Below, piece by piece: positions 1-64,000 of a stretch of DNA of 64,000 bases. The stretch comes from an uncultured bacterium (GTDB taxonomy: Bacteria > Margulisbacteria > WOR-1 > XYC2-FULL-46-14): positions 14,971 to 78,970 of the forward strand of contig CAYQVW010000004.1 of assembly GCA_964421245.1 (NCBI GenBank), written 5' to 3'. The notes beneath the pieces are model-generated. The model was not told the origin of the DNA. It saw only the letters and a program-made list of their open reading frames with translations, and searched no databases. The number at the start of each line of letters is the position of its first letter. Position 1 is the stretch's first letter. Position numbers and translations under genes: made by a program.

Positions 1-1422
1 TTTAATGACTGGGTAGGTTGATCCCCAACCAATTATTAATGTTTTGTATTTTTCGGGACCGATTAATTCTGGAGCAATTGCTTCTCTAACAATATCGTGC
101 ACTTTACTCAAACGCTTATCAACCATTTTGACTCGAAGATCAAGATCTTCGGTAATATGTCCTTCTTCATCGTGTTCATCCGAATCAACACAGACAATTC
201 CATCTCCAAACCCCGGAATTGCGCGTGGCGAAACCCCATCTTCACTTAATTTATATCTTTTATAATCTGGCGGAGATTGAATAATAAATTGATCGGTTTT
301 AATTTTTTCTAGATCAAATGGCTTTACGTTATAGTAAGAATCGACCAAATGTTGGTCTGTTAGGATAATTACCGGAATCTGATATTTGTCTGCTAAATAG
401 AATGCCTGATTGGTTAAGAAAAAAGCATCCTCCACCTTTCCAGGCGCTAAAATTATTCTTGGAAATTCTCCATGACCAGAATAAAGAGCAAAATTCAGAT
501 CACCTTGTTCCGTTCTGGTTGGTAATCCAGTTGCAGGTCCTGGTCTTTGCGCCAGATGAATTACAAGAGGAGTTTCTATCATTCCGGACAAACTTAAGCC
601 CTCTACCATCAGAGCAAAACCACCGCCAGAAGTTGTAACCATGGCTCGAGCCCCTGCATACCAGGCACCAAGCACCATATTAACGGCTGACATCTCATCC
701 TCTGCCTGTTCTACAATTATTGGAAAATCTTGCGCATATTTTGCAAGTGAAGTCAAAACTCCAGAACCTGGAGTCATTGGATAGGACGAGATAAAATTAC
801 AGCCAGACGCCAAGGCTCCCAAAGCAATTGCTTCTGTCCCATTAATTAGAAGCTCCTTCTTTATTCCAAAGTTGCGCCGAAAATCTATTTGTATCTTTCC
901 CAAGGCACTCAACTCAAGACCTTTTCTATATCCTTCTTTTATAGCTTCTATATTATGGTCGATTATCTCTTGTGATTTTTTGGCAAAATATTTATTAACT
1001 GCATTCTGAAGAAGAGACATCTCCATTTTAAATAATCCAGCAATTACTCCAACCGCAACTACATTAGAGTAGATAGGATTTCCAATCTTTTTGGCAATTT
1101 CAGAAAACTTAACTTCAAGGGTCGGATTGATCTCACCAATTATTATTGTTTCGTCAGTTATTCTTTTGCCCAAATGTGGAATTGCCGTATGATCAAGAGG
1201 AATTAAAAGATCGATCTGATTTTTCCAGGCAGAAACCGGTTTTGAAGAAACACGAATCAGGGTTGAATTACTGCCACCTCGAACGCGTGACATGTATTCT
1301 TTGGAAGCAAAAATATTGTAGCCGGATTGTTTTAGAAGGGAGGAGACAAGTTCCTCAATCGTCTTTATCCCCTGCCCCGCTTCGCCACAAAGGACGATTG
1401 ATATATCGTCTCTAAATTCCAT
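1..1422 (-). CDS. 2-oxoacid:ferredoxin (acceptor) oxidoreductase, fused gamma/alpha-type subunit; the C-terminus runs off the left edge
   Basis: Minus-strand ORF with ATG at 1422-1420, open to position 1; absent from the ORF track because it is incomplete. Hand translation: [60 protein letters not shown], and later [60 protein letters not shown]. These are typical KorA/OorA-type blocks. The small plus-strand ORFs here are antisense shadows. Confidence 0.8.
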
Positions 1423-1429
1423 TGTAGAA

Positions 1430-2482
1430 CTATTTTACCACATGCAATGTCTGAGTCGGGAAGGCAAATTCGATGTTGCGTTTCTCGAATTCTTCTTTTA
1501 GGGCAAAATTAATTGATTGTTGAACATCCATATATTTATTATAATCCGAACTTAAAACAATGTAAACAATTTCAAAAATCAGACTAAAATCACCAAATTC
1601 AAAGAAATGGGCTCGATCATAAACAGTATCAGGAGTCTTTTTAATAATATCTTCAATAAGCTTTGGAATCTCTCTAACTTGTGCAGAGGTAGTATCATAG
1701 GTAACCCCTAACTTGAAAACGACGCGGCGCTTTTGCATTCTCTTATAGTTTCTAACACGAGAATTAGTTAAATCTGAATTTGAAAAGACCAGTTGTTCTC
1801 CACCAAGACTGCGCAGGCGAGTAGTTTTAATCCCAACATGCTCAACTGTTCCGAGCATATCTCCGACGATTATAAAGTCTCCGATTTCAAATGGACGATC
1901 AAAGAAGATCGCAAAGTAAGAAAAGAGATCTCCAAGCATGGCCTGGGCGGCTAAGGCAACTGCGATACCACCAATACCAAGACCTGCAATAATAGCTGAG
2001 ACTTTAAAACCGAGATTATCAAAGAGCAGGATAATTCCAATTGCCCAAATAACTCCCTTAATAATATTAAAAATACCCAGAAGACTCTTCTTGGTAGACT
2101 CATTGTCCTGTTTGTTGATCCAGAAAGTTTGAAGAACAAAATCAAGCAAACTTATCACAAAACGAATACCGACAATTGTAAAAATAGCAAAAGTAAACAT
2201 GTTAAAATACTTGGCAAAAGTTTCTTGTAGGGTTAAATACTGAACAGATAGATAAAAAGCTCCAAAATAGAGCAGCGGCATTAGGTTGATCTCAATAAGC
2301 GATATCATAAAATCATCATATTTATTAGTTGTGACCTCTGCCCATTTTTTAAGTCTTTTAAGTACGATTGTCTTAAAAATCTTTACCGCAATTACGCCAA
2401 CCACAAAGACCGCAAGCATAATAAGATAATTTTTAACCGTGTTATCCAATAAAGTATACTGCAAAATTGTGTCTATATTCAT
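1430..2482 (-). CDS. mechanosensitive ion channel family protein (MscS-like)
   Basis: 350 aa with N-terminal TM helices and an MscS core ([68 protein letters not shown]). AGGAGG lies 6 nt upstream of the ATG. Confidence 0.85.
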
Positions 2483-2522
2483 ATGTATCCTCCTGTTTAC
2501 AATGATATCACATATAAAATTA

Positions 2523-2531
2523 TGTTATAAT
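2523..2531 (+). promoter_or_regulatory. extended -10 box (TGTTATAAT) 8 nt upstream of the tig ATG; candidate leaderless or near-leaderless promoter
   Basis: TATAAT at 2526-2531 is preceded by TGT. There is no Shine-Dalgarno between the box and the ATG at 2540. Confidence 0.45.
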
Positions 2532-2539
2532 AACGTATT

Positions 2540-3847
2540 ATGAAAATATTAAAAAACGTTCGTGATGGTAACAAGGTAACCCTGGAAATCGAAGAATCTG
2601 CTGAAGAATTTCAAAAATCGGTCGAAATAACTATAAAAGAAGCTGCCGAGGACATGAAACTGCCCGGTTTTCGCAAAGGTAAGGCCCCCAAAGAGATGAT
2701 TGAGAAGAATCTGAATCAAAAAGCGATTGACGACCACTCTGCACAACAATTGATTGGACAATTGTATGCGCAAATCATAAAAGAGGCCAAGATTGATCCA
2801 GTCGGTTACCCAAAAATTAATATTAAAAAATTGGCTCGTGGAAATCCGTTCGTCTTCTCACTTGAGCTTGAAGTCTATCCAGAAGTAAAACTCGGCAAAT
2901 ACAAAGGAATCTCTGTTGAGAAAAAAGGGACCAAGGTTACAGAAGATGATGTTATAAAAGTAATCGGAGACCTACAAAATCGTATGGCAAAGTGGTCCGA
3001 CGTAACCGACAGAGCAGCAAAAGAACAAGATGTTGTTGATCTTGAGGTTGAGGCAAACTCTGACGGAACCGAAATTAAAAGCTGGCCACGTGATATGCAA
3101 TATTACCCAGTAGGAAGTAAATATATAAGTTCCGACTTTGACAAAGAATTAGTGGGATTAGGGTTAAACACAGAAAAAGAATTCTCTATTAAATTTGCCA
3201 AGGATTACCAGGTAAAAGAAGTAGCAGATAAAGAAGTTAAGTTTAAGGTTAAAGTTAAGAAAATTCAGGAAAAAGAATTGGTTGCATTAGATGACGCCTT
3301 TGCAAAACAGGTTAGTAAGTTTGGAACCCTAGCCGAGCTAAAAGCCGAATTAACCAAAAATCTCGAGGAAGAGAAGAAACAAGCCTCTGAAGCAGATCTA
3401 AAAAACAAGTTAGTTGAAGAAGCCTCCAAGGAAACTAATCTTGATATCCCACAAGCGATGGTAGATACCGAAATCCAAATCATGCTTGATGAAATGAAAG
3501 GTTCATTAGCTCGCTCAAACCTAACTTTGGAAAACTATCTAAAGAGTATCGGCAAAACCGAGGAAGATATGATCTCTGAATTCATTAATCCAGCAAATCA
3601 GAGGGTTAAGGGCAAAATAATACTAAAGGCGATTGCAGAAATTGAAAACATTGAGGCAACCGATGACGATATCAACGAAGAATTGACCCCTTATGCAGCC
3701 CAAGAAAAGAAGACTGCAGATGAATTAAGAAAAAGCTTGAGTGAGGGTCAAATTGATTTCTTAAAGGAATCAATTCTACGTAGAAAGGCACTTGATTTCC
3801 TAGTAGAACATGCGAAAATAAAGGATTCAAAGGAGGAGAAAGTATGA
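2540..3847 (+). CDS. tig: trigger factor
   Basis: 435 aa. The N-terminus ([18 protein letters not shown]) matches the ribosome-binding signature GFRxGxxP. It sits upstream of clpP, as in many bacteria. Confidence 0.92.
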
Positions 3848-4473
3848 AAGAAATCAATCAATTGATTCCAATGGTAGTTGAACAATCTGCCAAAGGTGAG
3901 AGATCTTACGATATCTACTCCCGTTTGCTTAAGGAAAGAATTATTTTCGTCGGAACTCCAATTGATGACGATGTTGCCAATGTAATTATTGCACAATTGC
4001 TTTTTCTTGAAGCAGAAGATGCCACAAGAGAAGCCTATATGTATATTAACTCTCCCGGCGGAGTGGTAACTGCAGGCCTTGCACTTTATGACACCATGCA
4101 ATACATAAAAACTCCGGTTTCAACTATTTGTCTTGGTCAAGCGGCTAGTTTTGGTGCAGTTCTTTTGGCAGCTGGGCAAAAGGGAAAACGCTTTGCTCTT
4201 CCAAACGCCAGAATTATGATTCACCAACCGCTTGGTGGTGCTCAAGGGCAAGCAACTGACATTGAAATACAAACTAAAGAGATCGTTAGAATGAAAAAAC
4301 TTCTTAATGGAATTCTTGCAAAACACACTGGTCAAGATATTACTAAATTAGAAAAAGATACTGATCGTGATTTCTACATGAGCGCAGAAGAAGCTCAAAA
4401 ATATGGATTAATCGACGAAGTAATCCAACCAAGAACCAACATAAAAGATGGTTCCAAAACAAAAAAGAAATAA
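3844..4473 (+). CDS. clpP: ATP-dependent Clp protease proteolytic subunit
   Basis: 209 aa with [48 protein letters not shown] (catalytic Ser) and [16 protein letters not shown] (His). Confidence 0.95.
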
Positions 4474-6883
4474 ACCAGAGATTCCAGCAGAAAGACTACC
4501 TTTAATTCCGCTCCGCAATATGGTGGTCTTTCCTCATATGATTATTCCCCTATTTATTGGGAGAAGTAAATCGGTCAAGGCTTTAGAAGAAACCTTAGGA
4601 AAAGATAAATTAATTGTCTTTGCTTCACAATGCCACGAAGATATTGAAGATCCTAAAAAAAATGATATTTGCAAAATCGGAACCTTGGCCGAAATTGTTC
4701 AATACATTCAACTCCCTGATGGCACTTCAAAAATATTGGTTGAAGGAACCTGTCGAGTAAAGATCTTAAAAATTGAAGCCGAAAAACCCTACTTTAGCGC
4801 ACAAATCACAAAAATTGATGAGCCAGAGGGAATGAGTGTGGAGGCAGAGGGTTTAATTCGAACGGTAATCAAACAATTTGAAATCTATGTAAAACTTAAT
4901 AAGAGAATTCCACAAGAGACGATCATGTCAATAATTAACGTTGATAATCCTGGTCGTCTAGCCGATCTAATCGCTTCATACCTAACCTTAAAAATAGAAG
5001 ATAAACAGGTAATCCTAGAAACCCTACATATTGAAAAGCGCCTTAAAAAACTCTCGCATATTCTTGAAAAAGAGACCGATGTCTTAAAGGTAGAAAAAGA
5101 GCTGCAAGGCAAAGTTCGCACACAAATAGATAAAATGCAAAGAGAGTACTATTTAAAGGAAAAGCTAAAAGCAATTCAAGATGAATTAGGAGAAGAAGAG
5201 ACCGATTTACAACCAGAAATTGCAGAATACAAAAAAAGGATTAAGGCAACAAAACTCCCAAAAGAGGTAAAAGAAAAGGCCGAAAAAGAGTTGGGTCGTT
5301 TAGCCAAGATGCCATCAATGATCTCCGAAGCTTCAATGATTCGCACCTATCTTGATTGGCTGATCGAACTTCCCTGGAATAAAAAGAGCAAAACCAAACT
5401 GGACATAGATGAGGTCGAAAAAACATTAAACCAAGATCATTTTGGGTTAACTAAGGTAAAAGAGAGGATTTTAGAATACTTTGCAGTATTACAACTAACC
5501 GGTAAAATCGGGGGATCAATTCTTTGTTTGGTTGGACCTCCTGGAGTTGGTAAAACCTCGGTCGCCTCATCAATTGCAGGTGCGATGGGAAGAAAATTTA
5601 CCAGAATGTCTCTTGGTGGGGTACGCGACGAAGCTGAGATAAGAGGCCATCGCAGAACCTACGTTGGATCATTGCCTGGTAGGATCATCCAGTCTGTTCA
5701 TAAAGTAAAAACAAGCAATCCAGTATTTTTGCTTGATGAGATTGACAAGATGGCTAGTGATTTTAGGGGTGACCCCGCCGCTGCCCTACTTGAAGTCCTC
5801 GATCCTGAACAAAACAAAACCTTCGCCGATCATTATCTTGAAGTTCCGTTTGATCTCTCGCAGGTATTTTTTATAACCACTGCTAATACGATCGATCCAA
5901 TCCCCCGCCCCCTGTATGATCGTATGGAAATAATTAGAATGTCCGGCTACACCGAAGAAGAAAAAATCGAAATTGCCTTGAGACATTTAATTCCAAAAGA
6001 GATCGGTAATCATGGATTAGAAAAAGCTGGAATCGAGTTTGAAAGGGAGGCCTTAAGAAAGATCGTTCGTGAATATGCCAAAGAGGCTGGAGTTAGAAAT
6101 TTACAAAGAACAATAGATAAAATACTTCGCAAAATTGCTATCAAGGTAGTAAAAGGCGAAAAGAAAAAAGAAGAAAAAATCATCATAAAGGCAGACGATC
6201 TAAAAGAATATCTTGGTGCAGCAAAACATCGTTTTGGAATTGCCGAAGAAAAAGATCAGGTTGGAGTTGCAACTGGAATGGCCTGGACAGAAGTCGGCGG
6301 GGAGACACTGCCGGTTGAAGTAACGGTAATGAGGGGAAGAGGAGCACTAACTATTACCGGGCAACTAGGAGATGTTATGCAAGAATCGGCTAAAGCAGCT
6401 CTAAGCTATGTCAGATCTCGCTCTAAACAACTCGAACTTGATGAAAGTTTTTACAGAAAATATGACTTTCATATACATGTACCAGAGGGAGCAGTTCCAA
6501 AAGATGGCCCATCAGCTGGAATAACCATTGCAACCTCACTAGTCTCGGCTTTGACACTGCAACCGATCAGAAAAGATATCGCAATGACGGGGGAAATAAC
6601 CCTACATGGAAAAGTTTTACCAATTGGCGGATTGAAAGAGAAGATTCTGGCTGCTCGACGAGCTGGGATTAAGAATATTATTTTCCCGTATGAAAACAAA
6701 AAAGATTTTGATGAAATTAAAACTAGTATTCCAAAGGATATTACTATTTATCCGGTAAAAAACATGGATGAAGTTCTAAAGATTGCATTGGTTCCACTTC
6801 CTGCCGGAATGAAAAAAGATTTTCCTTCTCCCCCTACAAAAGAGCTACCAGAAGACTTCCCTGAAAACCAAATGTTTGCTTAA
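4448..6883 (+). CDS. lon: endopeptidase La (Lon protease)
   Basis: 811 aa with a LON N-domain, Walker A (GPPGVGKTS), LDEIDK, and the proteolytic Ser motif ([15 protein letters not shown]). Confidence 0.95.
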
Positions 6884-6913
6884 ATGCCTGAAATTTCCCT
6901 GCTTTATTCTAGA

Positions 6914-6919
6914 TATAAT
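6914..6919 (+). promoter_or_regulatory. TATAAT box 8 nt upstream of the ATG of the 506-aa orphan
   Basis: agATATAATaattagctATG, with no SD. Confidence 0.35.
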
Positions 6920-6927
6920 AATTAGCT

Positions 6928-8448
6928 ATGATTAAAGGATCTAGAATAAACGGACTAGTTGGTATAGACCGTGGGGAAATAACACGTGTAGTTAGAGTTA
7001 CAATTAAAAAAAGTGAAATAATAGAAAGGGAGGGAGGAGAAGGTAGAACAAGACATTATTTTAAATTTGGACACAATATCTGGCTAAGCGCAAGATTTAT
7101 GGAAAAGTATGCTTTATCTCTTGGAGATGTTCTCGATTTAGAAGCCGCAGGTAACACTCCACGTTTCTTGCTTAAGAAAGAAAAAGGCCAAATAAAAAGA
7201 ATCCCTTTAATACATAATTATGATCTAACTAGCGGTAAACCTATTTTAGACCATACATCTTCATCAAATATTCATGCAGAAAAAATGGTCGGTCTCCGAG
7301 TTTTAGAATACACCGAAACTTCTTCTGGCAAATTTGGAGGGAGACTGACTGCCGGAGGAAGAGATTTGCCCCTTTTAACACATGTCCCATGGGAAGTAGC
7401 CCCTATTCCTATTTCTGCACTTGTTGAAGATGGGAAAAGAGTCCTTTTTTTTAGCGATAGGGAAACATTTACAATGGAAGAATGGGGACTAGTAAAATTA
7501 ATCGTTCAAAGCCGAGGAACAATCCTAGACCTACAACCTAAAGCAGACGAAATATCTACAATAGAAGAGGCAGCAAAGAATCAAAATGAGGCAAGACTTT
7601 TAAAGACAACCGGACTAGTAAGGGGCCATAATTTATATATTGCTGCCTTTTGTTTTAACCCGTGCTCAGGATTAACTTATTTAGACCAAGCAATGGAATT
7701 GAGAAGGGAAATAGTACTAAGAAAAATGCACCTTGCAAGGAGAGCGGAATATGGAAGGTGGGCACGAAAAAATCTGGGACCATCCCACTCTTCATTACAA
7801 GATAAAGCAAAAATTTTAGCAAATTATATTGGAAGTAATGTTCATAATCTAACCAGCGTCGCATATTTCTTAGAAAAACTTGCAAGATTAGCAGATCAAA
7901 ACGAAGGAATTCAAAGATTTTTTACCGCACTTCCTTTGGTTTTTGGATTGAATCGTACTATTGATGTCAGGATGGTAGGAGCATGTAGACTACTTGCTCA
8001 AGATATGGACTCAAACTACATTCCAAGATGGATTTTAAATCATCCTCCGGCCGAATCAAAACAACAGATTGCTCTATTTAGAAATAGGAGGAGAACATTA
8101 AAACTTGAAGATGAACCAAACTTCAAAACCCCCTGGAAAGAACTTCCCCCAGAACCAAAAGGGATTGATCCAAAACCAAAAACAAAACCTAAGCCAAAGA
8201 ATCCAGTATTTAATTATGATCAACTTAATGCCCTTTATATGATAATGGTAGAAAGGTTTAATGCTTCTTTCAATGCCTTAGCAGCCGGCATGGCAGCAAG
8301 CAGTCTTATCGTTCAAATAAACCGGAGACTTAAGAACCTAGAAAAAACTCCAAGAAAAAGTGGATCTAGTGATGAGACTAAAGAACTACAAGCCCTGAAA
8401 GGATTAACAAAAGCCTTTTATAGAAGAATCTCTTCTGACAGTATTTGA
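6928..8448 (+). CDS. hypothetical protein (506 aa, orphan, basic, Pro/Lys-rich linker)
   Basis: Long ORF wedged between lon and ileS; I recognise no family. The N-terminal 90 aa vaguely resemble an AbrB/SpoVT-like swapped hairpin (NIWLSARFMEKYALSLGDVLDLEA). There is a DPKPKTKPKPKNP linker. Confidence 0.6.
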   Translation: MIKGSRINGLVGIDRGEITRVVRVTIKKSEIIEREGGEGRTRHYFKFGHNIWLSARFMEKYALSLGDVLDLEAAGNTPRFLLKKEKGQIKRIPLIHNYDLTSGKPILDHTSSSNIHAEKMVGLRVLEYTETSSGKFGGRLTAGGRDLPLLTHVPWEVAPIPISALVEDGKRVLFFSDRETFTMEEWGLVKLIVQSRGTILDLQPKADEISTIEEAAKNQNEARLLKTTGLVRGHNLYIAAFCFNPCSGLTYLDQAMELRREIVLRKMHLARRAEYGRWARKNLGPSHSSLQDKAKILANYIGSNVHNLTSVAYFLEKLARLADQNEGIQRFFTALPLVFGLNRTIDVRMVGACRLLAQDMDSNYIPRWILNHPPAESKQQIALFRNRRRTLKLEDEPNFKTPWKELPPEPKGIDPKPKTKPKPKNPVFNYDQLNALYMIMVERFNASFNALAAGMAASSLIVQINRRLKNLEKTPRKSGSSDETKELQALKGLTKAFYRRISSDSI

Positions 8449-8473
8449 GCCCCACCCCCATTTACGTTATAAT
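8445..8473 (+). promoter_or_regulatory. sigma70-like promoter (TTGAGC-17-TATAAT) ending 6 nt before the ileS ATG; candidate leaderless
   Basis: -35 at 8445-8450, -10 at 8468-8473, ATG at 8480. No SD and no room for a T-box leader. Confidence 0.5.
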
Positions 8474-8479
8474 TAACCT

Positions 8480-11218
8480 ATGGAATACAAAAAGACCCTT
8501 AATTTACCAAAAACCGAACTTTCTATACGAGTAAATCTACAAATAGTTGAAGAAGATTGTTTGAAAAAGTGGGAAGAAGAGAATACCTATCAGAAACTAG
8601 AAACTAGAAACAAGGATAAAGAAAAATATATTCTTCATGATGGTCCTCCATATCCTAATGGAGACATTCATTTAGGTCACGCACTAAACAAAATTTTAAA
8701 AGACATAATCGTAAAATATAAACTTATGCAAGGGTATTATGCCCCTTACATTCCAGGCTGGGATTGCCATGGATTACCGATCGAAACACAGTTAATCAAG
8801 AAATTAGGGGATAAAAGAAAAGAATTAGGAACGCTCGAATTTAGAAAAAAATGCCGTGAATATGCCCTTGGTTATGTTGACCTACAGCGATCCGAATTTA
8901 TCCGGCTTGGATGTTTTGGTGATTGGGATAATCCATATTTAACCTTAAATCATGATTACGAGGAAGGAATTGCAACAGTCTTTGGAAAACTAGCAGAAAA
9001 AGGATATATCTATCGCGGATTAAAACCGATCCACTGGTGTCCAAAATGTGAGACAGCCTTAGCCGAAGCCGAGCTCGAATACGAAGATGACAGGTCTCCA
9101 TCTATCTATGTTAAATTCAACTTGAAACCTGGAAACCTTGAAACCTCGACCCCTGTCTCAATAGTAATTTGGACAACCACACCATGGACACTCCCTGCCA
9201 ACGTAGCAGTCGCTCTTCATCCAAAGCTTGAATATGTATTTTTAAAACCAAAAGATAAAGATGAAATTTATGTAATTGCCGAAGGGCTGGTTCCAGATTT
9301 CACAAACAAACTAGACATTACAGATTTCAAAATAATCAAAAAAACTCACGGTAAAAATCTTGAGGGAACAAAATTGCAACACCCTTTCTTAAAAAGAGAG
9401 GTTCCAATAATTCTTGGAGAGATTGTAACTCTTGAACAAGGAACCGGCTGTGTTCATATTGCACCAGGACATGGTCAAGATGACTACTTACTCGGTTTAA
9501 AATATAAACTTCCAATAATTATGTCGGTAAATGAGAGGGGTATTCTTGATGATACAACCGGCCCTGGAACAGGTTTACATTATGTAAAAGCAAACAAAGC
9601 AATCGGTGAATATATGCAGCAGAACGGATCACTTCTTCACCTTGAATTCTTCAAACACTCCTACCCTCACTGCTGGAGATGTAAAAAGCCGGTAATTTTT
9701 CGGGCAACTGAACAGTGGTTTGTATCAATTGATCATAACGATTTAAGAAAACATGCTCTAGCTGCCATCAAAAAGACAAAATGGTTCCCTGCTTGGGGAG
9801 AAAAACGCATTAATGGAATGATCGAATCTCGGCCAGACTGGTGCATCTCTCGTCAACGCTCTTGGGGTGTTCCAATCCCAGCTTTCTTTTGTGAAAACTG
9901 CAACGAAGTATTAACTACCGGCAAATTTAATCAAGCAGCCCGCGAACTTTATAGAAAAGAGGGATCAGATGCTTGGTTTAAATACGAAGCATCAGATATT
10001 TTGCCAAAAGGGACCGAATGTCCAAAATGTAAGGGAACAAATTTCAAAAAAGAGACCGATATTCTAGATGTCTGGTTTGAATCAGGCTCTTCACATGCTG
10101 GAGTGCTTGAAACCAACGAACATCTAAGCTGGCCAGCAGATTTATACCTTGAAGGATCAGACCAACATCGTGGTTGGTTTCAAACCTCTTTACTTACTGC
10201 AGTTGGGTATAAAAATCAGGCTCCCTACAAAGCAGTCTTAACTCATGGCTTTACAATTGATGATAAGGGTAAAAAGATGAGCAAATCTCTTGGTAATGTT
10301 ATTAATCCACAAAAAGTAGTAAAACAATACGGAGCAGATGTTCTGCGTCTCTGGGTTGCATCTACTGAGTTTACAAATGATATGGCAGCATCAGATAAGA
10401 TCCTAAAACAGGTACAAGATGCTTATCTTAAGATAAGAAATACCTGTCGCTTTCTAATTAGCAACCTAAATGACTTTGATAAACCAGTTCCATATAAAAA
10501 TCTTTTAGAAATTGATAAGTGGATTTTATTGCGACTCAATCGTTTGATCGAGCGGATCACCAAAGCATATGATAATTTTGAATTTCACATTGTTTATCAT
10601 TCTATTTATGAGTTTTGCGTAAATGATTTGTCTTCACTCTATTTAGATGTTTCAAAAGACCGTCTATATTGTGACAAGGCAGATTGGGATTCAAGAAGAT
10701 CCGGGCAAACCGCAATGTCTGAAATACTTTCTGCATTAATCAGGATGTTAGCCCCGATACTCTCGTTTACAACCGAGGATATTGCTAAATATTACAAGGG
10801 TCAAGGGTCAAGGGTCAAGAAGACATCTTCAATCTTTGAATCTGAATTCCCAAAAGCAAACAAGAAATATATTGATACCAAACTGGAAGAAAAATGGGAA
10901 AGAATACAAAATGTTCGTAATGAGGTTTATAAAAAAATAGAAGAATTGCGCAGTAACAAAGAGATCAGGTCTTCTTCGCAAGCAAAGGTTGTCATTTATG
11001 CAAAAGACAAAGAATTAGCTGCCTTAAAATCTATTGAAAAAGAATTACACACCATATTTATGGTTTCTGAAGTTAAATTAGAAGAAGACGCAAAAGCACC
11101 ACTGGTTATTGCATCTGATTATCAAAAATGTGAACGTTGTTGGAGATTACTTCCTTCTGTTGGGCAAGACAAAAACCATCCTACTCTTTGTAAACGCTGC
11201 GTTGAAGCTATTACTTAG
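8480..11218 (+). CDS. ileS: isoleucine--tRNA ligase
   Basis: 912 aa with HLGH (PNGDIHLGHAL), KMSKS (KGKKMSKSLGN), a CP1 editing domain and a C-terminal zinc-binding CxxC pair. Confidence 0.95.
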   Translation: MEYKKTLNLPKTELSIRVNLQIVEEDCLKKWEEENTYQKLETRNKDKEKYILHDGPPYPNGDIHLGHALNKILKDIIVKYKLMQGYYAPYIPGWDCHGLPIETQLIKKLGDKRKELGTLEFRKKCREYALGYVDLQRSEFIRLGCFGDWDNPYLTLNHDYEEGIATVFGKLAEKGYIYRGLKPIHWCPKCETALAEAELEYEDDRSPSIYVKFNLKPGNLETSTPVSIVIWTTTPWTLPANVAVALHPKLEYVFLKPKDKDEIYVIAEGLVPDFTNKLDITDFKIIKKTHGKNLEGTKLQHPFLKREVPIILGEIVTLEQGTGCVHIAPGHGQDDYLLGLKYKLPIIMSVNERGILDDTTGPGTGLHYVKANKAIGEYMQQNGSLLHLEFFKHSYPHCWRCKKPVIFRATEQWFVSIDHNDLRKHALAAIKKTKWFPAWGEKRINGMIESRPDWCISRQRSWGVPIPAFFCENCNEVLTTGKFNQAARELYRKEGSDAWFKYEASDILPKGTECPKCKGTNFKKETDILDVWFESGSSHAGVLETNEHLSWPADLYLEGSDQHRGWFQTSLLTAVGYKNQAPYKAVLTHGFTIDDKGKKMSKSLGNVINPQKVVKQYGADVLRLWVASTEFTNDMAASDKILKQVQDAYLKIRNTCRFLISNLNDFDKPVPYKNLLEIDKWILLRLNRLIERITKAYDNFEFHIVYHSIYEFCVNDLSSLYLDVSKDRLYCDKADWDSRRSGQTAMSEILSALIRMLAPILSFTTEDIAKYYKGQGSRVKKTSSIFESEFPKANKKYIDTKLEEKWERIQNVRNEVYKKIEELRSNKEIRSSSQAKVVIYAKDKELAALKSIEKELHTIFMVSEVKLEEDAKAPLVIASDYQKCERCWRLLPSVGQDKNHPTLCKRCVEAIT
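10795..10819 (+). repeat. heptanucleotide tandem repeat (CAAGGGT x3.5) inside ileS
   Basis: caagggtcaagggtcaagggtcaag encodes KGQGSRVK. It is 24/25 identical to 37221-37245 in bioF. Confidence 0.9.
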
Positions 11219-11798
11219 CTGTTGTAACCGGAGCAACATACAATACCGGCTCAGTCGCAGGAGTATATCTTTTAGGATCATATCCTACTAAACTATAAAT
11301 TACCTTAGGCGTTGTAGACTTACTCACTACCGCCTTTGGCTTAGACTGCTTAACATAGCTAACCCTTCGTGAACGAGGAGTTGGAACTGCTTTAACCTTT
11401 AAAGTTTTAACTTCTTTCTTTAACGAAGCAACTTGGCTTTCTAACTTGGACTTTTGTTTATTTGCTGTTTGAAGTGCTTGTTTCTGCAAGATTGTATTTA
11501 GGCTAACTAAAGATTCCTCAATAGCAATATTTCGGTTTGCATTTTTTTCAAGGCTGGCCACCCAAGTTTTTAGTGGTCCCATTCCTACTTCAAACGGTCT
11601 CTCTCCTAGAAAGATCGTTCTCGAAAATAGATATCCACTAAGATAAAGTATTAAAACCGTTGTGAAGAAGATAATAAAGAGTCCGGTAGACATCTGAACA
11701 CGCCTTGGAACAACATGAAACTCTTTATGAGCGTGTGAAATAATCATAGAACCAAAACCGAGTAAAAATAAAAGAATAACCAATGCAACTATTACCAT
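11211..11798 (-). CDS. hypothetical membrane protein (two N-terminal TM helices, coiled-coil, basic tail)
   Basis: 195-aa ORF with hydrophobic N-terminal segments. No family recognised. Confidence 0.55.
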   Translation of the reverse strand: MVIVALVILLFLLGFGSMIISHAHKEFHVVPRRVQMSTGLFIIFFTTVLILYLSGYLFSRTIFLGERPFEVGMGPLKTWVASLEKNANRNIAIEESLVSLNTILQKQALQTANKQKSKLESQVASLKKEVKTLKVKAVPTPRSRRVSYVKQSKPKAVVSKSTTPKVIYSLVGYDPKRYTPATEPVLYVAPVTTAK

Positions 11799-11846
11799 AT
11801 TAAAACCCTCCTAGTTCTTATCGTGCCTATTTCTAGGAAATTTCAC

Positions 11847-12377
11847 CTATTTTAATAAATCTTCGATTTTGGTAATAATATCCGCTGCCGCCCAATCACG
11901 AGATCCAGTTTCGCGAAGTACGATCTTACCCTGTTTGTCTAAAATTAATGTGGTTGGAATACCAGCTACTTGGTAGTTAGTTGAAACCCTGTGTTCAGAA
12001 TCTAATAGAACCATAAAAGTATATTCTTTTTTCTCAATAAATGCTTTAACCCCAGAATGTCTCTCTCCTACATCAACTGCAACGATAGCAAAATCCTTCC
12101 CCTTCATTTTTTCGTGCAACTTTTGCATGGAAGGCATTTCCGCACGACAAGGAGGACACCAAGTTGCCCAAAAGTTTAAGAAAACAACCTTACCCCTTAA
12201 AGACGAAAGAGCAACACTGTTACCATCCAAATCAGAAAGAGTAAAATCCTGCGCTTCCTTTCCGGCTTCATTCATGGCCATGCCCATTCCTCCTTTATTT
12301 TGTGTACTCATATTATACGCCACAACTCCCACTAATACCAAAAAAACCACTAAGAATATTAAATAACTTTTTTTCAT
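11847..12377 (-). CDS. TlpA/ResA-family thiol:disulfide oxidoreductase (thioredoxin fold, membrane-anchored or secreted)
   Basis: 176 aa with a signal/anchor helix and the WATWCPPCRAEMP active site. Confidence 0.88.
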   Translation of the reverse strand: MKKSYLIFLVVFLVLVGVVAYNMSTQNKGGMGMAMNEAGKEAQDFTLSDLDGNSVALSSLRGKVVFLNFWATWCPPCRAEMPSMQKLHEKMKGKDFAIVAVDVGERHSGVKAFIEKKEYTFMVLLDSEHRVSTNYQVAGIPTTLILDKQGKIVLRETGSRDWAAADIITKIEDLLK

Positions 12378-12417
12378 AATAAAAACTCCTTAATTTTTAA
12401 TTTGATATTTGTCATTT

Positions 12418-13176
12418 TTAATTTCTCATTCTCCCATATATTATCTCAAAACTGGCAATAATTCCACTATTGTATCCATATTTTTTCTTGTATATCCATG
12501 AAGCTTCGGTTAAGGCCTTCCTGCTATTAAAGCCCAACGGATCTTTAGCCGTTTGTGCACCAAGATGCTTTATAAATTGTAACAATGCCATAAAATCCTC
12601 AAAAGATTCTTTGTAAATTTCGGATTTTAATTCTATGTTTGTAAATTTTAGTTTATTTAATATTTTCTTTAGCTCTTTTGGACTTGGATATTTAACATGG
12701 GTCCGATCTCCCATAATATCTTTAAGCTCAATAAGAGTCTTTGGCCCAAAAAAGGAGAAATACGAACTTTGACCAGGTTTTAACACTCGTTTAACTTCAG
12801 AAAAACATTTGCCCGGATGCATCCATTGAAAAGAGGAGGAGGAGACAACCAAATCAAAAGTATTATCAGCAAAAGGGATCTTCTCACCATCCCCTTCCAG
12901 AAATTGAATGTTAGAATAGGGACTTTTGGCCCTGGCATGCTCTATCATTCCAGGAGCAATATCAATTGCAAAGATTTTTGATTTATTAAAACGCTCCGCC
13001 AATCCAAAAGCTAAAAATCCGGTACCTGTACCAATATCTAATATGTACTTATAATCTTTTTCTGGCACCTGACCCAAAACACTATTCGCCACTTCTCGAT
13101 GAATGGTCGCATAGTCATCGTAGACCTTAGCACTTTTTGAAAAATTACGTTTAATCTGTTCTTTTAAGTCAATCAT
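12418..13176 (-). CDS. bioC: malonyl-ACP O-methyltransferase BioC-like class I SAM methyltransferase
   Basis: Motif I is ILDIGTGTGFLA. The N-terminus (IKRNFSKSAKVYDDYATIHREVA) is typical of BioC, and the gene lies next to a BioH-like esterase. I prefer the ATG at 13176. The track start at 13242 is a GTG inside an intergenic hairpin. Confidence 0.75.
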   Translation of the reverse strand: MIDLKEQIKRNFSKSAKVYDDYATIHREVANSVLGQVPEKDYKYILDIGTGTGFLAFGLAERFNKSKIFAIDIAPGMIEHARAKSPYSNIQFLEGDGEKIPFADNTFDLVVSSSSFQWMHPGKCFSEVKRVLKPGQSSYFSFFGPKTLIELKDIMGDRTHVKYPSPKELKKILNKLKFTNIELKSEIYKESFEDFMALLQFIKHLGAQTAKDPLGFNSRKALTEASWIYKKKYGYNSGIIASFEIIYGRMRN

Positions 13177-13185
13177 ATCCACCCG

Positions 13186-13253
13186 GGAACCTGAGACTAA
13201 AAGTCTCGGTTCCAAATATAAATTCGGAACCGCGAGTTTCACTCGCAGGTTCC
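13186..13253 (-). repeat. two tandem hairpins sharing a GGAACC/GGTTCC clamp between the bioH-like gene and bioC
   Basis: On the minus strand: GGAACCTGCGAGTGAAACTCGCGGTTCC, then gaatttatattt, then GGAACCGAGACTTTTAGTCTCAGGTTCC. Each has a 12-bp stem with one bulge. The first is followed by a U-rich tract, so it looks like a terminator. Confidence 0.7.
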
Positions 13254-13819
13254 TATCTTAAAAACTCACTAACAATTTTATTAAATCTATCCGGCTGCTC
13301 TAAAAATGGAGCATGCCCTACCCCTTCAAAAACCACTAATCTTGATTTTGGAATAAGCTCTGCCATATATTTTGATGTTTCTACTCTACAAATCTGATCT
13401 TGATCACCATGAATCAATAAAACCGGAATATCAATCTTAGGCAAAAGATGTCTTATGTCTTCTGTTTTTAATCGTGCTAAAGATTTTAAAATTTCATCTC
13501 TTTTAAACTTGGGCATTGTTTTTAAAATGGGAAAATTTCCAACAAGATCATAAAAAAATCTAATTCCTAATTCCTGATTACTAATTACTTTCTTTTCTAA
13601 GTTTCTAAATAAAGCTTTTGATAATCCTTGAGGAAAAGTTTCATCTTTTATAAATTTAGGAGTCCCGGAAACCAAAACCAGTTTTCTAAATTTTTGAGGG
13701 TTTTCTATATGTTTATAAATTGCATCAAAACAACCCATTGACCAGGCAATGATTGCTGACTCATCATTAATTTGATCTTTCCAAATAGCAGTCGTTGTAG
13801 CAAATCCAGGAATAAACAT
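13253..13819 (-). CDS. alpha/beta hydrolase, BioH-like pimeloyl-ACP methyl ester esterase, unusually short (188 aa)
   Basis: It has a nucleophile elbow (AWSMG) and a C-terminal HGDQDQI ... GHAPFLEQP block. About 30-60 N-terminal residues typical of the fold are missing. It is adjacent to bioC. Confidence 0.6.
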   Translation of the reverse strand: MFIPGFATTTAIWKDQINDESAIIAWSMGCFDAIYKHIENPQKFRKLVLVSGTPKFIKDETFPQGLSKALFRNLEKKVISNQELGIRFFYDLVGNFPILKTMPKFKRDEILKSLARLKTEDIRHLLPKIDIPVLLIHGDQDQICRVETSKYMAELIPKSRLVVFEGVGHAPFLEQPDRFNKIVSEFLR

Positions 13820-13860
13820 GTAAATATCACCCTTTTAGATTTTAACACATATATCAATTG

Positions 13861-13911
13861 AATAAAAAAAATCCCTTCTACCCTAAATTTAACTAGAACA
13901 AAAGGGATTTT
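13861..13911 (-). terminator. Rho-independent-type terminator downstream of the 110-aa membrane protein gene
   Basis: 10-bp stem AAAATCCCTT/AAGGGATTTT (13868-13877 / 13902-13911), followed on the minus strand by a U-rich run. Confidence 0.5.
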
Positions 13912-13916
13912 AAAAA

Positions 13917-14249
13917 CTATTTTTTCATCTTTTCTTCGAGATACTTCTTCATTTCTGGATTCTTCATCATTTTATCCATATACTTTTGCATCTTTGCTTC
14001 TGACTTCCACTTCCCCTTGTGCCCCATCATACGATATCCCCTACTACCACATAATCCACCACCCCAGAACAGGCTACTCAAAAGCAAAACTACAGCTATT
14101 ACTACTATAACAAGTGCTACTATCTGTCCAACAAGCTTAACGTTTCCTTTTTCCTTATTTGCAAGAACCCATATGATATAAGCAAAACCCAATAATAAAA
14201 TCAAACCTAAAATACTCCCTAACCACATTCCTCCTATCATGTTTTTCAC
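13917..14249 (-). CDS. hypothetical small membrane protein (2 TM, Lys/Met-rich tail)
   Basis: 110-aa ORF, last gene of a tightly packed minus-strand operon. Confidence 0.5.
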   Translation of the reverse strand: MKNMIGGMWLGSILGLILLLGFAYIIWVLANKEKGNVKLVGQIVALVIVVIAVVLLLSSLFWGGGLCGSRGYRMMGHKGKWKSEAKMQKYMDKMMKNPEMKKYLEEKMKK

Positions 14250-14256
14250 CTCCCTT

Positions 14257-15303
14257 TTAAAAAATCACATTAAAAATCCAACCCAATAATACCACTTGTG
14301 GAACTGTAATAATAGGAAGCCAAATAGCAGTTTTTCTCCCAATATTCTGCCAGATCAATCCAATCTCGGTATAATCTGTCACAACTCCAGCCATTAAAAA
14401 AACAAAACTGTTTCCTAATGCTCCAGTCTGTCTATATATTTCAAAAGATAGCGGGGCCGATCCCTCTGAACAGACCTCAATTACCGTTGCAAGGAGAAGA
14501 GTTATTAACAACCCCCAAATAGTCGGCCCAAGATAGGTCTGGAAAATATCTGCCGGAATATAGGCAGCCGATAAACTTGCCAAAAGCATTCCAAGCAAGA
14601 TCCACCACAAAACCATGTTCGCCAATGAGAACGATCCCGAATATACTCCAATTAGCGCCTCTTTTATGCTCTTGGTATCTAATTTCACACTTCCTAATCT
14701 CTCTCTAATATCTTTTCTGATAGAAAATTCGGGATCAATATCGACAATATTTTTATTCTTCTCGATTAATCCTTTTGATTGCAAAAATTGAAAGATCAAA
14801 CCGGTAATAATTGCAATTACAACTGCAGAAATTATTATAAAAAATGCCTTCCAACTAAAAAAACCAAACAACAATATAGTTAATGGTAAATTAGCCCAGG
14901 GGGAAGCTAAAAGAAAGGCAACTACTGCCGGACCAGAAGCACCCTTCTTATGTAATTGAATAGATAAGGCTAAAATTCCATGAGAACATGCACTCATTAA
15001 GAATCCTAGAAAAACAGAGTAGAAAATAGTTCTTTTTTTCGGCTTTGATAACATCTTTGATATATATTCTCTTGGAACAAAATAATCAATTACTCCACCT
15101 AACATTAAACCGAGTAATACCGCAAACCAAACGGTCTTGAAATACATGATTATGGAATTTCTGAATGGAACCAGCAGAGGAAAAACAAGAGAAAAACCAA
15201 GTAAAACAAAAATAACAAAAGTAATCTGGATAACCTTATTTTTATACCACGGCTGTTTCTCTTCTACATGCTCACAATGATGACAAGTTTGATCGTTAGG
15301 CAT
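14257..15303 (-). CDS. predicted permease (DUF318/ArsP-type, duplicated CSxG-containing halves)
   Basis: 348 aa, polytopic, with ACSHGILALS and EVCSEGSAPLS motifs in the two halves and an N-terminal CHHCEH. Confidence 0.65.
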   Translation of the reverse strand: MPNDQTCHHCEHVEEKQPWYKNKVIQITFVIFVLLGFSLVFPLLVPFRNSIIMYFKTVWFAVLLGLMLGGVIDYFVPREYISKMLSKPKKRTIFYSVFLGFLMSACSHGILALSIQLHKKGASGPAVVAFLLASPWANLPLTILLFGFFSWKAFFIIISAVVIAIITGLIFQFLQSKGLIEKNKNIVDIDPEFSIRKDIRERLGSVKLDTKSIKEALIGVYSGSFSLANMVLWWILLGMLLASLSAAYIPADIFQTYLGPTIWGLLITLLLATVIEVCSEGSAPLSFEIYRQTGALGNSFVFLMAGVVTDYTEIGLIWQNIGRKTAIWLPIITVPQVVLLGWIFNVIF

Positions 15304-15306
15304 CTT

Positions 15307-15531
15307 TTAGCCCCGTGGCAGGACGGCGGATTTAAAAAATCTGGTAAGCCTTGCCAACAAAATATTTAGTACCGGCTTAACTATTTTAGTCTGAATGGCC
15401 TTTGAATCTTTTTGTAAGGAAAACATCTCAGACTTTGAATGAGTCTTTCCGCAATGAGCGTAGCTTTTCACTGCCATGCAAAATACTATAAGTATTAATA
15501 TTAATAAAACTTTAAAACTTCTGGAAGACAT
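15307..15531 (-). CDS. hypothetical small secreted/anchored protein
   Basis: 74-aa ORF with a signal-like helix, 3 nt from the permease gene and 11 nt after the giant gene. Confidence 0.4.
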   Translation of the reverse strand: MSSRSFKVLLILILIVFCMAVKSYAHCGKTHSKSEMFSLQKDSKAIQTKIVKPVLNILLARLTRFFKSAVLPRG

Positions 15532-15542
15532 CGATTAACTCC

Positions 15543-18500
15543 TTAATCCAGCACCATAACGTGTCCCGATCCGATAACCTTATTCTGAGAAATAACCTTA
15601 ATCATATATATCCCATTTGGTATTGCTGATCGGCTAATATTAGATGTTCCACTAAACTCCACTTCGTTATAACCAGCCTTTCCACCCTCAGCCGCAGCAG
15701 CTGCCCTATAGGTCCAGTGAATTACTCCATATTTACTGATTAAATATATATTTACCTGTGCATCGGTTGATAATTGATAACCAATCTTTAATACCCCACC
15801 ACCAAGTGGTGCATATTGAGTTGGATGTGTTAAAACTCCTCCGGTTATTTTTGCTGTTCCGTCAGAAACCTTTAATCCGCTTATCTCGCTTGTTGCAACA
15901 TTACCTGCAGCATCAGTAGCTTCAACTGTAAGGATATGTGTCATCGTCCCCTCATCTGCCAAGGCAGCTGCTGCAGTGTAGGACAACTCTACTGTGGTGC
16001 TAGTTGTACTTACAGTTGTTAATGTTACTGCTGTTCCATCAAGCCTCATTGTTACCCCACTTGCTAATATTGAAAGATTGTCTTCTGCCTCTATCTGGAA
16101 AGTTGGTATTGCCGGAATATAATCATCATTTTTTATTGCTCGATCTCTTATTTTTATCTCTATTGTCGGAACCTCGTCGTCTCCAGTTGCTGTTGCAAAA
16201 GTAGTCGAATAAGCTGAACTTAGGGCATTCCCATATTGATCCTTTGCTCCAGTTCCAATTGACAACGTATAAGTGGTTCCAGCTGATAAATCGGCAGTAG
16301 GGCTAAAGGTCATTGTCTTATTATCGGCACTCCATGTAAATGTTCCAGCAACTGCTGCTTTAGCAGATGCTCCTCCTGCACCATCGTCTAAGTTAAAGGC
16401 ATCTTCTGCACTATCTGTATCCATTGTTGCTGGAAAGGTTACCTCTATATCCTCATCTATTGGAACATTTTCTTCCGGTACATTTATTGATATATTAGTC
16501 GGATCTATTTGAGAAGTATCCAACACAAAAGTCCAGGTCGTACTATATGCCCCATAATTCAATGCACTATCTCGTGCTCTTACTTCCCAAGTGTAAGTAG
16601 CATCACTTAAAGTCGTTGCATGTGCATAGCTCAATGATGATGTAGTTGCAACTATTGTTCCAGCTAACCTAACCTCATAATTCGCTCCACCAGTTGCAGC
16701 CTGCCAAACAAACTCCGGTGTTGCATCATTGGTACTTGAATTATTGGTCGGGGTGCTAAGCACCGGGGCATCCGGAACAGCCGTATCTACCTCAATTGTT
16801 GCACTCGCTACCTCACTTTCATTTGACGCATTATCCCTCACTTTATAAAAGGCAGTCTTCACCCCATCGGATCCTGTAAATGCGTATTCATAACTCTGTG
16901 CATATGCTACCCAACCTGTATCATTAGTCGTAAATCCGGTATTCTCTGCCACCCTCATCGACACCGCATCTGCTGATACTCCACTCGCTTCAATACTTAT
17001 AGTCAAACTGTTACTTAAAACAACGGAACCGGTATCTGTATCTTTAATCGCTATACTTGTAACTTCCGGTGATTGTGTATCTACTATGATTGTCGCTGAA
17101 ACTGTTGCACTCTCGTTTAATGTTGCATCTCTTAAGAAATAAAAGACTTCATGTGTCCCCTCCGTTGCTTCCAGTGTGTATAGATATGTCAAAGAATAGC
17201 CTACCCAGCCTGTATCATTAGTCGAGAATGCTGCATTCTCTGCCATCCTCATTTGACTTGGACTTCCCACTATACTACTTGCTTCTACCGTTACCTCTAT
17301 CGTCGAGGTATAACTTGTATCACCCCTTATCGAATCACTTAAACTAATTGCTCCTGCTGCTGGCCCATCAGTATCTACTGTAAATGTTTGCGTTGCACCC
17401 CAAGTACCCCACAACCCAACCCCATTCTTTGCTCTAGCATCCCAAGTATGGCTGGCATCAGTTAAATCTGTCCCTGGTGTATACGTTGTTGTTGCTCCCT
17501 GGGTAGACACAACTAACCCATCTATCCTTACTTCATAACTGGATATTCCAGATACACTGTCCACTGACGCACCCCAAGTAAATGTCGGTGTTGCATCATT
17601 GGTTGCTATTCCGGTTGTCGGATAGGTTGGCGTTGGTGCAGTCGGTGCACTCGCATCTACTGTAAATGTCTGTACGGCTGACCAACCACTCCACAGATCC
17701 GCATTGTCTTTTCCTCTGGCATCCCAAGTATGTGATGCATCGGTTAAATCTGTCCCCGGTGTATACGTCGCTGTCGAATCCTGTGTCGAAACAACAACGC
17801 CGTCTATTCTTACTTCATAACTCGCCACCCCCGACAAACTATCTACTGAAGCATTCCAAGAAAATTGCGGTGTTGCATCACTGGTCGATGTCCCGGTTGT
17901 CGGATAAATTGCGCTCGGATCTGTTGGGTCAGTGGAATCTATCGTAAAGTTGGCATCAGATTCATCTGTTCCCCATGTATTATGTGCATCCTGCATTTCG
18001 ATCTTTACTCTAGCCTCATCAGTATTTGTTGATGGAACACTCCAGCTGTATGGAGATGTTACTGGCTGGCTACTTTCTATTATCGTGTAACTATTCCCTT
18101 CATCAGTTGAATATGAAACTCTAAGTGTGTTTGCTTGCAACCCACTCTCATCTGTTGTAGTAAAGGTCACATTATGGCTATCCCCTCCTGACCAAAACTC
18201 TCCACCATTCGGGGCGGTTATTTCAAGTGTTGGTGGAGCTGTTTCTGTATATTCGAATCCTGCTTCAAGTGTTCCTATCTCTCCATTTGGATTGGTTACT
18301 TCTATGTCTACTACTCCTGCTGCATGTGCAGGTGCCGTTGCAGTTATTGTTGATATACTCTCATACGAAACATTAGTTGCTGCAGTGCCACCAAAAGTAA
18401 CAGCGAAATCTTCGTAGGTCTCTGCGGCAAGACTAACTGTTGGATCATTTGATTCGAATTTTCTAACTACAACCCAATCAACCGCCCAATTTTTATCATG

Positions 18501-21176
18501 ACAACCGAGCCAAAGATTGTCTTCTGTTGATATATCAGAATCTGTTCCTGTCAATACTTCGGTTCCATCCACAAACCCCTTAAGAGTTGTTCCATACCAT
18601 CTTGAATCAAACCGATAATAAGTACCGGTGACTGCCGCTGCCATTGCCGGATTTGTAATATAAACAGCTCCACCACCCGTACCTCTGGCAAGGGCCCCCT
18701 TTGTATTTCCCCAACCGAAATACAAAACATTATATCCCACATCCCATTCATTACCTGCAGGAAGTCCCGCTCCGCTACCCATACCAAAACAGAGCTGTTC
18801 TCCAGCCTCAACACACTTGGCCCTGGCAACAATCGATCGCCCACTTCCACTGGCACTGCCAAAATCAACCTCTGTTATTGCGGCCTTACGAAAGTTATAT
18901 ATCAGGGCCATCTTCATAGAATCGATGGTCCCAACCTGAGGATCTCCGTTGTAGTTTGTCCAACTGCCTTGGCCACCCAAGGATGCTTCATTATAACTTT
19001 CAAAATCATCAAAAAATTCGAAAGTGTTGCCTCCACTACTGGCAGCTGAAGCGTCCGTATCTCCATAGGTTAGATATATTGTACTCTCACCACCAGGAAT
19101 AGAAGAAACCTTAACCCACATATTGGTTAAAGTGGTATTAATAGTCCCTGGTTCTAACCAATAGCTAAGATTGTTACCGTTTGAATCCAAAAATCTTATA
19201 TCGTCTCCATCAGCCTGCATCTTGCCAGCTGAAATAATGCTGGAAGAATCCGCAGTAACTAAAACCTGATAATCCGTCAATGCTCCTCCCGAATTATTTA
19301 AAGCAATTGCCCGCTCGTAATATGGTTTTTGAAAATTATTTCCGGATATTATAACACCAACCCCACCTGCATCTGTATCTGTCTCTGGTGTTGCAACAGT
19401 AACTGTTGGAGCAGCAATGCTTATTGTAAAACCATTTGCTAAGGCATCTACTTTTGAATCACTATTTGTAACTGTTACATTCCAAGTTCCGACCAATTCT
19501 TGCCTAAGATCAAAGTCACAGGTAATCTCAGTATCATCTACAAAAGTGACATTGGTTCCGTTTATATCCGATTCCCCTTCCTTGGTCAGCTTTACTGTTG
19601 CCCCGCTCTCAAAATATTCTCCAGCAATCGAAACCCCTGTAAGCTGCTCTATATTTGATCCACTGCTCGGATCAATTGAAGTAACACTTGGTGCGGCATT
19701 TACGATTGTAAAATCAGCACTTGATTCATCAGTCGCTCTTCCTCCTGCAGTATCAACCGCGATAACCCTTACCCGTACTGTGGTTGAAGCATCATCCGGA
19801 ATTGTCCAACTGTATGTCCCATCATCTGCTTCGTCCGCTGAAATTGTATTTGGAAAGGTTGATCCACTATTTGTAGAATAATAGAGTTCGATATGATCTA
19901 TTGCATCGGAACCATTGGTCGAGGTCCAGGTAATACTCTGACTGGCCCCCTCAGTCCAAGACTCTCCACCATCTGGAGCATCTAAAAGAATATCAGTATT
20001 CTCCGCCGCAGCACCAAAATTATGTGCTCCCATATCTTCGCCTTCGGGAGTACCAGCATCGATACAGGGAGAGGTAAACAAAAGGGTGTAGTCATCATTT
20101 GAAGAATCTGTAAAATTGGCATTTGCAGAGATGGTACCAACACCATTACTAATTGTCCCCTCGTAATCAGTTGCATTGCCATAAACGTTAGAATAACTTA
20201 CGTTCACTGTTTCGGCATTATTATCAACACCTGTTCCAGCTGCTGTCCCCCCATCAGGATCATAAGCAATAATACAATTAATTATATCTGCTGACTCAGC
20301 ACCAATGTCAATGCCTACTGTATTATCAATAAAGGTACAGTGATCTATAACTACACTGGAGTCATTTTTATAATTATCTACCACATCAATTCCAGTCGCA
20401 AAACCACGCACTTCATTGCTACTAATTGTTGGCATTACATCAGTACCCCAAAAAGACTGTTCAATTCCATTCCCGTTATGTGAGTTACTAGCAACAAGTG
20501 TATTGTTAGTTATCGTCCAGCCCCCTCCATAGCCACCCGTGTCAACACCATGGTGTGCTGTAATTGTATTCCCATCAATAGTAATCCCATCCAGTTGATT
20601 CGCTATAGTTATTCCAGTTGTTACTCCCTCAATGTTCGTTATGGTTATAGTGTTATCCTGAATCAAACTATTATCACCAGCTACAAGACCGATTCCAGTA
20701 GTTCGAACACCACCGGTGATAGTATTATTTTGAGCTGTAGCCTGAGCAAGAAACCGGACTATATGCCGGCCATCATTTGTAGAATTAATTGTAAATCCCT
20801 CAACAACCGCCCCTGAATTTAGTTCGACAGCACTAGCAAGATTATTCTCTGCATCAATAGTGGCAACTTCTCCCACTGTAACCTCTGCGCTTAGATGAAC
20901 ACCAGCTGGAACATCAATTGGAAATGCTTCCGATGATCCGGTCATGCCATCATTATGAATAGTCCCAGTATAAACTATTACTAGATCACCTGAACCTACC
21001 GGCCCCCCATCCCTTAACGCCCAGGTAATGGTCTGCCATTCGTTGCCGTCGCTACCATCACCGGTTACGTTGCTGCCATCTGCGCCGTCAACATAGTAAG
21101 TCGCTGCATTAGCCATTGAGCCAACGGCTAACAGCAAACAGCTAACAACTAAAAATAAAATTAATATTTTTCGCAT
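15543..21176 (-). CDS. giant secreted surface protein (1877 aa): right-handed beta-helix, Ig-like repeats, DUF2341-like plus LamG-like module, tandem repeats, FlgD-Ig-like C-terminal domain
   Basis: Signal peptide MRKILILFLVVSCLLLAVGSMANA. NxITG-type beta-helix repeats. DGDDIRFLDSNGNNLSYWLE is DUF2341-like. The Thr/Ser/Asp-rich repeats are typical of adhesin or S-layer-like proteins. Confidence 0.8.
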   Translation of the reverse strand: MRKILILFLVVSCLLLAVGSMANAATYYVDGADGSNVTGDGSDGNEWQTITWALRDGGPVGSGDLVIVYTGTIHNDGMTGSSEAFPIDVPAGVHLSAEVTVGEVATIDAENNLASAVELNSGAVVEGFTINSTNDGRHIVRFLAQATAQNNTITGGVRTTGIGLVAGDNSLIQDNTITITNIEGVTTGITIANQLDGITIDGNTITAHHGVDTGGYGGGWTITNNTLVASNSHNGNGIEQSFWGTDVMPTISSNEVRGFATGIDVVDNYKNDSSVVIDHCTFIDNTVGIDIGAESADIINCIIAYDPDGGTAAGTGVDNNAETVNVSYSNVYGNATDYEGTISNGVGTISANANFTDSSNDDYTLLFTSPCIDAGTPEGEDMGAHNFGAAAENTDILLDAPDGGESWTEGASQSITWTSTNGSDAIDHIELYYSTNSGSTFPNTISADEADDGTYSWTIPDDASTTVRVRVIAVDTAGGRATDESSADFTIVNAAPSVTSIDPSSGSNIEQLTGVSIAGEYFESGATVKLTKEGESDINGTNVTFVDDTEITCDFDLRQELVGTWNVTVTNSDSKVDALANGFTISIAAPTVTVATPETDTDAGGVGVIISGNNFQKPYYERAIALNNSGGALTDYQVLVTADSSSIISAGKMQADGDDIRFLDSNGNNLSYWLEPGTINTTLTNMWVKVSSIPGGESTIYLTYGDTDASAASSGGNTFEFFDDFESYNEASLGGQGSWTNYNGDPQVGTIDSMKMALIYNFRKAAITEVDFGSASGSGRSIVARAKCVEAGEQLCFGMGSGAGLPAGNEWDVGYNVLYFGWGNTKGALARGTGGGAVYITNPAMAAAVTGTYYRFDSRWYGTTLKGFVDGTEVLTGTDSDISTEDNLWLGCHDKNWAVDWVVVRKFESNDPTVSLAAETYEDFAVTFGGTAATNVSYESISTITATAPAHAAGVVDIEVTNPNGEIGTLEAGFEYTETAPPTLEITAPNGGEFWSGGDSHNVTFTTTDESGLQANTLRVSYSTDEGNSYTIIESSQPVTSPYSWSVPSTNTDEARVKIEMQDAHNTWGTDESDANFTIDSTDPTDPSAIYPTTGTSTSDATPQFSWNASVDSLSGVASYEVRIDGVVVSTQDSTATYTPGTDLTDASHTWDARGKDNADLWSGWSAVQTFTVDASAPTAPTPTYPTTGIATNDATPTFTWGASVDSVSGISSYEVRIDGLVVSTQGATTTYTPGTDLTDASHTWDARAKNGVGLWGTWGATQTFTVDTDGPAAGAISLSDSIRGDTSYTSTIEVTVEASSIVGSPSQMRMAENAAFSTNDTGWVGYSLTYLYTLEATEGTHEVFYFLRDATLNESATVSATIIVDTQSPEVTSIAIKDTDTGSVVLSNSLTISIEASGVSADAVSMRVAENTGFTTNDTGWVAYAQSYEYAFTGSDGVKTAFYKVRDNASNESEVASATIEVDTAVPDAPVLSTPTNNSSTNDATPEFVWQAATGGANYEVRLAGTIVATTSSLSYAHATTLSDATYTWEVRARDSALNYGAYSTTWTFVLDTSQIDPTNISINVPEENVPIDEDIEVTFPATMDTDSAEDAFNLDDGAGGASAKAAVAGTFTWSADNKTMTFSPTADLSAGTTYTLSIGTGAKDQYGNALSSAYSTTFATATGDDEVPTIEIKIRDRAIKNDDYIPAIPTFQIEAEDNLSILASGVTMRLDGTAVTLTTVSTTSTTVELSYTAAAALADEGTMTHILTVEATDAAGNVATSEISGLKVSDGTAKITGGVLTHPTQYAPLGGGVLKIGYQLSTDAQVNIYLISKYGVIHWTYRAAAAAEGGKAGYNEVEFSGTSNISRSAIPNGIYMIKVISQNKVIGSGHVMVLD
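17370..17945 (-). repeat. two tandem repeat units of about 282 bp (94 aa) inside the giant gene, with a third diverged copy nearby
   Basis: YPTTGTSTSDATPQFSWNASVDSLSGVASYEVRIDGVVVSTQ... is followed by YPTTGIATNDATPTFTWGASVDSVSGISSYEVRIDGLVVSTQ... A second pair of tandem units (MRMAENAAFSTNDTGWVGY / MRVAENTGFTTNDTGWVAY) follows. Confidence 0.75.
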
Positions 21177-21259
21177 TAATTGAAAGATTCTATCAGAGAT
21201 TATAGAGTGTGTCTATATAGCAAAATAATTATGGTATATATAATAATATATACTATTGT

Positions 21260-22216
21260 TTACTTCTTATTAATCGAACAGATCATTGGGCCATCGCCTG
21301 CCTCGCCGCTGGCTCTGCAAGGCGGGCATTTTTCGCACTCAAATTCAATTGTGGCATGCTCAATGTGAAATTCCTGACGTAGTATCTCCTTCACCCTGCG
21401 TGCAACATTGCTGCAATCAGAGACCATCAAGTCCTCAACTAAGATATGAGCAGAAAGAGCCCGAAGACCAGAAGTAATAGTCCAAACATGGATATCATGA
21501 ACATCTCTTATCCCCGAAATATCTCTTTTAATACAATCAATTATTTTTTTAATATCAACATCCTTTGGAGTTGCCTCAAGTAAAACATCAACTGATTCAA
21601 AAACCAGCCTTAACGCTCCACGAAGGATTACTAAAGCAATTACAAAACCAATTATCGGATCAACCAGATAAAAACCGGTAAAATATATAATAGCTGCAGC
21701 AATAATTACACCAACTGATGATAGGGCATCGGATATTACATGCCAGAGCGCTCCCTGGACATTTAAATTATCCTTCCCTCCGTGGCTTAAAACAAAGGCG
21801 GCTATCAGATTTGCAACCAAACCAATAACCGCCACAACCATCATCAATCCGCCCTCAACTGGTTGTGGGTTTATTATCCGCAAGATCGCTTGGTAGAATA
21901 TAAATCCGGCAATTGCGACCAGGACAGAACCGTTCAGCAGGGCCGAAAGAATCTCAACCCGATAAAAACCAAAAGTTTTTTCATGGGTAGCTGGTCGACG
22001 TGAAAACCACAAGGCAAACAAGGCCAACGCTAGGGCTCCAGCATCAGTTAACATGTGTCCAGCATCAGAGAGAAGCGCCAAACTACCAGAAACATATCCG
22101 CCAATGACTTCTACTAAAATCATTGAGGAGGTTATGAAGAACGCAAAGAAAAGTGCTTTCTTGTTCTTTTCAAAATCCATTACGTGGGATAAATGTTCGT
22201 GCTTGTGATGGGTCAT
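21260..22216 (-). CDS. cation diffusion facilitator family transporter (CzcD/ZitB-like) with a Cys-rich C-terminal tail
   Basis: 318 aa with six TM helices, HMLTDAGA and HVISDALSS motifs, and a tail FECEKCPPCRASGEAGDGPMIC. Confidence 0.88.
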   Translation of the reverse strand: MTHHKHEHLSHVMDFEKNKKALFFAFFITSSMILVEVIGGYVSGSLALLSDAGHMLTDAGALALALFALWFSRRPATHEKTFGFYRVEILSALLNGSVLVAIAGFIFYQAILRIINPQPVEGGLMMVVAVIGLVANLIAAFVLSHGGKDNLNVQGALWHVISDALSSVGVIIAAAIIYFTGFYLVDPIIGFVIALVILRGALRLVFESVDVLLEATPKDVDIKKIIDCIKRDISGIRDVHDIHVWTITSGLRALSAHILVEDLMVSDCSNVARRVKEILRQEFHIEHATIEFECEKCPPCRASGEAGDGPMICSINKK

Positions 22217-22220
22217 AAAT

Positions 22221-22475
22221 TTATTTTTTCCAGCGTTTTAAGTTAGGTAGGGTATTCTTGGCCAACTGACGGGCTTTTGCTTCATCAATTCCCATCTTTT
22301 TGGCTATTTCGATATTTTTTTCAATTTTCTGTTCAAGAGTTATTCCTTCATCTTTAAACTTCCCATTTTCAAAACAGAATTTACAGTATTCTTCACTCTT
22401 TGAGCCGTCCGCATTAGTTCCCTTATCATAATCAGATCGAAGCGGCATTGCGCAACTTTGACAAACACTTGCCAT
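22221..22475 (-). CDS. putative zinc-ribbon domain protein
   Basis: 84 aa with CQSCAMPL ... YCKFCF, the common small zinc-ribbon family. It lies 4 nt upstream of the CDF gene. Confidence 0.7.
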   Translation of the reverse strand: MASVCQSCAMPLRSDYDKGTNADGSKSEEYCKFCFENGKFKDEGITLEQKIEKNIEIAKKMGIDEAKARQLAKNTLPNLKRWKK

Positions 22476-22491
22476 AATCCTATCCTCCTAC

Positions 22492-23742
22492 TTATGGGAT
22501 AACATTTATTACATCATCCCTTATGTTCTTAATTTCCGAAAAACTAGCACCAGAATCAGTACTCTTATATAAAATATACCCTTTTCTGACCGCATATACA
22601 ATAGTATTGTCCGATGGTGCAAAGACAATGTCGTCAATTGTTGTGCTTAGGCCAGAAAGGACTGCAGTCGAACTCGACAATCCATCGATTGAAAGATAAA
22701 GTTTATCGGTTGTCCCATACAAAACCCGATTGGAATCGGACGGAGAAACAGCAATTACATAACAAGAGGTGCCAGTATGAAAACCACTATCCCAGCTGTC
22801 TCCACCATCGGTCGACTTATAGATACTATAGTCATTTGGAACACCGGCATAAATAGCGTTACCATCTGCTGAAAGATCAAAATAGTTAACCCATTTGCTT
22901 TTCAGGGTCGAGCCAAAAGCAGACCAGGTTAATCCGTTATCAGTGCTTTTTAAAAAACCAAGATTTAAACTAGTATCAGTTGCATAGGCATAAGAAAAAC
23001 CAAAGACATATAAATAATCCGAATTGTTTTTATTGCGTTTTAAAATAGAATATTCGTTCTTATCATCATTTGATCCTGCCGATATCTGAGTCCAATTTGC
23101 ACCACCATCAGTTGAGCGAAAAATACCACCATCATAAAATTGGTCGGTCTGTCCCGATACGGTCGAATAACCGCCACTTATTCCAATAACAACAATATCG
23201 GGATCAGTCGGGTCGGAATTTATACAGGTCATCCTGGCATTTTGAAGTTGGTAATTTCTTCTAATCCAACTGGTTCCTGAATCTATACTTTTATAAATTC
23301 CAGAAGCTGCACTGGTTACTGGACCCGGACTTCCAACCGTTGAAATATAAAGAACTTCGGGACTGCTTTGCGCAATAGATATATCATAAACTTCGGGATA
23401 AGTATCCAAACTGCCATGTCTTATCCCAGATCGCAAACGAGTCCAATTTGATCCCCCATCTGTACTCTTCACCAAACCATTCGTTTCTGTGCCTAAATAA
23501 ACAATATTGGGATTAGTCGGATGAACCGATAAGGCCCGAAAAACGCTATCTGGATCCCAAGCAGTAGGAGCAGAAGGTCCAGAAATTATAGTATTTCCAT
23601 TTCCAACATCATTTTCTGGAGCGTTGTCTGGACCAATAACCGTAGTGGTAGTGCTAGATGTTGTTGTGCTTTTCCCACAAGAAAACAAAAAAGCAACAGC
23701 AAAAACAAGAACTAATAGAAATATTGCTGCTTTGTAACGCAT
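22492..23742 (-). CDS. BNR/Asp-box repeat beta-propeller lipoprotein (Ycf48/sialidase-like fold)
   Basis: Lipobox LFSCGK. Six Asp-boxes: STDGGSNWT, SIDSGTSWI, STDGGANWT, STDNGLTWS, STDGGDSWD, STDSGASFS. Confidence 0.8.
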   Translation of the reverse strand: MRYKAAIFLLVLVFAVAFLFSCGKSTTTSSTTTTVIGPDNAPENDVGNGNTIISGPSAPTAWDPDSVFRALSVHPTNPNIVYLGTETNGLVKSTDGGSNWTRLRSGIRHGSLDTYPEVYDISIAQSSPEVLYISTVGSPGPVTSAASGIYKSIDSGTSWIRRNYQLQNARMTCINSDPTDPDIVVIGISGGYSTVSGQTDQFYDGGIFRSTDGGANWTQISAGSNDDKNEYSILKRNKNNSDYLYVFGFSYAYATDTSLNLGFLKSTDNGLTWSAFGSTLKSKWVNYFDLSADGNAIYAGVPNDYSIYKSTDGGDSWDSGFHTGTSCYVIAVSPSDSNRVLYGTTDKLYLSIDGLSSSTAVLSGLSTTIDDIVFAPSDNTIVYAVRKGYILYKSTDSGASFSEIKNIRDDVINVIP

Positions 23743-24873
23743 CTATTTTTTGAATTTAAAATTCTTTTTGGCCGCCTGTTTTCTAACAGCCTTAACCATT
23801 GCAGCATCCAAAGTATCTTGCCCTTTTGAAGCTAATTCCTTCATTTTTACAGCCACATATTTTTTGCGTGCAGTATTGAGTTGTTTAATTTTATTTTGAA
23901 TGTCTGATCGCTTCTTTGTTTCAGCAGCAACATGCTTCTTTCTCTGAGCAACAGTCATCTTTTGCATATTCTTTGGCAACTCTTTTGTTTTAATCTTAGC
24001 TAAGTCTATTTTTTTATCCTTTACCGCATCAACCAAGTCCCAAGAATCGGCCTTATAATATTTTGAAGCTTTGGCAACTGATCTTTGCAAAGAAGAACCA
24101 GGCGCAGCCATTTTTGCATTAAGCTCCTGCTCTGCTTGTCGAGCCGCTCCAGCATACCCCTCTTCCCCATAGGGAATATATGTTTTATTAAGTGCTAATC
24201 CAAGTCTCTCAATCTCTTTATCTTGAGGAGCATCTATATGAATAGCTTTTTTATCCTGGTCAATATTCATATATTCTCCACCGGTAATCATTGCTCCATC
24301 TTTCCACTTGGTATCTACACCACGTTTAAATGGCCCACAAAAAACAGTATTTACTACTATATCGCGACTCTTTGCCAATCCACAGGCATTCTTATATTTT
24401 ACATTGCCTTGAGTAAATTCTTCGTTTCCAGCAATAAAAATAATTTTTAGATCATCTTTATGTTTGCTCCATTTGAGTGATTTGGTTGACTTGTCAATTA
24501 CATAACCGCAATATTCACTACCACCATTGGTATCTAAAGCAAAAAGCTCTTCTGAAATTTTGTCTAAATCATAAGTAAACTGTTTAACCTGTCTAATATA
24601 ACCTTCTCTGGCGCTCAGACTATCATTCCCATATTCATAAAGTGCGACATAAAGCATTGGCTCTTTTCCATTGTGAGATGCATCTGCTAATTCATTAACA
24701 AATTTCCACAATTGCGATTTTGCTTGGTCAATCAGACCATCCATACTGTTTGAGGTATCCAGCAAAAGGGCAATTTGGATCAGGGGGATTCTTTTGTTAG
24801 CAGAAGCAGGTTGGATTGCAAAAGCCGAAAAACAGAAAACGAACAATAAAACGAAGAGGATAAGCCTTTTCAT
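23743..24873 (-). CDS. secreted von Willebrand factor type A domain protein with a Lys-rich C-terminal tail
   Basis: MIDAS motif (LLLDTSNSMDG). Signal peptide MKRLILFVLLFVFCFSAFA. I prefer the ATG at 24873 (AGGAGG 9 nt upstream) over the track start at 24915. Confidence 0.8.
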   Translation of the reverse strand: MKRLILFVLLFVFCFSAFAIQPASANKRIPLIQIALLLDTSNSMDGLIDQAKSQLWKFVNELADASHNGKEPMLYVALYEYGNDSLSAREGYIRQVKQFTYDLDKISEELFALDTNGGSEYCGYVIDKSTKSLKWSKHKDDLKIIFIAGNEEFTQGNVKYKNACGLAKSRDIVVNTVFCGPFKRGVDTKWKDGAMITGGEYMNIDQDKKAIHIDAPQDKEIERLGLALNKTYIPYGEEGYAGAARQAEQELNAKMAAPGSSLQRSVAKASKYYKADSWDLVDAVKDKKIDLAKIKTKELPKNMQKMTVAQRKKHVAAETKKRSDIQNKIKQLNTARKKYVAVKMKELASKGQDTLDAAMVKAVRKQAAKKNFKFKK

Positions 24874-24949
24874 GGTTGGGTACCTCCTGGTAACCCTATT
24901 ATACCCTAAAAACATTGAGATTTTAGTTAAAAATTAACGATAAATATAT

Positions 24950-26368
24950 ATGGAAGGATCAGTAACACTTACAATGTCGGATAAAGATTTTTATAAATTA
25001 CAAAAGAGAATCTTTCGCTATAAAGCATGGGGGATCGGTTTCTATTTTAATCCTAAGACAAAAGCTCCCCATGGCTATACAACCCCAAAAGCAATTTATT
25101 ATCCAGAATGCCGATTTCCTCGCAAAGCATTCAACAAATTAAGCTTTGAAAAATTAAGCTTTGAAGCAAGAAAAAGTTATCCTAAAGATATTATCAAAAA
25201 AAGTCCTTTCTTCAACTTGATGTTATGTCCTAATCTAACTCGTTATTTTAGGAGTCATGAGGTTTTCTGGTTCATGGCAAAACAGGTAGCGGAGCACCCA
25301 CATGTAAAAGCAAATAGAGAGGTAAGACTGCTCTATCCAGGCTCCGGAGCACATATTGCCCCATTAGATCTATTCCACAACCTAATCCAGCAAGGAAAGA
25401 TTGATCGAGCTAGTGCAATATTTACAGAGGTTGATATTAATTCGCTAAGCCGGATCAGGATTCTATTGGACGGATTAGCCTCCAGAGGTATTTATAAAAA
25501 ATTAAAGGAGAAGCCACCTAAAAATCGCCTTGGAGGGAGAAAAACTGTTTTCACTTTTGAATATAAAAACAAACCAATCTCCCTAACTTTTGCATTTAAA
25601 ATGAGTGGAAAAAAATATTATTCGGACAAACAATTAAAAAGGGCTCCAGAGGTAGTAGTAATCCACGACAGCAGCGGCATTTTTGGATCTATGTCTTTTT
25701 CTTTATTAGAGACACTTATCAAATCCATATCAAGCATAAAGGCAATTAAACACCCCCCTCTAATTATTATGGAAAATTTTAATCACGAATATCTATCGGC
25801 AAATAAAGGAACAATAAGCACAGAACCTTATATAGGAAAGAAGGAAGTAATCCCTTTCCCATATGGACACAGAGACAAGAAAACTCTAAAGGTAAAAAAG
25901 CTCCCTTTTATCTTTACTGAGTTGGTCTCCCCTCTTTATGGCTCAGCAATTCTGTATAAACCTGATCTAAAATTTTGGAGATTGTTTTCTCATGCTGAAA
26001 TAGACGCATACTTTGAAACCTTTGACAAATTAGATAAATTAAATAAATATGGAATTATGAGCGAGTTCGAAATTAATATTGACGGGATAACTATCACACT
26101 GCAAAATATAAAAGATAAAGACCCGGTTCTTTCAAAAGTTAATCCGGATAAAATTGTCAAAGGGTTTAAAGAATATTGTCACAATTTCTTTGGCAGAATT
26201 TTTAATCTGATTAATAAGATAAAAAAAGACTGTCCTAAAACCGCATTAATGATAGAAACAAAAGCCAAAAAAGTATTCAAAGAATTAAAGCAAAAATACC
26301 CCTATCTTTCCGATGTAGTAAAAAAGAAATATCCAGATCAGATTAAACACTTGATGAGCAAACACTGA
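24950..26368 (+). CDS. hypothetical protein (472 aa orphan; possible Rossmann/methyltransferase-like core)
   Basis: No family recognised. VRLLYPGSGAHIAP ... IFTEVD weakly resembles SAM-MTase motifs I/II. It contains a 15-bp tandem duplication (NKLSFEKLSFE, about 25135-25164). Confidence 0.55.
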   Translation: MEGSVTLTMSDKDFYKLQKRIFRYKAWGIGFYFNPKTKAPHGYTTPKAIYYPECRFPRKAFNKLSFEKLSFEARKSYPKDIIKKSPFFNLMLCPNLTRYFRSHEVFWFMAKQVAEHPHVKANREVRLLYPGSGAHIAPLDLFHNLIQQGKIDRASAIFTEVDINSLSRIRILLDGLASRGIYKKLKEKPPKNRLGGRKTVFTFEYKNKPISLTFAFKMSGKKYYSDKQLKRAPEVVVIHDSSGIFGSMSFSLLETLIKSISSIKAIKHPPLIIMENFNHEYLSANKGTISTEPYIGKKEVIPFPYGHRDKKTLKVKKLPFIFTELVSPLYGSAILYKPDLKFWRLFSHAEIDAYFETFDKLDKLNKYGIMSEFEINIDGITITLQNIKDKDPVLSKVNPDKIVKGFKEYCHNFFGRIFNLINKIKKDCPKTALMIETKAKKVFKELKQKYPYLSDVVKKKYPDQIKHLMSKH

Positions 26369-26370
26369 AT

Positions 26371-26892
26371 TTATCGCAAAAATCCGATCTTCTTTTTCGG
26401 CTTATTTTTTACTTCAATCAATTTCCTAATCGCATCAAAGACCAATTGAATCTGTGCTTCGTTCTTTTTGAATCGTTTTTCAAATTTATCTTCGAGTTTG
26501 GAAAGTTTTTGGGCTAGGTCTTTGTGGGTTGCTAAAATTTTTCGTAATTTTACAAATGCACGCATCATGGCGATGTTGACCTGAACAGCTCTTTTGCTTT
26601 TTAAGACCGAAGAAAGCATTGCAACTCCTTGTTCGGCAAAGACATATGGCATTTTCCTTCTCCCACCCCGTTTTGATATCGCATTTTGCGACATCAAAGC
26701 ATAAAACTCTTTCTCTGTTAATCGGAACATAAAATCTCCTGGAAATCTGTCTAAATTCCTTTTAACTTGCTCGTTCAACCTGCTCGTTGGTACCTGATAT
26801 AGGGCGGCAAGATCGCTGTCCAACATCACTTTCTGTCCTCTAATCAGATAGATTTTGTTCTCAATTCTCTCAATTGGTACTAAATTACTCAT
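26371..26892 (-). CDS. ORF6N (KilA-N-like) domain DNA-binding protein
   Basis: IENKIYLIRGQKVMLDSDLAALYQVPTSRLNEQVKRNLDRFPGDFMFRLT ... MPYVFAEQGVAMLSSVL is the typical ORF6N block. The ATG at 26892 has GGGGG 7-8 nt upstream; the track start is a GTG at 26901. Confidence 0.8.
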   Translation of the reverse strand: MSNLVPIERIENKIYLIRGQKVMLDSDLAALYQVPTSRLNEQVKRNLDRFPGDFMFRLTEKEFYALMSQNAISKRGGRRKMPYVFAEQGVAMLSSVLKSKRAVQVNIAMMRAFVKLRKILATHKDLAQKLSKLEDKFEKRFKKNEAQIQLVFDAIRKLIEVKNKPKKKIGFLR

Positions 26893-26935
26893 ATTTGTCA
26901 CCCCCTTTATGCTATTACTAGCAATTTTGTCTCCT

Positions 26936-27040
26936 GGGATAGGTGATAGGTTATGGGTGTTAGGTTATAGGAGTTTTTAGTATAAGAACAAGAAAATTGA
27001 TGAGACTATAACCAATAGCCTATCACCTACAACCTAACAA
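26936..27040. repeat. two opposed arrays of five heptads each (consensus about GKKATAG) separated by about 35 bp
   Basis: Left arm: gggatag gtgatag gttatgg gtgttag gttatag (26936-26970). Reverse complement of the right arm (27006-27040): ttgttag gttgtag gtgatag gctattg gttatag. The matching words are out of hairpin register. Confidence 0.8.
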
Positions 27041-27093
27041 GGTGGCGAGATTTCGTACAATTTAAACAAAAAACGTACCGTCATATTTTAAAG

Positions 27094-27184
27094 GTTACGG
27101 GAGGTTACGATAGTTACGAAAAAGTTACGCCAAGTTACAGTAACATACCGTAACTCAACGTAACCTCTCGTAACATTTCGTAAC
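27094..27184. repeat. 5+5 inverted array of GTTACG / CGTAAC hexamers at about 10-bp phasing (iteron- or operator-like)
   Basis: GTTACG/GTTACA at 27094, 27104, 27113, 27124, 27134. GTAAC at 27140, then CGTAAC at 27149, 27159, 27169, 27179. The spacers are not complementary. The array ends 1 nt before the metY stop codon. Confidence 0.9.
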
Positions 27185-27185
27185 T

Positions 27186-28463
<1,278 letters not shown>

Positions 28464-29372
28464 TTAATTTCCCTCCTTAAATAATGGTGTACTTAAATAT
28501 CTTTCTGCCGTATCTGGTAACACGACTACAATAAGTTTATCTTTATTTTCGGGCCTCGCGGCCATATTTTGAGCTGCGACTAGCGCCGCTCCAGATGAGA
28601 TACCGACCATTAGCCCATCTGTCTTTGCAATAGTTCGGGCAGCTTTAAAAGCTGCCCCTCCGTCCACTTTTATAACTTCATCATAAACCTTGGTATTCAA
28701 AACATCCGGAACAAACCCGGCTCCAATTCCCTGAATCTTGTGAGGACCAGGTCCACCACCCGATAAAACTGCGGAATCGGACGGTTCAACTGCAACAATT
28801 TTAATAGATTTCTTCTTCTTTTTCAAAACCTCTCCTACTCCAGTAATTGTTCCACCGGTTCCAATTCCGGCAACAAAAATATCAATTTTTCCATCGGTAT
28901 CTTCCCAGATCTCCTCAGCTGTTGTTGTGCGATGAATCTCTGGATTTGCCGGATTGGTAAATTGCTGCGGCAAAAAATAATTTTTATTCTTCTTTGCTAA
29001 CTCATCAGCCTTATCAATAGCTCCCTTCATCCCCTTTGCCCCTTCGGTTAAAACTAATTCTGCGCCTAAAAACTTTAATAGTGCTCGGCGTTCAATACTC
29101 ATAGTATCGGGCATTGTAAGGATAACTTTATATCCCTTTGCAGCTCCAATCCAAGCTAAGGCAATCCCGGTATTTCCAGAAGTTGGTTCAACAATAACTG
29201 AACCTTTCTTTAATTTTCCATCTTTCTCGGCCGCCTCAATCATTGCTGTTCCAATTCGATCTTTTACCGAACTGGCTGGATTGAAAAACTCCAGCTTTGC
29301 CACGATCCCATCTTTTAGTTTTAAAAGCGGGGTCTTTCCTATTAATTCTGTTAAACTATTTACTACTTTCAT
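28464..29372 (-). CDS. cysK: cysteine synthase (CysK/CysM family)
   Basis: 302 aa with NPASSVKDR (PLP Lys), [10 protein letters not shown] and [10 protein letters not shown]. Confidence 0.92.
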
Positions 29373-29404
29373 TTTGTCCTCCTTTATTTTGATCTCGAAT
29401 CAAA

Positions 29405-29482
29405 ACCCTCACCCATCATATCCATCTTCCCTTCCTTCTTCTACACCCCTCTCCCATTGGGAGAGGGGAAGGGGGTGAGGGT
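29405..29482. repeat. GC-rich nested palindromic element (REP-like) between rrf2 and cysK
   Basis: Outer stem ACCCTCACCC (29405-14) / GGGTGAGGGT (29473-82). Inner stem CCCCTCTCCC (29446-55) / GGGAGAGGGG (29459-68). On the minus strand it is followed by TTTTG. It abuts the rrf2 stop codon. Confidence 0.8.
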
Positions 29483-29935
29483 CTAAATCGAATAATCCAA
29501 ATACTTTTTAGTTTTAGCAATATTCTTTTTCTGTTTCTCTTTCAAATCTTCAAAAGTGATGCCGTCGACCTTTTCAGCAATCATTTTACCAATATCACAA
29601 AAGACTTCACGCAAAACACAACTGCCGGAATAATTACAATTGGTCGGCTTTTGTGAAAAAACACAAGATATTGGCTCAACCGGGCCATCTATAAATCGAA
29701 CAATCTGCCCCAAAGTAATCTGGTTTGGCTTATGGGCCAACACATATCCCCCATTTCGTCCTCGAATGCTTTTAACAAAACCACCTTTCTTTAATTGTAG
29801 AAAAATCTGTTCCAAAAATTTATACGGAATATCCTGCCGTTTTGAAATCTCATCCACACTTTGTGGCTTTTCAAAATAAAAAGAGAGATCTAAAATCGCC
29901 TTAAGTGCATAATCCCCTTTATATGATATTTTCAT
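29483..29935 (-). CDS. Rrf2-family transcriptional regulator (CymR/IscR-like)
   Basis: 150 aa with a winged HTH (YALKAILDLS ... ISKRQDIPYKFLEQIFLQLKKGGFVKSIRGRNGGYVLA) and Cys residues in the C-terminal half. Confidence 0.88.
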   Translation of the reverse strand: MKISYKGDYALKAILDLSFYFEKPQSVDEISKRQDIPYKFLEQIFLQLKKGGFVKSIRGRNGGYVLAHKPNQITLGQIVRFIDGPVEPISCVFSQKPTNCNYSGSCVLREVFCDIGKMIAEKVDGITFEDLKEKQKKNIAKTKKYLDYSI

Positions 29936-29948
29936 TTTTCTCCTTTGT

Positions 29949-30011
29949 CCTCATTCTTACCCTCTCCATTTTTATGGAGAAGGTGTCCCGACAGAGTCGG
30001 GACGGGTGAGG
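29949..30011. repeat. second copy of the GC-rich palindromic element family, in the rrf2 5' untranslated region
   Basis: Outer CCTCA (29949-53) / TGAGG (30007-11). Inner hairpins at 29960-29983 (CCTCTCCAT tttt ATGGAGAAGG) and 29985-30003 (GTCCCGAC aga GTCGGGAC). It shares the CCTCACCC and CTCTCC/GGAGAG words with 29405-29482. Confidence 0.7.
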
Positions 30012-30036
30012 AAAATACTCTACTATCTCTATCGGA

Positions 30037-30066
30037 ATAATAGCATATTAACTTGCATGCTGTCAA
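30037..30066 (-). promoter_or_regulatory. sigma70-like promoter for rrf2-cysK-metY (TTGACA-18-TATTAT)
   Basis: On the minus strand: TTGACAgcatgcaagttaatatgcTATTAT, about 95 nt upstream of the rrf2 ATG. The spacer is itself partly palindromic (GCAT...ATGC). Confidence 0.55.
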
Positions 30067-30084
30067 GGGTTTATTTTTAAATAT

Positions 30085-30276
30085 TTAACCGCCACCAACA
30101 AAAGAGACTATCTCCACCCTATCCTTATCTTTAAGTGAGGCATTTTCTTCACGAGGAATGATTTGACCATTTAATTCAATTACAATATTTCCACGATGCA
30201 GGCTTAATTCATTAATTAATTCTTGAATATTTTTTGATTTTGATTCTTTTTCTTTCCCATTAATAATAAGTTTCAT
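30085..30276 (-). CDS. thiS: ThiS/MoaD-family sulfur carrier protein (ends in GG)
   Basis: MKLIINGKEKE ... ELNGQIIPREENASLKDKDRVEIVSFVGGG. I prefer the ATG at 30276; the track start at 30291 is a GTG within a heptad repeat. Confidence 0.85.
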   Translation of the reverse strand: MKLIINGKEKESKSKNIQELINELSLHRGNIVIELNGQIIPREENASLKDKDRVEIVSFVGGG

Positions 30277-30277
30277 A

Positions 30278-30305
30278 CTATCCCCTATCACCTATACCCT
30301 ATCCC
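30278..30305 (-). repeat. four tandem heptads (GGGATAG GGTATAG GTGATAG GGGATAG) spanning the thiF stop and the thiF-thiS spacer
   Basis: Read on the minus strand. Same consensus as the heptads at 26936-26970. It covers the last four thiF codons, the TAG stop and the SD region of thiS. Confidence 0.8.
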
Positions 30306-30897
30306 CCAACAATTTATAAACCGCCCAGGCCTGATAAGCTGCGGCCACAGAAACACGAGCAGACATTAGTCCAATTGTCCCGCCACAGCATGATTTCTCA
30401 TCTCCAATTAAAACAAAATTCGGTCGTTTAAAATTTATTTTTATATCTTGAGGGTCTTGATCCCCCGCAATCCCCGAAACCGCCACCACCTTAAAATTAT
30501 TTTCGAGCAAAATATTAACCAACATCGCCTTTTGATCCGCCAGATCAAAACACTCCGCCACAACCTCACAACTTTCAAATGTTTTAATTATATTTTTCGG
30601 ATTTAGTGCTTGTTTAGAAATTAGGATTTGGGATTTAGGATTTATTTTCAAGAGGACATCTTTCAAAGTTTCGACTTTGGGTTTGCCTACATCCTCTTGA
30701 AAATACTGTTGTCGATTCAAATTGGATGGTTCAATAACATCAAAATCAACTAAAACTAAATTATCTGCTCCCATGCGGACAAGGTTAATTGCAAGATTTG
30801 AGCCCAATCCACCACAACCGGCAATCCCAATTTTTTTATCTTTTAGCTTTTCCCTTACACCTTTGGGATTCCGCTCAAAAATTGATTCAATACTCAT
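30292..30897 (-). CDS. thiF: ThiF/MoeB-family sulfur-carrier adenylyltransferase (short form)
   Basis: 201 aa with a Rossmann GxGxxG (IGIAGCGGLGSNLA) and DFDVIEPSNLNRQ. Confidence 0.85.
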   Translation of the reverse strand: MSIESIFERNPKGVREKLKDKKIGIAGCGGLGSNLAINLVRMGADNLVLVDFDVIEPSNLNRQQYFQEDVGKPKVETLKDVLLKINPKSQILISKQALNPKNIIKTFESCEVVAECFDLADQKAMLVNILLENNFKVVAVSGIAGDQDPQDIKINFKRPNFVLIGDEKSCCGGTIGLMSARVSVAAAYQAWAVYKLLGDRV

Positions 30898-30903
30898 AAT
30901 TCA

Positions 30904-30933
30904 ATTATACTTGCAAAGTCACCCTGATCGCAA
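30904..30933 (-). promoter_or_regulatory. promoter TTGCGA-18-TATAAT ending 6 nt before the thiF ATG; candidate leaderless, no riboswitch space
   Basis: On the minus strand: TTGCGAtcagggtgactttgcaagTATAATtgaattATG. Confidence 0.5.
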
Positions 30934-30961
30934 TACAAACTGCACATCGGTTTTATTTTGA

Positions 30962-31849
30962 TTAGCCCAAGTCAACATACTCTGGAACATAAAACAAAAA
31001 TTTATACTTAGGAGAACCTCTTCTTTGATATTCCATCAATCTCTTAACTGAACCTATTTCTTGACAAAGAAGACTATTCCCTTCCCTTAAAAGAACATCT
31101 GTTCTACAAAATATCCACCTATCTCCTTGAAACAAAAAATCAGCCATTTGAGTATCTGGAAACGGAAACGAACCATCAATTATTGCTTCTGTCAATCTAA
31201 CAACCGCTCGAAATATCGCCATTTCTTCATCCATTGGATATATCGGCTCATTATCACAATTAAAATCATAGGACATTAGAGGAACAAATATTGTAACAGG
31301 AAGAGCTCCTCCTTCCATAGGATAAGGAAACCCTTTTAGAGCACCTTCTGGATATCCTTGCTCATCAACAATTAATCTGTCTGAATCACCATCCTTAAAA
31401 CGAGCAACAAACGACAAGTCAGGGGAATAATCCTCAACATGCACAACTTTTTGACAATCATCAAACGCTGATAAACCAGTTGCGTTAACGATAGAAGTAA
31501 AATCCTTAAAAAAGCTAACAACATTACTCCTATTATGAATAAAATCAGACTCACAAACCCCACCCAACTCCAAACATTTACCACCATAAAATTCTGAATT
31601 AGCAAAACCAAGATGCACTTTAACCATTTCTGCCATCTGCTGCAGCACACCATCTTCTTCGCTATATCTTGTTGCAAAAGCTAGAGCAATATCATTCTCA
31701 GCTAATCTGCCAAGTTGCCTAACAGCTTGCGCTGGCCTTGCAACCAATTCAGACCCAACACCACCAACCTCATATTTGGGCCACACTACTGTCCCTTGAC
31801 AATCTATAATCAAGGATCCTCTTGGTTTACTCGCAATGTTTCTTATCAT
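30962..31849 (-). CDS. hypothetical protein (about 295 aa), partner of the PEP-utilising-type enzyme; possible HAD-like phospho-acceptor motifs
   Basis: No family recognised. LIIDCQGTVVW (DxxGT) and FKDGDSDRLIVDEQG are the only suggestive blocks. The ATG at 31849 lies 2 nt after the upstream stop; the track start at 31873 overlaps the upstream gene. Confidence 0.55.
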   Translation of the reverse strand: MIRNIASKPRGSLIIDCQGTVVWPKYEVGGVGSELVARPAQAVRQLGRLAENDIALAFATRYSEEDGVLQQMAEMVKVHLGFANSEFYGGKCLELGGVCESDFIHNRSNVVSFFKDFTSIVNATGLSAFDDCQKVVHVEDYSPDLSFVARFKDGDSDRLIVDEQGYPEGALKGFPYPMEGGALPVTIFVPLMSYDFNCDNEPIYPMDEEMAIFRAVVRLTEAIIDGSFPFPDTQMADFLFQGDRWIFCRTDVLLREGNSLLCQEIGSVKRLMEYQRRGSPKYKFLFYVPEYVDLG

Positions 31850-31851
31850 AA

Positions 31852-33390
31852 TTAAACGTACAACAACCCCCATCCATCTTCATCATTTGCAGCAAGGTGG
31901 AGAGGTTGTGGCAATTCATAAGCACTAATCTCCACATCCTTTTTATCCATTATTTTCGTCTCTCGCAATTTACTTATTTCTTCCAATCTCCAAACGATTG
32001 AAGCATCTTCCGTATGAACAATCGCCTTCTCTTCATCAATACAATTGAGTGCAAGGTGTTGCAATCCACTACCACCAGATTTACCATGCTCCTTCTCATC
32101 AACAACAAGCACTGCATTGGCATATGGCAAAATAAACTTTCTAATACTTCTTTTGCCCTGATTCTTTTCTATTTTACTTTTAAAAACTATCAAACAATTC
32201 GGATAAGCCTCGCAAGCCTCTTTTATTAATTGCCCCTCGTCTTCTGACAAAGAAGAACCTCCAGATCGAACTACAACAATATGACTATAAGACCCCAGAT
32301 CCTGGCCAATCACACTATCACTCTCTAGCATTATTTTTTCTTGTCCTATAGCTGGCCTTGGGATCAGCTTTCTTCGCTTCAACGGTCTTGCCTGAAGAAA
32401 ATATCTTTCCCCATTTCTAAGCCAAGCCCATTCAATATCAAGAGGAGCCCCGGCTCTTTCTTCTAACAATAAAGCTAGATTTGCCAATACCACATCCTCA
32501 CGAGATGAACGAAATTCTTCTCTCCATAAACGATATAGTTCGCTACGAAATACCTCACTAAAACTATCAGGGATAAAAACTTCCTTCATTTGACCTTTTA
32601 CTAAATCAAAATAATAAAGCAAACTATTTAAGTTCGCAGGGCCTTCGAGCATTGAATCCAACAAGGTTCTGTCGTTAAAAATTATTGTTACCCCCATCCC
32701 CTCATCTTGTACTGCAGATAATCCAAAACCAAGCACAGCATTTACCTTGACCTTATGCACAAAAGAAGTATTAATTATCCCTGCCAGAGGAGGAAAAAAG
32801 AGTGAAGGATGGTCTTCCCAATTATCCCCGACTAAATCTTGAACAGCTATTGGCATTGGAGGTATTGCCTGACATCCGGATTTTTGAAAAAGCTCAAGAC
32901 CCTCCCCACCGTAAGTAGAATTTAAAACTCCCCTGAGTTTATTTGCAAATCCTTCTATTTCAAGATGAGTCAAATAGTCCCATGTGGCATAATCTGTCTT
33001 AAACTTGCCCGCTCCAGCTCGACCGATTTGATCCTCAATAATCGCCGAAGAGCGAATAGCTACTGCTGTTGGGAACCCTAAGTCACTTAAAATCTTAATA
33101 AGCAGAGCAATCTTTGTTCTGTTTAGACCCTGAATTTCCTGGGGATGTTTAACAGATTGCACTGGTAAATTAAAATAATCATCACAAACCACCAGAGTGT
33201 GAGGAACCTGATATACACCAATCTCATCTCGAGCCTGATCCAAAAACAATAAGCCCTCATTTTTTCCACCAACTGACCCATTTCCAAGCAGATGAATCCT
33301 GCCCGATTCACTTCGGTATAAATTCTTCCCCACAGCCTGAAACTGTCCTAAATTCCCAAAAACCTTAGAGCTTATTGTTCGACAATTCAT
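31852..33390 (-). CDS. PEP/pyruvate-binding ATP-grasp (PPDK_N-type) phosphotransferase with a swivel-domain-like C-terminus
   Basis: GNGSVGGKNEGLLFL, AIRSSAIIEDQIGRAGAGKFKTDY and LDIEWAWLRNGERYFLQARPLK occur in the order expected for the PEP synthase / PPDK / rifampicin phosphotransferase ATP-grasp domain. The C-terminal GKSGGSGLQHLALNC resembles the phospho-His loop. Confidence 0.65.
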   Translation of the reverse strand: MNCRTISSKVFGNLGQFQAVGKNLYRSESGRIHLLGNGSVGGKNEGLLFLDQARDEIGVYQVPHTLVVCDDYFNLPVQSVKHPQEIQGLNRTKIALLIKILSDLGFPTAVAIRSSAIIEDQIGRAGAGKFKTDYATWDYLTHLEIEGFANKLRGVLNSTYGGEGLELFQKSGCQAIPPMPIAVQDLVGDNWEDHPSLFFPPLAGIINTSFVHKVKVNAVLGFGLSAVQDEGMGVTIIFNDRTLLDSMLEGPANLNSLLYYFDLVKGQMKEVFIPDSFSEVFRSELYRLWREEFRSSREDVVLANLALLLEERAGAPLDIEWAWLRNGERYFLQARPLKRRKLIPRPAIGQEKIMLESDSVIGQDLGSYSHIVVVRSGGSSLSEDEGQLIKEACEAYPNCLIVFKSKIEKNQGKRSIRKFILPYANAVLVVDEKEHGKSGGSGLQHLALNCIDEEKAIVHTEDASIVWRLEEISKLRETKIMDKKDVEISAYELPQPLHLAANDEDGWGLLYV

Positions 33391-33437
33391 TACATTTCTG
33401 TATCATTAAAAGGAAAGAAAAATTTCAGATGATTTAA

Positions 33438-33445
33438 GTTATAAT
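33438..33445 (+). promoter_or_regulatory. GTTATAAT box 6 nt upstream of the ATG of the bioB 5' remnant (probable original bioB promoter)
   Basis: aaGTTATAATagttatATG. This is the same architecture as at ileS, bioA and the DUF362 gene. Confidence 0.5.
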
Positions 33446-33451
33446 AGTTAT

Positions 33452-33553
33452 ATGGATTATTTAAAACTATCTCAAGAATCAATTAAAAACAAGGGCATTT
33501 CACAAGAAACCACACTTAAATCAATAAAGTTGTTTCAAGTTGAGTTTTTATGA
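33452..33553 (+). pseudogene. remnant/duplicate of the bioB 5' end (33 codons, the first 26 homologous to bioB)
   Basis: MDYLKLSQESIKNKGISQETTLKSIK versus BioB MNFQKLSQESIKNRGITQETALELIK. By hand alignment, 60 of 78 nt are identical between 33452-33529 and 34259-34336. Confidence 0.75.
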
Positions 33554-33956
33554 TAAAATTAAGCAAATGGTTAATCCTCAAGCTACAATAGACTACTGGC
33601 TAAAATGCGCCAAGGAAGACCTTAAGGTGATGGGGCACCTTTTTGAAAAAGGCGATTACCACTATAGTTTATTTCTTGGACATCTATTAGTTGAAAAAAC
33701 CCTGAAGGCCTATTATGTCAAGATTAATAAAAATCATGCCCCCTATTCCCACAGCCTCATTTATCTAGCAGAAAAATCAGGATTAAAACTCAAAGAAAAC
33801 CAAATCTCCCTCCTTGAAGCAGTAAATCAATTCAATATTGAAGCCCGTTATCCTGATAAAAAATTTGAATTCTATAAACTTTGCACTAAAGAATTCGCTT
33901 CTCAATATATTTCCCAAATAAAGGAGTTCTACCAATGGCTCTTAATTCAGATATAA
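33540..33956 (+). CDS. HEPN domain protein (toxin-like partner of a minimal nucleotidyltransferase)
   Basis: LLVEKTLKAYYV ... PYSHSLIYLAEK ... NIEARYPD is typical of small HEPN proteins. The start may instead be the ATG at 33567. Confidence 0.75.
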   Translation: MSFYDKIKQMVNPQATIDYWLKCAKEDLKVMGHLFEKGDYHYSLFLGHLLVEKTLKAYYVKINKNHAPYSHSLIYLAEKSGLKLKENQISLLEAVNQFNIEARYPDKKFEFYKLCTKEFASQYISQIKEFYQWLLIQI

Positions 33957-34249
33957 AAAAGAAAGTAGAAAAATACTTGGAAGAGATAAAAAAACACCAA
34001 ATCAGCATTTTTAAGGCTTACCTGTATGGTTCTTATGCAAAAGGAAAAGCAAGAAAAGATAGCGATATTGATGTTGCGATAATTTCACCAGATTTTTCTG
34101 GCAATCGTTATTTTGACTCTCTCAAAATCATTCCTTTCCGAAGAAAAATTGATAATAGAATTGAGCCTGTAACCTTTAAGCCCGAAGATTTCGAAGAGAC
34201 AGATCCTCTCGCCTCAGAAATAAAATCCAATGGGATAGAATTAAAATAG
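33935..34249 (+). CDS. minimal nucleotidyltransferase (MNT) domain protein
   Basis: YLYGSYAKGKARKDSDIDVAII matches the GSxxxG...DxD pol-beta superfamily motif. It overlaps the HEPN gene by 22 nt. Confidence 0.8.
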   Translation: MALNSDIKKKVEKYLEEIKKHQISIFKAYLYGSYAKGKARKDSDIDVAIISPDFSGNRYFDSLKIIPFRRKIDNRIEPVTFKPEDFEETDPLASEIKSNGIELK

Positions 34250-34258
34250 TTTTCACGA

Positions 34259-35242
34259 ATGAACTTCCAAAAACTATCCCAAGAATCAATCAAAAACAGG
34301 GGCATTACCCAAGAAACTGCCCTTGAACTAATAAAAACATCAGATCAGGATACTTTTGAGCTTTTAGCTGCTGCCAATAAAATCCGCCAGCATTTTAAAG
34401 GAAACAAAATTAATCTCTGCGCTATCGTAAATGCAAAATCAGGCAAATGTTCTGAGAACTGTTCTTTCTGCGCACAATCTGCTCATCATAAAACCAAAGT
34501 CAAGTCTTACCCCCTTATGGAATCAGATGAAATAGTTAAAAACGCCAAAGCTGCTGAAAAAAATATGGGAGCAACCTGCTTCTCTATCGTAACATCAGGA
34601 AAGGCTGTAAATAAAACCGAAGATAAACAAAAAATAGGATCAGCTCTTGATGGAATCACTAACGAAACCGATATGAATCGTTGCGTATCTACTGGAACAC
34701 TTGATAAAGAGACAATATTAGAATTAAAAAAGAAGGGACTAAAGCGCCTACACCACAATTTAGAAACTGCTAAGTCATATTTTGATAAAGTCTGTACAAC
34801 TCACACTTACCAAGAAAGAATTGAGACATTAAAAGCTGCCAAAGAAGCGGGAATAGAAATTTGCTCAGGCGGAATTTTTAATCTTGGAGAATCATTAGAG
34901 CAAAGAGTAGAGTTAGCCTATGCCATAAAAGAACTAGATCCAGTTTCTGTTCCTATTAATATTTTAAATCCGATTGAAGGAACCCCAGCACATAAAAATT
35001 ATAAACCGATTTCCCCTCTTGAGGTTTTACGCTTAATTGCAACATATCGCTTTATTATGCCAGATAAAGATATTGGCCTTTTTGGTGGCCGAGAATTTGC
35101 TTTGAAAGAATTACAACCATTAATGTTCATAGCTGGAGCAAATGTGACTCTAGTTGGAGATTATTTAACAGTAAAAGGACAAGAAGCCAGTAAAGATTTG
35201 CAGATGATTAAGGATTTAGAGCTAGAAATCTGTCAATATTAA
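34259..35242 (+). CDS. bioB: biotin synthase
   Basis: 327 aa with the radical SAM motif CSENCSFCAQS and typical BioB C-terminal blocks. Confidence 0.93.
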   Translation: MNFQKLSQESIKNRGITQETALELIKTSDQDTFELLAAANKIRQHFKGNKINLCAIVNAKSGKCSENCSFCAQSAHHKTKVKSYPLMESDEIVKNAKAAEKNMGATCFSIVTSGKAVNKTEDKQKIGSALDGITNETDMNRCVSTGTLDKETILELKKKGLKRLHHNLETAKSYFDKVCTTHTYQERIETLKAAKEAGIEICSGGIFNLGESLEQRVELAYAIKELDPVSVPINILNPIEGTPAHKNYKPISPLEVLRLIATYRFIMPDKDIGLFGGREFALKELQPLMFIAGANVTLVGDYLTVKGQEASKDLQMIKDLELEICQY

Positions 35243-36061
35243 TACCACTGTCCAATAAAATAAACCTTTAAATCATCTGACGAAAAACAGGGCCGATGAC
35301 AGAGAAAGTTTGCGGGAAAATAACTCGGTGTAATATTCTGATAGCTTGATCCATCCGAACTTACCGTATAAAGATCGAATTTCCCTTCTGTTCCAATGGC
35401 TGAAACCATAAAAACTAGCTTATCTCCACTATTTGACCAATTCGCAATCCCTTGACTGTAATTGGTAGTAGTTATCTTAGCTTCCCCAGTCCCTTCAGCA
35501 TAAATTGTATATAAATTATAATTCCCATGCACACTTGTATCATCATCCATCCGCTCAAAAACGATTTTTCTCCCATCCGGTGAAAATCTTGGATCATAAT
35601 CTCCAAAAGGGAGATTCGCATTCCCCCACCCAATCCGGATCTGCATCATGACCTCCTGAATCATATAACAACTGCTGATTCGTTCCGTCCAAATTCATAG
35701 TATAAAGATCAAGCGTTGAACCAGCTCTCCAAGAAAGAAAGGTAATTTTAGTATCGGTTGAATTAAAAGAAGCGTAAGTATCCAGAGTACTATTTGTAGT
35801 TAAACGAGTAGGATTATTTCCATCAATATCAATTGTATAAATTTCTTCTGCCTGTGTAAAAACAAACTTATCTCCCCCTTTACTAATTTGCAAACAATCA
35901 AGCAAGTCAGAAGAGCTGTAAATTAGTTCAATATCATTGCTTGATAGAGTCAACGCATAAATTCCCCAGGTATCTTGTTGTGGAACGGTTTTGGAAGTTG
36001 TAGTTTGACTACAACCCATCAGGCAAAAAAGAAGCATCAAAAAACAGATCAACCTATACAT
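35239..36061 (-). pseudogene. PD40/TolB-like beta-propeller lipoprotein, split by a frameshift at a G5 run
   Basis: ORFs 35594-36061 (lipobox LMGCSQ) and 35239-35664 overlap. Removing one G from GGGGG (plus-strand C5 at 35623-35627) joins ...HDADPDWVG to NANLPFGDYDPRFSPDGRKIVF. The repeats are PD40-like. Confidence 0.65.
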
Positions 36062-36191
36062 ATTTAAATTCTACAACTACAAAAAGAGGAAAGCAATCTC
36101 ACATAAGACTATTTCGCATAAGAAATATTATGTAAACCCTAATTATTTTTTATCTTACTTTCTTTGCTTGACGGTTTTTAGAGCATCAGGG

Positions 36192-36332
36192 TACCAGATT
36201 ATCAGAACTTGAATATCAGGTATCAGAAAACCAGAGAACCAGAATAGAGGATAGAGTCTGTCTGATTTTTGCTCAGATAATCTAATACTCTGCTTTCTGA
36301 TAATCTCGTTCTGATATTCGGATAATCTGGTA
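36192..36332. repeat. long imperfect inverted repeat built from ATCAGRW-type words
   Basis: Left arm 36192-36236: taccagattatcagaacttgaatatcaggtatcagaaaaccagag. Reverse complement of the right arm 36288-36332: taccagattatccgaatatcagaacgagattatcagaaagcagag. The spacer is about 51 nt. Confidence 0.75.
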
Positions 36333-36394
36333 TTCTTAGCCCCCCATTGAAAACACCTACCACATATTATTAAGCCAAAAACATATAATGTATT

Positions 36395-36466
36395 GCGATT
36401 TCCACTTACATTATTGGGAGGAGGGGGGTGGTTGGGTGGTGTAATTGGAAATCGCTTGATTTTTTT
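36395..36466 (+). terminator. long hairpin with a G-rich loop followed by T7; terminator/attenuator-like element upstream of bioF
   Basis: GCGATTTCCA (36395-404) pairs with TGGAAATCGC (36446-455). The stem is extendable with G-U pairs. The loop is GGGAGGAGGGGGGTGGTTGGGTGG. TTGATTTTTTT follows. A TATAAT lies at 36384-36389 just upstream. Confidence 0.4.
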
Positions 36467-36467
36467 G

Positions 36468-36495
36468 GTACTTTTTGTATCAAGACAAAAAGTAC
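36468..36495. promoter_or_regulatory. perfect 11-bp inverted repeat GTACTTTTTGT-N6-ACAAAAAGTAC upstream of bioF (candidate operator)
   Basis: Seen directly. It lies about 15 nt upstream of a possible TTGGAA-17-TAATAT promoter (36510-36538) and 78 nt before the bioF ATG. Confidence 0.4.
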
Positions 36496-36572
36496 AAAGA
36501 AGAAGCTTTTTGGAAAATAATAGAAGCTGACATAATATTTCTTATAAGACAAACAACCCAATCTAAGAACAT

Positions 36573-37697
36573 ATGCTAAAATTAAACATGAACAACTTCC
36601 TCCAACAAGAACTAAACAAACTAAAAGAAACAAATCTTCTACGCGAACCAAAAATTATCGAAAACACCGATGGCAGAATAATTACAATCAACGGAAAAGA
36701 ATATCTGAATTTCTGTTCAAACAATTACCTGGGACTAACTCATCATCCAAAAGTCGTCCAAGTAGCAATTGAGGCAACCAAAAAATTTGGAACCGGAGCT
36801 GGAGCCTCCAGATTAATTACTGGAACAACTATTCTACATAAGCAACTGGAAGAAAAACTGGCAAAGTTAAAAGGGAAAGAAGCTGCAATCGTCTTTCCAA
36901 CTGGATATATGGCTAATCTTGGAACAATTTCTTCTTTACTTGATGAAAAAGATACCGTAATTATAGATCGCTTAAATCATGCTTCAATAATCGACGCCTG
37001 CAAATTATCAAAAGCAAAATTACAGGTTTATCCGCATAAGGATATGAAGGCTTTGGAAAAGATTCTACAAAAATCGGATAAATATCAGAAAAGATTAATT
37101 GTGACGGATCATGTATTCTCAATGGACGGCGATATGGCGCCAGTTGATGAAATTTCAAAGCTTGCAGAAAAACATGATGCCACTGTTATGATTGATACTG
37201 CTCATGCAACGGGAGTGATCCAAGGGTCAAGGGCCAAGGGTCAAGTTGATATCATAATGGGCACTATGTCAAAAACTCTTGGAAGTCTTGGTGGATTTGT
37301 TTGTGGATCAAAAGAATTAATAGACTATCTTCGAAACAAAGCCAGAAGCTTTATCTATACCACAGCACTTCCACCGGCAAACTGCGCCGCAGCAATTGCG
37401 GCAATTGATGTTATTGAAAATGAGCCGGAAATTAGACAAAGGCTTTTGGATAATCTAAAAATTGGTGGTTGGGAAACTCCGATTGTACCAATAGTTCTGG
37501 GTTCCGCAGAAAAAACACTCGAAGTTTCGAAAAAACTATTCGATCAAGGTATTTTCGTATCTGCCATAAGACCGCCAACTGTGCCAAAGGAACAATCCAG
37601 ACTTAGGATAACTATTACAGCATCTCATACCAAGGAGGATATCGAATGTCTAGTATCTTCATTACAGGCACTGATACCGGCTGCGGAAAGACAGTAG
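36573..37697 (+). CDS. bioF: 8-amino-7-oxononanoate synthase
   Basis: 374 aa alpha-oxoamine synthase with SNNYLGL, DHVFSMDGD and GTMSKTLGSLGG (PLP Lys). Confidence 0.9.
   Translation: MLKLNMNNFLQQELNKLKETNLLREPKIIENTDGRIITINGKEYLNFCSNNYLGLTHHPKVVQVAIEATKKFGTGAGASRLITGTTILHKQLEEKLAKLKGKEAAIVFPTGYMANLGTISSLLDEKDTVIIDRLNHASIIDACKLSKAKLQVYPHKDMKALEKILQKSDKYQKRLIVTDHVFSMDGDMAPVDEISKLAEKHDATVMIDTAHATGVIQGSRAKGQVDIIMGTMSKTLGSLGGFVCGSKELIDYLRNKARSFIYTTALPPANCAAAIAAIDVIENEPEIRQRLLDNLKIGGWETPIVPIVLGSAEKTLEVSKKLFDQGIFVSAIRPPTVPKEQSRLRITITASHTKEDIECLVSSLQALIPAAERQ
37221..37245 (+). repeat. heptanucleotide tandem repeat (CAAGGGT/CAAGGGC x3.5) inside bioF
   Basis: caagggtcaagggccaagggtcaag encodes QGSRAKGQ, in the same reading register as the ileS copy. 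Confidence 0.9.
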
Positions 37698-38305
37698 TAT
37701 CTGCTGCGCTTGTGAATTATTTCACAAGCCAAGGCATAGACTGCGGCTATCTGAAACCAATATCTTGTGGTCCAAAATCCGATAGCGATGCTGTTTTAAT
37801 TAAGAAACTTTGCGGACTAAAAGACCCTATTTTAGAGATAAATCCGATATCATTGCCATACCCTCTATCCCCTCTTGCCGCCGCAAAAAAGGCAGGAAAA
37901 AAATTCGTTAATAAAAAGATTGTGTCCCACTCTGCGGGATCCCGCAACAATAATATAATAAATATAGCAGAGGCGGGAAAAAGTTTCACAATCTTGAGCA
38001 AAAAACATGACATGCTCATAGTTGAAGGAGTCGGCGGAGCATTGGTTCCTATTACAAAAGATTATATGGTTGCTGATCTGATAAAAGACCTCAAGCTCCC
38101 TACTATTATAGTAGCAAGAGCCGGTCTTGGAACACTAAATCACACTTTACTTACAATCGAAGCTTTGCGAAAACGAAAAATTAAGATTTTGGGAATTATT
38201 ATGAATGGCTATACTGGAAAAGAACTTTCGGAAAAAGACAATGCAGAGATAATTGAAGAGATTTCTGGTGTTCCGATACTAGCTAAATTAGATTACTGCT
38301 CGTAG
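37646..38305 (+). CDS. bioD: dethiobiotin synthase
   Basis: 219 aa with FITGTDTGCGKTVVSAAL (P-loop) and VEGVGG. It overlaps bioF by 52 nt. Confidence 0.9.
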   Translation: MSSIFITGTDTGCGKTVVSAALVNYFTSQGIDCGYLKPISCGPKSDSDAVLIKKLCGLKDPILEINPISLPYPLSPLAAAKKAGKKFVNKKIVSHSAGSRNNNIINIAEAGKSFTILSKKHDMLIVEGVGGALVPITKDYMVADLIKDLKLPTIIVARAGLGTLNHTLLTIEALRKRKIKILGIIMNGYTGKELSEKDNAEIIEEISGVPILAKLDYCS

Positions 38306-41300
38306 GCCCCAATATCATCAGCACTTCCCTGCGGACGAGAGGTACCATCTAAATCAATTGAAGGTGTTCCAGTTGAAGTTCCGGCATTCTTAGTCGGACT
38401 ACTGCTCTGACAATGATAATCTCCGGTTGTCCCCCAAGCAGGAGAAACAAACTTCGGATCACCGGTAATATTACTCGAAGCAGTTGCTAAATTATTTAGA
38501 TCGGAAGCACTACTATCATCAACAGTTCTATCGGATCCTCCCACATAAATCTGATAAGTGCTTCCGTTTCTATTAAATAAATTATTTTCTATTATGTAAC
38601 CTGTGATTTGCGGGGCAAGCCAGACCAGCCCTTGAGCGTTAGAAAATATATTGTTACGCAAAGTAATATTAATATTTGTCTGTTCATCGTATTGCATATA
38701 AGAGATATATCCTTGCCTCGATGGATTTCCATGGAAAGTATTGTTCTGGATAATAAAAGTCTCTCCAGCTGGAGCACCAATTACTAATGCTGCCCAAGGA
38801 GATGCTCCACCCACCCCATCTCCGGTTCCATAAACAAGATTGTTTTCAGCCGTTGTTACTCCTGCCCATAGTTTTATCCCATCACAAGAATTATTTGCCA
38901 CAATATTCTCATGCACATGACAATTACTTAATTTAAGATCAATTCCGTCTCCCACATTATGTTCTACCAAACAATTTTTAACTTCTATTGGACCGGGACC
39001 TTCCTCCAAGCCAATCCCATCCGGTCTACCATAAGGATTAGCAGGGTTATCAATAATTCCCTGATAGTAATGTCCATTATAAGAAAGATCACAATTATCA
39101 ACAGTTATGTTTTTCCATCCACCACCCGATCCCATATCCGGACCACCAATTGCTCCAAACCCACAATACTCGATAGTAGAATCTTCTATCGTAAGCCCGT
39201 CCACATCCTGAATATTTATTCCAAACTCATCAATATGATGAATGTATAAGTCTTTTAAAATAATGTTAGTTGCAGGAGTATAAATATCTATAGCGTTTCT
39301 AAAATTAGCCAAAGAATTATTCGTAATTTCTATATTTTCCAGCGTAATATAATCGCGCCCAGAAAGATCAATCGCCCTAATTAAATTATTTGTCCCTTTT
39401 AATACCGGTCTATTACCACTCTCACCCTGAATCGTTATAGGATTTCCAGAAGTTCCCTCATTTGTTGGGGTAATAACATCATCCGGATCAGTAGATAGAA
39501 TATAAGTACCACCTAATATAACTAAAGTATCCCCTGCACTCATTAACTGCCTAGATCCATATCCCGGCGTTGCCCATGGATTAGACTGGCTTCCATCTCC
39601 GGTCAAATCATTTCCAGTAGTTGAAACATAATAGGTATCAGTTGGAGGAGCGGCCTGTCTGGTTACTGTGATTGTATACGTTGTCGCACTTCCTCCGGTT
39701 GGTGTAATAATTACAGTTATTATATTAGAAGACCCAACACTCAAAGCAATTGCAGCTGATGCATTTCCAGAAGTAACAGTCGATCCATTTACTGTTATTA
39801 CCCCTTCATCTCCAGTTGCTAATGGAGTAACTGTAATAGTTGAAACTGCATTTGCTACTGTTGCAGTGTAGCTAGTTGTACCAGAGCTAAAAGATGGAGA
39901 TAAACTTCCAGATGATAAAGTTAATCCAGAAAGTGTATAAGTTGCTGCCGCCCTGGTTACAGTAATTGTATAGGTGGTAGTATCATTCCCCTTCTTTACT
40001 ACAACCGTTATAGGAGTATCAGATCCAGCACTTAAATTAATCGGATTAGAGGCGTTGCCTGATTGAACCGTACTACCATCTACTTTGATATTGCCACCGC
40101 TACCTGTTGTTGTTGGCGCAACTGTGACACTGGCAGTAGCATATGCAACCGAAACAGCATAGTCAGTTGTATTAGTATTAAAAACCGGATTCAATGTACC
40201 AGAAGAAATAGTTAATGCAGATAGAACAAACGCCTCTTCTTCTCTGGTTACGACAATTGTATAAGTTGTCGCACTTCCTCCGGTTGGAGTAACAATTATC
40301 GTTATCGTATTTACACCAACACTCAAATTAATATTTTTTGATGCACTCCCCGAAACAACCGTTTTTCCATCAACTGTAATCGTCCCACCATCTCCTACTG
40401 CAGTCGGAGTTATGGTGATAGAATTATTCCCGTTTGCAACCGAAGCGGTATAGCTGATCGTTGCAGTATTAAAACTAGGCGATAGTGTTCCGGATGATAA
40501 GGTTAGAGAGGTTAGGTTATAAGTTGGGATCGAAGGGCTACTCTCTCTCGTTACAATTACAGTATAGGTTGTTGTCGTATTCCCTTTTTTAACTGCAATT
40601 GTAATCGTGTTAGCCCCTTCAACCAACGAAACAGGCCCTGACACGCTTCCTGACTTAACCGTCTTTCCGTTTATCTTAATATTTCCACCGGAACCGGTTG
40701 CGGTTGGAGTAACTGTAATACTCGAAACTGAACTTGTAACTGTTGCTGTATAAGAGGTTGACGCAGTATTAAAACTTGGACTTAAACTGCCCAAAGACAA
40801 ACTAAGTGCCGTTAAATTAAACGGTGGTGTCGGTGTTGGTGGCGGTGTTACTGCCTTTTCTCTGTTTATTTTAATCTGGTAAGTAGTAGTTTTGCCCTTT
40901 GGATTTTTTACAGCAACAATAATCGTATTATTTCCAGTACTAAGACTGATTGAACCAGACGGCTTTCCTGAGTTAACCACCTTGCCGTGTATTTTAATGC
41001 TCCCGCCTGATCCAGTAGCAACTGCAGTTATTGTTAGGCTCCCTATTGAATTAGTCACTGTCGAGGTATAACTTGTTTGCCCGCTCGAAAATGCAGGAGA
41101 TAACATTCCAGATGACAAACTTAAACTGGTTAAAGAATAATCCTGCGCAGCTGTTGCCGCTTGCCTGGTTACAACTATTGTATATATCTTTGTGGTACCA
41201 GAAACAGGAATTGCTGCAAGAGTCACAGTATTTGTACCAACACCTAAGCTTATGGCCAATGATGCACTGCCAGAAGTTACTGCCTTACCATTAACCTTGA

Positions 41301-41543
41301 TTGTTCCGGCAGAACTGGTGGCCACCGGAGTTACAGTAATACTTGAAACAGAGTTTGTAACCGTTGCAGTGTAGCTGGTCTTTGCTGTGCTAAATTTCGG
41401 ACTCAATGTACCAGACGATAGAGTTATTGATGAAAGATCAAAAGCAGTAGTGGCTTTGACAGTAGGTTCATTTTTTTGCCGCAACCAAAAAGCAACCCAA
41501 TACAAAGAAAAAGTAATAAAAAAATAACAAATTTATTTCTCAT
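38293..41543 (-). CDS. surface lipoprotein: seven cadherin-like beta-sandwich repeats plus a right-handed beta-helix; frame interrupted at an A7 tract just after the lipobox
   Basis: The main ORF (38293-41505) lacks a signal peptide. The ATG at 41543 encodes MRNKFVIFLLLFLCIGLLFGCGKK in another frame. One extra A in the A7 run (plus-strand T7 at 41471-41477) would fuse it to NEPTVKATT... The C-terminus ends in the DIGAYE motif common to beta-helix proteins. Confidence 0.75.
39655..41455 (-). repeat. seven tandem cadherin-like domain repeats of about 95-100 aa (approximate bounds)
   Basis: The recurrent pattern is LSSLTLSSGTLSPSFN..TTSYTATV.....SITVTPTA.G.GG.IKVNGKTV.SG..S..I.L..G.NTITI.V......TTTYTI.VTR. 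Confidence 0.7.
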
Positions 41544-43311
41544 AAGCACCAATATCATCTGCACTTCCCTGCGGACGAGAGACTCCGTTCAAATCAATTG
41601 ATGGAGCACCACTTGATGTCCCAGCATTAATAGCTGGCGATGTAGCCTGAAGAGTATAATCCCCATTTGATCCACCCCAAACAGGATTTACAAATTTCGG
41701 ATCACCGGTAATATTTTCCGAACAGTTTGAAAGTGCGTTTAATTCAGCAACCGTGTATCCAGTCCCACCAATACTAACCTGGTCCGTATTACTATCTCGA
41801 TTAAGAAGATTATTGCTAAATTGTGGAGTTATGTTTGCTGACATCCAGATCTCACCATCCGAGTCAGAGAATATATTGTTTTTCATAACGAGTGTAATTG
41901 GGGTACTTCTGTACGGTTCATCATATTGCGCAATCATGGCATAGGCAGACCGCGTTCCAACATCGTGGATAGTATTGTTAATAAATTGGATGGTGGTTCC
42001 AGAATCGTCACAAGCAACAACCAAAGCGTCCCAGCCATTTGCTGCCCCATCCCCTGTTCCGTAAACTAAACAATTCTCAACCTTGCTGCTATGCCCCCAA
42101 ATCTTTATTCCATTGGCAGTGTTGTTGCGTACTATATTATTCGTAACAGTTGCATTGTCTAATTTTAAATCTATTCCATCCCCATAATTGTGCTCAACTA
42201 AACAATCATTTACTGTTATCGGCCCATCCCCTTCTTCCAAACCAATCCCATCTGGTCGGTCATAGGCAGATCGAGAATCATCTCCACCTTGATAATAGTG
42301 GCCATTATAAGAAAGATCACAACCATCAATTACAATAGTTTTCCAACCACCACCAGATCCTGCATCTGGAGCTCCGATCGCACCGTAGCCACAATATTCA
42401 ATTGTACAATCTTCGATCGTCAACGTATCAATGTCTTGAAAGTTAATACCAAACTGATCAAAATGATGAATATAAAGATCTTTTAGAACAATATTGGTTG
42501 AGGGTGATCCAGCAATAGTGATACAGTCTCTTACATAAACTTCTGTTCCCGAAGCGGTTGAATCACGGGAAAACTCAATATTCTCAATTCTAATATAATT
42601 TAAGCCGGCCAAATCAACCATATTCCCTAATCCGCCACTAGATTGTGAGGCGGCAGTGTTTCTTGCAGCCAGTTTTGGACGATTTCCAATCTCTCCTCGA
42701 ATAATTATTGGAGCAGTTGCTGTTCCTGAATTTGCAGGAATTATTCTGTCGTTATTATAGTCAGTAACTCTATAGGTCCCTCCAAGAATTATAAGGGTGT
42801 CGCCAGCACTTAGTTGTCTTGATCCATATCCAGGAGTTGCAAAGGCATTAGAGGTACTTGTTCCACTGTTTGAATCACTCCCAGAGGTAGAAACATAGTA
42901 AGTATTCCCAGAATTTGCCCGGGTTATATTGACAGTATAGGTTTCTGGAGTTGTTGATCCAGAGGAATAAGCTTTTATTGTAATAGTGTTTAATCCAATT
43001 GAAAGAGTAATCGATCCAGAGGTTGATCCGGACGAGACAGTTGTCCCATTAACCTTAATTGTCCCCGAACCAACAGGAGTAACAGTAACACTACTAGTTG
43101 AATTTGAAACCGAAGCGCTATAATTTGCAACCGAGGTAGAAAAGCTAGGAGATAATGTTCCAGATGATAATGTTATCGATGAGAGAGTTGTGTTGTTTGT
43201 AGTTGTTCCATTATTATTGTTAGAAGTAGTGCTACTCTGACGACCGCAACCAAATAAAGAAATTACTAATAGAAATACAAACAAAAAACAGGCTATTTTC
43301 TTAAGATACAT
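41533..43311 (-). CDS. surface lipoprotein paralog: one cadherin-like repeat plus a right-handed beta-helix
   Basis: MYLKKIACFLFVFLLVISLFGCGRQ is a lipobox signal. I prefer the ATG at 43311 over the track start at 43407. The C-terminal 450 aa or so are colinear with the downstream paralog (TYYVSTSGSD ... ATPGYGSRQLSAGDTLIILGGTY ... DIGAYEK). Confidence 0.8.
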   Translation of the reverse strand: MYLKKIACFLFVFLLVISLFGCGRQSSTTSNNNNGTTTNNTTLSSITLSSGTLSPSFSTSVANYSASVSNSTSSVTVTPVGSGTIKVNGTTVSSGSTSGSITLSIGLNTITIKAYSSGSTTPETYTVNITRANSGNTYYVSTSGSDSNSGTSTSNAFATPGYGSRQLSAGDTLIILGGTYRVTDYNNDRIIPANSGTATAPIIIRGEIGNRPKLAARNTAASQSSGGLGNMVDLAGLNYIRIENIEFSRDSTASGTEVYVRDCITIAGSPSTNIVLKDLYIHHFDQFGINFQDIDTLTIEDCTIEYCGYGAIGAPDAGSGGGWKTIVIDGCDLSYNGHYYQGGDDSRSAYDRPDGIGLEEGDGPITVNDCLVEHNYGDGIDLKLDNATVTNNIVRNNTANGIKIWGHSSKVENCLVYGTGDGAANGWDALVVACDDSGTTIQFINNTIHDVGTRSAYAMIAQYDEPYRSTPITLVMKNNIFSDSDGEIWMSANITPQFSNNLLNRDSNTDQVSIGGTGYTVAELNALSNCSENITGDPKFVNPVWGGSNGDYTLQATSPAINAGTSSGAPSIDLNGVSRPQGSADDIGAYEK

Positions 43312-43370
43312 AGTTAAATTATAACATGAAAAAATGTGAAATTTTTTAAATTGAATAACGATAAATATAC

Positions 43371-44012
43371 ATGACAATTGAAAGAATACAAGTTCTAAAC
43401 ACAACAAATAGATTTAGCTATATAGGACGAGGCTCCGCTCCCAAATTGGTAAATGTCCACCTAGAACAGGGCTGCCAAATACTAAGAGTCCCCACAAGAA
43501 GTGTTATAAAAAATCTTACTTTAAGGGGAGGGGCTTCTTCTCTATCCCCCTGGGGTGGATTAAGAGGGGCTGTATTAAAACTAGATCCAGGACGAAAAAA
43601 TCCAATTCATATTGATGGAAAAGGATTTGTGATCCCCACAGCTCACACACTAATGGACCGGGGAGCTCTGGAAATTGTAAGAAGAAAAAAGAATGGCGGA
43701 AGGCTTATTCCCCACCAAGTAATTGATAATATTGCATCAGAAAGATTATACCTAGTCCACTCCAGTTGCTGTCATCCAGATGAACTATTTTTAGAAATGG
43801 GAAAATATCCTCGAGCAGAATTCAAAAAAGGAGCTCTTCCTTTGGTTGATGGATACAGCTTGATGCACTTGATGACCATTGAAGATGTTTTATATATAGA
43901 TGAAAGACTTCTAGATCCGACAAGAGATAAAGACGCTCGAACCCCCCCTCGTCGCATAGAAGCTATTATGGTTCAACTAAGAGAAGGTGGACATCTGGTT
44001 ATGAGACCATAA
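43371..44012 (+). CDS. hypothetical protein (213 aa orphan)
   Basis: ORF between the adhesin pair and bioA. No family recognised. It shares a 15-nt 5' flank with the 472-aa orphan. Confidence 0.5.
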   Translation: MTIERIQVLNTTNRFSYIGRGSAPKLVNVHLEQGCQILRVPTRSVIKNLTLRGGASSLSPWGGLRGAVLKLDPGRKNPIHIDGKGFVIPTAHTLMDRGALEIVRRKKNGGRLIPHQVIDNIASERLYLVHSSCCHPDELFLEMGKYPRAEFKKGALPLVDGYSLMHLMTIEDVLYIDERLLDPTRDKDARTPPRRIEAIMVQLREGGHLVMRP

Positions 44013-44025
44013 TCCCAGACTTTCT

Positions 44026-44034
44026 TGTTATAAT
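44026..44034 (+). promoter_or_regulatory. extended -10 (TGTTATAAT) ending 6 nt before the bioA ATG; candidate leaderless
   Basis: cttGTTATAATataaacATG, with no SD. Confidence 0.5.
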
Positions 44035-44040
44035 ATAAAC

Positions 44041-45285
44041 ATGCAAAATACCGACAAAAAATACCTCTGGCACCCATTTACCCAAATGAAAGATTGGGTT
44101 GAGAATGAGCAACTTGTTATCGAAAAGGGGAAAGGCTCTTACCTTTTCGACACCAAAGGAAATAAATATTTAGACGGTGTTTCATCTCTTTGGGTTACCG
44201 TTCACGGACACAGAAAAAAAGAGATCGATGCTGCCATCAAAAAACAAATCGATAAAATATCCCACTCTACCCTGCTCGGCTTAGGCAGTGTTCCATCAAT
44301 TGAACTGGCTAAAGAATTGGTAAAAATCACCCCTAAGAGGCTAAACAAAGTCTTCTACTCTGATAATGGATCAACTGCGGTTGAGGTTGCACTGAAGATC
44401 GCGTATCAATATTGGAGGCAAGGGGCAAAGAAAAAATTTCTAACACTCAAAAATGCATATCATGGAGATACAATTGGGTCGGTATCAGTCGGTGGGATTG
44501 ATTTGTTTCATAAAGTCTATGGGCCACTGATTCACAAAGCTATTCAGGTAAATCCTGACGCAAAAGAAGTTGAGAAAGTTCTAAAAAAACAACACAAAGA
44601 GATTGCTGCAATGATAATTGAGCCAATGGTTCAAGGTGCAGCTGGAATGCTACTGCAACCAAAGGGATTTTTGAAAACCGTTCGCAAACTTTGTACAAAA
44701 TATAATGTATTACTAATCTGTGACGAAGTTGCAACCGGATTTGGTCGTACCGGAAAGATGTTTGCCTGTGAACATGAAAATATTAGCCCAGACATAATGT
44801 GTTTGGCAAAAGGAATAACTGGTGGATATCTCCCTATTGCTGCAACGCTAACTAGCGACAAAATATATAAAGCATTTCTTGGAAAACATGAAGAGATGAA
44901 AACATTTTTCCACGGACACACTTATACCGGAAATCCATTAGGCTGTGCTGCTGCCCTAGCAAACTTAGAAATATTTAAAAAAGAAAAGACTATTCAAAAA
45001 CTTCAGCCAAAGATTAAATTTCTCAGAAAGGAACTGCAAAAATTCTATAATATTCCCATTGTAAAAGAAATTAGACAGTGCGGAATGATGGTTGGGATAG
45101 AATTGCAGGGATTTTCATATAAAAACAGAATTGGACATAAGGTTATTCTCGAAGCCAGAAAAAGAGGATTAATTATTCGACCGCTTGGAAATGTAATTGT
45201 TCTGATGCCACCGCTATCCGTTTCGATGAAAGAGTTGGATAAAATTTTAAAAACAACCTATAAATCTATCTCTGCATCAATCTAA
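44041..45285 (+). CDS. bioA: adenosylmethionine-8-amino-7-oxononanoate aminotransferase
   Basis: 414 aa class III aminotransferase with YLWHPFTQM, SLWVTVHGH, DEVATGFGRTGKMFA and LAKGITGGYLP (PLP Lys). Confidence 0.92.
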   Translation: MQNTDKKYLWHPFTQMKDWVENEQLVIEKGKGSYLFDTKGNKYLDGVSSLWVTVHGHRKKEIDAAIKKQIDKISHSTLLGLGSVPSIELAKELVKITPKRLNKVFYSDNGSTAVEVALKIAYQYWRQGAKKKFLTLKNAYHGDTIGSVSVGGIDLFHKVYGPLIHKAIQVNPDAKEVEKVLKKQHKEIAAMIIEPMVQGAAGMLLQPKGFLKTVRKLCTKYNVLLICDEVATGFGRTGKMFACEHENISPDIMCLAKGITGGYLPIAATLTSDKIYKAFLGKHEEMKTFFHGHTYTGNPLGCAAALANLEIFKKEKTIQKLQPKIKFLRKELQKFYNIPIVKEIRQCGMMVGIELQGFSYKNRIGHKVILEARKRGLIIRPLGNVIVLMPPLSVSMKELDKILKTTYKSISASI

Positions 45286-46306
45286 AAAGAAGTTTTGTAA
45301 TAATATTTCTCTTAACATATATAGCATGTTCCGGACACATCTCGGCACAGCAGAAACAGCGGATGCATTTATCATAATTAAATCTAGGGAAACCGAAACG
45401 TTTATACGAGATCGCCTTTGATTTACAAACCTGTCCACAAATCTTACAACCGGCACATTGTTTCTTCCTTACAACTGGCTTTTCGGCTAAGACTGTGCGA
45501 ATAAACTTTTTAATGACCGACGGAACCAAAGAAAAATCATCCGGCAGCTGCTTAATAAATTTAAAATCGGTCTTTTTTATCTCATCAATTAAAGCTTGGT
45601 CAACCGCTTCTGCATCTGCCGAAGCTGCAACCAAACCAATAAATTTTGGATCTCCCGCCATCGGTCCCTGGTCCCCCTCCATCCCAATAACCGCATCAAT
45701 TATATTTAAAGTAGGCTTAACAACTTCTAAAAGATCTAAAAGCATTAAATTAAAATCTGCTTTAGTTGGAACCTTTACATGATATTCGGCTTTTAATAAT
45801 CCGGGAACACATCCAAACATATTTTTAACCGCACAGGTTATTCCAGTCAATCCGTGAGTTTTGAATTTTGGAAGATTAATAATAACATCGACATCTAAAA
45901 CCGGCTTTGCAATATTAAAAGATTTAAAGCGCCTGCCATTTGGATTATTAACAACCACCGACTCACCAAAATCAATAAAAGGAATCCCCTCTTCTTCACA
46001 AATCTTTAAAAATCCACAAACTTTTGCTGTCTTCTGAGAATTGCCAAAACCAGGACTATCTCCAACATACGGATTCGCCCCAATCTCCTTAACTAATTTA
46101 ATAACTGCTCGCACAAACTCAGGATGCGTGGTTACCGCTTTATCTGGATGATATGCACCAAGCATATTTACTTTTAGGAGAACTTTTTGGTTAGACTTTA
46201 CAAAAGAAGACAAGCCACCTATTTCATCTAAAGACTTGCGCATAGAGGAAAGAAGTTCTTTTAGTTGATAGGTTGAACATTTATTAATAGAAACCTTCTC
46301 TGTCAT
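45266..46306 (-). CDS. DUF362 domain protein with a C-terminal 2x[4Fe-4S] ferredoxin domain
   Basis: Typical DUF362 N-terminal blocks (KVLLKVNMLGAYHPDKAVTTHPEFV, GDSPG), plus CAGCKICGQVC and CIRCFCCAEMCP. I prefer the ATG at 46306, since the track start would run through the hrcA promoter/CIRCE. Confidence 0.8.
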   Translation of the reverse strand: MTEKVSINKCSTYQLKELLSSMRKSLDEIGGLSSFVKSNQKVLLKVNMLGAYHPDKAVTTHPEFVRAVIKLVKEIGANPYVGDSPGFGNSQKTAKVCGFLKICEEEGIPFIDFGESVVVNNPNGRRFKSFNIAKPVLDVDVIINLPKFKTHGLTGITCAVKNMFGCVPGLLKAEYHVKVPTKADFNLMLLDLLEVVKPTLNIIDAVIGMEGDQGPMAGDPKFIGLVAASADAEAVDQALIDEIKKTDFKFIKQLPDDFSLVPSVIKKFIRTVLAEKPVVRKKQCAGCKICGQVCKSKAISYKRFGFPRFNYDKCIRCFCCAEMCPEHAIYVKRNIITKLLFRLMQR

Positions 46307-46312
46307 ACAACT

Positions 46313-46320
46313 ATTATAAC
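46313..46320 (-). promoter_or_regulatory. GTTATAAT box 6 nt upstream of the DUF362 ATG; candidate leaderless
   Basis: On the minus strand: tcaatGTTATAATagttgtATG. Confidence 0.45.
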
Positions 46321-46321
46321 A

Positions 46322-46351
46322 TTGACATAAACTAAAAAACCATGCTACAAT
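46322..46351 (+). promoter_or_regulatory. sigma70-like promoter of the hrcA-grpE-dnaK-dnaJ operon (TTGACA-18-TACAAT)
   Basis: TTGACA at 46322-27 and TACAAT at 46346-51, immediately followed by CIRCE. Confidence 0.65.
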
Positions 46352-46377
46352 TAGCACTCAGGAGACGAGAGTGCTAA
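46351..46377 (+). promoter_or_regulatory. CIRCE operator (HrcA binding site)
   Basis: TTAGCACTC-aggagacga-GAGTGCTAA is a perfect match to the consensus TTAGCACTC-N9-GAGTGCTAA. Confidence 0.95.
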
Positions 46378-47072
46378 ATAAAAGAAAAAATCGCATACTA
46401 AAAGCAATCATAGATGACTACATAGATACTGCTATTCCGGTAGGATCACGTACTATATATAAGGAATATATCCAGGACTTCTCCCCTGCCACAATAAGAA
46501 ACGAGATGGCAGATCTTGAGGAAGAGGGATTAATCGAACAACCACACACTTCTGCCGGCAGAATTCCAACCGATACCGGATATCGTCATTTTGTAGACAA
46601 TATCATGAAGAAAAAACATCTTTCTATTAAAGAAAAAGAACTTATTAAAAAGATTGCTTATAACGTTAAGCAAGACTTTGATGAAGCCCATGACGCAATT
46701 TCAGATATGTTCTCGGAACTGTTAGATTACCTGACAGTAGTCGTTTCTCACAAAAAGAAAAAACCAAGCGTCTCCTACTCTGGAATGTCTCATATGATCA
46801 GACAACCAGAGTTTAAAGACATTGAAAAGACCAGAAAAATCATCGAACTCATAGAACATAAAGAATCCTTAACCCATGTACTCGATGATTATGCCAAAGA
46901 AGAGGAAGAAATTAATGTAAAAATTGGATCAGAAAACAAGACCAAAGAGTTTAAAGACTATTCAGTTATTGTAACTAATATTGGAAACATCGAGGTTGGG
47001 ATAATTGGGCCAACCCGCATGTCATATTCTAGAATAACTGCGCTCTTTGATTTTTTAAATCAAGAATTTTAA
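46371..47072 (+). CDS. hrcA: heat-inducible transcription repressor HrcA (compact, 233 aa)
   Basis: N-terminal wHTH (RKNRILKAIIDDYIDTAIPVGSRTI ... SPATIRNEMADLEEEGLIEQPHTSAGRIPT). C-terminal IIGPTRMSYSRI. The GTG start lies inside the right CIRCE arm. Confidence 0.88.
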   Translation: MLNKRKNRILKAIIDDYIDTAIPVGSRTIYKEYIQDFSPATIRNEMADLEEEGLIEQPHTSAGRIPTDTGYRHFVDNIMKKKHLSIKEKELIKKIAYNVKQDFDEAHDAISDMFSELLDYLTVVVSHKKKKPSVSYSGMSHMIRQPEFKDIEKTRKIIELIEHKESLTHVLDDYAKEEEEINVKIGSENKTKEFKDYSVIVTNIGNIEVGIIGPTRMSYSRITALFDFLNQEF

Positions 47073-47084
47073 AACGGGGGATTC

Positions 47085-47567
47085 ATGTCAAAAAAGCATA
47101 AAAAGCCAAAAGAGATTAATATTGAAGAATTAAAAAAACAGGCTAAACCCATTGACCATAAAGAAGTTGCAAAACATAAAGACCAATTACTAAGAACAAT
47201 GGCCGACTTTGAAAATTATAAAAAAAGGATGCAAAACGAAAAAGCAGCCTTGGCAAAGTTCGCAAATGAAACACTTCTTTCAGAAATGCTCCCAATCTTA
47301 GATAATTTTGGCAGAGCATTAGAGCATACTGAAATAAAAGAAGGACTATTACTGGTAAAAAAACAGATGGAAGATGTCTTCAAGAAGTTTGGAGTAAAAG
47401 AAGTAGAAACAGAAGGGAAGATCTTTGATCCCCACTTTCATGAAGCAGTCCAAAAAATAGATTCTAACAAACCAGAGAATGAAATAGTTGAGGTAATGCA
47501 AAAAGGTTATATTTTAAACGGAAGGTTGATTCGGCCGGCGATGGTTATTATATCAAAAGGGAAATAA
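47085..47567 (+). CDS. grpE: nucleotide exchange factor GrpE
   Basis: 160 aa with LLRTMADFENYKKR, LPILDNFGRAL and PHFHEAV. Confidence 0.92.
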   Translation: MSKKHKKPKEINIEELKKQAKPIDHKEVAKHKDQLLRTMADFENYKKRMQNEKAALAKFANETLLSEMLPILDNFGRALEHTEIKEGLLLVKKQMEDVFKKFGVKEVETEGKIFDPHFHEAVQKIDSNKPENEIVEVMQKGYILNGRLIRPAMVIISKGK

Positions 47568-47623
47568 TGTAGGGGGCAGGTCGCAACCTGCCCGTACAGG
47601 AAATTAAAAAGGGGGAATAAGAA

Positions 47624-49522
47624 ATGGCAAAGATTATAGGAATCGATTTAGGAACAACAAATTCATGTGTGGCGGTGGTTGCCAGTGGAGAACCGACCGT
47701 TATTCCAAATGCAGAGGGAGGACGCACTACCCCATCAGTTGTCTCCTTCCAAAAAGACGGATCAAAAACAGTCGGACAGGTTGCCAAAAGACAATCTGTT
47801 ACCAATCCAGAGCATACTATTTTCTCAATAAAGAGATTTATGGGAAGATTGTTCTCTGAAGTAAGCTCTGAGCTAAAAGAAATTCCATATAAGGTAAAAT
47901 CTGGCAAATCTGACGCTGCAACTGTAGAAGTGTACGAAAAAAATTATTCACCCCCAGAAATCTCGGCCATGGTTATACAAAAACTGAAGCAATCCGCAGA
48001 AGAATTTTTAGGAGAAAAAATAACTAAGGCAGTCATTACTACCCCAGCCTACTTTAACGACAGCCAAAGACAGGCAACCAAGGACGCCGGAGAGATTGCA
48101 GGCCTTGAAGTTATGAGAATTATCAATGAGCCAACCGCAGCAGCCCTTGCCTACGGGTTAGATAAGAAGAAAAACGAAAAAATCGCAGTCTACGACCTTG
48201 GTGGTGGAACATTTGATATTTCAATTCTCGAAATTGGTGACGGAACCTTCCAGGTTGAATCAACCAATGGAGATACTCACCTTGGTGGAGACGATTTTGA
48301 CCAAATAATTATCAACTGGATAATTTCTGAGTTTAAAAAAGATCAAGGAATTGATCTCTCTCACGATAAAATGGCCTTACAAAGGTTAAAAGAATCCGGC
48401 GAAAAAGCCAAGATTGAATTATCTACCACAATGGAGACAGAAATCAACCTTCCGTTTATTACAGCAGACCAAAGCGGACCAAAGCATTTGGTTTTAAAAC
48501 TAACACGCTCAAAACTTGAACAATTATGTTCTGATTTGATAGAAAGATCGGTCGGACCATGCGAACAAGCCCTAAAAGACTCTGGTTTTTCCGCAAATGA
48601 TATTGACGAAGTAATCCTTGTCGGTGGAATGACCAGAATGCCAGCAGTACAAGAAAAGGTAAAACAGATATTCGGGAAAGATCCCCATAAGGGAGTAAAT
48701 CCTGACGAAGTTGTAGCAATCGGAGCCGCAATTCAAGGAGGAGTTTTGGCCGGAGATGTAAAAGATCTAGTTCTTTTGGATGTTACTCCACTAAACTTGG
48801 GAATTGAAACACTAGGAAGTGTCATGACTCCATTAATTGAAAAGAATACCACTATTCCAACTTCAAAATCACAAGTTTTTTCAACTGCGGGAGATGGCCA
48901 GACCTCTGTAGAAATACATGTTCTACAGGGTGAGCGTCCAATGGCAGCAGATAACCGAACATTAGGACGATTCCATCTTGATGGAATCCCTCCTGCCCCA
49001 CGTGGAGTTCCACAAGTAGAAGTAATGTTTGATATCGATAAAAATGGAATTGTAAATGTATCGGCAACCGACAAGGGAACAAACAAGAAACAACATATTA
49101 CAATTACCGCATCATCCGGCCTTTCAAAAGAAGATATTGAAAAGATGAAGAATGAAGCTAAGGCCAACGAAGCGGAAGATAAGAAAAAGAAAGATGAAAT
49201 AGAAATTAGAAACCAGGGAGATGGTCTAGCATATACAGCTGAAAAAACCCTAAAAGATGCTGGAGATAAAATCGAAAAAGCTGATAAAGAAAAAGTAGAA
49301 GCAGAGATTAAAAATGTTCGCGAAGCACTAAAAGGAACAGATTCTGCTAAAATAAAAGCAGCAACAGAAGCATTACAGCAAGCCATTTATAAGATCTCGG
49401 AACAACTTTATAAACAGCAGGCGCCAGGAAGCCAAGGGGATCAAGGGAGCCAAGAAAAACCAAAAGACGAGAAAACAGTGGATGCCGAGTATGAAATGAA
49501 GGATAAAGAGCCACCTAAGTAA
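47624..49522 (+). CDS. dnaK: molecular chaperone DnaK
   Basis: 632 aa with [26 protein letters not shown] and [11 protein letters not shown]. Confidence 0.97.
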
Positions 49523-50619
49523 TGGCCAAAGATTATTATAATATACTTGGGGTATCAAAAAGCGCGTCAGCAGACGAGATCAAAAAGGCTTTCCGCCAGG
49601 CTGCGCGTAAATATCATCCAGATGTAAACAAAGCCCCCGATGCCGAACAGAAATTTAAAGAATTAAACGAAGCCTATCAAATACTATCTGATCCACGTAA
49701 GAAACAACAGTACGATACCTTTGGAAGTGCCGGTCCCCAAGGTGGCTTTGGCGGCGGAGCCGGTGGATTTGATTTCAGCGGCTTTGATTTTGGTGGCGGA
49801 GGCGGCGGTGCTGGATTTGGAGATATCTTTGAAACCTTTTTTGGTGGTGGTGGACGTGGCAGAAGACAAAGAGGTGGTCCACAAAGAGGATCTGATCTTC
49901 GCTATGATTTATCAATAACTTTAGAAGATGCAGCGCGTGGAACCGAAGTTGAATTAGATATTTCACATCTTGTAAACTGCAAAACTTGTAAGGGAACTGG
50001 AGCCAAACCGGGCACAAAATCCAAAAAATGCTCAAAGTGTAATGGATCCGGACAAGTAAGGCAAGCACAACGCACTATTCTTGGCAGCTTTACTTCAATA
50101 GTCACCTGTCCGGATTGTAATGGCGCTGGAGAGAAGATTTCATCACCTTGTAAAGAATGTAATGGCCAAGGAAGAATCAAAGGATCCAACAAGGTTAAGG
50201 TAAAAGTTCCTGCAGGGATTGAATCAGGCTCCCAACTTAGAGTATCTGGAGCAGGAAACATCGGCTCCAAAAACGGACCAAGTGGAGATCTTTACATCTT
50301 TATCACAGTTAAACAACATTCCCTTTTTGAAAGAGAGGGATCAGACTTGTTATACAAAACTGACATTCCATTTGTAAAAGCAGCGCTAGGATCAGAAATA
50401 GAGGTTCCAACCATTATTGATGGCAAAGCAAAGATTAAAATACCGACCGGAACTCAATCCGGCACAACTTTTAGGCTAAAGAATAAAGGGATGCAGCATC
50501 TGCAACAATTTGGCAGGGGTGACTTATACGTTCGAGTTCATATAGAAACACCAAGCAAACTTGATCGAAAACAATCAGATCTATTAAAGCAATTTGGAAA
50601 ACTCCGCGGAGAGATCTAG
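49522..50619 (+). CDS. dnaJ: molecular chaperone DnaJ
   Basis: 365 aa with a J domain (HPD), a G/F region and four CxxCxGxG zinc-finger repeats. Confidence 0.96.
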
Positions 50620-51338
50620 TGCAACGCTTCTTTAGCAGCAATATCAGCGAAATAACCGGTTCTGACGCCAGACAGATACAAAAAGTCCTGCGTGCAAAAA
50701 TCGGAGATAAATTAATTATCTGTGATGGTAAATCAAAATCTTACGAAGCAGAAGTCTCGGATATTAAAAAAGATTCTATCTCTTTAAATATATTAAAAGA
50801 ACTAAACGAAGAAACAGAACCAAAAGTAAAGATAACCCTAGCCCAGTGCCTTCCTAAGGGATCAAAAATAGATTTTATTATCCAAAAGAGTGTTGAGCTT
50901 GGAGTTTTTGATATTATTCCAGTATCATCAGAGCGTTCTATTTCTAAAATTGAAGGTAAAGAAGATAAGAAGAAAGAACGCTGGCAAAGAATAGCAAAAG
51001 AGGCAGCCGAACAATCGGGAAGGCAGATTATTCCACAGATTCATGCTCCGATTTCTTTTGATGAATTATTAAAATCATCCAATAAATATGCTTTAAAATT
51101 GATCCCATGGGAATTGGAAAAGGAAAGCCTCCTTCGGGGCGTGTTAAATTCTGTAGAGACATGCCATGGCATGTCTCTACAGGTAATAATCGGCCCCGAA
51201 GGAGGCTTTTCACAAGAAGAAATAAATAAGGCCAAATCTGCTGGGTTTACAAGCATTTCGTTAGGAAAAAGAATCCTGCGTACAGAAACGGCGGGAATAG
51301 CTATTCTATCAAATATATTCTACGAATTAGAAGGGTAG
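50619..51338 (+). CDS. rsmE: 16S rRNA (uracil1498-N3)-methyltransferase
   Basis: 239 aa with MQRFF at the N-terminus and IIGPEGGFSQEE plus LGKRILRTETA, the SPOUT knot motifs. Confidence 0.88.
   Translation: MQRFFSSNISEITGSDARQIQKVLRAKIGDKLIICDGKSKSYEAEVSDIKKDSISLNILKELNEETEPKVKITLAQCLPKGSKIDFIIQKSVELGVFDIIPVSSERSISKIEGKEDKKKERWQRIAKEAAEQSGRQIIPQIHAPISFDELLKSSNKYALKLIPWELEKESLLRGVLNSVETCHGMSLQVIIGPEGGFSQEEINKAKSAGFTSISLGKRILRTETAGIAILSNIFYELEG
51124..51209. repeat. 86-bp composite palindrome inside rsmE (17-bp outer arms, 32-bp perfect inner palindrome)
   Basis: AAAGCCTCCTTCGGGGC (51124-40) pairs with GCCCCGAAGGAGGCTTT (51193-209). CTGTAGAGACATGCCATGGCATGTCTCTACAG (51151-82) is perfectly self-complementary. 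Two 10-nt non-complementary bubbles lie between them. Confidence 0.95.
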
Positions 51339-51402
51339 AAAAAGAACCGGGAGCCGACTCCCTTAAAGTATCCATGTTTCCTTTAAGAAAATAAGGCTCC
51401 CG
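51339..51402 (-). terminator. hairpin terminator between the convergent rsmE and outer-membrane protein genes
   Basis: CGGGAGCC (51348-55) pairs with GGCTCCCG (51395-402), and the inner stem is CTTAAAG/CTTTAAG. On the minus strand TTCTTTTTC follows. Confidence 0.5.
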
Positions 51403-51408
51403 AAATTC

Positions 51409-52170
51409 TTATAAAGTCAATGTTTGACCTACTTCTAGACCGACACCTTTGCTTGAACGAGGGAAGTTCGCAACTTCGGTTTCCCCGTTTCTTTGGATAA
51501 AATACCCAATTTGAGCAAAAGTTTTTCCTGGCATTCCCAAACCAAGGTCACCCTGAATTCCATAGTAAACCTGTCCACCTAAAGAACCAGTGCTTCCTCC
51601 GCTTCGAGCAAGCAGGTAGTTAATACCTCCGCCGATATATGATTCAATACCTCCCAAAACATCAGCAGGTATCTCAATCACACCATCAACATACAAAGGA
51701 ACTGCTTTTATTCTAACCTTGTTAATGTCACTACCATAAGTATAACCAAGACCGACTTTGTACTTAACAGAATCAGCTGCTAAGCCAACGATTGGTCCAA
51801 GTCCTAATGGATCAGCAAACAAAACATCAGCTCTTACAAAAGCATTTTTATTCCCTGTAAAATAACCGGCGCTACCGGCTACGTCTATTCCCCAACCTAA
51901 CAATGCTCCAGCTGGTGCTGGCGCAACCTTTGTTGGTGGTGGAGGAACAGCTACTGACGGAGCTGTAGTTGCTATTCTGGCTTCTTGAACTGCGATCATC
52001 TTTTTAAGCTTCGCAACTCTTGCCCAGTTTTTATTAGCCTTAGCTACAGCAAGCTTTCTGTTTAACACGCCTATGTAAGCACGAATCTTTGCAGGTGATG
52101 CTGCAGAAGCCATGCCTACTAAACCTGCTACAAAAGCTATTACTATCAATAATGCTATTAATTTCTTCAT
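51409..52170 (-). CDS. putative outer-membrane beta-barrel protein (signal peptide, helical/Pro-rich linker, Gly/aromatic-rich barrel)
   Basis: MKKLIALLIVIAFVAGLVGMASA, a PPPPTKVAPAPAG linker, and alternating beta-strand patterns (KYKVGLGYTYG, GGQVYYGIQGDLGLG). Confidence 0.6.
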   Translation of the reverse strand: MKKLIALLIVIAFVAGLVGMASAASPAKIRAYIGVLNRKLAVAKANKNWARVAKLKKMIAVQEARIATTAPSVAVPPPPTKVAPAPAGALLGWGIDVAGSAGYFTGNKNAFVRADVLFADPLGLGPIVGLAADSVKYKVGLGYTYGSDINKVRIKAVPLYVDGVIEIPADVLGGIESYIGGGINYLLARSGGSTGSLGGQVYYGIQGDLGLGMPGKTFAQIGYFIQRNGETEVANFPRSSKGVGLEVGQTLTL

Positions 52171-52210
52171 TTATATTTCACCCCCTTATATGCCTAGTTG
52201 GCTGTTGTAT

Positions 52211-52239
52211 AGTTTACATATATATGAAAAGATTGTCAA
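52211..52239 (-). promoter_or_regulatory. sigma70-like promoter (TTGACA-17-TAAACT) for the outer-membrane protein gene
   Basis: On the minus strand: TTGACAatcttttcatatatatgTAAACT. The GGGGGTG SD lies 8 nt before the ATG. Confidence 0.5.
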
Positions 52240-53045
52240 GGGTCTATTTTGCTATTATCGCAAATTTTCTCAAATTCTTCCAAACTCAAGGTTTCTGGTC
52301 TTCTTCCCTTCTCTATCTCTAATTTATCCCAATCAATACGGTAATCGGCAAGAGAGTTACGAATAGTCTTTCTTCTTTGTTGAAACGCATCTCTCACTAG
52401 CTTGTAATCAATATTATAAAGAGGCTTTTCATAAGGCTCCAGGGTTACGATTGCGGAAGAAACATCAGGTTGCGGATAAAAAGAATACTTTGAAATTAAA
52501 GAACTAATTTCAACTTTTGCTTGATTTTGAACAAAAATTGAAAAAGATCCATAAGTTTTGCTTCCTGGACCAGCAACAATCCTCTCTGCAACTTCTTTCT
52601 GAATTGTAATTACAGCTTTCTTAACTTTTCCACTCCAGTCCTCCAAAATCTTTTCAACAATTGGGGCCGTGATATAGTATGGCAAATTACCAACTACCTT
52701 AAAGACAGTTAACTCTTCGGGAAGCTCCCACTCTAATATGCTACTGCGTATTATCTCTAAATTATGATAAGAACTTAGTATTTTTTTACAAATCAAGATG
52801 AGGTCCGAATCTACCTCAAGGGAAATAACGTTTTTAACTTTCTTGGCCAATTCTTCTGTAACAACACCAAGTCCCATTCCAACTTCTACGATCGTATCTT
52901 CCAAAGTTAAGTCAGCGGCATTTATAATCCTTTCTAAAACCTTGGGATCGATTAAAAAATTCTGTCCTAATCTTTTTTTAGGATAAAGATTGTGGGTAGC
53001 TAGAAGTTCTTTGGTGATTTGAGATAGTGACCTAGGATTTGGCAA
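52236..53045 (-). CDS. rsmA: 16S rRNA (adenine1518/1519-N6)-dimethyltransferase
   Basis: 269 aa with KKRLGQNFLIDP, VEVGMGLGVVT and GNLPYYIT. Confidence 0.93.
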   Translation of the reverse strand: MPNPRSLSQITKELLATHNLYPKKRLGQNFLIDPKVLERIINAADLTLEDTIVEVGMGLGVVTEELAKKVKNVISLEVDSDLILICKKILSSYHNLEIIRSSILEWELPEELTVFKVVGNLPYYITAPIVEKILEDWSGKVKKAVITIQKEVAERIVAGPGSKTYGSFSIFVQNQAKVEISSLISKYSFYPQPDVSSAIVTLEPYEKPLYNIDYKLVRDAFQQRRKTIRNSLADYRIDWDKLEIEKGRRPETLSLEEFEKICDNSKIDP

Positions 53046-54009
53046 AATGAGCTGCCACCTTTATTGCCTGTATAAGAGAGGACGGATTTGCCCAACCCTT
53101 GCCAACAATATCAAAACCAGTTCCATGATCAACTGATGTTCGAATAATTGGAAGTCCAATAGTAACGTTTACAGAATTATTAAAAGAAAGTAGTTTAAGA
53201 GGAATTAGTCCTTGATCATGATACATTGCAACAACAATATCAAACATTCCCCCTTTGGCCAGATAAAAAACTGCATCCGGAGAAATGGGACCAACAACAT
53301 CAATTCCAAGCTTTTTTGCTTCTAGAATAGCCGGCGCAATCACCCGCTCTTCTTCTCTACCAAATATGCCCCCCTCCCCCGCATGAGGATTAAGACCTGC
53401 AACCGCAATTCGCGGGGCTACACGTGTTTCATGAGCAAGCTTTATGGTAGAAAAAACCCTCTTTTTATTTATAGCCCCCGAAACCTTATTTAGGGCAATA
53501 TGGGTTGTAACTAGGGCAATCCATAAAGTATCGGAGACAAACATCATGGCATAGTTTTTTGTTTTAGTTTTTTTTGCCAAAAATTCGGTATGGCCCTGAA
53601 AGTGAAAACCTGCCTTGTGAATTGCGGTCTTGTTTATGGGACCAGTAGTAATTGCTGCAATTTCTTTTGAAAGAGCTAGCTCAACTGCCTTGTCAATATA
53701 TTCTATAGAAGCTCGTCCGGCTTGAGCTGAAACTTTTCCCTTCTTTAGTTTTGAAATTACAACATTGTCGAGATCTAGAACATCTATCTTGCCCCTAATA
53801 AACTTACAATCTTTAACATTTTTAACTGGATTGATTTTAATTCCGGTAATTTTGGAAAATTTGCGAGCCTGTCTTAAAACCTTACTATCTCCAATAACAA
53901 AGCAACGAGAAGTCCGCAAGACTTCAGAATTACAAAGCGCTTTTATTGAAATTTCGGGACCTATGCCAGCGGGATCACCCATGGTGACAGCAATTAGGGG
54001 GCGTTCCAT
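53032..54009 (-). CDS. pdxA: 4-hydroxythreonine-4-phosphate dehydrogenase
   Basis: 325 aa with IAVTMGDPAGIGPEI, GHTEFLA, GLNPHAGEGG and YHDQGLIPLK. Confidence 0.92.
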   Translation of the reverse strand: MERPLIAVTMGDPAGIGPEISIKALCNSEVLRTSRCFVIGDSKVLRQARKFSKITGIKINPVKNVKDCKFIRGKIDVLDLDNVVISKLKKGKVSAQAGRASIEYIDKAVELALSKEIAAITTGPINKTAIHKAGFHFQGHTEFLAKKTKTKNYAMMFVSDTLWIALVTTHIALNKVSGAINKKRVFSTIKLAHETRVAPRIAVAGLNPHAGEGGIFGREEERVIAPAILEAKKLGIDVVGPISPDAVFYLAKGGMFDIVVAMYHDQGLIPLKLLSFNNSVNVTIGLPIIRTSVDHGTGFDIVGKGWANPSSLIQAIKVAAHFAKS

Positions 54010-55169
54010 CTTATTTCCGCTTTCTTCATGCGAGAAAGGGCTTCCTCCAATCTCTCTTTGGATTCAACTAAAGCAATGCGAACATAATTTTGGCCAAGAT
54101 CACCAAAAGAAATTCCAGGGGAGACAACTACTCCAGTCTTCTCAAGCAACACTGTTGCAAAAGAGGCTCCATCAAGACCGGAAGGAGCTTTTATCCAAAC
54201 ATACATGCTTGCTTCCGGTTTTTTAATCTTCCATCCCAACTCATTCAACCCAGAAACCAGAACATCTCTTCTTCCTTGATAGGTTGCTCGCACTTGATTA
54301 AGATAATCCCCCTCAAGTCCCATTGCAGTCGCCCCGGCCTTTTGTACCGCAGAAAACAGGCCATAATCAAGATTGGTCTTTATTCTTTTAAGTGAAGCTA
54401 TTAATTCTTTATTCCCAACCGCAAACCCAATCCTCCAGCCAGCCATACCAAATGTTTTTGACAAAGTATGAAATTCTATACATACATCTTTAGCTCCGGG
54501 AATAGACAAACAAGATGGCGGCTTCTTACCATCAAAATAGATTTCTGCATAGGCAAAATCATGAATTAATATCAATTTATGTTTTTTTGCAAGGGCTACT
54601 GCTCTTTCAAAAAACTTTTTATCGACACAAGCCGCAGTTGGATTTGTCGGATAACTTAAAAAGAGAATTTTTGCAGAATTAGCAACTTTTGGATCAATCG
54701 CATCTAAATCGGGGAGAAAACTTGTCTTCTCTGATGTGGGAAGTATTACTGGCGTACCTCCCGCCAAAATTGTCCCTCTAAAATGGGCCGGATAAGCCGG
54801 CATTGGAACCAATGTTTTATCTCCTGGATTAACACAGGCAAAAGCAAAGTGAATTAATCCTTCTTTGGAACCAATTAAAGGAATAACTTCCTTATTTTCG
54901 TCAATATCAATTCCATACTGCTTTTTGCACCATTTTGATGCTGCCGATCGAAACTCCGGACAACCATCAAAAGTAGGATAACGACTGTTCTTGTTATCGC
55001 GAATTGCATCTATTAGTGCGTTAATTACTTCTTTGGGTGGAGGAATGTTAGGGTTTCCCATTCCAAGATCAATAAGATCCGCACCCTTTTCTCTCTCGAT
55101 CGCTTTTAGTCGGTCTAATTCTGCAAAGACATAGGGTGGCAATTTTTGTAGGCGTTTAGCTTCTTCCAT
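53994..55169 (-). CDS. class I/II PLP aminotransferase (LL-diaminopimelate/alanine aminotransferase-like)
   Basis: 391 aa with LPPYVFAELDR, GMGNPN, SYPTNPT and LSKTFGMAGWRIG (PLP Lys). Confidence 0.8.
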   Translation of the reverse strand: MEEAKRLQKLPPYVFAELDRLKAIEREKGADLIDLGMGNPNIPPPKEVINALIDAIRDNKNSRYPTFDGCPEFRSAASKWCKKQYGIDIDENKEVIPLIGSKEGLIHFAFACVNPGDKTLVPMPAYPAHFRGTILAGGTPVILPTSEKTSFLPDLDAIDPKVANSAKILFLSYPTNPTAACVDKKFFERAVALAKKHKLILIHDFAYAEIYFDGKKPPSCLSIPGAKDVCIEFHTLSKTFGMAGWRIGFAVGNKELIASLKRIKTNLDYGLFSAVQKAGATAMGLEGDYLNQVRATYQGRRDVLVSGLNELGWKIKKPEASMYVWIKAPSGLDGASFATVLLEKTGVVVSPGISFGDLGQNYVRIALVESKERLEEALSRMKKAEIRWNAP

Positions 55170-55987
55170 ATCTCCTCCGCTTTATAACTAGACCGTACAA
55201 ACGGCCCAGCTTCCACATGCAATATTCCTATTTTCTCTCCAAATTCCTTATATTTTTTAAAAATAGAAGGATCAACAAATCTTTCAACCTTTGGATGACG
55301 TCTTGTTGGAGGAAGATACTGACCAATTGTAACAATGTCTGTTTGATGTTCTTTTAACCTAGAAAGCAGGTTAAAAACTTCCTCATCGACTTCTCCCAAT
55401 CCTACCATGAAACCGGACTTGGTGCAAATTTGGGAATTTTGCTCTTTTACTCGTCTAATCAACTCAAGTGAACGCATAAAATTTGCCTGTGGCCTTATTA
55501 TTGAATAGAGCCTGGCAACAGTTTCAATGTTGTGGTTAATTACTTCTGGTTTAGCATCGATCACTTTTTGAAGAGCGTCCCAATTGCCTTGAAAGTCTGG
55601 AATAAGGACTTCCACAACTTTATTCTTTAGCGCTTCAATTACGCAACAAAAATGATTTGCTCCCCCATCTAAAAGATCGTCTCTTGTTACTGAAGTTACT
55701 ACAACATAGAGAAGACCTAGTTTTTTTACTGCCTCTTTTATCTTTTCTGGTTCCTGTCCATCAACTGGCAAAGGATTAGAAAAAGAAATTGCACAAAAAG
55801 AACAATTTCTAGTACATTGATTCCCCAGAATCATGAAGGTAAGAGTTTTATTTTTAAAACATTCACCAATATTTGGACATTTGGCAGATTCGCAAACAGA
55901 GTGAATACTATTGTCCAAAAGAAGAGATCTAATAGCGTCAATATGTCTTTTCTTAGGCAGCTTCTTAATCAGATACTCTGGTATCAG
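55115..55987 (-). CDS. lipA: lipoyl synthase (N-terminus needs a non-canonical start)
   Basis: SVCESAKCPNIGEC and CTRNCSFCA (radical SAM). The conserved PEYLIKKLP block is encoded in frame upstream of the first canonical start (TTG at 55918). The only plausible initiator is CTG at 55987-55985, which overlaps the pilT TGA. Confidence 0.8.
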   Translation of the reverse strand: MIPEYLIKKLPKKRHIDAIRSLLLDNSIHSVCESAKCPNIGECFKNKTLTFMILGNQCTRNCSFCAISFSNPLPVDGQEPEKIKEAVKKLGLLYVVVTSVTRDDLLDGGANHFCCVIEALKNKVVEVLIPDFQGNWDALQKVIDAKPEVINHNIETVARLYSIIRPQANFMRSLELIRRVKEQNSQICTKSGFMVGLGEVDEEVFNLLSRLKEHQTDIVTIGQYLPPTRRHPKVERFVDPSIFKKYKEFGEKIGILHVEAGPFVRSSYKAEEIWKKLNAYKNCHPMSLQN

Positions 55988-57030
55988 ATATGTCGCCTCA
56001 TTTGCTCAAGGTCTATTGCATGATTTAAGGCATCTTCTTTTTTAATCTTGCCTTCTCTATACAACCTTGTCAATTCAGAGTCCATACTCTGCATACCATG
56101 CTCTTTACCAATTTCAATCATAGAGTAGAGTTCTTGTGATTGAGCTTTTCTAATAATATTTTTAACTGCAGAAGTTGCAACCATCACTTCAATAACTGGC
56201 AAAACGCTCTTGCCATCTTTTGATGAAAGAAGCTGCTGAGCAATAATCCCCTTTAATGCCATTGAAAGCTGCATCCGAATTTGCGGTTGCTGGTGCGGAG
56301 GGAAAACATCTATAATCCTATCAATAGACTGTGCTGCATCAGGAGTATGCAAAGTTGAGATAACCAAGTGCCCTGTCTCGGCTGCTGTAATTGCAATTTG
56401 GATAGTCTCTAAATCTCTCATCTCCCCAACCAAGATAACATCCGGATCTTGCCGCAAGACCCTCTTTAGCGCTCCAGAAAAAGAAAAGGTATCAATACCA
56501 ACTTCCCTTTGTTCTACAATTGATTTCTTGTGTTGGTGCATATATTCGATTGGATCCTCAATTGTCACAATATGACAGCGTCTGGTTGAATTAATAATAT
56601 TAAGCATGCAGGCCTGGGTAGTCGATTTACCAGAACCAGTTGGTCCAGTAACCAAAATAATTCCTCGCCTCTCTTGGCAAAAGTGCTCAATTGTTTGTGG
56701 TAAGTTTAACAACTCTCTTGTCGGAACACTTCTTGGGATTCGTCGTATAGAACAGCCTACATTTCCTCTTTCATAATGTAGATTAATCCTAAAACGAGAT
56801 TGGCCTATTTCATAACCAAAGTCCAACTCTTTTTCTTCTTCAAATTTTTGTTTTTGTTTGTCTGTAATAATGGAAAAAGACATCTGGGCGACTTCTTCAC
56901 GGGTAAGTGGTTTTTCACCAAAGGATCTAAGCTCTTGCGAAACACGAAATACTGGGGGGCTTCCAACAACCAAGTGTAAATCAGATGCCCCAAGGGCTCC
57001 AATTTGTTTTAATAAAGATTTTACATCCAT
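55984..57030 (-). CDS. pilT: type IV pilus twitching motility ATPase PilT
   Basis: 348 aa with Walker A (GPTGSGKST), Asp box, Walker B (ILVGEMRD), His box (TGHLVISTLHT) and the AIRNLIRE-like VKNIIRK. Confidence 0.9.
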   Translation of the reverse strand: MDVKSLLKQIGALGASDLHLVVGSPPVFRVSQELRSFGEKPLTREEVAQMSFSIITDKQKQKFEEEKELDFGYEIGQSRFRINLHYERGNVGCSIRRIPRSVPTRELLNLPQTIEHFCQERRGIILVTGPTGSGKSTTQACMLNIINSTRRCHIVTIEDPIEYMHQHKKSIVEQREVGIDTFSFSGALKRVLRQDPDVILVGEMRDLETIQIAITAAETGHLVISTLHTPDAAQSIDRIIDVFPPHQQPQIRMQLSMALKGIIAQQLLSSKDGKSVLPVIEVMVATSAVKNIIRKAQSQELYSMIEIGKEHGMQSMDSELTRLYREGKIKKEDALNHAIDLEQMRRHI

Positions 57031-57034
57031 TTGC

Positions 57035-57063
57035 TTGACTCTCCTTTACTGCTAATATATAAT
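57035..57063 (+). promoter_or_regulatory. strong sigma70-like promoter TTGACT-17-TATAAT ending 8 nt before the pilD ATG; candidate leaderless
   Basis: TTGACT at 57035-40, TATAAT at 57058-63, ATG at 57072, with no SD. Confidence 0.55.
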
Positions 57064-57071
57064 TTCCTCTT

Positions 57072-57821
57072 ATGCTTGTCAATCTATTTATCTTTTTAAC
57101 GGGAAGCATTATCGGAAGCTTCTTGAATGTCTGTATTGCCCGCTTACCTAAAGAAGAATCAGTAGTATTTCCTTCTTCACATTGCCCAAAATGCAATAAA
57201 AACATTAGACCAATCGACAATATCCCTATTATAAGCTACTTATTCTTACTCGGAAAATGCCGTTTTTGTCAAAAAACGATCTCTTTTAGATATCCACTAG
57301 TAGAATTGCTCTCTGGAGTTGGCTTTATATTTCTATATATAAGTACGAGTTCGCTACCAGAATTTATTTTTTGGTCTTTGATTTATTTTCTTTTTATTAT
57401 CGCTTTTTTCACTGATCTAGAGGAACAAATTATTCCCGATGAAGTAATTATCATCGGATTAATATCTGGATTAATTTTTATGTATTTTAGAGGGGCAATA
57501 GTGGACTCAATCCTTGGCGCAGCATATGGAGTTACCATGTTTTTCCTTATTGCAAAAATAGCCAAATTTATTGCCAAAAAAGATGCTCTTGGTTTTGGAG
57601 ATGTAAAGCTTGGAGCAATGATTGGAGCAATTTTTGGAGTAGCTGGATTCTGGAACACCTTTATGTGGTCCTATCTAATAGGAGCAGCTATTTCCATTCT
57701 TCTTTTGGTTACCAAAATCAAAAAAACCGGCGACTATATCCCCTTTGGTCCATTTCTTATTTTAGGCGCTATTATAACTTATTTTGGGGGTCCTCAATTA
57801 CTTCTTGCCATATTCAGGTAA
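57072..57821 (+). CDS. pilD: prepilin peptidase (A24 family)
   Basis: 249 aa with an N-terminal CPKC...CRFC zinc motif, polytopic topology, and GFGDVKLGAMIG (catalytic Asp). Confidence 0.9.
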   Translation: MLVNLFIFLTGSIIGSFLNVCIARLPKEESVVFPSSHCPKCNKNIRPIDNIPIISYLFLLGKCRFCQKTISFRYPLVELLSGVGFIFLYISTSSLPEFIFWSLIYFLFIIAFFTDLEEQIIPDEVIIIGLISGLIFMYFRGAIVDSILGAAYGVTMFFLIAKIAKFIAKKDALGFGDVKLGAMIGAIFGVAGFWNTFMWSYLIGAAISILLLVTKIKKTGDYIPFGPFLILGAIITYFGGPQLLLAIFR

Positions 57822-57848
57822 ACTGGATATAATTATGTTTAGTTAAGC

Positions 57849-58112
57849 ATGAAATTGAACATATGGAATCTATTTTTGGCTTTCATCATTTTATATCTTG
57901 TTTTCCAGATTCATGCAGATATAAACTCATATAAAAACTTAAAGTCAAAGAACGAACGTTTAAAGATAAACTTTGAGCGAGAAAAAGTAAAGCAAGAAGA
58001 ATTAAAAAGTTCAATTGCAAAACTAGAGGACCAAAACTTCATTGAACAAATTGCAAGGGATAAGATAAATTTAGTAAAAAATAAGGAACAGGCTTACAAA
58101 ATATGGCACTAG
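57849..58112 (+). CDS. ftsB: septum formation initiator family protein (FtsB/DivIC-like)
   Basis: 87 aa with one TM helix, a coiled coil, and the IEQIARDKINLVKNKE motif. Confidence 0.7.
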   Translation: MKLNIWNLFLAFIILYLVFQIHADINSYKNLKSKNERLKINFEREKVKQEELKSSIAKLEDQNFIEQIARDKINLVKNKEQAYKIWH

Positions 58113-58519
58113 AAAAAGGAACTGTCGTTAAGGGAAAAATAACTGGAATTGCAAAGTTTGGAGCATTTATTGAATTACAGGAAAAACAGGTCGGACTAGT
58201 CCATGTTTCGCAGATATCAAACGATTACATAACAGATATAAACCAACACTTAAAAGTTGGAGATATTGTAAAGGTTAAGATTCTTGGCATGTCAAAGGGA
58301 GATAAATACGATTTATCCATAAAACAGGCGGGGGATGTTCCGCCAGTAAAACATAGCAAACCTAGCTATCACCCCAAAAAGGACAAACCGGCTCCAGGAA
58401 CGTTTGAAGACAAGATAACCAGTTTTTTAAAACAAAGTGAAGAGAGATTGCTCGATTTAAAAAAGAACATTGAAGGTAAGCAGGGAATCAGAAAGAGAAA
58501 GAAGAAGAAGGTAGAATAG
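58103..58519 (+). CDS. S1 RNA-binding domain protein (YabR/GSP13-like)
   Basis: GTVVKGKITGIAKFGAFIELQEKQVGLVHVSQISNDYI ... GDIVKVKILG. Confidence 0.85.
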   Translation: MALEKGTVVKGKITGIAKFGAFIELQEKQVGLVHVSQISNDYITDINQHLKVGDIVKVKILGMSKGDKYDLSIKQAGDVPPVKHSKPSYHPKKDKPAPGTFEDKITSFLKQSEERLLDLKKNIEGKQGIRKRKKKKVE

Positions 58520-58521
58520 AT

Positions 58522-58609
58522 GCCGGGGTGGCGGAATTTGGCAGACGCTGCAGACTTAAAATCTGTTGGGACTAATATTCCCGTGCCGGTTCAAGTCCGG
58601 CCCTCGGCA
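58522..58609 (+). tRNA. tRNA-Leu (anticodon UAA), class II with a long variable arm
   Basis: Hand-folded. Acceptor GCCGGGG/CCTCGGC (one G-U pair), anticodon loop CTTAAAA, variable arm TGTTGGGACTAATATTCCCGT, T arm GCCGGTTCAAGTCCGGC, discriminator A. No encoded CCA. Confidence 0.9.
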
Positions 58610-58691
58610 TTTTTTCTTGCCTGCCCTGTAAAATTAAATTAGCTGAAATTTTCCAATCTAACCAGCGAATAATATACATGGTGATCATAAA

Positions 58692-60968
58692 ATGGCAGAT
58701 ATAATAATAAAAACGGCCCCACAGGAACACAAACCATATCTCTTTGCCGCAGACAAGGCTGGAGACAATAACGGAAAAATAAACACCCCCCAAGAAGCAC
58801 AAGCAGCAAGAGAAGTTTTCTGTGATAATCAACCCTCGCAATGTAGAGCTAATCTAAGAGATAATAAAGGATTATTCGGTTTCTTAGAAAAACACAAATA
58901 CGACCTAACTAAACCATACTTTAATAGTGTTTCATTAGTATTATATTTGGGAAGCAAAATCAGAACTTGGGAAAAAATTATTAAAACCACCAAGCAACCA
59001 GATCAGTTTTGCAAAGTAATCGGAGAATTAAACAAAGCTATACAATCAAACATTCCTATAGTACTAAAAAGAAGAATACTCTTTCTTCTTATAACTATAT
59101 TAAAAACAACTAGTCCAGTCCATAAACATAGAGAAGCCCTGGCAAACGCTATAACGCTTAAAAATATCCTTTTAAGTTTTTCTCGTTCGAGCTCAGATAA
59201 ATCACTACAAAAATTAGCGAAAGAAGGCATAAAACAAGTTTTAACCGGGACATTTTTAGACACCCCGTATCAATCAATAAAAGATGGGATGATGCAGTTG
59301 TTTGGAAACATCCTAACCGATCCAAACATTTCTAGCACCATACATCAGGAGACATTAAGTCTTCTAATCAAATTTTGTAGTCAAGGCCGGCCAGGTAGAG
59401 TTACCTATCTTGAAAACTCTCACGTAATATTTAATGATTTACTAAAAAAACAAGGAAATGACAATACAATCAAAAAAATTAACGGCCTCCTTCTTAAAGA
59501 ATTAGATAAACAACACAAGCTATTAGCAGGTGAAATTAGGGGATTCTCTAAGGATCCCAGGGAAACACAAAGATTATTACTATTGATATTTGGAGTGATT
59601 CAAAAACGGTTCAAGTCTACAACTTTACTATTAAATAATTTACATTTACTAATAGTTGCGTTAAAAAAATTAGGGTTATCAGTTAACAAAATCAAAAAAA
59701 CACTTTTTGCTTTCCTAAAAAACGCTCGACCAATTACTGTACCCATGACAATTGGCGGCCCATCAGCAATAAGACGAGGGGGAGCACCTTATGCTTTCAG
59801 AAATGTTAGTAGCATTTTAGCATCGACCACTAAAACAATAAAAATGCTCGAAGCACTGGGATTAAACAAAAAACAGATTCTTGAATTAACCTTACCATTA
59901 CTGCTTGAAAAACCAGATCTTTATTACTCTTCTGTAGTTGATTATGCAATAGAAATCATGGCCAGGATAATAAGCTTTCTTAAAAGTAAAGGCCATGACA
60001 AAAACGCTATCTACACAAGCCTTAAAACCGTTATTGATGCAACCAAGGGGAAAGCTCTAATATATACCGCTTTATCTACCTTTTTTGCATCATTAACTTA
60101 TTCAAAATTTTCCAGTAGTGAATTTAGAGGAAAATTATCTGTTAAAGCTCTATGTAAAGAAATTAATAAAAAAAGTCGTAGTGCTTCTTCTTTTCGTTCT
60201 AAGGATAATACGATCAAAAGATTGAATGAATACGTAAATACCAGATGGTATCGGGATTTCCTTCCAACTAAAGGCGGGCAGAAAGCTATACTTCCTGCTG
60301 AAATAAAACCATATTTAAAAAGCATGCCTCGACAAAGGTATTTTGCAACTCTAATGAACAATTACGGCAATCGACTCCTATTAGAAGCTAACTATCCAAA
60401 CCACTGCCCCAAGAAGAGAAGAAGGATAAACTTAGTCAAAGCCGCTAATTTTATAAAGGCCGTGGCAAATTTGCCTTTTGGTGGACCAACTACCTATGGC
60501 GATCCTGGAAAAAATTATAATTACAAAATGCAACTTATGATGCGAATTCCCTTCTTGATAGATATTGGAGCAAGTGAACAACAAATTGCAAATTTTGCGA
60601 AGAGAGAATCGCTCAAACTTACTGGAGTTCCGATACGCTATTGGCACAACCTAATAAATCTCGTTAGCTACTTTCACAACAATGGCTATTCCGCACAAGA
60701 AATATTTTATCATTTATATAGAACCAGACATCTTCATTATGCTCATTATTACAACCAGAGATTTAAAATTATGCTTTCTTTTCTCAAAGAATTGGATGCA
60801 CTAAAAATAGCAGGACAAAGGAAAAACAAACTATTAGAATTGTCCTATCGTTGTGGAAAACATGACTATAGATTTGGCTGCAAAAATATCTTAACAAGAC
60901 TTAAGGCCGGAATGACTCATGATAAAATAAAGGCCCAACTACAAAAAAGTTACCTATGCCCACCGTAG
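58692..60968 (+). CDS. hypothetical protein (758 aa orphan, predicted all-alpha, Lys-rich)
   Basis: Long ORF immediately downstream of tRNA-Leu. No family recognised. The leucine-rich helical repeats are reminiscent of HEAT/ARM-like solenoids. Confidence 0.6.
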   Translation: MADIIIKTAPQEHKPYLFAADKAGDNNGKINTPQEAQAAREVFCDNQPSQCRANLRDNKGLFGFLEKHKYDLTKPYFNSVSLVLYLGSKIRTWEKIIKTTKQPDQFCKVIGELNKAIQSNIPIVLKRRILFLLITILKTTSPVHKHREALANAITLKNILLSFSRSSSDKSLQKLAKEGIKQVLTGTFLDTPYQSIKDGMMQLFGNILTDPNISSTIHQETLSLLIKFCSQGRPGRVTYLENSHVIFNDLLKKQGNDNTIKKINGLLLKELDKQHKLLAGEIRGFSKDPRETQRLLLLIFGVIQKRFKSTTLLLNNLHLLIVALKKLGLSVNKIKKTLFAFLKNARPITVPMTIGGPSAIRRGGAPYAFRNVSSILASTTKTIKMLEALGLNKKQILELTLPLLLEKPDLYYSSVVDYAIEIMARIISFLKSKGHDKNAIYTSLKTVIDATKGKALIYTALSTFFASLTYSKFSSSEFRGKLSVKALCKEINKKSRSASSFRSKDNTIKRLNEYVNTRWYRDFLPTKGGQKAILPAEIKPYLKSMPRQRYFATLMNNYGNRLLLEANYPNHCPKKRRRINLVKAANFIKAVANLPFGGPTTYGDPGKNYNYKMQLMMRIPFLIDIGASEQQIANFAKRESLKLTGVPIRYWHNLINLVSYFHNNGYSAQEIFYHLYRTRHLHYAHYYNQRFKIMLSFLKELDALKIAGQRKNKLLELSYRCGKHDYRFGCKNILTRLKAGMTHDKIKAQLQKSYLCPP

Positions 60969-61600
60969 TCAACATAGGTAAATCCTTTCTCTCTCAACTT
61001 GCAACTATCACACACCCCACACGGTTTTCTACCACCCTTATAACAAGACCAGGTTAACTCAAGAGGAACTTTTAACTTGCGAGCAAGTTTGATTATTTGT
61101 GCTTTTGTTTTTTTGATCAACGGAGCTTTAATTTCTATTTTCTGATTCCTAGTTCCCAATTTCACAATTTTTTGGAAAGCAGAAATAAATTCAGGACGAC
61201 AATCCGGATATCCGGAATAATCAATCGCATTTGCTCCGATAAAAATATGTTTTGCTCCAATCGCTTCAGCATACGACAAAGCAAAACTTAGAAAGATCGT
61301 ATTTCTGGCAGGAACATAGGTTGAAGGAATCTTCTTTCTATTCTTCTTGAACCTTGGCACTTGCCCCTTCAACCCTAACAATACACTCCCTCTCCACGGC
61401 AACTTAATCTTGATAATCTGATAAGGAACTTTTACACGTTTCGCAGTCCCAACCGCATAACGCATCTCTTTCTTATGCCGTTGTCCGTAATCAAAAATTA
61501 GAGCATGACACTTATAGCCTTTATTAAGTGCGTAATATAATGTTGTAGTCGAATCGAGCCCGCCGGAGAGAAGGATTGCTGCCTTTGTTTTTTTTAACAT
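60950..61600 (-). CDS. queC: 7-cyano-7-deazaguanine synthase
   Basis: 216 aa with a PP-loop (AAILLSGGLDSTT) and a C-terminal Cys cluster (SCYKGGRKPCGVCDSC). Confidence 0.92.
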   Translation of the reverse strand: MLKKTKAAILLSGGLDSTTTLYYALNKGYKCHALIFDYGQRHKKEMRYAVGTAKRVKVPYQIIKIKLPWRGSVLLGLKGQVPRFKKNRKKIPSTYVPARNTIFLSFALSYAEAIGAKHIFIGANAIDYSGYPDCRPEFISAFQKIVKLGTRNQKIEIKAPLIKKTKAQIIKLARKLKVPLELTWSCYKGGRKPCGVCDSCKLREKGFTYVDYGGHR

Positions 61601-61609
61601 GAAGAAAAA

Positions 61610-63043
61610 TTATTTAAACCATTTTGCAATGTAGTTATCACCATCAGCTCGGTAACCACTAGTATGTAGGTTATCTGAAGAATCGATTGCCAAAGTATAT
61701 GGATAAAAAGTATTTACCAATCCTGATCCAACAGTAGCCCAGGCAGTCCCATCCCACTTTGCCACATGTTGCGCTGATACCCCACCAGCATCATCAAAAC
61801 TCCCAACAACATATAAGTCACCCGATGAGTCAAATCCCATGTCAAATACTGGATTAAAACTTGAAGATCCAGGATCAATCCCAGTTCCTAACTTTGACCA
61901 GGAAGTTCCATTCCATTTTGCTATACCATAGGCAGTAATCCCCGCAATATTGTCAAATTGCCCCGCAACATATAAATTTCCCGATGAATCAAGATCTATA
62001 GCAAACACAGGGTAATCTATCCCACTTGCAATTGACGACCAAGAAGATCCATCCCATTTCGCTAGATAATCTGCGGGAGCTCCATGTAAACTTACCGTAA
62101 AAGTACCACCAGCAAACACATTTCCGGCTGAGTCAACAGCTAGGGTGTACACAAATCCATTTATTCCCGTTCCAAAGTTATTCCAGTCCGAACCATCCCA
62201 CACAGCAACTCCATCGTATGTTTGAATTCCATAAATAGTACCAAAACTTCCACCAGCATATAAATTTCCCGACGAATCAAATTCTAAACAGTATACAATA
62301 CCATCATCAATTCCCCTACCTACCGCAGACCAAGAAGACCCATCCCATTTTGCGATGCGGTTTACCGTCGTTCCTCCAGCTGTTGTAAAATGTCCTCCTG
62401 CATACACGTTATTTGAAGAATCTATAGCCAAAGCATAGACCGTGTTATTCATTCCAGTTCCAAGTGTAGACCAAGAAGACCCATCCCACTTAGCAATATA
62501 ATTAACTGTAGTTCCTCCTGCGGTTGTAAATTCGCCACCAGCATATAAATTACCCAAAGAGTCAAAAGCTAAAGCATGAACCTTACCATTTAAATAACCT
62601 GCGATAGAAGCCCAAGACGGAACCGAAGAGGTCGTAGTTGTAAAGTTCCAGGTATACGAACTCCCCATTGAATTGCCCGCCAGATCCTTTACTGTTGCAG
62701 CAATAGTTACTGTATGAGTATTATTTGAATACAAATTAAACACAGGAGAAAAAGTAAATATCTTTTGGGAATTATCATAGGCAACGGTACCAGCTACTCC
62801 TCCCAAAGGAGAGGCTATAGAAAAGGCCGGAGCATCAACGGTTGAATAATTCATCGCCTCAGAAAAAGTAACTGAAATTTGAGAGTCCAAAGCAACATTG
62901 GTTGCTGCTAAATTAGGAGAAATACTGGCAACTGTTGGTGGAATGATATCTTGAAATTTACTTTTGCCACAACCATAAATCAAAAAAACAACCAAAAACA
63001 AGAAAATGAGACAAATACTAAAATTTCTCGGTATTTTTAACAC
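61610..63043 (-). CDS. lipoprotein with an N-terminal Ig-like (SbsA-type) domain and beta-propeller repeats of about 47 aa
   Basis: Lipobox IYGCGK. SPNLAATNVALDSQISVTFSEAMN. Repeated IAKWDGSSWS.LG.G....VYALA.DSSGN.YAGG.FTTAGG units. Confidence 0.75.
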   Translation of the reverse strand: MLKIPRNFSICLIFLFLVVFLIYGCGKSKFQDIIPPTVASISPNLAATNVALDSQISVTFSEAMNYSTVDAPAFSIASPLGGVAGTVAYDNSQKIFTFSPVFNLYSNNTHTVTIAATVKDLAGNSMGSSYTWNFTTTTSSVPSWASIAGYLNGKVHALAFDSLGNLYAGGEFTTAGGTTVNYIAKWDGSSWSTLGTGMNNTVYALAIDSSNNVYAGGHFTTAGGTTVNRIAKWDGSSWSAVGRGIDDGIVYCLEFDSSGNLYAGGSFGTIYGIQTYDGVAVWDGSDWNNFGTGINGFVYTLAVDSAGNVFAGGTFTVSLHGAPADYLAKWDGSSWSSIASGIDYPVFAIDLDSSGNLYVAGQFDNIAGITAYGIAKWNGTSWSKLGTGIDPGSSSFNPVFDMGFDSSGDLYVVGSFDDAGGVSAQHVAKWDGTAWATVGSGLVNTFYPYTLAIDSSDNLHTSGYRADGDNYIAKWFK

Positions 63044-63053
63044 AATTCCTCCA

Positions 63054-64000
63054 CTAAATTTTAATAATTTGTTTTCTTTTAGGTCCTACCGAAACCATCG
63101 AAATCTTACATTCTGCAAGCTCAGCAAGTTTATCAAGATAATTCTTACAGTTTTGAGGAAGTTCATCATAAGAGGAGGCTTTTGTTATATCTTCTTTCCA
63201 ACCAGGCATCTCTTCATAAACCGGGGTACATTTTGCTAAGCGATATATATCTGTTGGAAAATCATAAATCTTCTTTCCATTGTATTCATAGGCAGTACAA
63301 ATCTTAATCTTATCAAGCCCAGATAAAACATCAATCTTAGTTACTGCCAAATCAGTTAAACCATTAATTTTTGAAGCATGCTTCATAACAACACCATCAA
63401 ACCATCCGCAACGACGTGGTCGGCCAGTTGTTGCTCCATACTCCCCACCCTTTTCTCTTAAATTTTCTTGCATTTGTCCTTCTATTTCTGTTGGGAAAGG
63501 ACCACCACCAACACGAGTTACATAAGCTTTTACAACTCCGATAATTTTATCGATTGCATTTGGTGGAACTCCAGCACCAGTACATGATCCACCAGATATT
63601 GGGTTTGACGATGTTACATATGGAAAGGTCCCATGGTCAACATCAAGCATGGTCCCCTGCGCCCCTTCCATCAATATGCTCTTTTTCTCTTTTATCGCTT
63701 TATGAATAACAGAAGTTGATTCTTCTACAACGTATTTTTTAATCTCGTGACCATAACTTAAATATTCGGCAACTAACTTATCTAGGTCGTATGAAACGGA
63801 CATTCCATAAAACTTATTTAGCATAAATTCTTTTTCTTCAAGATTCCAGGCAAGTTTTGATCGCAAAAGCTTTTCATTATAAAGATCGCCGATTCTAATT
63901 CCGCGGCGATTATATTTGTCTACATAACATGGTCCAATTCCTCGAGAGGTTGTACCAATACGTCCAGCCTCTTTTTTCTTCTCTTGAGCAGTATCTAAAT
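63054..64000 (-). CDS. purA: adenylosuccinate synthase; the N-terminus runs off the right edge
   Basis: GATTGRPRRCGWFD and TKIDVL motifs. The reading frame stays open upstream of the track start (63866) to the window edge and encodes GTTSRGIGPCYVDKYNRRGIRIGDL. Confidence 0.92.
   Translation of the reverse strand, partial: LDTAQEKKKEAGRIGTTSRGIGPCYVDKYNRRGIRIGDLYNEKLLRSKLAWNLEEKEFMLNKFYGMSVSYDLDKLVAEYLSYGHEIKKYVVEESTSVIHKAIKEKKSILMEGAQGTMLDVDHGTFPYVTSSNPISGGSCTGAGVPPNAIDKIIGVVKAYVTRVGGGPFPTEIEGQMQENLREKGGEYGATTGRPRRCGWFDGVVMKHASKINGLTDLAVTKIDVLSGLDKIKICTAYEYNGKKIYDFPTDIYRLAKCTPVYEEMPGWKEDITKASSYDELPQNCKNYLDKLAELAECKISMVSVGPKRKQIIKI

Follow-up and report, generated by a model that had tools for sequence, protein, structure and literature searches.

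Among the described systems that the locus reported here resembles, VadK (Rv1127c) of Mycobacterium tuberculosis is a truncated, PPDK-derived His autokinase that consists of an ATP-binding domain and a His domain and whose autophosphorylation at His422 depends on ATP and Mg (PMC13400623). Rifampin phosphotransferase (RPH; PDB 5HV1, 5FBS) carries a rifampin-binding domain of ~400 aa between its ATP-grasp and His domains (PMC4844700), and the two-component small-molecule dikinases HpeHI, CreHI and PpsAB split their functions over adjacent genes: one subunit consists solely of an ATP-grasp, a homologue of the RPH one, and the other combines the His domain with the substrate-binding domain (PMC12167813).

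Within the 64,000 nucleotides of DNA that we analysed (termed here the window), two adjacent genes can be set beside these systems:

31852..33390, minus strand: large gene, an ORF of 512 aa encoding a divergent two-domain dikinase-like protein
30962..31849, minus strand: partner gene, an ORF of 295 aa whose product combines a predicted HAD-like core in its N-terminal half with a C-terminal half that is uncharacterised
31847..31854, minus strand: gene junction TAA-tt-ATG with a 2-nt spacer, read directly from the sequence

Both ORFs exist as described in the initial annotation of this DNA, and the junction reads as claimed there: its letters are gtt TAA tt ATG ata (stop codon 31854-31852, start codon ATG 31849-31847), an arrangement compatible with translational coupling of the large gene and its partner. 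A gap of only 2 nt gives a weak but genuine hint that the pair is co-expressed in the source organism. An alternative ATG at 31873 would extend the partner to 303 aa, and the 295-aa start is preferred because an alignment with three distant homologs favours it. In a population comparison, four further contigs were 100% identical to the window, and a variant contig (L022) covering ~170 nt of the partner gene showed 0 differences in that part. On balance, we lean towards the view that the locus encodes a divergent, VadK-like, two-domain dikinase that would autophosphorylate on a His residue and that is coupled, either fortuitously or in a lineage-specific manner, to a HAD-like enzyme.

Domains of the large protein

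The large protein divides into an ATP-grasp domain and a C-terminal domain, with the following features:

32356..33390, minus strand: ATP-grasp (PPDK_N) domain, residues ~1-345, from invariant columns and HMM alignment to the PEP synthases 8a8e and 2ols
33262-33270, minus strand: GGK block (G41-K43) inside the ATP-grasp domain
within 32356..33390, minus strand: further ATP-grasp blocks RSSxxxED (residues 113-120), D318/E320 and Q333/R335
31855..32355, minus strand: C-terminal domain of ~167 aa, a putative swivel/phospho-His domain, from model secondary structure and hhalign
32056..32058, minus strand: codon of His445, candidate phospho-acceptor of the loop G-[ST]-G-L-Q-H, from invariance and alignment to the PF00391 His

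All three ATP-grasp blocks that the initial annotation had reported in the 512-aa product were found, and PPDK_N (PF01326), the family to which a significant match was expected, aligned to residues 107-341 with E=5e-15 and a score of 56.1 bits (Pfam cutoff 27). A profile of the large family places RSSAxIED and DIEWA...Q.RP on the corresponding blocks of solved PEP synthases, and G42, K43, G46, R113, S114, S115, E119, D120, D318, E320, Q333 and R335 are invariant in an alignment that includes genuine PPDK_N proteins. Judged from this alignment, the ATP-grasp domain retains all of its predicted nucleotide- and Mg-binding residues, which we take to correspond to K22, R92, D321, E323, Q335 and R337 of PPDK. 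The AF2 model of the large protein (pLDDT 81, pTM 0.83) is matched best by Foldseek to RPH 5hv1 (E=4.8e-12), PpsA 2ols and PPDK 1dik, with E-values from 5e-12 to 1e-8; RPH is thus the best structural match to its ATP-grasp.

Five homologs and one tandem paralog of the large protein were found, at ~30-35% identity. We count at least 6 family members, using a word-indexed search tool only, so that more members and contexts may exist. Canonical dikinases are much further away (22-25% identity, best E 1e-9), and the specific models fall far below their thresholds: NCBIfam RIF_Ptrans_rph scored 13 bits (cutoff 999), and the PpsA equivalog models ~22 bits (cutoffs 600-880). The initial annotation had seen no substrate-binding domain, in agreement with the Pfam and NCBIfam searches, which found neither such a domain nor a third, acceptor-binding domain of the PEP-utilizers_C or RIF-binding type; the chain stops at residue 512.

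The C-terminal domain had been described as about 165 aa loosely resembling a swivelling phospho-His domain. Its length and its His loop accord with this, with G440, G442, L443, Q444, H445 and L448 invariant in all 6 family members. The AF2 model predicts a beta/alpha/beta order followed by a C-terminal beta extension with conserved P496, D503 and G508, and it places His445 where helix 444-453 begins, following a low-pLDDT loop (434-442); this predicted strand-loop(His)-helix-strand order fits mobile His-domains. An hhalign comparison with the PF00391 domains of proteins P0010-13 scored 21.2 (P=0.0085, at a probability of only 4.7%), a value reached by 0/100 shuffles (null 11.4 ± 2.3, maximum 18.0), and paired His445 with the His of GSxLSH in these genuine PF00391 domains. 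However, PF00391 itself matched neither the window protein at E<=1 nor the C-terminal domains of six members at E<=10, and a PDB sequence-profile search with the domain returned no match. By these alignments, the likeness of the C-terminal domain to mobile His-domains appears weak but non-random.

Like VadK, the large protein passes directly from the grasp to a His domain (putative in the large protein) within ~490-510 aa, lacks a PEP/pyruvate-binding domain, and has its candidate His (His445; His422 in VadK) ~70-90 residues from the C-terminus. Unlike in VadK, its putative His domain goes unseen by PF00391, reads L-Q-H instead of T-S-H, and bears the extra C-terminal beta extension; moreover, VadK is a recent truncation of a canonical PPDK, whereas the large family is distant from any canonical dikinase. 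PpsA and PPDK share with it a PPDK_N domain with GGK, RSSxxxED, DxE and QxR, and in both the His domain, putative in the large protein, directly follows the grasp, but the large protein has no PEP-utilizers_C TIM-barrel domain and no regulatory Thr before the His. The rifampin-binding domain of RPH is likewise missing, although the G-S-x-L-S-H loop of the RPH-like proteins P0010-12 most resembles the G-S-G-L-Q-H of the large protein. The large gene is best read as coding for a minimal and highly divergent representative of the PEP-utilising dikinases, the lineage that comprises PpsA, PPDK and rifampin phosphotransferase.

By analogy with that lineage, ATP held in the grasp domain would (pyro)phosphorylate His445, and the His domain would then swing off to deliver the phosphoryl group to an acceptor encoded elsewhere, which might be a protein or a small molecule. 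If so, a very distant, uncultivated, Saganbacteria-related lineage evolved the combination of an ATP-grasp with a swivelling His domain and no acceptor domain as well, and the His domain of the large protein is too divergent for current HMMs, which would widen the sequence space of dikinase-type autokinases and add a small family to it.

The partner protein

An exhaustive phmmer search with the partner over 1.84e9 representatives returned only P0015 (2.5e-11), P0016 (6e-8) and P0017 (5e-4), and scanning metagenomes with either the partner alignment or P0015 gave no confirmable match. The four proteins, including that of the window, form a real family. Three segments of the partner matter for its interpretation:

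31790..31804, minus strand: D16-C-Q-G-T20, a candidate HAD-type motif I where predicted strand 1 ends
31427..31438, minus strand: V-E139-D140-Y141, an invariant acidic pair ending predicted strand 135-141, from invariant columns and the model strand
31355..31399, minus strand: FKDGDSDRLIVDEQG, a window-specific insertion, gapped in P0015-17 and lying in the pLDDT<50 segment 143-181

The stretch LIIDCQGTVVW, which had been likened to a HAD phospho-Asp motif, is present, all four family members share its D16, G19 and T20, and the fold predicted around it is HAD-like. The relatives read D-x-E-G-T, and the Asp+2 position, where the HAD motif I DxDx(T/V) has its second Asp, is E, E, E and Q across the four members, with Gln in the window partner alone. 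An hhalign comparison with KdsC pairs D16 with the nucleophile Asp and T60 (a column that reads T, T, S and T in the family) with the motif II Thr, in an alignment that is itself marginal (score 20.1, P=0.043, with a null maximum of 21.0 above the observed score). The same program pairs motif I with the DIEGT of enolase-phosphatase E1, and D-x-E-G-T is also found in the E1 enzymes 1yns and 2g80; membership of the E1 family was nevertheless rejected, the similarity being confined to 21 columns at motif I. The initial annotation had further proposed FKDGDSDRLIVDEQG as a block resembling HAD motif IV. It occurs in the sequence, but it is no conserved motif, because it is gapped in all three relatives and modelled at pLDDT<50; the invariant pair E139-D140 is the better candidate for motif IV.

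The AF2 model of the partner was built from 4 sequences and is of low confidence (pLDDT 58, pTM 0.68). It gives the order E11-16, H17-21, E54-59, E85-88 and E135-141, and HAD phosphatases lead the top Foldseek matches to it in both libraries searched, at E-values from 6e-4 to 1e-2: KdsC/YrbI HAD phosphatases in the PDB (E~1e-3) and HAD-like hydrolases in BFVD (E=6e-4). Profile HMMs did not recognise the fold, with no Pfam match of any kind for 4/4 family members at E<=10 and none in NCBIfam for the partner, and a PDB profile search with the partner was empty. As in the capless (C0) HAD phosphatases KdsC and YrbI, the core is predicted to be Rossmannoid, with an Asp ending strand 1 followed by a helical turn; unlike them, the partner matches no HAD HMM, has Glu or Gln at Asp+2, and carries an extra conserved C-terminal half of ~110 aa (with PxPxGG and FxxY) that has no counterpart there. 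The partner is a very rare protein, unrelated to the large one. Based on this model, the most likely identity of its N-terminal half is a Rossmannoid core of HAD type, either phosphatase or phosphotransferase, in which Asp16 of D-x-Q/E-G-T would act as the nucleophile; further features are the Thr that ends strand 2 and the acidic pair that ends strand 4. With its four members, the family would then be a candidate branch of the HAD superfamily that is invisible to HMMs.

We also considered the partner as a regulator of the PSRP/PDRP type and rejected this assignment: no member contains DUF299 (Kinase-PPPase) or a GxxxxGK[ST] P-loop, and the L-Q-H loop of the large protein, in place of T-S-H, lacks the regulatory Thr.

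Gene neighbourhood and co-occurrence of the two families

HEPN, an MNT-type nucleotidyltransferase, BioB, ThiF and ThiS were identified around the pair, including all of the neighbours named in the initial annotation (HEPN/MNT, bioB and thiF). Directly downstream of the pair lie:

30292-30897, minus strand: thiF (Pfam ThiF, 4.8e-33)
30085-30291, minus strand: thiS, whose product ends in GGG (Pfam ThiS, 2.1e-13)

The gene order continues as thiF-thiS-Rrf2-CysK-MetY. Only 64 nt separate the partner from thiF, and because this gap holds no terminator-like site, the transcription unit may comprise four genes, with thiF-thiS possibly co-transcribed downstream of the pair; the gap contains one promoter-like match, a number no higher than in shuffled sequence. 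The proposal of a two-gene operon may thus set the limits of the unit too narrowly. The description of the region as an accessory patch suits the HEPN/MNT insertion but not the pair itself, whose GC content equals that of its neighbours, a native base composition with no compositional sign of recent transfer, and in a related Saganbacteria MAG the large gene lies a few kb from the same Rrf2-MetY-CysK cluster.

The two families do not travel together. The partner family was present in 0/4 independent contexts of the large family, and the large family in 0/3 of the partner family (a very small sample of short contigs), and reciprocal HMM and tblastn searches across the relatives' loci did not turn up the other family. 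The large protein's relatives are solitary, or stand beside a tandem paralog, or follow a GT4 glycosyltransferase, whereas those of the partner adjoin PmbA/TldD and PTA, or RibF, or a gene of unknown type. A 507-aa gene downstream of P0004 was examined as a longer version of the partner and proved to be a tandem paralog of the large protein. Scanning genomes with the large family recovered only the two MAGs already found. Because the families occur independently elsewhere, the pair is no obligate two-component machine; it looks like a chance or lineage-specific neighbourhood of two poorly known enzymes and not like a conserved two-gene system. The expectation that the two genes would be syntenic in related genomes therefore failed, and the system-level proposal of a self-contained module passing phosphate from ATP through His to the partner is left unsupported, the families never being adjacent in their relatives' contexts. 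The same lack of conserved co-occurrence tells against the pair as a candidate for an undescribed system.

At most, the VadK-like dikinase and the HAD-like enzyme might, in the source lineage, act on one phospho-metabolite, the former in a kinase step and the latter in a phosphatase step, and they would be co-expressed, possibly together with thiF-thiS. Neither protein alters a concept, and the pair is no conserved system; its practical value lies in improved annotation and in a modest biochemical target.

Competing explanations for the pair

The minimal-dikinase reading competes with the idea that the large protein belongs to a different class of ATP-grasp enzymes (ligases or plain kinases), with a C-terminal domain that is no phospho-carrier and a GSGLQH resemblance that is convergent or coincidental, and that the partner is no HAD protein, such that the two genes are mere neighbours. 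The failure of PF00391 to detect the C-terminal domain, the low hhalign probability of that domain and the low confidence of the partner model all agree with this idea, and Foldseek also matched the large protein to ATP-grasp ligases such as MdnC, Ddl and TTL (E~1e-4 to 1e-3). However, dikinase-type grasps match better than the ligases by 7-8 orders of magnitude, the His and its loop are invariant at ~30-35% identity, the alignment pairs His with His and outscores every shuffle, and the HAD signal recurs in two libraries and in the register of its motifs; we therefore regard this explanation as unlikely. Another alternative is a split dikinase, in which the partner would supply the missing substrate-binding module in trans and the split would lie behind the His domain and not, as in the known cases, behind the ATP-grasp. 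Dikinases encoded by two adjacent genes are known (PMC12167813), the large protein stops directly after its His-like domain, and the genes are tightly coupled, but in the known split systems the His domain goes with the substrate-binding domain and not with the ATP-grasp (PMC12167813), and the large protein has the grasp and His domains fused. The neighbour of the large gene is HAD-like, not RIF-binding-like as in HpeHI, CreHI and PpsAB, and searches with it revealed no resemblance to domains of the RIF-binding, HpeH or PEP-utilizers_C types. Other members of the large family have no such partner nearby, so that the large protein must be able to function without one, and we find a split dikinase improbable.

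A dedicated phosphorelay, as an earlier note had it, would run from ATP through His445 to Asp16 of the partner, with the aspartyl-phosphate state as the acting form, which the Gln at Asp+2 could stabilise. The TAA-tt-ATG spacing, the absence of an acceptor domain from the large protein and the invariance of both the His and the Asp motifs would all accord with it, as would the replacement of Glu by Gln in the window partner alone, which might slow acyl-phosphate hydrolysis. Against it stand the synteny counts (0/4 and 0/3 contexts), with which the reciprocal searches agree, and the lack of any match that points to a defence module: neither protein was matched by PADLOC at E<=1, and PHROGs matched neither protein nor the partner's relatives. 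To our knowledge, transfer from a dikinase-type phospho-His to a HAD Asp is without precedent, which weighs further against such a relay, and we judge it very unlikely. A variant in which the two proteins were recruited to each other in this lineage, again passing phosphate from ATP to His445 and on to Asp16, with the window-specific Gln stabilising the aspartyl phosphate, seems to us highly improbable; were it true, the relay would be of a new kind, unrelated to two-component systems, and it would have been caught at its evolutionary origin, because the pairing occurs in one known genome only. Finally, the pair might belong functionally to the ThiF-ThiS and Cys/Met cluster, for example by making and removing a phosphorylated precursor, such as an O-phospho-amino-acid, for enzymes of the CysK/MetY type or by contributing an E1-like partner for methionine salvage. 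This is suggested by the short, terminator-free distance to thiF-thiS-Rrf2-CysK-MetY, by the Saganbacteria MAG, in which the large gene likewise lies a few kb from Rrf2-MetY-CysK, and by the motif I of the partner family, D-x-E-G-T, being the variant found in 1yns and 2g80. We consider it improbable too, given that the similarity to E1 is restricted to motif I, that an Rfam search for SAM, TPP or other riboswitches yielded only sub-threshold chance matches, and that other members of both families lie away from sulfur genes; the proximity seen in two related genomes may be inherited gene order.

The gene pair and its neighbourhood

The dikinase-like large protein and its HAD-like partner are encoded by adjacent minus-strand genes, with thiF and thiS downstream of the partner:

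31852-33390, minus strand: large protein, 512 aa
30962-31849, minus strand: partner, 295 aa
30292-30897, minus strand: thiF
30085-30291, minus strand: thiS

At the junction the sequence is gtt TAA tt ATG ata (stop 31854-31852, start 31849-31847). An in-frame upstream ATG at 31873 would yield a partner of 303 aa. The shorter, 295-aa form is the one used in public gene calls, and its N-terminus (MIRNIASKPRGSLIIDCQGT) aligns with where the three distant homologs start. The large gene is preceded by a 149-nt divergent intergenic region, and the pair does not differ from its flanks in GC content (0.39-0.41). The initial annotation described a two-gene operon: the adjacent ORFs and their TAA-tt-ATG junction stand, but because the gap between partner and thiF is only 64 nt and holds no terminator-like site, a unit of two genes is not established, and the transcription unit may comprise four, including thiF and thiS.

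The minus-strand gene string at 27186-30897 contains thiF, thiS (with a C-terminal GGG), Rrf2, a CysK/CysM-like PALP and a MetY-like sulfhydrylase, an order that suggests sulfur-carrier-protein-dependent cysteine/homocysteine synthesis of the CysO-CysM or HcyS type; at the corresponding site, a Candidatus Saganbacteria MAG carries Rrf2-MetY-CysK without thiFS. A HEPN/MNT cassette (33540-34249) is flanked by two copies of the bioB 5' end, including its ATG, that are about 83% identical:

33440-33545: bioB 5' duplication, core repeat 33463-33528
34247-34352: bioB 5' duplication, core repeat 34270-34335

The relic copy reads MDYLKLSQESIKNKGISQETTLKSIK, compared with MNFQKLSQESIKNRGITQETALELIK in the real BioB. 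This toxin-antitoxin-like cassette looks to have inserted at the bioB start, an event in which the 5' end of the gene was duplicated and later restored; until then bioB and the large gene were probably divergent neighbours. Two minus-strand ORFs (35239-36061; 155 and 141 aa) overlap; with matches to PD40 and DUF5050 beta-propellers, they look like one frameshift-split TolB-like/propeller gene, which would be a pseudogene unless the frameshift is a sequencing error. Three plus-strand ORFs (58692-60968, 6928-8448 and 24950-26368; 758, 506 and 472 aa) had no Pfam match at E<=1e-5.

A dikinase-like protein with a divergent C-terminal domain

Of five relatives of the large protein returned by a word-indexed search, one shares 99% of its residues and four share 32-35%, among them one from the Saganbacteria MAG; a profile search contributed nothing beyond remote PPDK_N proteins (E>=1e-8). 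The family thus has at least six members, as counted by non-exhaustive searches. The large protein is most likely a minimal dikinase-type autokinase. Pfam PPDK_N matches residues 107-341 at 56.1 bits (cutoff 27, E=5e-15), and the six-sequence family profile matches solved PEP synthases and RPH, placing RSSAxIED and DIEWA...Q.RP on the canonical blocks. Residues G42, K43, G46, R113, S114, S115, E119, D120, D318, E320, Q333 and R335 are invariant even when genuine PPDK_N proteins are included. The AF2 model (10 input sequences; pLDDT 81, pTM 0.83) finds its best PDB fold matches in rifampin phosphotransferase (5hv1, E=4.8e-12), PEP synthase (2ols) and PPDK (1dik), with ATP-grasp ligases ranking below these dikinases (E~1e-4 to 1e-3). 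The three hallmark blocks and the ATP-grasp assignment proposed from the sequence alone are thus borne out. NCBIfam equivalogs for PEP synthase, rifamycin phosphotransferase and PigC/RedH produced local matches of 13-23 bits against cutoffs of 600-1350, excluding the protein from these three families.

The C-terminal ~165 aa are probably a very divergent phospho-His carrier domain. PF00391 was found neither in a Pfam scan of the window protein nor, at E<=10, in separate scans of the six C-terminal domains of the family, and a profile of this domain recovered no PEP-utilising chain from the PDB. The family nevertheless shares an invariant block, D431...G440-x-G442-L-Q-H445-x-x-L448, which the AF2 model renders as a loop of low confidence, then a helix starting at Q444/H445 and a strand; an N-terminal hairpin and then two beta-alpha units lead into the loop. 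The swivelling His domain has this same order of elements. Alignment by hhalign to the PF00391 domains of four distant hits gave one local match, GSGLQHLAL on GSxLSHSA, His-to-His, with a score of 21.2 (P=0.0085, probability only 4.7%), compared with 11.4+-2.3 (maximum 18.0) for 100 column-shuffled controls, a type of null that is lenient, and 11.5 for the reversed control. The resemblance to a swivelling domain noted initially has in its favour the invariant His loop and this weak alignment, and against it the lack of a PF00391 match. The initial remark that no substrate-binding domain is in sight holds: nothing like a third, acceptor-binding domain was found in the protein.

The closest characterised architecture is that of VadK from M. 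tuberculosis, which consists of an ATP-binding and a His domain and, given ATP and Mg, phosphorylates itself on His422 (PMC13400623). By homology at all three steps, the grasp domain of the large protein would bind ATP, His445 would be (pyro)phosphorylated, and the His domain would pass the phosphoryl group on to an acceptor whose gene lies elsewhere. The ATP-grasp kind and the two-domain layout (with a 2026 precedent) are already known; new are a His-like domain so extremely divergent that PF00391 misses it, and the tiny HAD-like family described below.

The partner family

Pfam, NCBIfam and PADLOC gave no match for the partner, and a word-indexed search returned only the protein itself. Because an exhaustive phmmer search of 1.84 billion representatives recovered three relatives (P0015, 2.5e-11; P0016, 6e-8; P0017, 5e-4), we take the partner to represent a real but tiny protein family. 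Invariant in the four-way alignment are D16, G19 and T20 (D-x-[EQ]-G-T), which lie in the HAD/P-type ATPase-like stretch pointed out initially, as well as E139-D140-Y141, P175/P177/G180/G181 and the C-terminal F284/Y287. The proposed motif IV-like stretch, FKDGDSDRLIVDEQG, is not a motif IV: it lies within an insertion confined to the window protein and in a segment with pLDDT<50.

The N-terminal core is rather likely HAD-type, without assignment to a subfamily. The AF2 model of the partner is weak (pLDDT 58, pTM 0.68) but Rossmannoid, with a strand at 11-16 ending at D16, a short helix (17-21) and strands at 54-59, 85-88 and 135-141. Capless HAD phosphatases (KdsC/YrbI, KDN-9-P phosphatase) account for more than 40 of the top 50 Foldseek matches in the PDB (best E=8.8e-4), and HAD-like hydrolases lead in BFVD (E=6e-4, 260 aligned columns). 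An hhalign comparison with KdsC, using a sequence validated against 2r8e, was marginal (20.1, P=0.043; null 13.6+-2.2, maximum 21.0) and placed D16 on the nucleophile Asp and T60 on the motif II Thr. Enolase-phosphatase E1 (query validated against 1yns), whose motif I is D-I-E-G-T, scored 23.9 against a null maximum of 20.6, with only 21 columns covered.

Genomic contexts and the proposed relay

Relatives of the two proteins occur in the following contexts:

P0002 (large family, Saganbacteria MAG): lone gene flanked by a cupredoxin/COX2 pair (divergent) and a LAGLIDADG gene on the opposite strand
P0003 (large family): monocistronic, flanked by a radical-SAM gene (divergent) and a LeuRS gene (convergent)
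P0004 (large family): after a GT4 glycosyltransferase gene and followed by a coupled 507-aa tandem paralog
P0005 (large family): directly after a GT4 gene
P0015 (partner family): monocistronic on four contigs, flanked by PmbA/TldD (divergent) and PTA (convergent)
P0016 (partner family): ahead of an unannotated 387-aa gene
P0017 (partner family): after ribF

Searches with the partner and its family profile (tblastn, hmmsearch) found no match in the P0002-P0005 loci, and large-family homologs were not detectable in those of P0015-P0017. The 507-aa gene after P0004, considered as a partner homolog, was rejected as a tandem paralog of P0004. By the initial annotation's own standard, its module would fall if the two genes were not syntenic in related genomes. 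Synteny was looked for in relatives of both genes and not found; that it is lacking is likely, a confidence tempered by the small sample and short contigs. An ATP-to-His-to-Asp relay, in which the large protein would phosphorylate its neighbour, has this lack of synteny against it, and we consider it unsupported and very improbable. The partner would most plausibly be a phosphatase or phosphotransferase acting through Asp16, and in the window organism the two proteins may act on one phospho-metabolite or be mere neighbours. The split dikinases HpeHI, CreHI and PpsAB have their modules spread over adjacent genes, but there the His domain goes with the substrate-binding domain (PMC12167813), and the partner is unlike either.

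Protein identities show kinship between the window organism and the Saganbacteria MAG, with 77% for MetY, 66% for the CysK-like PALP and 48% for Rrf2, compared with only 35% for the large protein. Because the large gene lies within a few kb of the Rrf2-MetY-CysK cluster in both, and its identity is low against better-kept neighbours, it looks like a resident, fast-evolving chromosomal gene.

Over 31678-34245, a strain-variant contig (ENA ERZ23499185 scaffold_26655) is identical to the window except for two differences, a third-codon-position SNP at 32014 and an 18-nt in-frame deletion (33269-33286) between TTGGA direct repeats. The deletion converts HLLGNGSVGGKNEG to HLLGKNEG, which strips the nucleotide-binding GGK motif of its invariant G41/G42, and is either a hypomorphic or inactive population allele or an assembly slip. 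No polymorphism was found in the partner gene, which this contig reaches only from 31678 up.

At the P0004 locus of one MAG (L007 4596-7663, the same region as L021), P0004 and P0018 are tandem large-family copies with overlapping stop and start. P0018 has Cys for the invariant Arg of RSS and Ser for Trp in DIEWA; as a subunit, this second copy may be degenerate, regulatory or part of a heterodimer. The tblastn matches suggest that P0004 as called lacks ~25 aa at its N-terminus. A conserved string of a LiaF-TM small protein, DUF5652 and GT4 genes, known from two related metagenomic genomes (L007 2939-4532 and the P0005 contig), is directly followed by a large-protein homolog, which hints at a cell-envelope or glycan-related role for these homologs.
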